Virus record (IMG/VR): IMGVR_UViG_3300002835_000127
Span: 55,452-75,451 of that record
Direction: 5' to 3' (one strand)
Length of the DNA: 20,000 nt
Source of the DNA: an uncultured virus (IMG/VR IMGVR_UViG_3300002835_000127)
Lineage: Duplodnaviria; Heunggongvirae; Uroviricota; Caudoviricetes
The notes below the pieces were generated by a model that made no database searches, was not told where the DNA came from, and saw only the letters and a list, made by a program, of their open reading frames with translations. Positions 1 to 20,000 of this stretch are shown piece after piece. The translations under genes and the position numbers were made by a program. Within the stretch, counting starts at the first letter, position 1, and every line of letters starts with the position of its first letter.

Positions 1-130
1 ATGCCCACCACTGGAAGTCCTCCAGCTCAAATTCACTATAGAACTCTCCATTTACGTCAGTTGGGACGTCTATCCATACGAAAGGATCTCCTTTCTTAAT
101 AGTACCATTAGGGATTATTGCGTAAGACAT
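1..130 (-). CDS. Hypothetical protein, 5' part only (runs off window edge)
   Basis: ATG at 130, 10 nt after the stop of the upstream gene and preceded by an A-rich leader. The frame is open to the window edge (MSYAIIPNGTIKKGDPFVWIDVPTDVNGEFYSEFELEDFQWWA). Not in the ORF track. Confidence 0.7.
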   Translation of the reverse strand, partial: MSYAIIPNGTIKKGDPFVWIDVPTDVNGEFYSEFELEDFQWWA

Positions 131-140
131 AATTTTTATT

Positions 141-920
141 TTATTTTATTGTGTATATTTTATCGTATGACTTTGTGATCGTATCAATCAATTTACCTAT
201 ATATCCCTCAGATCTTAGTTTCTTGAAGACCAGATTACCCGCAGAGAATTCTCCTCCCTTTGACAAAGACTCCTTTCTCATTTTCATTATCCTAGATTTT
301 AGCTTAGCAGCCATATTATAAAGAGGCTTGGGATTAGAAGGAAAAACATTACCCAGCACTAGCTTATTTTCAAGTTTACTTATATCGTAAGCCAAAGAAT
401 TAAACTTCTTATTTACCATAAACTCATCTATTTTAGGTGGTGAGTACTTAGGTTTCTTAATCCATTTCTTCTTGGTAAGTGAATATACCGTAGAAATGTA
501 GCTTTCCGATCCTTCGTCCTGTACTGCTATCTCCACGTCATGTCCTCTCATTGTTATGTCATGTTTCGTGTTCCATGAGAATTTTAGACCATACATAGCA
601 TAGTCTATCATTTTAGGATCATCGCCCATGTCTTTGAAATTTACAATAATATGTAGATCCAGATCAGAATACTGGTTCCAGTTATAACCAGTTAAGGACC
701 CAACAAGCTGAATGTCCAAAACATCCTTTTTCTTTAGCACATCCGAACCTTCCTCTATAAAATCATTTGCTATATCCAGAAGTTTCTTACTCACAAGAGG
801 ATCTAGCTTCCACTCTAACTCCTTGCCATCTCCTTCTTTTTCCCAAAAAAGAGGGCAAAGTTCTTCGTTATAGAAGGGACTTTTAGATTCTTTTAGATAA
901 CTTTTGAAATTAAAAACCAC
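141..920 (-). CDS. Phage nucleotidyltransferase (Pol-beta superfamily)
   Basis: GS...DxD signature (VGSLTGYNWNQYSDLDLHIIV), a likely third acidic residue in HDVEI, and a C-terminal GEFSAGNLVFKKLR motif of the kind seen in myophage NTases. GTG start. Confidence 0.85.
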   Translation of the reverse strand: MVFNFKSYLKESKSPFYNEELCPLFWEKEGDGKELEWKLDPLVSKKLLDIANDFIEEGSDVLKKKDVLDIQLVGSLTGYNWNQYSDLDLHIIVNFKDMGDDPKMIDYAMYGLKFSWNTKHDITMRGHDVEIAVQDEGSESYISTVYSLTKKKWIKKPKYSPPKIDEFMVNKKFNSLAYDISKLENKLVLGNVFPSNPKPLYNMAAKLKSRIMKMRKESLSKGGEFSAGNLVFKKLRSEGYIGKLIDTITKSYDKIYTIK

Positions 921-935
921 AGAATTTTTTTCTTT

Positions 936-943
936 TATATATC
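936..943 (-). promoter_or_regulatory. Putative late promoter GATATATA
   Basis: Intergenic, 15 nt upstream of the GTG at 920. The motif recurs before several genes and resembles the T4 late -10 box TATAAATA. Confidence 0.65.
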
Positions 944-966
944 AAGAAAAAAACAATAAGGTGTAA

Positions 967-1668
967 CTATACCGAAATCTTATTCATGATCAGCATTACT
1001 GTCTCGACGTCCCTCTCGCAATATTCCTTAATTTTATCAAAATTCTTATCGACCCAGAAAACTCTAGAGACATCCGATCCCTTGATATCCTCTTTTGGAG
1101 ATCTTACATCAAGGGAGCATGCTAATAGGTCTAGACCTAGATATTTTTGGCCAATCCAATTACCGAAGGAGAATATCTCTGCGGTGTCAAGAAAAGGCAT
1201 CTCCCATGGTTTTTTATCCCAAACCTGTATATTCTGAGAAGGTGTAATACCGTTATAAAGCATTCTCTTTCCTAGACAAGCTATATCAAATCCCTTAATG
1301 TTATGTCCACATAACTTCCACCCTTTTGAGTGGGCATTGTTAAGAATTTTGTTTGTTTTGTTGAGAATGTCAATCTCATCATCACCGAAGAAAGATGTTG
1401 TCCTTATCGTACCATCATCATTAAAGCTACCGAAGGAAACACACACAATTCTTGAAAATTCAGCCTCCAGAGCAGATTTTTCAGCGAATATCTCACCGTC
1501 ATTCATATCTGACAATTCTTTGTAAGAATTTCTATAGAAATTAGCTCTCTTACCCCATAGTTCACCCAATCTCGGATTTCTCTCGTTTAATGCTTCTAGA
1601 CTTTCGAAACAAGACGCAGTTTCTACATCAAAATACAGAGCTTTTTCTTTTACTTCTTTATTGATCAT
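967..1668 (-). CDS. Stand-alone 3'-5' exonuclease related to the PolB proofreading domain (DEDDy)
   Basis: ExoI YFDVET, ExoII GHNIKGFD, ExoIII YCERDV. Confidence 0.85.
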   Translation of the reverse strand: MINKEVKEKALYFDVETASCFESLEALNERNPRLGELWGKRANFYRNSYKELSDMNDGEIFAEKSALEAEFSRIVCVSFGSFNDDGTIRTTSFFGDDEIDILNKTNKILNNAHSKGWKLCGHNIKGFDIACLGKRMLYNGITPSQNIQVWDKKPWEMPFLDTAEIFSFGNWIGQKYLGLDLLACSLDVRSPKEDIKGSDVSRVFWVDKNFDKIKEYCERDVETVMLIMNKISV

Positions 1669-2564
1669 TATTTTCTCTTATTAAATACAAATGGTGGTAG
1701 TGACTTAAAGTCCTTTAGATAATTAATGCAGCAAAATTCCTTCTCTGGTGAATCTATTATAACATCGACAGAAAGACCAAATGTTGGTATTCTTTTAGAT
1801 AATCTTCCGGAAGGCTTAGAATTAACAGGGAATCCGTTTTCATCCTCGCTCTCAGACTCTGCATGAATCATAATTGGATTACTACCGAACTTCCATGTGG
1901 AGCAACTAAGAAACAAAGCCTCCCTTGTACTAAGACCCCCGTCATTGAATAAATGATTAAGAAATCTAAAAGATACAGGTACATCCGATTTATAATAGCA
2001 ACCGGATATGAGTTCCGTTACCGAAAAAAGGCTGGGCTTATCGTCATTAACTACCGATATTCTCTTCTGGGTTTGCTTAGACATTAAATCAAACTTAACC
2101 GAAAATCTCTCTATAGTCTCCTTCCTGTTTCCATATGCACTTCCTATTCTAACTATTATCGATCTCCCCTTCTGGCCCAGCACATCCAATATGGACCCTA
2201 GGCTCTCCAAAAGTGTTATTGTTTTATCAGGAACCCCGTCTAGTTGACTAGCCAAAAAATATTCCTTCGGTATTATAAAGCAGGTCCTAAATTTATTAAT
2301 ATTAGAAATCTCGTGTATACTAGATAGTATCCCTGAAATTTTAGGATCCTCCTCGTCAAAACTAAAATCAACGAACAGTTCCGGATTATCAAATTCGCTT
2401 ATATCCAGACATAATATGTTAAGTCCTAGATTTGAATTATAAACAATCGAATCCCTAACTAGCTTAAGAAAATCATAAACAGATTTTATTTTAACCTGCC
2501 CGTTTCCTTTTATTTTCTTCGGGAGACCGATGTACCCTAAATTAGACTTGTCTAAAGAAATCAT
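1668..2564 (-). CDS. uvsE: UV-damage endonuclease (UvsE/UVDE) homolog, probably catalytically inactive
   Basis: Colinear with the UvsE scaffold (NLGY, G.AYG.K, NDDK, N.GGL, AL...TW, P..H.ES, D.I...KE), but most metal-binding His/Asp/Glu positions are substituted. Confidence 0.75.
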   Translation of the reverse strand: MISLDKSNLGYIGLPKKIKGNGQVKIKSVYDFLKLVRDSIVYNSNLGLNILCLDISEFDNPELFVDFSFDEEDPKISGILSSIHEISNINKFRTCFIIPKEYFLASQLDGVPDKTITLLESLGSILDVLGQKGRSIIVRIGSAYGNRKETIERFSVKFDLMSKQTQKRISVVNDDKPSLFSVTELISGCYYKSDVPVSFRFLNHLFNDGGLSTREALFLSCSTWKFGSNPIMIHAESESEDENGFPVNSKPSGRLSKRIPTFGLSVDVIIDSPEKEFCCINYLKDFKSLPPFVFNKRK

Positions 2565-2575
2565 TCCTTTTTATT

Positions 2576-2604
2576 ATTATACTAAAGGAAATGACTTAAG
2601 TTCC
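2576..2604 (-). promoter_or_regulatory. Putative early/middle promoter GGAAC-N18-TATAAT
   Basis: Intergenic upstream of the uvsE-like gene. The same bipartite motif occurs at 7027-7055, 13301-13329 and 19043-19070. Confidence 0.6.
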
Positions 2605-2605
2605 G

Positions 2606-3097
2606 TTATCCACCTACGGTAGAAAGGCCAAGATCGGCATCGTTGTAAACGGTAGGAGAATTGAATGCTTTACCAGGAAGCTGAGCGATCTTGTATTTGG
2701 AAAGTAGATCCTGGTGTCCTTTATCACCTTGGTCTATAAATTGTATAGCATTAGGCTTAACCTCTATTACTTTCTCAGTAAGCTTCCCTATATTGAAAAC
2801 CTGTATGAAATATCTAAATCCCTTGGAGTCTGGAGTTTTTTGAGCTCTAACTATTATACCAATCTTTTTATTCTTTTTGCTCTTAGAGTTAATAGGCTCA
2901 GCTACAACGAAATCGCCAACCTGAAATTCCGATCCCTTTATAGACCTAGGCACATTAGGATCCGGACCAACTTCTATAGAAAGATCAGAAAATGGCTTAT
3001 AGTTTATTTTAAAAACACCATTTGCCCCGCCGTATCCATAGGTATCACCAAACGGGGTACCTGTGTCAAATTCGTTTATCGATTTAATGTATTTCAC
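2606..3097 (-). CDS. Hypothetical protein with SH3/KOW-like domain and N-terminal MKYIKSINE leader (putative internal head protein)
   Basis: FQVGDFVV...IGIIV...YFIQV beta pattern. The N-terminus resembles T4 capsid-targeting sequences ending in (I/L)-x-E. Directly preceded by a late-promoter motif. Confidence 0.6.
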   Translation of the reverse strand: MKYIKSINEFDTGTPFGDTYGYGGANGVFKINYKPFSDLSIEVGPDPNVPRSIKGSEFQVGDFVVAEPINSKSKKNKKIGIIVRAQKTPDSKGFRYFIQVFNIGKLTEKVIEVKPNAIQFIDQGDKGHQDLLSKYKIAQLPGKAFNSPTVYNDADLGLSTVGG

Positions 3098-3100
3098 CTA

Positions 3101-3652
3101 CTATATATCAGAACTTTGTTCTTTATCCTGATGCTTCAGGATATCTCTGAATTTAGACGCTAATTCATAATCCTCATTCTTAATAGCTTTCTGCATCAAG
3201 CTCTCTATTAAATAAGAGTCATTGGGTTCACCCTCGGGTTGCTCATCCTTTAATGAGTTAATTATAAGAGCTATTCGTTGAGGTGCATAGATAACCTCAA
3301 GTCTCGAGTTTACTATATTAGGATCTTCAATATTTTCCTCCTCCTGGTCATCGATATCCTCGTCTATCTCATCCTCAACAGGTTCCCAGTCGCCATTGTC
3401 CCAGTTTATGATCCAAGGACCGTATGTTATGTCGGATATATCCCCGTCTACTACCTGTTTTAGTATAGTCTTAAGCTCTCCCTTTATGTCATTCTTGGTA
3501 AGAGAATCGCTAAAAGGTTTTCTTTTAATGCCAGGTATAACATTGCTACCCTCACCTATTCCCATTTTGAATGCCTTATAGACCTCAAAAATAGAATCCC
3601 AATCTAAACTGGATATAACTTTATCGATAAGTTTTGAATGCTCTTTCCTCAT
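3101..3652 (-). CDS. Hypothetical protein with acidic insert and C-terminal UVR (UvrB/UvrC) motif
   Basis: C-terminal LMQKAIKNEDYELASKFRDILK matches the UVR helical-hairpin consensus (M..A...EDYE.AA..RD). Confidence 0.75.
   Translation of the reverse strand: MRKEHSKLIDKVISSLDWDSIFEVYKAFKMGIGEGSNVIPGIKRKPFSDSLTKNDIKGELKTILKQVVDGDISDITYGPWIINWDNGDWEPVEDEIDEDIDDQEEENIEDPNIVNSRLEVIYAPQRIALIINSLKDEQPEGEPNDSYLIESLMQKAIKNEDYELASKFRDILKHQDKEQSSDI
3102..3109 (-). promoter_or_regulatory. Putative late promoter GATATATA
   Basis: Overlaps the stop of the upstream gene and lies 4 nt before the GTG at 3097. Confidence 0.55.
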
Positions 3653-3669
3653 AATTACAGTGTATCCTC

Positions 3670-3677
3670 TATATATT
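3670..3677 (-). promoter_or_regulatory. Putative late promoter AATATATA
   Basis: One-mismatch copy of the GATATATA motif, 17 nt upstream of the ATG at 3652. Confidence 0.5.
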
Positions 3678-4105
3678 TACTTACTCTTGACACCCAATTG
3701 ATCCGATACGGAGGATAGCCAAGCATTATATCTATCCGGATAGAACTTCTTAATCTGGTCAAGATCCCTTTTAGAAACCTCGAATTTTTCTCTTATGAAC
3801 TTCTCAGCCTCCTCAAAATTGTGATCCTTTTTAGAGCTATCTTTTTTCTCGGAAGATTTTTTAGTCTTTGTATAGATCCATTTAGGAGGGGAGGTGAATC
3901 TAGGACTCAGTGTATCGTGCCACCAATCTATAACATTATGTGGTGTTATCTTTAATTTATTGAACTGATTAGCCTGAACCGGGAATTGAATGGACATTAT
4001 TCTATTAAGCATGAAAAAATTCCTGTTCTTGTCTATTTTAGCTACATCAGCCCACTTTGACTCTTTTTTTTCGAATATTTTCTTTACTACGTCAAAAAGT
4101 TCCAT
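3677..4105 (-). CDS. gp62: Putative sliding clamp loader small subunit (T4 gp62-like)
   Basis: FMLNRIMS...F...ANQFN and KWIYTKTKK patterns resemble gp62 family members. Size fits, and it is in the same operon as the gp44 homolog. Confidence 0.6.
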   Translation of the reverse strand: MELFDVVKKIFEKKESKWADVAKIDKNRNFFMLNRIMSIQFPVQANQFNKLKITPHNVIDWWHDTLSPRFTSPPKWIYTKTKKSSEKKDSSKKDHNFEEAEKFIREKFEVSKRDLDQIKKFYPDRYNAWLSSVSDQLGVKSK

Positions 4106-4107
4106 CT

Positions 4108-5244
4108 TTATAGATTTGCAAAAGGATCAAATGAGGATGGGCTGTAATTAGGCGATATCCAATTTGTACCCTCTAGTATTTTTATTCTGTCTAATGTTAT
4201 TGATTTTCTTTCTAGTGAAATTCCTCTTTCTATCTCCGCTTCTGAATCAGAAACAACTTTATCAGGAAATACTGTGTCATCCAGCCACATGAGCTTGTAA
4301 TTTCTTCTGATGTTATCAGAGACCTTATTTCTATTCTCTGAGGAGTCCACATCCTTCATGGTTCTCAATATAAATCCAGAAGCCCAATTGAGAAATTCAT
4401 TGCTATTTAGTAGCTCTTTTGGCTGTATATTCTTCCATTGCTCTGATGTGTTCATCGCTTCTATTAAAGACTCGCTTTTTCTAGGCGTGAACCCCATTTT
4501 CTTGCCATTCTGCGGGATTTCCCAAACAGATGGTACCGCATCACCTTTATCACCCACAAACATCTTATTCAGAACGAAAAATTCACGATCAACCTCGTTT
4601 AATTCGCACTTGGAAAGCAGCGTCTTTAATTTACCCCTATCCGGTGATATAACAGAACCCATATTAAAAATGCTAGCTTCCTCCTCTTTTTCCAACCAAT
4701 TGGACTTCCATCCGATAGGAGTAGTTACTACGTTCTTTTTATTGTTGCTATTCCACGTTATAGTCCAATTCGATCCTTCAAATCTAGCTAGCTGATGTAA
4801 ATCTTTATCACCAGATACCACTATACAATCTTCTCCGTTATTATTAAAGTACTTCGACCACATATAGAGAAGGTCGTCACCCTCCGCTCCGGATACTTTA
4901 GAATAAATGAATCCCATTTTCTCCAGTTGGCGACCAAAAGAATCCATAAGATCGAAGAAAATAGTCCAATCGACATTCTCATCCTTTGTTCTATTTGACT
5001 TATATCCGCCATTTTCAATCTCAATTTCTCTTCTCCAGCTTTTGCTATCGGCTGTAAAAATAAGTCTTCCACCTGAAGGCAAATTGTTTAATGAGGAGCA
5101 CAGGTCAGTCGCTACTTTTCTAATAAACATAGTCTGGTCTGATTTTTTAGAAAAAACCTTACCAGGATCCACATTGCCATAACCAGCAAAAACCCCAAAG
5201 GTTTTGTGGAATATGTAATTTCCGTCAACACAAATATTAATCAT
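4108..5244 (-). CDS. rnh: RNase H / 5'-3' flap exonuclease (T4 rnh family)
   Basis: VDGN, ADSKSWRR, YKSNR, EGDD, SGDKDLHQL and GDKGDAVP motifs of the FEN/5'-3' exonuclease family. Confidence 0.9.
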   Translation of the reverse strand: MINICVDGNYIFHKTFGVFAGYGNVDPGKVFSKKSDQTMFIRKVATDLCSSLNNLPSGGRLIFTADSKSWRREIEIENGGYKSNRTKDENVDWTIFFDLMDSFGRQLEKMGFIYSKVSGAEGDDLLYMWSKYFNNNGEDCIVVSGDKDLHQLARFEGSNWTITWNSNNKKNVVTTPIGWKSNWLEKEEEASIFNMGSVISPDRGKLKTLLSKCELNEVDREFFVLNKMFVGDKGDAVPSVWEIPQNGKKMGFTPRKSESLIEAMNTSEQWKNIQPKELLNSNEFLNWASGFILRTMKDVDSSENRNKVSDNIRRNYKLMWLDDTVFPDKVVSDSEAEIERGISLERKSITLDRIKILEGTNWISPNYSPSSFDPFANL

Positions 5245-5770
5245 TCTGTTCTATTTTTTTCAATACACTATATAGTTCCTTCGGTATCCTGTTAAATGCA
5301 GGATCAGTTATAGAGGAATCGTAATCTATAAAATTCAAGAAGTCTTTCTCGTCTGCCTTTATTCTACGGTCAACGTCGTCTGCATCTCTTCTCATAGACA
5401 TTCTATCTCTTCTTATATTCTCGTCGATGTCAACATAGAGAATAATGGACTCGCTTCTGTCTTCAGGTGATAACTGAGAAATTCCAGAAGGTGTCATTAT
5501 AAATAAATTAGATTTGTGAAACTCCGATTTACTCGTTCCGTAAACCCATCCATTAAATATGGTGTGCTCCAAAAAAAGATCTTCCAGTATCATCCCATAA
5601 GCATCGGACTCCTTTATGAAATAGTAATCTATACCCTCTTCCTCATCGGATCTCATCGGTCTAGTTGTATGGGAAACACAATAATTGAAGCCTTCCTCAA
5701 CCATCATCTTTCTCAAGTGGTCCTTGCCAGAAGCTCCCTTTCCTGCTATTATAACTCTTTTTTTATTCAT
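5237..5770 (-). CDS. gmk: Guanylate kinase
   Basis: P-loop GKGASGKD, signature SHTTRPMRSDEEEGIDYYF, and YGTS. Confidence 0.9.
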   Translation of the reverse strand: MNKKRVIIAGKGASGKDHLRKMMVEEGFNYCVSHTTRPMRSDEEEGIDYYFIKESDAYGMILEDLFLEHTIFNGWVYGTSKSEFHKSNLFIMTPSGISQLSPEDRSESIILYVDIDENIRRDRMSMRRDADDVDRRIKADEKDFLNFIDYDSSITDPAFNRIPKELYSVLKKIEQND

Positions 5771-6074
5771 TGTCTTCCTCGTCTTCTATTCCGTTCTCTA
5801 TTTTATTGAATCTATCGATAGCTTTCTCGTAATCGGTATACGTCCAAGCCCATTTACCAAAATCCTCATCACTTGGGAACTTTTCTTTTTCTGGTAATTC
5901 GACTCCAAAAACAACCTTAGCTTTTCCTATTTTTATCTTAAAAACCTCAAATGCCTTGAAATCTGCTTCCAGATCTTCCGCATCAGATTGAGAATACATC
6001 GCAGCTTTGTCCGTTCTCTTTAATTGCTTATAGATATACCCGTTTCTATTAATAACTTCTGCTAATTCTTTCAT
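5763..6074 (-). CDS. Hypothetical protein
   Basis: 103-aa ORF overlapping both neighbours by a few nt. No recognised motif. Confidence 0.8.
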   Translation of the reverse strand: MKELAEVINRNGYIYKQLKRTDKAAMYSQSDAEDLEADFKAFEVFKIKIGKAKVVFGVELPEKEKFPSDEDFGKWAWTYTDYEKAIDRFNKIENGIEDEEDNE

Positions 6075-7021
6075 GCCTGTATAAGTTTTTGTATTTGGAA
6101 AAATAGCGAAAGAAGGGAAACCATAGGGTCGATAACATGAAGTCTTTGTGCCTGATGTTCAGCCACTAGAACTATCACACCAGGGATAATCTTAGAATGT
6201 GATTTTTTGTTTTTAATAACCCACTGTACGAATTCATCACCCAAGGCACTCATTATATCGTCTGTCTTTCCGTTATATTCTCCAACTAAGTTCTGATAGT
6301 TACCAATTGGGTCCGGTGGAGAAAAAAGTAAATTGTAGAGTGACTCGTAACTCCATCCTATTTCTCTAACTTTTGCTAGATCAACCTTATTAGTTCCCTC
6401 TAGCATCCAGGTTTGGATCTTGTTAAGGGAGGATCTCAAATCAGGATAGAAATTTCTCTCAAATTCCAAGAGAGATTCCTCGTCTATTTCAATAGAAACC
6501 TTATTCAGGATAAGGTTTATTCTCTTTCTCCATTCTGATTTTACTTCGTTCTCCTCCTCTGAAGAAACAGGATCAAAGTCAATCACCTCAAATCTGCTCT
6601 GAATTGCATCAGGAACCTTATTGAGCCAGTTACAAGTAGCAATGAATCTTGTATTAGATGCAAACTTCTCTACAGTTCCTCTTAAAGCCTTATAGAACTG
6701 ATCTGATGCACCGTCGAACTCATCCAATACAACCACTTTCTTTGAAGAAGCACCGTCCATAATCGACATTGTTGAACAAAAATCATTAATTTTAGTACGT
6801 ATCGTCTCAACAGAACTCTCATCCGAAACATTTATAAAAAGGTGCGGGTAGGGTGCTGCTAATATTTTAGCAAGCGTGGTCTTACCGCTACCAGGGCTAC
6901 CCGATAAAAGAACATTATGATTGAGCCCGTTAGTCTCAAAGATCTTTCTTATTCTCTGAGGCAATATCATATGCCTAATTTCCTTGGGCCTTAATTTCTC
7001 TGTTAATAATTCCTGCATCAT
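6071..7021 (-). CDS. gp44: Sliding clamp loader AAA+ subunit (T4 gp44 / RFC-small-like)
   Basis: LLTEKLRP, Walker A GSPGSGKTT, Walker B VLDEFD, RFIATCN, and SRF arginine finger. Confidence 0.92.
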   Translation of the reverse strand: MMQELLTEKLRPKEIRHMILPQRIRKIFETNGLNHNVLLSGSPGSGKTTLAKILAAPYPHLFINVSDESSVETIRTKINDFCSTMSIMDGASSKKVVVLDEFDGASDQFYKALRGTVEKFASNTRFIATCNWLNKVPDAIQSRFEVIDFDPVSSEEENEVKSEWRKRINLILNKVSIEIDEESLLEFERNFYPDLRSSLNKIQTWMLEGTNKVDLAKVREIGWSYESLYNLLFSPPDPIGNYQNLVGEYNGKTDDIMSALGDEFVQWVIKNKKSHSKIIPGVIVLVAEHQAQRLHVIDPMVSLLSLFFQIQKLIQA

Positions 7022-7026
7022 ATTGT

Positions 7027-7055
7027 ATTATATTAGAAATTAACGAAACTGTTTC
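7027..7055 (-). promoter_or_regulatory. Putative early/middle promoter GAAAC-N18-TATAAT
   Basis: Fills the 34-nt gap between the ligase and gp44 genes. Recurrent bipartite motif. Confidence 0.6.
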
Positions 7056-8378
7056 TCAAAATTTGGATGATAAATCATCAGCCTCTGACTTATCGTTTCT
7101 TATCTCTACGAATCTAGGCAAAAATAGTGATCTATTATCAAACTTGTCAGTAATTGTAACGTTGTATTGCACAGCACATATCTTCCCTCGAAGGGCATCT
7201 GGGTTAGCACTCAATGATTTAAGGTCCTCGTCGGTAAAACCTGATCCTATTTTAACATGCAAGGTTTCAGATAGGTCCGTGCATACAAGTCCACCTATGA
7301 AACCCTCCCTTTTACCCTCTCCTGCGTACCATCCCCGAATGACAAGATCACATTCGTTAACCTCCTTGAATTTCACCCAGCTTTTTGATCTTTTACATTC
7401 GTATAAATGATCATTCTTACATATAACTCCCTCTCCCCCTGCATCCACTATTTTTTGGTATACTGAAGCAATCTGAGAGGGATCGTCAAGTTCCCACATT
7501 GTAGCTAATTTTACTGGCTCGTTCTCTTCGACGTTTTTCATAGCAGACTCTAGTGTCTGTCTTCTTACCGAGTAGGGTAAAATTCCAACACCAGCTCTTA
7601 GCGTATCGTATTCTTCGAGATCAAATACATTGAATATGATACTATCCCCTATATTATCTGGGGCAGTCCCCTTCAGTATCTGCGTAACCTTACCACTTAC
7701 TGATTTTCTATTGTGATCTGTCAATTCACCATCAAAGAACCAAGAGCCCTTCAATCCTGAAAAGTTCATTATCTGTTTGAGAGAAAATGTAATACTGTGC
7801 AATTTTCCTGCATCTAGTTCATTAAAAGCTCTTGTAAAATAACTAAAATCTCCTTCCTTATAGATAGCTATTACCCTTACACCGTCATATTTTTCCTCGC
7901 AGTATATCTTATCCCAGTTCAGTAGTGAATCCTGGTCATCGGTTGCTAGCATAACAGAAGGATCCGGAATTACCTCTTTGCCAATAGCCTTGTTAATCAG
8001 CTTAGCACCAATACCGACATTCATTCTCTTTGTTAGCACCTTCATTAGGATCTTTCTAAGATCGGAGTCGTCGTTATCTTCAGTGATCCTGGTGTTTACC
8101 ATTTGATTAGCTTCCATCCTTATAGAATTATTAGCTGCAGGGGCAGATTTTAATTTTTCAACTAGATCTCTGAAGTTATCTAGCCCAAAAGAATCATTCG
8201 GTTCGTCTGAAAAATTAAGCTTATGTAACTTAGTAGTAACAAATGGATTGAAGCACACGTCAAAAACGTAGGCTAATTCAGGAGTCCAGTTTTGTTTGAT
8301 TATTTCCTGCTTTTTCTTCTGTGATCCCTCTCCAGTAAGTTCCTCTAATTCCTTTAAGATTCTTAGTTCTTTAATCAT
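7056..8378 (-). CDS. gp30: ATP-dependent DNA ligase (T4 gp30-like)
   Basis: KxDG motif EEKYDGVR, then FDGE, FDL, EGVICK, WVKFK, and OB-fold GSGF...LFLPRF. Confidence 0.93.
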   Translation of the reverse strand: MIKELRILKELEELTGEGSQKKKQEIIKQNWTPELAYVFDVCFNPFVTTKLHKLNFSDEPNDSFGLDNFRDLVEKLKSAPAANNSIRMEANQMVNTRITEDNDDSDLRKILMKVLTKRMNVGIGAKLINKAIGKEVIPDPSVMLATDDQDSLLNWDKIYCEEKYDGVRVIAIYKEGDFSYFTRAFNELDAGKLHSITFSLKQIMNFSGLKGSWFFDGELTDHNRKSVSGKVTQILKGTAPDNIGDSIIFNVFDLEEYDTLRAGVGILPYSVRRQTLESAMKNVEENEPVKLATMWELDDPSQIASVYQKIVDAGGEGVICKNDHLYECKRSKSWVKFKEVNECDLVIRGWYAGEGKREGFIGGLVCTDLSETLHVKIGSGFTDEDLKSLSANPDALRGKICAVQYNVTITDKFDNRSLFLPRFVEIRNDKSEADDLSSKF

Positions 8379-8401
8379 TTCGCTTCTATTTAGTTATAAC
8401 A

Positions 8402-8409
8402 CAAATATA
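8402..8409 (-). promoter_or_regulatory. Bacteroidota-type -7 promoter box TATATTTG (TAnnTTTG)
   Basis: Exact match to the TAnnTTTG consensus, 23 nt upstream of the ligase ATG and just after a terminator. No clear -33 TTTG at canonical spacing. Confidence 0.55.
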
Positions 8410-8412
8410 AAC

Positions 8413-8440
8413 AAAAAAACCGTAGGTATTCCGACGGTTT
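8413..8440 (-). terminator. Rho-independent terminator after the portal genes
   Basis: AAACCGT-CGG-AATA-CCT-ACGGTTT hairpin running into a U7 tract. Confidence 0.75.
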
Positions 8441-8485
8441 ATGGAGAATGCTGAATGTAATTACGTATTAGAGTGTTAGGCTGGA

Positions 8486-10129
8486 CTATGCAGTCTCTTC
8501 CTCAGCGGGTGCTGCCGCTTCCGCTGGTGCTGCCGCTTCTTCTTCCGCTGGAGTTGCCTCGCCCTCAGCTCCGCTAGTAGAGCTTTCCTTTTTAGCAGAT
8601 TTAGCTTCGAGCTCTTTGTATGAAGCATTGCCCTCTATCTGCTCCGGGGTTAGACCTAAAAATCTCTGAACAAGGAAATCTTTATCAAAATAAGGCTGCT
8701 CTTCTTCACCAACTTTAACTTTCATGTCAGCAAGAGATTTTATAAAATCCCCTCTTTTAACTAGATTAGCAAGTTCAACCAGATCGTTGAATTCGCTTTC
8801 TCTTACGAAATTAATTCCAAGATTAGTTTTAAAGCTTCTATCTTTTACAAGCTCCGGATAATCAAGACACATTTGTATATAAAGAGGCTTAACTATGATT
8901 TCCTGATAAATCGATCTCAATCTGGAAAGAAACTTCTCGAACCTTATCTCGTCTCTTTCTAAAGAATCGATGCTAATCTGGTTGTTTGCGGGTGTTCCCC
9001 CTCTATAAGCAAATCTTGCATACGGTATTTTAGAATCTTGCTTTAGTTTATTGAAGAAGTAAAGCACGTTGTCCATGATATTAAAATCAGGTCCAGCTGC
9101 ATTTAGTGTTTCTATGGTAGGGGAAACACCATCCTTCTCAGGGAAAAGATAGTTTTTATAGAACTGAATTTTCGGTCTTCCGTTAACAGTCAATTCACCT
9201 GAATTGTCGTTTATAGATATTTCCTCTTTATGATAAGACATTATTTGTCCTAGCGTTTGCATGGCCTTTTGTGGTGACTGTGTACCTATAGGTATAACAA
9301 ACTTCAATCTATATGAAGCGTTCATAACGTTCCATATAATCCTGCTGTTCTCCATTATTTTCAGGATATTATAGGATCTAACTAGTCTCTCAACATAACT
9401 TACCCTGGAGATTGCATTACCCTTAGCATATGATATGTAGATAACCTGCTCATTCTTAAGCTTTCTTGTCATTTGGGGATTCTTTGGATACTGAACCCAA
9501 ACCTGTTGAAAATCATTCTCGCCAACTTTTTCAACCATAGGCTGAAGTGATGTTGCATCGAGTTCTTTAAATCCAATAACTTGCTTGCCTCTGCTATCGT
9601 AGATTATCTCATAAGCTAGAAACCCATCAATTAGGAGCTGTCTAAATACCTGCCAAGCCAATATGCTTTCCTGAAAATTGAAAAGATGATAGATCCGGTA
9701 AAAATTCTCCATCAGTTTATCTTTCACCTTATCACTTACGTCCAAATTCTTGATCTCAGGATATGCAAAATAATTCTTCTCGTCGTAAACCACAGCTTCA
9801 TCAGTTACCGTATCGAGTATAAACTCAATCTCACCGTTTAGCGAAAACTTTCTAAGAAAGTTTCTTTTGTCTATGTAATCCTTATCGAAATAAGCTATGT
9901 ACTTTCTTACTTTTGTATCCGAATGAGAAACTGTCCAATAGAAAGCATCGCTTTCAGTAAATCCAGATCCTTGCTCGTTGAAGAATTCCGATTCGGTCTT
10001 ACCTATGGCCTGCGAATTTCTAACAACCATATCTTCGTACTTCATACCAAACCTAGATATCTGAGAAAGACTTCTTAGTATCGTTCCGAATGCACTATTT
10101 GGTTGTATGGGATCTATAAATCCTGCCAT
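8486..10129 (-). CDS. gp20: Portal vertex protein (T4 gp20 family), paralog B
   Basis: EIEFILD.VTDEAVV, IDGFLAYE, SYVERL, F.IPIG, NYLFP, YF..KL...SKIP..R and RDEIRFEKFLSRLR motifs typical of gp20. Acidic Ala/Pro tail. Confidence 0.9.
   Translation of the reverse strand: MAGFIDPIQPNSAFGTILRSLSQISRFGMKYEDMVVRNSQAIGKTESEFFNEQGSGFTESDAFYWTVSHSDTKVRKYIAYFDKDYIDKRNFLRKFSLNGEIEFILDTVTDEAVVYDEKNYFAYPEIKNLDVSDKVKDKLMENFYRIYHLFNFQESILAWQVFRQLLIDGFLAYEIIYDSRGKQVIGFKELDATSLQPMVEKVGENDFQQVWVQYPKNPQMTRKLKNEQVIYISYAKGNAISRVSYVERLVRSYNILKIMENSRIIWNVMNASYRLKFVIPIGTQSPQKAMQTLGQIMSYHKEEISINDNSGELTVNGRPKIQFYKNYLFPEKDGVSPTIETLNAAGPDFNIMDNVLYFFNKLKQDSKIPYARFAYRGGTPANNQISIDSLERDEIRFEKFLSRLRSIYQEIIVKPLYIQMCLDYPELVKDRSFKTNLGINFVRESEFNDLVELANLVKRGDFIKSLADMKVKVGEEEQPYFDKDFLVQRFLGLTPEQIEGNASYKELEAKSAKKESSTSGAEGEATPAEEEAAAPAEAAAPAEEETA
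8508..8539. repeat. 18-bp-period coding tandem repeat (EAAAPA x2) in the portal B tail
   Basis: ggtgctgccgcttc at 8508 and 8526. Confidence 0.7.
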
Positions 10130-10140
10130 TTCTATTTTTT

Positions 10141-10148
10141 TATTTATA
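10141..10148 (-). promoter_or_regulatory. T4-type late promoter TATAAATA
   Basis: Exact T4 late consensus overlapping the portal A stop codon, 11 nt upstream of the portal B ATG. Confidence 0.6.
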
Positions 10149-11718
10149 AAGTAACTTCTGGTGCTTCTTCCTCTCCGCCTTCCTTCTCTTTCTTCTTGGC
10201 ATTCTTTTCTTTTGCTATCTTGTTAGCTTTAATGTCTGCAGGTGTAAGTCCGAGAAAATTCTCAATTAAGTAAGTCTGTGAAAAATAAGGTTTATCCCCG
10301 TCTTCCATTATAGCAGCCAATGAATCTACGCTTTCTTTTCTCTTAGTGATCAATTCCATCTCCTGGTTTACCCTAAAAGGGTTCTCACTGATGTACTTAA
10401 GTCCAAGTTGGCTCTTAAAAACTAGATCTTTTTCTAATTCCGGATTGTCTTTACATATTTGTAACCAAAGTGGCTTTATAATGATATCCTGAAAATTGGT
10501 TCTCAATCTACTTATGAACTTACTAAATCTTACCTCTTCCTTGTCCAGGCCATCCGCAGTGTTGGAATATGTTGCACTAGAAGATCCATCTAACCCCTTA
10601 AATCTTGTAGCAGGTATTTTAGATTCCTCTATGAATCTATCGTAGAAATATGCAAGAGGGGCAGGATCATTTAAGTTCGGTCCCTCCATTGTCAAGGGCT
10701 CAATTGTAGGTTGACCGTTTTGGCCCTGTGGTATCAGATAATTCTTATAGAATTGTATCTTAGGTGCTCCGTCAACTAGCAATTCACCAGTATCATCGCT
10801 CAAGCTAATATCCTCCTTATAGATACTCATAAGTTCACCCAAGGTCTGCATAGCTTTCTGAGGTGATCTTGATCCAACAGGAACGGTCATTTTAAGCTTG
10901 AATGAAGCATTCATCACTGACCAAATTACCCTAGTGTATTCTATAATTCTTAGGGTATTATAAGGTCTAATTAATCTCTCAACATAACTTAATCTGGAAA
11001 CTGAATTTCCCTTAGCATAAGACATGTATATGATCTGGGAGTCATATAGCATTCTTGTCTTTTTAGGGTCATTCGGAAATTGTATCCAAACGTTGACATG
11101 TCTTCCGTCTGGTTGTTTTTCTACGCTAGGTATTAAAGAAGTAGCGTCCAATTCTTTAAATCCAATTATCTCTTTCCCCCTATTGTCCCAGATTATTTCA
11201 AATGCAAGGAATCCGTCCACCATGAATTGTCTAAAGAATTGCCATGCTGTTATATCATCGCTAAATCCCCAGATGTCATATATTTTTCTAAAAACGTCAT
11301 AAACCTTTTCTCTTGTTTTTTCTTTTAGAGTAGTTATATCTAGAAAATCGGGATATGCGTAATAATTAGAAGGGTCGTAGTTTATGGATTCGTCACAAAC
11401 AATATCAAGAACTCCTTCTATCTCCGGGTTAAGAGAGAATTTCCTAAGATAATCCCTCTTTCCCTTATAATCCTTGTCGAAATAAGAGATATACTGTTTG
11501 ACCATAGTATCTTGCTTCGCAAGACTATACATCATATTCTCATCAGGAACGTTTGTTTTGTTCTGATTAATGAAAGCAGCTTCAGTAGCGCCAACAGCCA
11601 TGGAGTTCTTAATCACCATGTCCTCGTATTTCATACCGAACTTAGAGATCGACTTAACAGATTCCCTAATCCTCTGAAATACCGGATTACCATTTTCGTT
11701 ATCTATAAAACCAGCCAT
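10144..11718 (-). CDS. gp20: Portal vertex protein (T4 gp20 family), paralog A
   Basis: PEIEGVLD.VCDESI, VDGFLAFE, SYVERL, NYLIP, SKIP..RF and KEEVRFSKFISRLR motifs. Colinear with 8486-10129 along its length. Confidence 0.9.
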   Translation of the reverse strand: MAGFIDNENGNPVFQRIRESVKSISKFGMKYEDMVIKNSMAVGATEAAFINQNKTNVPDENMMYSLAKQDTMVKQYISYFDKDYKGKRDYLRKFSLNPEIEGVLDIVCDESINYDPSNYYAYPDFLDITTLKEKTREKVYDVFRKIYDIWGFSDDITAWQFFRQFMVDGFLAFEIIWDNRGKEIIGFKELDATSLIPSVEKQPDGRHVNVWIQFPNDPKKTRMLYDSQIIYMSYAKGNSVSRLSYVERLIRPYNTLRIIEYTRVIWSVMNASFKLKMTVPVGSRSPQKAMQTLGELMSIYKEDISLSDDTGELLVDGAPKIQFYKNYLIPQGQNGQPTIEPLTMEGPNLNDPAPLAYFYDRFIEESKIPATRFKGLDGSSSATYSNTADGLDKEEVRFSKFISRLRTNFQDIIIKPLWLQICKDNPELEKDLVFKSQLGLKYISENPFRVNQEMELITKRKESVDSLAAIMEDGDKPYFSQTYLIENFLGLTPADIKANKIAKEKNAKKKEKEGGEEEAPEVTL

Positions 11719-11721
11719 TCA

Positions 11722-12366
11722 CTACTTATTTTTATTTTCTAGACCAGAATTATCTTTTAATTTCGATCTATAGGAATTATATATCTCAATCGGAGAAGAC
11801 CCTTGAAGAAGGGCTACACTAAGATATGGTATTTTTTTCCAATCATCATAGCCTATAACATAGACTTCAGACATTGATGAAATATCGAATCCTTTAGTGC
11901 TTCCAATATATCCAGTACCTTTCAATAAAGACTTTACATTATCACCACTTAGGTTCACGGGAGATTGGCTTCCCGATTTTTTATTAGAATCTATTATGCT
12001 CTCTGAAAAATCATAGACCCTCTCCAATATCTTAACCCTTTCATCAGGTGGGGTAGCTATTAAATCCGATCCATATAGGATGTTGTTTAGATCTTTTGAT
12101 TTCTTAACATCAAAAGCTAAAACTATCGGTAGTCTGTTTATGAACTCCTTCTCCTTTTTTTTACCGTCATCGGGTTTCTGCTTAGGATTATATCTAAAAA
12201 TATAGATCTTACCGGGAAGAAATTGGCCGTCGAACTTTTCAGGTCGAAAATCCCTGTTCGATAACTTTATATAGGAGCTTATAAAATACTCGTCAGTTTT
12301 AGAAACAGTCTCAGATTGGGATATGAATCCGTCCTTGTATGATTTTATTTTTTCAGAAAAGCTCAT
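11722..12366 (-). CDS. gp2: DNA end protector protein (T4 gp2-like)
   Basis: PGKIYIFRYNPK...NRLPIVL resembles the gp2 motif G..Y.F.Y.PK....D..PLV. Adjacent to gp4 and the portal genes. Confidence 0.65.
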   Translation of the reverse strand: MSFSEKIKSYKDGFISQSETVSKTDEYFISSYIKLSNRDFRPEKFDGQFLPGKIYIFRYNPKQKPDDGKKKEKEFINRLPIVLAFDVKKSKDLNNILYGSDLIATPPDERVKILERVYDFSESIIDSNKKSGSQSPVNLSGDNVKSLLKGTGYIGSTKGFDISSMSEVYVIGYDDWKKIPYLSVALLQGSSPIEIYNSYRSKLKDNSGLENKNK

Positions 12367-12848
12367 TTACTATTAAAAAGAAATTTCTCGTCAACTACGC
12401 CAAATCTAAAACCTCTTTGGATAGCCCATTCTTTAGCAGCTTTAAATTTTGCCTGATTTGTTATCCATATTTTCATATTATAGTTATAGCTCTCTAGTTT
12501 TTTAAGAGTCATATTTTTACCCTCGTATATCGGCTTTTGAGTTTGTGACTCTGGCTTAACCTCTATTATCCACTCCTGATAGGTGTCGTCTTCTTTTAGA
12601 GTCTTTATGTAAAAATCCACATAGTATTTGTGCATTTTCTTATCTAATGGATTCCAGTAATCTATAAAAAGAGGTTCAGAGCTCCATTTAACTATCCTTT
12701 CGTTTCTATCGCAATATGCACAGAATCTCTGCTCCCACGAAGATCTATAAATGATATTATGTATATCACCTATGTACTTATCGGGATTCTGTGGACTATA
12801 AAGCCCATGTTTGTGTTTTCCGTTAGGTTTAACCTTTTTTATGGACAT
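12363..12848 (-). CDS. gp4: Head completion nuclease (T4 gp4; TnsA-like PD-(D/E)XK)
   Basis: P.NP.KYIGD, YRSSWE, WSSEP, YYVDF, IEVKP and NQAKFKAA. Confidence 0.9.
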   Translation of the reverse strand: MSIKKVKPNGKHKHGLYSPQNPDKYIGDIHNIIYRSSWEQRFCAYCDRNERIVKWSSEPLFIDYWNPLDKKMHKYYVDFYIKTLKEDDTYQEWIIEVKPESQTQKPIYEGKNMTLKKLESYNYNMKIWITNQAKFKAAKEWAIQRGFRFGVVDEKFLFNSK

Positions 12849-12849
12849 A

Positions 12850-13209
12850 TTAAACGTTGTAACTATTATCCTCCCCTGTTATATAACTGAAGGGTATAGT
12901 TTTAGGATTCTTTGGCGGGTGTAATTTCTTCCATCCCTTAGCAAATCCATTCTTTGCAACCTGAGTGAAGTAGGCAAATGGATTGTTAGATTTAGCAGGG
13001 TCAAATCTATTCCAATATTTGCAAAGATCCTCCATGGCAAAAGCCATACAATCGTCCTTATCGTCAGGATCCTTGTAAGCCATCTTCTTAGAAATACCTT
13101 CTATCATGAGGGTAAACATATCGATTGTCTCTCTTGTTAGCTGACCCTTCTCTTTAGATTCGGATACGGCTCTAAGGAGCTCACTGTTTTTAACATAAAC
13201 TTTTGCCAT
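12850..13209 (-). CDS. gp55: Late transcription sigma factor (T4 gp55-like), minimal 119-aa form
   Basis: YVKNSELL N-terminus, DDCM..AMED, and FDPAKSNNPFAYFTQ..KN.F, the gp55 region-2 signature. Confidence 0.85.
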   Translation of the reverse strand: MAKVYVKNSELLRAVSESKEKGQLTRETIDMFTLMIEGISKKMAYKDPDDKDDCMAFAMEDLCKYWNRFDPAKSNNPFAYFTQVAKNGFAKGWKKLHPPKNPKTIPFSYITGEDNSYNV

Positions 13210-13230
13210 TCTGCGGGGTTTTTTATGTGC

Positions 13231-13266
13231 AAAAAAAATCCCCCATTCTTATTAGAAACAGGGGAT
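13231..13266 (-). terminator. Terminator-like hairpin in the gp55 leader
   Basis: ATCCCC-TGT-TTCT-AATA-AGAA-TG-GGGGAT running into a U8 tract. Confidence 0.6.
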
Positions 13267-13300
13267 ATTTTATCTTTGTGCTTAAATTTTAGAATTTATC

Positions 13301-13329
13301 TTTATATTAAGCTTTTACTTGTTTGTTTC
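13301..13329 (-). promoter_or_regulatory. Putative early/middle promoter GAAAC-N18-TATAAA upstream of the gp55-like gene
   Basis: Same bipartite motif and spacing as at 2576 and 7027. Confidence 0.55.
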
Positions 13330-13476
13330 GGCCTCGTCTTCCTCGCTGTCCTCTACGTGTTTGTTTATCGGCTTAGTTGGAGCCTTTGCGAACTTTCCCT
13401 TTAGAGAATCTACGAAAGGCTTACCTGATTTATTTTGTTCTGGATTCTCAGGAGCAAAATAATAGTTACGACTTAC
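13315..13476 (-). CDS. -1 frame C-terminal extension (53 aa) of the scaffold-like protein
   Basis: Open frame VSRNYYFAPENPEQNKSGKPFVDSLKGKFAKAPTKPINKHVEDSEEDEAETNK*. It has no ATG, begins at the slippery site and contains an AKAP repeat. Confidence 0.75.
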   Translation of the reverse strand, partial: VSRNYYFAPENPEQNKSGKPFVDSLKGKFAKAPTKPINKHVEDSEEDEAETNK

Positions 13477-14005
13477 TTTTTTTTTTGCAATTCAGATTCT
13501 TCTAAGTTATATCTGAGCTTGTCATTTACTCCAAAGTCTATAGCATCTCTGTGCTTGCTTCTAGAGGTAGCAGTATTTGGGCCCGATTTAGTAGCCACTC
13601 CTTCTTCTACCTTTCTATATCCATGCAGCAAATCCAGTGAAAGATCTATTTTGTCATTGCTTCCTGGAGCTTTCGCATATCCGTGTTTCTGTGCCATACC
13701 AGCTAAAGCATTTTTATCGTGCGTTCTCTCAATTTTACCGAAATTAGGAGCTTCTGCTAATCCTTGAGATCTATCTTCTACTTCGCTAGCTTCGTCGATA
13801 TTATAACCAATAGCATATCCAGCAACATCGAAATCTGTTGGCTTTTGTCCTTTAATTCCTTCCGCATAATGGGCAGCTTTAGGATTCTTTAGGTCGTGAG
13901 CCATTGGTTTCTCCTGATCCTTAGATCTAGGAGCTTTAGCATATGTTGGCTGTGATTGCTTTTCTTTAACATTTTTAGTTCTCGTAGGTGCTTTAGATAA
14001 AGTAG
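13378..14005 (-). repeat. Degenerate protein-level repeats (LSKAP, YAKAP, LAEAP, YAKAP, FAKAP; GYNIDE/GYRKVEE/RYNLEE)
   Basis: Read from the translation. The series spans the frameshift site. Confidence 0.65.
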
Positions 14006-16067
14006 TATTTGATTCCTTTACTTCCTCGGTGCCATCCTCTTCTTCAGACTCGTCACTTTCTATATCACTAGCAGGATCATTGTCGAAATAGTCTTTATCG
14101 AAATCACTTGTCTTTTCAGCATTTTTTTCTGCTGCATCTGACATAGCTTCCTCTAAATCTTGAATATCATTTACTCTATGATCCTCTGTTCTACCCGCAT
14201 CGGTTAAAATTGTATATCTTCCCGAAGTACCGTCTATTGAAACGATTTTACCGGTTTCTCCTGATTCTTTTATTTTAACATAGTCTCCTATATTAAATTT
14301 AGCATCCTCTATAAGGTACATGCTAGGATCTAAATCAACATTTTCAATTTTCTCGATCTCCTCGTTGATGCTAGCCCATTTATTTCTTAAAACCTTCAAT
14401 TCCCTTTTTAGCATTTTCTCTGCTTCTTTAAGCTCAGACGAATGCGAGTAGTTAGGATTTTCTATCAAGGATTGAACTTTGGCCAACTGTTCCTCAACAT
14501 TTTGTATGTTTTCAAGAAGACTAGATCTGTCATTTAGAAGAACCGATTTAGTTCTTAATTCACCAACCAAGAATTCGCTTAGACCTTCAGAAATATCATA
14601 TCTTAATGTGTCTTTTACTAACTTAACAGCTTGCATGCTATTAACAGAGAATATTGAATTCTCTCTCATAGCTTCATTTATTCTTTGAAGGTAGATCTTA
14701 TCGTTCCATTTGAACAGATTAACAGAAAGTCCCTCGTAAATTCTAGATACGATCGACTTAGCAAAATCAAGCTCCACGAAAGAATTGTAATTTTCATAAA
14801 CGGTAGCTATATCTTTTACAAGAGACATATCATTATATCCCATATAAGAGGATACTTCCAATCCTATTATCTTAGCCATTTCGTTAACATTAGAGAAAGC
14901 TAATTTATTTCTACCAACAAATACATTAGGATTATTCTCCGTTCCTTCTGTTATACTAACTACCTTCTTGCCGATTGAGAAATGAACACCCGCTTCATTT
15001 ATCTTAACATCGGGTCTAGAAGTAATTCCCAATAGATTAACAAATGTATTACCGTATGAAGAAGCTGCAGTCTTAGCGTCTATTCTCTGTACGCCATTCT
15101 CTGTTGCTTCGAAAATAAATCCACCAAGGCCAAATGCGAAATTTTGATCCTCATTAGTTGCCATTGCGGAATAAGCTCTCTCTACGTATGATTCACCTTG
15201 ATTAGTTTCAGGGATAGAAAGTCTGCTTGAATCTTTTCGACTTTCGTTAAGATTCAAATAGTTTATAAGGTTTTTAACTACAGGATTGAAAGAATATTTA
15301 GAGATTTGATTAACTAGGAGACCGTTTGACTTGTCTTTAGATACCATCCACTCATTTAAACACTCATAAAGATCAGAGTAAAATTCTCTAGATCCAGATC
15401 CCTTAATAGAATCTATCACTTTAGAAACGTATATCTCTCTGTTGTAAGTATTAGCTTTACCTAGAAGTGATTCAAAGACCTCCTTAGATTTAGCATCCCA
15501 TGTCAATTGGCTTAAATCATTAACAAAATTTTCAATAACTGCATACTCTGGGATATTCTTATTAACAAGGATATTTTTATAATTCTCTAACATGATCTTA
15601 GCCTTCATGTGCTCGGCAACAGGTGAACTAAGAAGAGACTTAACAGACTCAAGAACACCTAGATTTTTAATAGACTCAGAAGTTAAAAAAGAATTAACAG
15701 ATTTATCACCTTTTATGTGAGAAAGGGACTCGTTTAAAGAACTCATCTCTTTATCACCTGATTTTTCTTTAGAAGGCGTAATCCAAGTTCCGGAATTATC
15801 TCCTTTAGATGTATTCTGGCTCCAAGATTCCAAAAGTGAAGAAGCTGCTCTTTTGGAAGCTTCCATTTCTTGATTTCTGAAATCATTCCAGATGTTTGAT
15901 GTATTTTCTCTTAAGAAACCAGAAACCTCAACATCATTGGAATTTTTAAGTCCCTCTATAAGGGTATTTTTATTTGATGCCTCGTTTAAGAAGTTCTCAC
16001 ACAGAGATTTAACCTCCGGTGAGGTAGTAGTTTCTTTTAATTTTTGTACTTTGTTAATGAAGTCCAT
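13473..16067 (-). CDS. Large prohead core/scaffold-like or internal head protein (864 aa; 917 aa with -1 shift)
   Basis: Many (L/I/V)-x-E-(S/A/G) motifs like T4 gp21 protease sites, coiled-coil and acidic segments, an embedded KOW/SH3-like domain and AKAP repeats. Double late promoter and location next to head genes. The function is an inference. Confidence 0.6.
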   Translation of the reverse strand: MDFINKVQKLKETTTSPEVKSLCENFLNEASNKNTLIEGLKNSNDVEVSGFLRENTSNIWNDFRNQEMEASKRAASSLLESWSQNTSKGDNSGTWITPSKEKSGDKEMSSLNESLSHIKGDKSVNSFLTSESIKNLGVLESVKSLLSSPVAEHMKAKIMLENYKNILVNKNIPEYAVIENFVNDLSQLTWDAKSKEVFESLLGKANTYNREIYVSKVIDSIKGSGSREFYSDLYECLNEWMVSKDKSNGLLVNQISKYSFNPVVKNLINYLNLNESRKDSSRLSIPETNQGESYVERAYSAMATNEDQNFAFGLGGFIFEATENGVQRIDAKTAASSYGNTFVNLLGITSRPDVKINEAGVHFSIGKKVVSITEGTENNPNVFVGRNKLAFSNVNEMAKIIGLEVSSYMGYNDMSLVKDIATVYENYNSFVELDFAKSIVSRIYEGLSVNLFKWNDKIYLQRINEAMRENSIFSVNSMQAVKLVKDTLRYDISEGLSEFLVGELRTKSVLLNDRSSLLENIQNVEEQLAKVQSLIENPNYSHSSELKEAEKMLKRELKVLRNKWASINEEIEKIENVDLDPSMYLIEDAKFNIGDYVKIKESGETGKIVSIDGTSGRYTILTDAGRTEDHRVNDIQDLEEAMSDAAEKNAEKTSDFDKDYFDNDPASDIESDESEEEDGTEEVKESNTTLSKAPTRTKNVKEKQSQPTYAKAPRSKDQEKPMAHDLKNPKAAHYAEGIKGQKPTDFDVAGYAIGYNIDEASEVEDRSQGLAEAPNFGKIERTHDKNALAGMAQKHGYAKAPGSNDKIDLSLDLLHGYRKVEEGVATKSGPNTATSRSKHRDAIDFGVNDKLRYNLEESELQKKK
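13476..13486 (-). other. Slippery site: A10 tract ending in in-frame A_AAA_AAG immediately before TAA
   Basis: The minus strand reads CAA AAA AAA AAG TAA. The heptamer at 13482-13476 is the canonical bacterial -1 frameshift motif in the correct phase. Confidence 0.7.
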
Positions 16068-16088
16068 GAGTTAATAATTTTTTTGTAT

Positions 16089-16128
16089 TCTATATATCTT
16101 TTTCAGAGTACTTTTTGGTCTATATATC
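16089..16128 (-). promoter_or_regulatory. Tandem late promoters GATATATAGA x2, 30 bp apart
   Basis: Identical 10-mers at 16119-16128 and 16089-16098 in the 62-nt gap upstream of the 864-aa gene. Confidence 0.75.
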
Positions 16129-16129
16129 A

Positions 16130-16615
16130 TTATCTGCAAACCAATATCTCTAAAATTACCCTTTTATCTAAGTGGGGATTACACACCGTTATACCTCCGT
16201 CCTGGTATACTGGTCCAGGTTTAGCCAGATTCCATCCATATTGCTCAGAATCAAAAGTTGTGATATTAACACCGCTCAATACAGTAAGTTCGCCCATAAA
16301 ATATTCATTGCCCCTGTACTCCCATGTAATGAACTTGTCTTTTTCTAAAGTCCCAGCTGGGTATACTGCTTTAATAGCTATAAAGCTAACGTACCCTCCA
16401 GGATCCGCTATGTCCGACTGGCTTATCAGTGCGCAGGATTCAGCTCTAAGATTTATTGTGGATTTTGAATATGCAGGAACATCAAATAACAAATCCTCTA
16501 ACATAAGCACTATTTGAGGATTCATCATGCTGTTTGAATCTATAACCAGGTTAGTTCTTTCGAATTTCAATCCCTCTGGTTCTATATAGGGACATATAAC
16601 GGGTCTTGTTGCCAT
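16130..16615 (-). CDS. Hypothetical beta-rich, putative structural protein (paralog of 16617-17306)
   Basis: Shares VSFI...A.Y, W.Y.GN, MGE..VL.G, GWN, GP and GGIT..NP blocks with its neighbour. Confidence 0.75.
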   Translation of the reverse strand: MATRPVICPYIEPEGLKFERTNLVIDSNSMMNPQIVLMLEDLLFDVPAYSKSTINLRAESCALISQSDIADPGGYVSFIAIKAVYPAGTLEKDKFITWEYRGNEYFMGELTVLSGVNITTFDSEQYGWNLAKPGPVYQDGGITVCNPHLDKRVILEILVCR

Positions 16616-16616
16616 A

Positions 16617-17306
16617 TTAGTTTGCTGTTATTACTACCAGTTTAACTGGCGATTCGGTTGGGTTTGTAAAGGTGATGCCACCCAAACTAGGATTGGATAC
16701 AGGACCTGTGTGACCTATATTAGAGAAAGAACTTATATTCCACCCCTTCCAATTCTGATCCTCTTTTACAGCGCCGGTTAAAACCATTATTTCACCCATC
16801 GGGTATCTAGTGTTTCCGTCGTAGTCCCAAAATAATACTCTAGCAGCTCCCTTTTGTGTCGGTAGATAATAAGCTCTTGCCAATATAAAGCTAACCTCGT
16901 TTAATGTGTTGGCAAAATTACCAGTATCTACATCGATTGAAGTATCCGGAGCTATTACAAATGTTTGCTTTTGGTAACTAGAGAAAGAAAGAAAAGGATG
17001 GAAAAAAGAAGCTAAGCTCAGGGTATCCATCACATTTGACTGCAGGCATACATTAAAAGAGGACTTGAAGTATTTAAAAAAAGCAGGTTGGTTCTTATAC
17101 TTAAACGTCCAATCTATCAGCGGTAATGCTTCCCTTGTTCTAGCAACGTTAGTGTATCTAGCAGTAAAAGTACAAGCACCAGGTGTGAAAACTGGCGCAC
17201 TAGTAGATCCACCCTGTACAGTTTGGGTATATGTACCGCCTGTACTACCTCCTCCGTCGTAATTTAAGTTATTTGACTCCTGTTGGATCTGCGGGTAATC
17301 TGCCAT
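16617..17306 (-). CDS. Hypothetical beta-rich, putative structural protein with Gly/Thr-rich N-terminal extension
   Basis: Paralogous to 16130-16615 and has its own late-promoter motif. Confidence 0.75.
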   Translation of the reverse strand: MADYPQIQQESNNLNYDGGGSTGGTYTQTVQGGSTSAPVFTPGACTFTARYTNVARTREALPLIDWTFKYKNQPAFFKYFKSSFNVCLQSNVMDTLSLASFFHPFLSFSSYQKQTFVIAPDTSIDVDTGNFANTLNEVSFILARAYYLPTQKGAARVLFWDYDGNTRYPMGEIMVLTGAVKEDQNWKGWNISSFSNIGHTGPVSNPSLGGITFTNPTESPVKLVVITAN

Positions 17307-17318
17307 TTCTTATTCTTT

Positions 17319-17326
17319 TATTTATC
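17319..17326 (-). promoter_or_regulatory. Putative late promoter GATAAATA
   Basis: In the 21-nt gap upstream of the ATG at 17306. One mismatch to TATAAATA. Confidence 0.65.
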
Positions 17327-17327
17327 C

Positions 17328-18086
17328 TTATATGAAAGGTGGAACGCCTTGCTTCAGTGATTTCCTGTTGGAGTTAGCGTTCTTTATTTCGTTGAAAGTC
17401 TGTGGTAAATTCTGATTGTTAGCTTCAGCATGTTCCTGTCCAACGTTTACATACTGCAAATCTGGTAAATCACTAGCTTCCTCAATTTGGATAGCAGGAT
17501 ACTCCTCTTTCATCTCAGATATACTTATAACATCCACATTATTTTCCAAAGGAACCTCAGGTTTATCGCCAGATGCCACGATCTCTAGTTCCTCCCTAGG
17601 TAAAGCATCATCTTCTTCCACGATCGGGTCGGGTTTCAATATCTGCTCCGGATCCTCTGGCTTTATGTAATCAACTAGAGATTTTATAAAGCCCAGAGCT
17701 ACAAGAGGCAGTATTGCACCGCTGATTATCGACAATATACGTTTTTGAAATATAATATCCTCTTCTATTAAGCCAAATAGCTCGCTCCATCCCTGGAAAT
17801 CCTGTATGTTTGTATATGCATAGTAGGTATTTCCCATGGCTTGCATAGCAGTAAGCGTTATAAAAAGTATCCAAACTAGGAATTTGTTCATCTTATCTAG
17901 AGCTATAAGGGAAGCAAGGGAAGCAGCTGCACCGAGTTCAAAAGCTATAGCAAGTGACACTGAAAGCCACTTTGGATTTGTAAGATCAAAGAATTGAATA
18001 ACGTGTATCGTAGAGATTACGGACACTACAAGGTAAAGAGAAACAAAAGTTCCTATTATAAAGTATTTTAGCCATCCTTTCTCCAT
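17328..18086 (-). CDS. Multi-pass membrane protein (about 4 TM helices) with acidic C-terminal tail
   Basis: Four hydrophobic segments in the first ~140 aa, then an E/D/P-rich tail. Confidence 0.8.
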   Translation of the reverse strand: MEKGWLKYFIIGTFVSLYLVVSVISTIHVIQFFDLTNPKWLSVSLAIAFELGAAASLASLIALDKMNKFLVWILFITLTAMQAMGNTYYAYTNIQDFQGWSELFGLIEEDIIFQKRILSIISGAILPLVALGFIKSLVDYIKPEDPEQILKPDPIVEEDDALPREELEIVASGDKPEVPLENNVDVISISEMKEEYPAIQIEEASDLPDLQYVNVGQEHAEANNQNLPQTFNEIKNANSNRKSLKQGVPPFI

Positions 18087-18090
18087 ACGA

Positions 18091-18384
18091 TTACTTATTA
18101 GAATTTTCTATCTTGGATTTTATATCAGACAAAGAGGTTTTTCCTTTATCGAAATCGTCTTCGTAAATAAGAAAATTGAACATATTCTGCTTAAGAGCAT
18201 TATCCATCTGATCCTTAGTTATAAGTGACTCTTGTATAGAATCGGTGGATTGTGTTATTTTCTTAATCTCTTTATCTATTCTATCAACCTCTCTGTTTAC
18301 TCCACATTGTTTTAAAAATACAACTAAAAGTAAGAAAAGGGTAATTGCCCAGGAATATTCCTTAATTTTTTCTAATGTTTTCAT
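18091..18384 (-). CDS. Single-pass membrane coiled-coil protein
   Basis: N-terminal TM segment WAITLFLLLVVFL followed by QC and a heptad-like helix. Confidence 0.8.
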   Translation of the reverse strand: MKTLEKIKEYSWAITLFLLLVVFLKQCGVNREVDRIDKEIKKITQSTDSIQESLITKDQMDNALKQNMFNFLIYEDDFDKGKTSLSDIKSKIENSNK

Positions 18385-18416
18385 GTTTTATTGTTTTATT
18401 GTTTTAAAGTACTAAG

Positions 18417-18424
18417 TATTTATC
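18417..18424 (-). promoter_or_regulatory. Putative late promoter GATAAATA
   Basis: Intergenic, after a terminator and 32 nt upstream of the ATG at 18384. Confidence 0.65.
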
Positions 18425-18444
18425 TAATATTATTTTGGAAAAAG

Positions 18445-18468
18445 AAAAAGCCGGAAACCCGGCTTTTT
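18445..18468. terminator. Rho-independent terminator (symmetrical, potentially bidirectional)
   Basis: Perfect inverted repeat AAAAAGCCGG-aaac-CCGGCTTTTT. Confidence 0.85.
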
Positions 18469-18489
18469 TAGATGCTATTTAAAAATTAA

Positions 18490-19026
18490 TTACACTAGCT
18501 CTATACCTTGTTGAGCTGCGTTTAATCTTTTTCTAATCTCCTCGATATTTCTATTGTCCTCTTTTACATCATTTAATGCAATATCAATAGGCTTGTATAG
18601 CTTAATGAAGTTCTTTGCTTCATCTAGTCCTTTACCTCTTGACTTAGAAATGAAATAGTGACTAGCCTCAAGAGTCAAAGAGCTCATATAAACCATGTTG
18701 TCTTTAATTCCTTCTTTTTCAATCTTAGAGATAGATTTGCTAATCTCTACAATACCAATAGACTCGGTGGAGCTCCATTCAGCACTCTCGGTTATGTATT
18801 TTTTAAAAGCTTGGAATGCTTCGGTATCCATAGAAACAGCATATACTTTTTTTCTGGACTCCTCTATTTTTTCCTCTAGTTCTTTTTCAATTCTTTGAAC
18901 TTTTTCTTCATCAACCGAAATATGCATACCCCCAAATTCCATAGTTTCAATCTCACCCGGTAATCTATCTAAATTAGCTGAGGATGCTAAATTCAATTCT
19001 TCGTTTTTTTCCTTTTGTCTAGCCAT
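18490..19026 (-). CDS. Hypothetical helical/coiled-coil protein
   Basis: 178-aa charged ORF with its own promoter motif and terminator. Confidence 0.8.
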   Translation of the reverse strand: MARQKEKNEELNLASSANLDRLPGEIETMEFGGMHISVDEEKVQRIEKELEEKIEESRKKVYAVSMDTEAFQAFKKYITESAEWSSTESIGIVEISKSISKIEKEGIKDNMVYMSSLTLEASHYFISKSRGKGLDEAKNFIKLYKPIDIALNDVKEDNRNIEEIRKRLNAAQQGIELV

Positions 19027-19042
19027 TTTGTTATTTTTTTAA

Positions 19043-19070
19043 TTTATACTTCTTTTTAGTAATAAGTTTC
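19043..19070 (-). promoter_or_regulatory. Putative early/middle promoter GAAAC-N17-TATAAA
   Basis: Intergenic copy of the recurrent bipartite motif. Confidence 0.55.
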
Positions 19071-19076
19071 ACTATT

Positions 19077-19883
19077 TTATTCAATATCGAAGATATCAGA
19101 CTCTGCTCTATTTTGATCTAGGTAGGCTCTAAGAGGAGCTCGAAGATCCCTCGCTGGAAATATTCTAGCGGGTCCATCTGGTCCTATATGAACTAGGAAT
19201 CCGCTTTCGGTCTCCAAACCAATAGCTTCCTCTAGTATCAGTCTATACATGGAAAGCTGTATAGAATATTCATTATGCTGATTCTCGTAAAGAGTATGAA
19301 AAGGTCTAAGCAATTTTTTATATCTTCCCTTTGGATGATCGTCGTGCTTAAATTCCTTGTTTGTTTTCCAGTCGCCTATTAAAATTAAAATCTTATTTCT
19401 CTTCTCGTCCCACATTAGAAATGGCTGATCTATAGTTCCAGCTAATCTCCATTTCTTAGAAAATATTTTTAGCTCAGAAGGCAGGGGAACTAGATCTTTT
19501 AATTTTTGCTCGTACAATTCCTTAAACTTCAAAACTCTCTCCATCTCCTCCCCTGGTTCAGGCATTTCTGGATTAAGGCCAGTCCAAAAATCCTCTATCC
19601 ATTTATGTACGTTTGTACCGAGAACAGTAGATTTGTCAGCTTTTTCCTTCCACTCGTTCTCTATGACCGATGGGTCAACTCCTCTCTGTCTTGCTTTTTC
19701 TCTTACCCAATAATCCCTCTGGAACGGTTCTTTAAAATTCTTCAGGAAAGTTGTAACTGAATCGAATTTTTTACCCGAGTATGTGTAGGTATGTGAAGGT
19801 TCGTCAAAAATAAAATTAGCATCATTAAACACTTTAAGTCTCTTCTCTATTTCATCTTTCTCTTTTAGCAGTATTTCTTTCAT
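19077..19883 (-). CDS. PD-(D/E)XK exonuclease (RecB/lambda-exo/Cas4-like superfamily)
   Basis: H.Y...SVTT, GT.VH..IE, SE, AGTID, DWKT and Q...Y motifs. The likely start is the ATG at 19883 (268 aa), because the longer track start overlaps the upstream gene. Confidence 0.85.
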   Translation of the reverse strand: MKEILLKEKDEIEKRLKVFNDANFIFDEPSHTYTYSGKKFDSVTTFLKNFKEPFQRDYWVREKARQRGVDPSVIENEWKEKADKSTVLGTNVHKWIEDFWTGLNPEMPEPGEEMERVLKFKELYEQKLKDLVPLPSELKIFSKKWRLAGTIDQPFLMWDEKRNKILILIGDWKTNKEFKHDDHPKGRYKKLLRPFHTLYENQHNEYSIQLSMYRLILEEAIGLETESGFLVHIGPDGPARIFPARDLRAPLRAYLDQNRAESDIFDIE

Positions 19884-19894
19884 GGTATTATAAT

Positions 19895-20000
19895 TTAAAA
19901 GAGAAAGTGAATTATGGCCCAAATTGATGAAACAGGCAAAAGTATGGAATAAAAAATAAACCAAAACCAAGTCAATTTACGGAAAACAAAATAATACACG
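19895..20000 (-). CDS. 3' end of a membrane protein (partial)
   Basis: Open frame ...VYYFVFRKLTWFWFIFYSILLPVSSIWAIIHFLF* ending at TAA 19895-19897, 11 nt before the nuclease ATG. Confidence 0.55.
   Translation of the reverse strand, partial: VYYFVFRKLTWFWFIFYSILLPVSSIWAIIHFLF

Follow-up and report, generated by a model that had tools for sequence, protein, structure and literature searches.

The window, a stretch of 20,000 nucleotides from the genome of an uncultured giant phage of lake water, whose host we would guess to be a member of the Bacteroidota, contains two portal genes in tandem, designated A and B (Table 1). As reported in a preliminary description of this DNA, both open reading frames are full-length, with coordinates and lengths exactly as given there. 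Both proteins start with MAGFID and are colinear from residue 1 to approximately residue 515, with 256 identities in 521 positions (49%), 71% positives, and 10 gaps by BLASTP. The blocks previously listed as shared (FGMKYEDMV, RKFSLN.EIE, IGFKELDATSL, SYVERL, SPQKAMQTLG, and PKIQFYKNYL) are all present in the alignment, and the two tails differ as described. A profile search of the whole 75,451-bp contig returned A and B as its only portal matches; the contig starts with a 1651-aa ORF that is open at the contig end.

Table 1. Features of the portal region and of a second paralogous pair in the window.
Feature	Position	Strand	Details
Hairpin CCGTCGG/CCTACGG (one mismatch) with T7 run	8413..8437	-	After B; seen by eye, no call by the scan tool
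Portal paralog B	8486-10129	-	547 aa (P0002), gp20-type
Tunnel-loop region of B	8954..9031	-	Residues 367-392; basic tip, R376 in AYRGG
A/B spacer	10130..10143	-	14 nt, A stop to B start
TATAAATA	10141..10148	-	Overlaps A stop codon; sole exact coding-strand match in window
Portal paralog A	10144-11718	-	524 aa (P0001), gp20-type
Tunnel-loop region of A	10540..10620	-	Residues 367-393; acidic tip, D377 in GLDG
gp2-like DNA end protector	11722..12366	-	phrog_429, 9e-8; stop 3 nt before A start
gp4-like head completion/head closure protein, TnsA-like nuclease fold	12363..12848	-	phrog_218, 2.4e-45
gp55-like late sigma factor	12850..13209	-	phrog_234, 2.7e-15
Terminator-like hairpin with T-run	13238..13266	-	Just upstream of the five-gene string
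161-aa and 229-aa ORFs	16130-16615 and 16617-17306		28% identical, E 1e-9

Both proteins match the T4 gp20 family profile (PF07230, Portal_T4) along its full length, A at 1.1e-56 and 192.9 bits (profile positions 7–427 of 433) and B at 4.5e-64 and 217.2 bits (positions 6–427 of 433), both above the curated cut-off of 22.9 bits. The AlphaFold2 model of A (mean pLDDT 63.3, pTM 0.53) has T4 gp20 chains as its best Foldseek matches (6uzc, 9mkb, 9lu7, and 3ja7; E 2e-16 to 1e-12), with TM scores of 0.39–0.48 (0.40–0.42 for the closest structures, at E 2e-16) and a low identity of 15–17% in the structural alignments; B probably has a portal fold too, given its 49% identity to A and its stronger Pfam score. 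The arrangement of T4 gp20 (PDB 3JA7, 6UZC, 9MKB, 9LU6/9LU7) into wing, stem, clip, crown, and tunnel loop can be aligned here, and the clade profile matches the T4 chains at E ~4e-29. The T4 portal is described as a homododecamer encoded by one gene (PMC4493910, PMC12929587), whereas here there are two diverged genes that are always kept together.

A and B are part of a tight string of five genes, in which the gp55-like gene is first and B is last, and whose other members include counterparts of T4 gp2 and gp4; terminator-like hairpins flank the string on both sides. The spacing between A and B is 1–22 nt in 65 relatives, and other hairpin-plus-T-run sequences are found at the position of the hairpin downstream of B in six of the related loci (L006, L007, L009, L010, L017, and L018). 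The preliminary description placed a late motif upstream of each portal gene, but the exact motif TATAAATA, which we take to be a match to the T4 late-promoter consensus, is present on the coding strand at the A/B junction only, and the sequence near 11778 is GATATATAATTCC. Counting both strands, TATAAATA occurs twice in the window, with 3.2 matches expected by chance, and of 46 relatives four have it at the A/B junction and one has it upstream of A; a late promoter before each portal gene is thus rejected. In two RNA-library runs from one study (Logan contigs) there are fragments of both A and B at 90–99% identity, including a 231-nt contig that spans the A/B junction (9986–10216), although such contigs are no proof of transcription.

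The tandem arrangement is not peculiar to this genome. Among related IMG/VR loci, all 203 that contain enough DNA have an A-type gene followed by a B-type gene, and these loci fall into two deep clades. Of the 128 distinct loci examined in clade 1, 124 contain enough DNA, and A precedes B in every one of them; in clade 2 the pair is present in 79 of 80 loci, the remaining one being cut by a contig end. Contrary to what would be expected if relatives often lost one copy, an outcome raised in the preliminary description, the two genes are found together in every informative locus. Three of the 203 have an interrupted copy (A in L137, B in L171, and the A-type gene in L221), which may be assembly errors or a sign that one copy is dispensable. 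Five genomes of 85–100% completeness have exactly two portal matches each, and these adjoin. Matching protein clusters number 1745 at E<=1e-20, and their source genomes extend to ~430 kb.

A megablast search of the pair against phage records gave no match, and the nearest named relatives are LR756500 and its IMG/VR relatives (43–46% identity for LR756500), followed by LR756501-4 and the Prevotella Lak phages (33–37%). These single-portal huge phages share the N-terminal MAGF...GMKYDDMV motif with A and B and have an acidic tunnel loop, but encode one portal per genome; outside the clade, a single full-length portal is present in each of seven genomes, those of PAU and of six huge phages. A second portal place was found in two of 871 matching phage records, LR756501 and the equal-length record LR756503, and the extra match in LR756501 is a 22-bit fragment. 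The lineage nearest the pair, P0124/P0125, is represented by two partial loci, both cut at the portal. A literature search, mostly outside subscription journals, found no published description of phages with two portal genes.

In phylogenetic trees A and B are reciprocally monophyletic, forming the two long-lived clades that the preliminary description had proposed to look for. Support is 100 for the A clade, 100 for the B clade, and 99 for the two together; the stems are 0.37 and 0.41 for A and B, respectively, and the topologies are mirrored. With the clade 2 sequences included, (A+a2+P0123) is supported at 99 and (B+b2) at 96, joined at 99, and the single-portal huge phages fall outside this group (single-portal outgroups: LR756500, LR756502, LR756504, Lak-A1, PAU, and L092-L097). 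On the evidence of these trees, A and B are the products of one ancient tandem duplication. Gene conversion between A and B in the gene body is rejected, as subtracting the identity between genomes from that within genomes leaves -0.01 to +0.02 in every alignment window (the stop codon being included in the two sequences from the window analysed here and excluded in all others). Only across the final 24 nt are the two genes of one genome a little more similar to each other than genes of different genomes (0.52 against 0.455, a value surpassed by none of 2000 permutations), a comparison confounded by phylogeny, and the last four residues are identical between A and B in 14 of 47 genomes.

Neither copy has relaxed selection, which the preliminary description had considered possible: in the 12 genome pairs, out of 1081, for which dS is usable, A has a dN/dS of 0.027 and B one of 0.020, and dN averaged over the full set of 1081 pairs comes to 0.186 for A and 0.187 for B. 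Conservation is equal in every domain (A/B values of 0.92/0.92 for the stem, 0.88/0.88 for the clip, and 0.82/0.83 for the wing). By these estimates purifying selection is strong and equal on the two genes.

The residues that consistently distinguish A from B cluster in the parts predicted to form the channel, with 19 fixed differences in 146 stem, clip, and loop columns and seven in 380 columns elsewhere (Fisher OR 8, p 1e-6). Most are conservative, and the fixed paralog-specific residues are shared by both deep clades. Twelve are derived in A, four in B, and ten are of unclear polarity; B is slightly nearer than A to the single-copy relatives. The tip of the tunnel loop is acidic in all 47 A sequences (46 with Asp, one with Glu) and basic in all 47 B sequences (37 with Arg, 10 with Lys), and in clade 2 all 10 b2 sequences retain the Arg and the a2 loops are acidic. 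In 42 of 47 A sequences the charges of the inner clip loop have been lost, and A also lacks the otherwise invariant Arg that ends the tunnel loop. The clip-tip block SPQKAMQTLG is common to A and B and largely invariant, and aligns to N291–K296 of T4, which are terminase-binding residues in T4. Comparison of the fixed differences at the sequence level found no reciprocal charge-swap pair between A and B. In T4 gp20, as described in PMC4493910, adjacent tunnel loops touch, and deletion of the loop alters the number of subunits in the ring.

The portal is not the only doubled gene. A tail-tube-like gene is present in two copies in all ten two-portal genomes examined and is not duplicated in LR756500, a relative with one portal; as the portal and tube duplications lie on one branch, their co-occurrence counts as one event and not as a statistical association. 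In genome G002 there is one gene each for terminase, sheath, major capsid protein, and protease. The preliminary description also envisaged a head module built of paired variants, including a neighbouring paralog pair and a scaffold of two lengths. The neighbouring pair is real (Table 1), but it has no Pfam or PHROG hits. There was no Atlas hit either, and its model (pLDDT 75.8) is all-beta with weak jelly-roll or cupin-like matches, none at E<=0.001; a head or scaffold role for the two ORFs is unsupported. No two-length scaffold was identified. The paired head module is unsupported, and the theme of paired variants instead finds support in the doubled tail-tube-like gene.

We tentatively favour a reading to which we give slightly less than an even chance, that A and B co-assemble into one mixed dodecameric ring, most simply A6B6. 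Both genes would encode working portal subunits, which would be produced together from one transcription unit and be neighbours within a single ring at the portal vertex. The acidic tips of the A tunnel loops and the basic tips of the B loops would then alternate round the DNA channel, where they could pair, and the ring would have an intrinsic six-fold symmetry above the six-fold neck and tail. Co-retention, the old duplication, equal constraint, the differences in channel parts, and the opposite loop charges support a mixed ring, as do the 1–22 nt spacing, the shared five-gene string, and the doubled tube-like gene. Six-fold symmetry of the portal is not a requirement for a tailed phage, since T4, in the account given in PMC12929587, has a homomeric portal and handles the 12-to-6 step at gp13/gp14. 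A more elaborate version, to which we give a little less credence, has as the portal of this large clade of freshwater phages an obligate A6B6 hetero-dodecamer in which the alternating loops would act as a DNA valve, with a six-fold gateway and a co-evolved two-protein tail tube.

The clustering of fixed differences at interfaces is equally expected if the paralogs evolved to avoid mixing, and the enrichment in stem and loop fits such insulation as well as it fits co-adaptation. It is conceivable, though in our view less likely than a mixed ring, that A and B form two separate homododecamers, A12 and B12, with alternative uses: they might serve two populations of virions or two variants of the capsid or tail, or each might be needed at its own stage or in its own host. 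Neither copy lacks a portal domain and the clip tip is the same in both, so that each could act as a complete portal; the difference in loop charge could give two channels with distinct DNA-handling properties, and the second tube-like gene could serve a second tail variant. However, strict co-retention, tandem order, 1–22-nt spacing, and identical rates over two deep clades exceed what alternative use needs, and the single partner genes in G002 leave no second partner set for another type of particle.

Less probable by some way is that one copy is the portal and the other keeps the fold but does another job: it might form a ring stacked on the portal, anchor internal head proteins, initiate assembly, or act as a decoy for sensors with which the host detects portals. 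In favour of this, A has three times as many derived fixed sites as B, and has lost its clip-loop charges and the Arg at the tunnel-loop end. The decoy variant draws on the report that Avs sensors of bacteria recognise portal and tail-tube proteins (PMC13581612), the two proteins that are doubled here, although according to the same source these sensors also detect many core proteins that are not. There is no asymmetry of rate between A and B in either stem length or mean dN, conservation is equal in all domains including the clip, and the putatively terminase- and neck-binding clip tip, which would be expected to change or go in a repurposed copy, is common to both. That the second gene is a redundant duplicate or an assembly artefact without functional meaning has almost nothing in its favour beyond the ease with which large phage genomes gain duplicates, and is refuted by co-retention, by the trees with their paralog-specific residues fixed in two deep clades, and by dN/dS of 0.02–0.03 in both genes; two genes of 49% identity, conserved as a pair in independent assemblies from many samples, are not an assembly duplicate, as the preliminary description had argued from their divergence.

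A mixed ring would have precedents of two kinds. T4 gp24 is a vertex-specialised paralog of gp23, the major capsid protein, and the two illustrate in a T4-type head how copies of a duplicated structural protein occupy different positions in one assembly; they divide the shell between hexamers and pentamers, and we know of no portal-ring equivalent of this division. Among cellular machines, the alpha and beta rings of the proteasome, CCT, and the V-ATPase proteolipid ring are hetero-oligomers derived from duplicated homomers. The same route is proposed here, in which a homomer duplicates, cross-contacts are kept, and the paralogs become mutually dependent, although mixed rings are demonstrated in those machines and the mixed portal ring is inferred.

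To our knowledge, all characterised portals, from tailed phages and herpesviruses alike, have been described as twelve copies of one protein, and a homomeric portal of twelve copies is assumed when modelling how the head assembles, how the packaging motor docks, and how symmetries are mismatched. The phages described here are a widespread natural lineage that retains a pair of differentiated portal genes, under equal constraint, together with two tube-like genes, and they constitute a natural experiment on the parts of the portal: channel loops, inter-subunit packing, and symmetry. The two old and equally constrained portal copies suggest a DNA-entry ring made of two kinds of subunit. A mixed ring would alter the textbook view of portals, and the lineage would then provide a clean viral case of a homomeric ring becoming heteromeric; if both A6B6 and the two-protein tube hold true, paired paralogs would make up the DNA conduit all the way from the head to the tube, and A6B6 would be the first heteromeric portal known among tailed viruses.

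A and B share 49% identity (256/521) and are colinear, and in each the match to PF07230 (Portal_T4, Pfam) covers nearly the full length of the profile (A, 1.1e-56; B, 4.5e-64). A clade profile matched T4 gp20 chains in the PDB (E about 4e-29), and T4 gp20 is also the nearest structure (Foldseek E 2e-16, TM 0.40–0.42) to an AlphaFold2 model of A, which is of moderate quality (mean pLDDT 63.3). The ORFs, the alignment, the Pfam and PDB matches and the model of A confirm the two tandem full-length portal paralogs of the preliminary description. No published description of phages with two portal genes was found in the literature searched, which left most subscription journals outside its reach.

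Coordinates of features in the window, in the complete relative G002 and in three loci with an interrupted portal copy
Sequence	Feature	Coordinates	Strand	Remarks
Window	portal A	10144-11718	-	524 aa ORF
Window	portal B	8486-10129	-	547 aa ORF, adjoins A
Window	gp55-like late sigma factor	12850-13209		first gene of five-gene string
Window	gp4-like head completion protein	12363-12848		five-gene string
Window	gp2-like DNA end protector	11722-12366		five-gene string, followed by A, then B
Window	terminator-like hairpin	13266-13238		upstream of five-gene string
Window	hairpin and T-run	8437-8413		after B; identified by eye
Window	TATATTTG	8402-8409	-	upstream of ligase gene (start 8378)
Window	864-aa protein	13473-16067	-	
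Window	161-aa paralog	16130-16615	-	
Window	229-aa paralog	16617-17306	-	
G002 (L181)	tail-tube-like pair	15498-16052 and 16070-16645		phrog_45 "tail tube" 3.6e-8
G002	leucine-rich-repeat family	234424-239281, 273173-274696, 278283-279179		
G002	tail-fibre-like paralogs	97537-102473		
L137	in-frame TAG in A	about 3601-3603		
L171	frameshift in B	about 5170-5310		
L221	A-type first gene split	about 2522-2526		clade 2

The window is the final 20 kb of a linear 75,451-bp IMG/VR contig (G000:C1:55452-75451; completeness 27% by CheckV) that is colinear with kb 21–92 of G002, a complete relative of 289,651 bp. A and B close a five-gene string that is tightly packed (gaps of ≤14 nt), and lineage-specific hairpins are found in six relatives at the place equivalent to the one after B. 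Genes for replication and repair (ligase, clamp loader, guanylate kinase, RNase H-like and UvdE) lie 3' of the string, and elsewhere on the contig are genes for the major capsid protein, the prohead protease and the baseplate. The 864-aa protein has no clear family match; in its G002 ortholog (876 aa, 50% identical), endolysin-type PHROG matches accompany a peptidoglycan-binding domain (PF01471, 3.9e-13). The protein may bind the cell wall, either as part of the virion or in lysis.

A late motif had been proposed before each portal gene, which is not borne out: TATAAATA, the T4 late consensus, occurs once on the coding strand (10141-10148, spanning the stop codon of A), a frequency not above chance, and among 46 relatives it is present at the A/B junction in four and upstream of A in one. 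TATATTTG and similar TAnnTTTG words lie about 24 nt before the start of the next gene, at an equivalent place in relatives, and both A and B have A-rich leaders without a Shine-Dalgarno-like sequence. TAnnTTTG-type promoters and A-rich leaders lacking Shine-Dalgarno sequences are the Bacteroidota style of promoter and translation signal; such signals would fit kinship with the Lak and Tenacibaculum phages.

Two IMG/VR scans yielded 128 distinct loci of the window's own clade (clade 1), four of which (L015, L052, L061 and L178) end within or just past the first gene; in all remaining 124 an A-type gene is directly followed by a B-type gene. Both genes are full-length and intact in 65 of the 80 loci of the first sample, where contig ends truncate the other 15 and the A–B spacer is 1–22 nt, and five genomes of 85–100% completeness (230–349 kb) have exactly two portal matches each, adjacent to one another. 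A second deep two-portal clade (clade 2, relatives of P0123), reached by a search of 1.84 billion cluster representatives, has the pair in 79/80 loci, the remaining one being cut by a contig end. One copy is interrupted in 3 of 203 informative loci (L137 and L171 of clade 1, L221 of clade 2), through either assembly error or real decay. Single full-length portals are found in six complete huge-phage genomes, in phage PAU, and in IMG/VR relatives of the single-portal phage LR756500 (within 4 kb either side); among 871 phage records matching A, a second match place is present only in LR756501, where it is a 22-bit fragment, and in the equal-length record LR756503. Read with table 11, the single portal frame of Prevotella phage Lak-A1 (L089, MK250016) is interrupted by six TAG codons, in agreement with the recoding of stop codons that has been reported for Lak phages. 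Window positions 8300-12900 are contained in 18 lake-water metagenome runs from 18 studies (96–100% of sampled words; 13 of the runs are possible sources of the window DNA), which marks the phage as recurring in lake water. Two sediment metatranscriptome runs contain fragments of these positions, and contigs from RNA libraries cover parts of A, B and their junction, which is not proof of transcription.

Relationships were examined with quick LG+G4 trees, with SH-aLRT support and without bootstraps. In the tree of 47 unique A/B pairs with seven outgroups, A forms a monophyletic group (100), as does B (100), and the two make up a joint clade (99). The A and B stems are of nearly the same length (0.37 and 0.41), and the internal topology of one mirrors that of the other. 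When clade 2 and 50 representatives are included, A groups with its clade 2 counterpart a2 and P0123 (99), B groups with b2 (96), and the joint node has a support of 99; this arrangement therefore indicates a single duplication, predating the split of the two clades. No gene conversion between A and B was found in the gene body. Among the 12 of 1081 genome pairs with dS of 0.05–1.5 in both genes, dN/dS is 0.027 for A (maximum 0.05) and 0.020 for B (maximum 0.04), mean dN over the full set of 1081 is 0.186 for A and 0.187 for B, and conservation within each paralog is equal, domain by domain.

Alignment columns were mapped to T4 gp20 domains as given in PMC4493910. Fixed differences, conserved in each paralog and differing between them, occupy 19/146 columns of the stem, clip and channel loops (8/39 in the stem alone) versus 7/380 of the N-terminus, wing and crown (odds ratio 8, p 1e-6 by Fisher test). 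They are mostly conservative; A carries the derived state at 12 sites and B at four, and at 10 the polarity is unclear. The sharpest is at the tunnel-loop tip, which is D/E in 47/47 A and R/K in 47/47 B; single-copy relatives have D/E, like A and unlike B. Clade 2 retains this contrast (Arg in 10/10 b2, strongly acidic loops in a2), together with those of NYL[M/I]P versus NYLFP and, at the loop end, DKEE/DQEE versus the ancestral ERDE. An uncharged inner clip loop is seen in 42/47 A and a charged one in 47/47 B, and the clip-tip block aligned to the T4 terminase-binding residues is common to both. Adjacent T4 tunnel loops touch, and their deletion shifts ring stoichiometry, according to PMC4493910; in T4 these loops also hold the packaged DNA.

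Both proteins (A at window 10144-10160, and relatives) have acidic low-complexity C-terminal tails, commonly ending in x-T-L (27/47 A; VTL, FTL, ATL or TTL in 39/47 B); the window's B, which ends EEETA, has lost it. In 14/47 genomes A and B have the same four terminal residues, and the final 24 nt are slightly more similar within than between genomes (0.52 versus 0.455). A binding partner common to both, local conversion or a signal in the DNA where the genes end could account for this likeness.

Apart from the portals, the only virion genes of G002 in a close tandem pair are tail-tube-like (184 and 191 aa, 56% identical) and lie directly 3' of the sheath gene, the gp19 position in T4; terminase, sheath, major capsid protein and protease have one match each. 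The tail-tube-like gene is doubled, with copies 56–60% identical, in all ten two-portal genomes examined (G001–G010, being G002, G001, G003, G004, G005 and five clade 2 contigs), and single-portal LR756500 has one. By colinearity with G002, the window's own pair would be positioned just past its contig end. As the portal and tube duplications fall on the same branch, their co-occurrence represents a single event. Other paralogs in G002 include a nine-member family (224–351 aa) with leucine-rich-repeat matches, three tandem tail-fibre-like proteins (523, 555 and 555 aa), two UvdE-like genes and two CHAP-domain genes. The window's tandem 161-aa and 229-aa paralogs (28% identical, E 1e-9) had no match in Pfam, PHROG or Atlas; their order is kept in G002 and in relatives (54 and 49 matches in the 80 first-sample loci), and the 161-aa protein is modelled as an all-beta sandwich (pLDDT 75.8) with weak jelly-roll/cupin-like matches, none at E<=0.001.

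We tentatively favor A and B forming one mixed portal ring, because they are predicted to be tightly co-expressed, are strictly retained together, have tunnel loops of complementary charge and are paralleled by the tube duplication. Rather more doubtful is that they form separate homomeric rings, where the clustering of fixed differences at inter-subunit parts is also expected, if the paralogs evolved to avoid mixing. Repurposing of the second copy is unlikely, given the symmetric evolutionary rates and the common clip tip. Redundancy or an assembly artefact as the origin of the pair is excluded. In T4, as described in PMC12929587, a homomeric portal sits on a six-fold neck via gp13 (12 copies) and gp14 (6 copies); since that neck accepts a homomeric portal, six-fold symmetry in the portal, as a mixed ring of A and B may provide, is an attractive idea and not a necessity.

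Follow-up and report, generated by a model that had tools for sequence, protein, structure and literature searches.

A gene of an uncultured giant phage of the T4-like type ends in a run of ten adenines followed by a stop codon, and beyond this stop a second reading frame remains open. Does this locus encode one protein or two, and, if two, by what route is the second one made? The window (i.e. the whole stretch of 20,000 nucleotides analysed here) is the final 20 kb of an IMG/VR record of 75,451 bp, which is estimated to be 27% complete and has a G+C content of 37.7%. Almost all genes of the window lie on the minus strand. The gene in question (the body gene; 13473..16067, minus strand) encodes 864 amino acids, corresponding to a putative short isoform, and ends TTG CAA AAA AAA AAG TAA. 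Its product begins with conserved N-terminal and central portions, followed by a coiled-coil stretch, an SH3-like domain (residues ~593-621) and a C-terminal region that is acidic, of low complexity and contains four x[AS][KE]AP motifs. The A10 run, a candidate slip site (13477..13486, minus strand), contains both A_AAA_AAA and A_AAA_AAG in phase, and the 0-frame TAA stop (13473..13475, minus strand) lies immediately 3′ of it. In the -1 frame, a TGA five codons before the tail (13492..13494, minus strand) bounds the overlap of the two frames. Both frames are open over 18 nt only, and the A10 run lies inside these 18 nt.

From G13476 the -1 frame stays open for 53 codons (13318..13476, minus strand) up to a TAA stop (13315..13317, minus strand). 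Conserved in this tail are an SRN[YF]YFAP block and a GK[FL][AS]KAP block, and its end is acidic. A hairpin resembling a terminator, followed by a T run (13231..13266, minus strand), is placed 50 nt past the tail stop and not past the 0-frame stop; its 11 pairs span 13266-13238 and are kept in close relatives. A sequence-only reading of the window had described the gene end with A_AAA_AAG in phase within A10 before the stop, the 53-codon open frame, the absence of ATG from it, the terminator-like hairpin (minus strand) after it and an L-E-E-S sequence (residues 855-858) just before the site. All of these are present in the DNA, and our translation of the tail is identical to the one given there. 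GTG and TTG starts are absent as well, and no minus-strand ORF of at least 20 aa opening with ATG, GTG or TTG was found in the tail. The tail was rejected as an independent gene because it has no start codon. Three plus-strand ORFs over the tail (59, 47 and 42 aa) were also rejected, since the codon-position pattern fits the minus-strand -1 frame only. The same reading had held that the tail continues the repeats of the body. This is correct for a motif of five residues, FAKAP in the tail, which has its counterparts in LSKAP, YAKAP, LAEAP and YAKAP at body residues 690-801. It did not extend to general similarity, as the BLASTP comparison of tail and body was not significant (E = 82 for the FAKAP/YAKAP stretch).

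Taken singly, the run and the open frame of the window have no significance. Base frequencies give an open frame of 53 codons an estimated probability of about 3%, and two A runs of at least 9 were seen in the 75 kb against about two to three expected. The two features gain their significance because they are conserved in relatives. A protein search led to ten loci in other viral contigs, of which eight reach the gene end (75-100% identical protein). All eight have C-A10-G-TAA-G followed by a 53-codon open -1 frame, and they represent six different DNA versions, that of the window included. The 49 variable columns among these close loci fall on tail-frame codon positions 1, 2 and 3 in the ratio 11/6/32. 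A wider protein search found 225 homologues at E ≤ 0.001 among 8000 scored candidates. We examined 121 family proteins, namely the window protein (P0001) and the 120 homologues that were listed, and 110 of them end in KK[KNS] (86 KKN, 22 KKK and 2 KKS).

The corresponding DNA was sought with 20 diverse members of the family. This search matched 180 stretches, of which 165 encode relatives, and the best 80 were kept (nine are contigs already among the ten close loci). Four of the 80 end before the gene end. The other 76 reach the tail, and all of them carry A9 (62 loci) or A10 (14 loci) immediately upstream of a homologous tail, 49-77 codons long, at protein identities down to 37%. The tails share the blocks [LV]SRNFYFAP and GK[LFM][SA]KAP and the acidic end. 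Since such locus counts take in some contigs more than once, as well as assemblies that are closely related, the safer number is that of unique versions, 51 for the 76 loci (41 with A9 and 10 with A10). A DNA pattern scan that was anchored on the tail and accepted any run length between A6 and A14 gave A9 or A10 without exception, in all 49 viral loci and all 31 metagenome loci (26 distinct versions), two sets that overlap each other and the best 80 loci. In total, A9 or A10 stood in the frame relation typical of the clade in 156 of 156 locus rows, many of which are the same contigs again. The sequence-only reading had raised the caveat that a true A11 tract would make a single ORF; no run longer than A10 is seen in the independent assemblies that give the 51 unique versions. 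It had also asked whether homologues keep KKK-stop with an open -1 frame, and the relatives do have KK[KN]-stop and a conserved -1 frame. The locus search with the alignment of close relatives (A1) gave no additional loci, a metagenome pattern built for the close clade had no matches, and 3.4 kb of the DNA had no match among GenBank phages. The tail alone, searched at longer lengths against 5.8 billion proteins, returned eight candidates of which none scored, which is weak evidence. Homologues with body and tail in one frame were later reached with the whole protein and not with the tail alone.

The tail frame is under purifying selection. In 32 aligned rows covering roughly the first 33 tail codons, dN/dS by the NG86 method was 0.21 in the tail frame, whereas the other two gave 1.10 and 1.81. 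No stop codon occurs in the tail frame of these rows, against 83 and 123 in the others. The hidden -1-frame extension proposed from the single sequence is thus supported by selection across 32 diverged rows, and given such an extension, it is very likely that one gene gives rise to two products, of 864 and 917 aa.

Of the 76 loci, 70 share the layout of the window, with the tail in the -1 frame. All but three of them (67) have a 0-frame stop (TAA or TAG) 1 nt after the run; the exceptions are two loci with one intervening codon (L055 and L056) and one in which the 0 frame continues for 12 codons (L045). The first tail codon is always NTA and the second starts with A or G, and the tail residues that overlap the stop vary (LS, VS, VD, LK, LR and VT). 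Since the adjacent stop is kept while these residues vary, the position of the stop is itself under selection. Six members have body and tail in one frame (loci L065-67 and database proteins P0094, P0114 and P0117). These in-frame variants keep A9 in the usual phase, and they differ in the flanking bases and not in the length of the run. The -1 frame of L065-67 stops after three codons, so that the same slip would there produce the short form. The earlier reading had asked about homologues that encode a continuous ORF without the slippery site. Continuous-ORF homologues do exist, but they retain the A9 run and so do not speak against the site. A further layout, represented by one sequence in three loci (L069, L070 and L075), has the run ~80 nt beyond the stop of the body ORF and the tail in a separate 75-codon frame soon after this stop.

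More distant relatives carry the same device at other points. A profile search of 1.84 billion representatives found 211 proteins at E ≤ 0.001, and many of the distant ones also end in KKK or KKN. In a clade of 528-aa proteins (P0214-like; 20% identical to the protein of the window in alignment A3), for which P0214 alone served as the query of the locus search, locus L094 has A9 in the middle of the gene. There, a TAG follows one codon after A9, and the -1 frame runs for 205 codons and completes the SH3-like domain. In a clade of 773-aa proteins (P0138-like), the gene end at locus L098 is A9, G, TAA, followed by an 80-codon -1 tail of unrelated, helical-looking sequence and then by a gp55-like gene. 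A tblastn search with the protein against phages gave only remote matches, to LR756500 and Lak phages (19-24% identity over residues ~101-613), and the A-run site was absent from the remote homologues of LR756500 and Lak-A2.

We propose that the A10 run is a programmed slip site by which one gene yields two proteins, mainly through slippage of RNA polymerase, and we give this reading a probability of roughly 55%. The host RNA polymerase would add an extra A in part of the transcripts on a run that matches the length of its RNA:DNA hybrid. Slipped transcripts, translated normally, would yield the 917-aa form, in which the body is continued by 53 residues in the -1 frame. Unslipped transcripts would yield the 864-aa body, ending at the adjacent stop, and in the window transcripts in the third frame would terminate within a few codons. 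That slippage occurs, the step at which it acts, the ratio of the two forms and the action of the tail are what we infer from this arrangement.

Three observations favour RNA polymerase: no relative has a run of fewer than 9, no conserved RNA structure accompanies the run, and most relatives carry heptamers that shift poorly in E. coli. A shift on the heptamer would need six to seven A's only. Bacterial RNA polymerase slips efficiently in vivo on nine A/T, and its hybrid is 9-10 bp long (Atkins 2016, PMC5009743). In reporters, 10%, 40% and 63% of frameshift product were obtained with 7, 9 and 11 A's, respectively (Antonov 2013, PMC3711429), and ribosomes show little sliding at A9 or A10 and robust sliding at A11 (Koutmou 2015, PMC4363877). 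RNAalifold, applied to 34 of the 50 unique versions, predicted no conserved pair 3′ of the run, and the fold of the window itself was unremarkable (z = -1.84; 12 of 200 shuffles as good). By inspection of alignment A5, no SD-like or G-rich block is conserved in the 20 columns 5′ of the run. These results agree with the earlier remark that no stimulatory SD or 3′ stem-loop is obvious. Among the 51 unique versions, the run is followed by C in 26, by G in 18 and by T in 7, and A_AAA_AAC and A_AAA_AAT are far less shifty than A_AAA_AAG in E. coli (Atkins 2016, PMC5009743). The codon before the lysines encodes L, V or S (Q or E where the run is A10) and always ends in A, compared with 41% of L, 30% of V and 21% of S codons in the body gene. 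Of the two options that the sequence-only reading had offered, ribosomal shifting on A_AAA_AAG was not specifically supported, and the polymerase option fits better given runs of at least 9 and no 3′ structure. Against the polymerase, the phase of the run and the adjacent stop are conserved in 67 of 70 loci although polymerase slippage needs neither.

These two conserved features are the strength of a second explanation, in which the main route is programmed -1 frameshifting by the ribosome, and a pause at the adjacent stop helps it to slip back by one base. We consider this possible, at well below even odds. Ribosomal shifting is classically aided by a stop that is decoded slowly next to the shift site, and here the 0-frame stop stays 1 nt 3′ of the run in 67 of the 70 loci despite the variable tail residues. 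The 0 frame reads xxA AAA AAA AAy or xAA AAA AAA AAy in 48 of the 51 unique versions. An A-rich heptamer is in phase in every relative; since any A9 holds an in-phase A_AAA_AAA, the length of the run does not by itself decide against the ribosome. In some dnaX genes, the stop of the short product directly follows the shift site, and no better -1 shift site than the in-phase heptamer of the window, A_AAA_AAG, is known in E. coli (Atkins 2016, PMC5009743). However, a heptamer requires six to seven A's and relatives never fall below nine, their heptamers mostly end in C or T and are of the kind that is poor in E. coli (PMC5009743), and neither a 3′ structure nor a 5′ SD-like block is conserved. 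Moreover, AAG is highly shifty only if the host has a single tRNA-Lys (PMC5009743), a condition that may or may not hold here. No tRNA genes were found in the window.

A third explanation places the variation in the DNA. The run would change its length during replication, and phage subpopulations would carry the one-frame or the two-frame version, as in phase variation. Homopolymers do slip in replication too (Antonov 2013, PMC3711429), and one close homologue known from a single contig (P0008) ends as a third-frame A9 version of the A10 clade would. This explanation is nevertheless improbable, as A9 or A10 stands in the clade-typical frame in all 156 locus rows (many from repeat contigs) and the in-frame variants differ from the others in flanking bases and not in run length. 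Public sequencing runs bear on the same point. The stretch is contained wholly or partly in 20 of 24 listed runs, and 14 lake-water DNA runs match all sampled words and are possible sources of this DNA. A DNA contig from one run (X1), which may itself be the source, covers 13000-15019, including the site, without a difference.

That there is no recoding at all, the tail being a dead remnant or a separate small gene or the gene a single ORF with a mis-assembled run, is close to refuted: the window is a metagenome assembly and in-frame homologues exist (P0094, P0114, P0117 and L065-67), but the tail frame is under purifying selection in 32 diverged rows and lacks a start codon, a remnant should have gathered stops as the other frames have (0 against 83 and 123), and independent assemblies agree on the run in 51 unique versions. 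The weight that remains is shared by a mixture of routes, DNA-level variation and error.

For polymerase slippage, the length spectrum of the run in RNA would be the most direct record. All public runs were examined as assembled contigs, which drop minor variants and so give no such spectrum. Over the gene region, contigs from RNA libraries, which may contain DNA, cover 13271-13437, 13375-13591 and 13477-13779 only. The first of these (X15) lies within the tail region. Another (X18, depth 2.2) bridges the run with the same length as in the DNA; it comes from a relative, differing at 16 of 217 nt. One RNA contig stops exactly at the edge of the run, which, as a single contig, is not a hint of anything. 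These contigs show only that the region is present in RNA libraries, and minority slipped transcripts are neither shown nor excluded by them.

What the protein does can be approached through its sequence and its neighbours. It had no family match in PHROGs, NCBIfam, PDB profiles or the ESM Atlas, and searches of the same collections and of Pfam were equally negative for 34 distant homologues. For the protein itself, Pfam gave a single weak match, to the SH3 family PF20297 (E = 0.0018, below the cut-off), and the best PDB-profile rows (E = 0.018 and 0.21) are at chance level. The sequence-only reading had called the gene scaffold-like; sequence and profile searches found no similarity to the core and scaffold proteins of T4 (gp22, gp67, gp68, internal proteins or Alt). 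In the three in-frame homologues P0094, P0114 and P0117, residues ~122-172 match PG_binding_1 (E = 1e-12 to 1e-13). As a lead only, this hints that the protein may meet the cell wall, as ejected head proteins do.

The gene set around the body gene is of the T4 type, as judged by sequence similarity. A gp55-like late sigma gene (12850-13209) lies directly downstream, together with genes for a gp4-like head-closure protein, a gp2-like DNA-end protector and two paralogous T4-type portal proteins. Elsewhere in the record are a gp21-like protease fused to a region of 14-residue repeats and a gp23-like capsid gene. Upstream of the body gene, two tandem ATATATAG boxes (16120-16127 and 16090-16097, minus strand) are candidate late promoters, and an A7 run (16078..16084, minus strand) lies in the leader 10 nt before the ATG. 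The order of two boxes, an A7-A11 run (in most members) and ATG is kept across the relatives. In the 75-kb record, 17 of 18 ATATATA[AG] boxes are on the gene strand, and several of the boxes stand upstream of ORFs, among them the protease-capsid operon and a portal gene. These features suggest that the body gene is a strongly expressed late gene of the head cluster.

The L-E-E-S sequence (13494..13505, minus strand) belongs to a conserved motif, [LIVM]xE[SAG]. The prohead protease of T4 cuts after Glu in L/I-x-E motifs. Among the 110 homologues ending in KK[KNS], the motif falls in the final 16 residues of 104, where ~28% would be expected by chance, and in 93 its Glu is exactly seven residues before the C terminus. 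L-E-E-S is therefore a possible prohead-protease site. In T4, processing of core proteins by gp21 and C-terminal processing of Alt are documented (PMC5694885). The tail is probably a disordered peptide that bears two further copies of the short xxAP motif of the body, and, as a speculation, it may be used in head assembly and then cut off.

These elements can be joined into a single scheme, which we regard as rather unlikely as a whole. The tail would be an assembly or targeting peptide that is made by slippage and removed by the protease, and the slippage would set the copy number of a head-internal protein in these giant phages. Only slipped molecules would carry the tail, with its two extra xxAP docking motifs and its acidic end, and the tail would guide them to the prohead interior or to a partner located inside it. 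Cleavage by the gp21-like protease at [LI]xE|S, seven residues before the run, would then remove the tail, and polymerase slippage on an A run of fixed length would determine how many copies of the protein enter the head. The cassette of A9 plus stop, occurring at three points in the family, would in each case generate one isoform with the body only and another with the body plus a module.

Members of the family are numerous and occur widely in uncultured giant phages from lakes and other waters. In every assembly the gene is split or truncated by gene callers and the tail left unannotated, and the 121 proteins examined are, with few exceptions, the short form. Genes in phage metagenomes that look 'frameshifted' at an A run should not be dismissed as errors. 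The family also offers a natural series, with A9 or A10, a stop adjacent to the run or farther away, in-frame variants that keep the run, and the device at three positions. This series could be used to probe what tunes slippage on homopolymers and why the stop stays next to the run. No paper on the slip site of this protein family was among the 25 and 20 best-ranked of 313 and 213 full-text literature matches, and 'transcriptional slippage' is absent from all of the latter 20, which deal with jumbo or huge phages. A 2025 paper on a lineage of large aquatic Bacteroidota phages (PMC12619734), to which this phage may or may not belong, contains neither 'frameshift' nor 'slippage'.

Among the known systems, the closest in mechanism are the dnaX genes of Thermus and Chlorobi. 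In Thermus thermophilus, dnaX (tau/gamma) uses transcriptional slippage on a homopolymer of 9-10 bases (PMC5009743; PMC3711429), and the two-ORF dnaX genes of Chlorobi use the same type of slippage, a two-ORF dnaX with A10 having been described (PMC3711429). As in these genes, the phage family has an A/T run of hybrid length, stops close by in the non-productive frames and two predicted products that share the N-terminal body and differ in the C-terminal part. As in the two-ORF dnaX, the short product is read in frame 0 and the long one would need the slip. The phage gene differs in that it is a late gene of an unrelated protein family, that the mechanism is inferred from sequence, and that the stop lies directly against the run in nearly all members. 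With E. coli dnaX, the window shares an identical in-phase A_AAA_AAG, and a short and a long product would result in both cases. However, the shift in E. coli dnaX leads to the short product, whereas that in the phage would lead to the long one. In addition, the 5′ SD-like and 3′ stem-loop stimulators of E. coli dnaX have no conserved equivalents in the phage family, in which the heptamers of the relatives end mostly in C or T.

Extensions made by frameshifting are well known in phages, including 10A/10B of T7 and T3, Lactobacillus phage A2, Listeria phages A118 and A500, and gpG/gpGT of lambda (Atkins 2016, PMC5009743). Like these, the phage gene studied here is a late gene, for which we would expect a predominant short form and a scarcer one with an extended C terminus, in a ratio set by the slip site. 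In contrast, these known systems are ribosomal shifts on specific heptamers (of the G_GUU_UUC type in T7) and not on runs of at least nine A's, and they concern proteins of known role (capsid or tail chaperone), unlike the protein described here. Transcriptional slippage that generates length variants is also known for spa13 and mxiE of Shigella and for tssM of Citrobacter rodentium (PMC5009743; PMC4256274). There, too, slippage on an A run gives some of the molecules an extended or restored C terminus. The genes concerned serve bacterial secretion; they lack a family-wide conservation over such distances, and a design with an adjacent stop is not described for them in PMC5009743. The class of mechanism is already known from dnaX, IS elements, spa13, tssM, gene 10 of T7 and T3, and gpG/GT, and no new one is revealed here; what is new is the occurrence of a known trick in an undescribed protein family of an uncultured giant T4-like lake phage.

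The A run and the tail, i.e. the 53-codon -1-frame extension that follows the 864-aa body gene, take several other forms within the family. Three loci with one sequence (L069, L070 and L075) represent one lineage in which the body ORF terminates early, after 931 aa, with ...NNEE and then two stops. In these loci, both an A9 run, found about 80 nt beyond the body-ORF stop, and the tail belong to a separate 75-codon frame that opens shortly past this stop (positions about 5290-5530). The 75-codon frame duplicates part of the peptide before it, and the arrangement may represent a small duplication, an insertion or a broken copy. The single-contig close homologue P0008 has the C-terminus ...QKKSKP, which is the third-frame reading expected if the run is one A below the length in its clade; P0008 is a run-length variant, either natural or from assembly. 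In P0094, P0114 and P0117, which carry body and tail in one frame, a peptidoglycan-binding domain (PF01471, E-value 1e-12 to 1e-13) is inserted in the variable N-terminal region, at residues about 122-174.

A9 runs with a nearby or adjacent stop were also found, at other positions, in two distant clades of this protein family. The run of L094 (4040-4700) is located mid-gene, before an SH3-like domain, and its -1 continuation comprises 205 codons. The run of L098 (4290-4560) is at the gene end and leads into an 80-codon helical-looking tail that is unrelated in sequence.

Besides the slip site, the sole A/T run of at least 9 nt in the 75-kb record (G000:C1) is an A10 run at G000:C1:49075-49084, outside the window, in the intergenic stretch that separates the capsid gene from the next one. 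It forms a hairpin loop (GGGC-A10-CCC, inside TTAGGGC...CCCTAA).

On the minus strand, two tandem ATATATA[AG] boxes and an A run (window 16078-16127) precede the ATG of the body gene. A comparison of the upstream regions of L012-L083 revealed that the arrangement of two boxes, A run and ATG is kept family-wide. The boxes are about 30 nt apart in the window and in these regions, and in most relatives an A7-A11 run lies 4-6 nt past the second box, with the ATG 8-12 nt further on. One possible reading of this layout is a tandem late promoter whose leader carries an A run, serving either reiterative initiation or a start of translation without an SD sequence.

Elsewhere in the record (G000:C1:50885-52915, outside the window), one protein combines a gp21-like prohead protease, at residues about 19-240, with a tandem array of about 15 repeats. 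These are 14 residues long, follow the pattern YSEY[LI]AEN[LV]Dxx[IL]x and each contain an [LI]AE[NS] motif. This protein looks like a protease-scaffold fusion. Two paralogous T4-type portal genes lie side by side on the minus strand of the window, at 8486-10129 (547 aa; PF07230, E-value 4.5e-64) and 10144-11718 (524 aa; PF07230, E-value 1.1e-56). A phage head usually needs one portal protein.

A terminator hairpin with a CCCC/GGGG stem (window 13238-13266, minus strand) lies 3′ of the slip site, at a distance of about 210 nt. In T7 gene 10, according to the Atkins 2016 review (PMC5009743), frameshifting is affected by a CCCC in the terminator, over 200 nt downstream of where the shift occurs. 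The likeness to the window's hairpin may be a coincidence.
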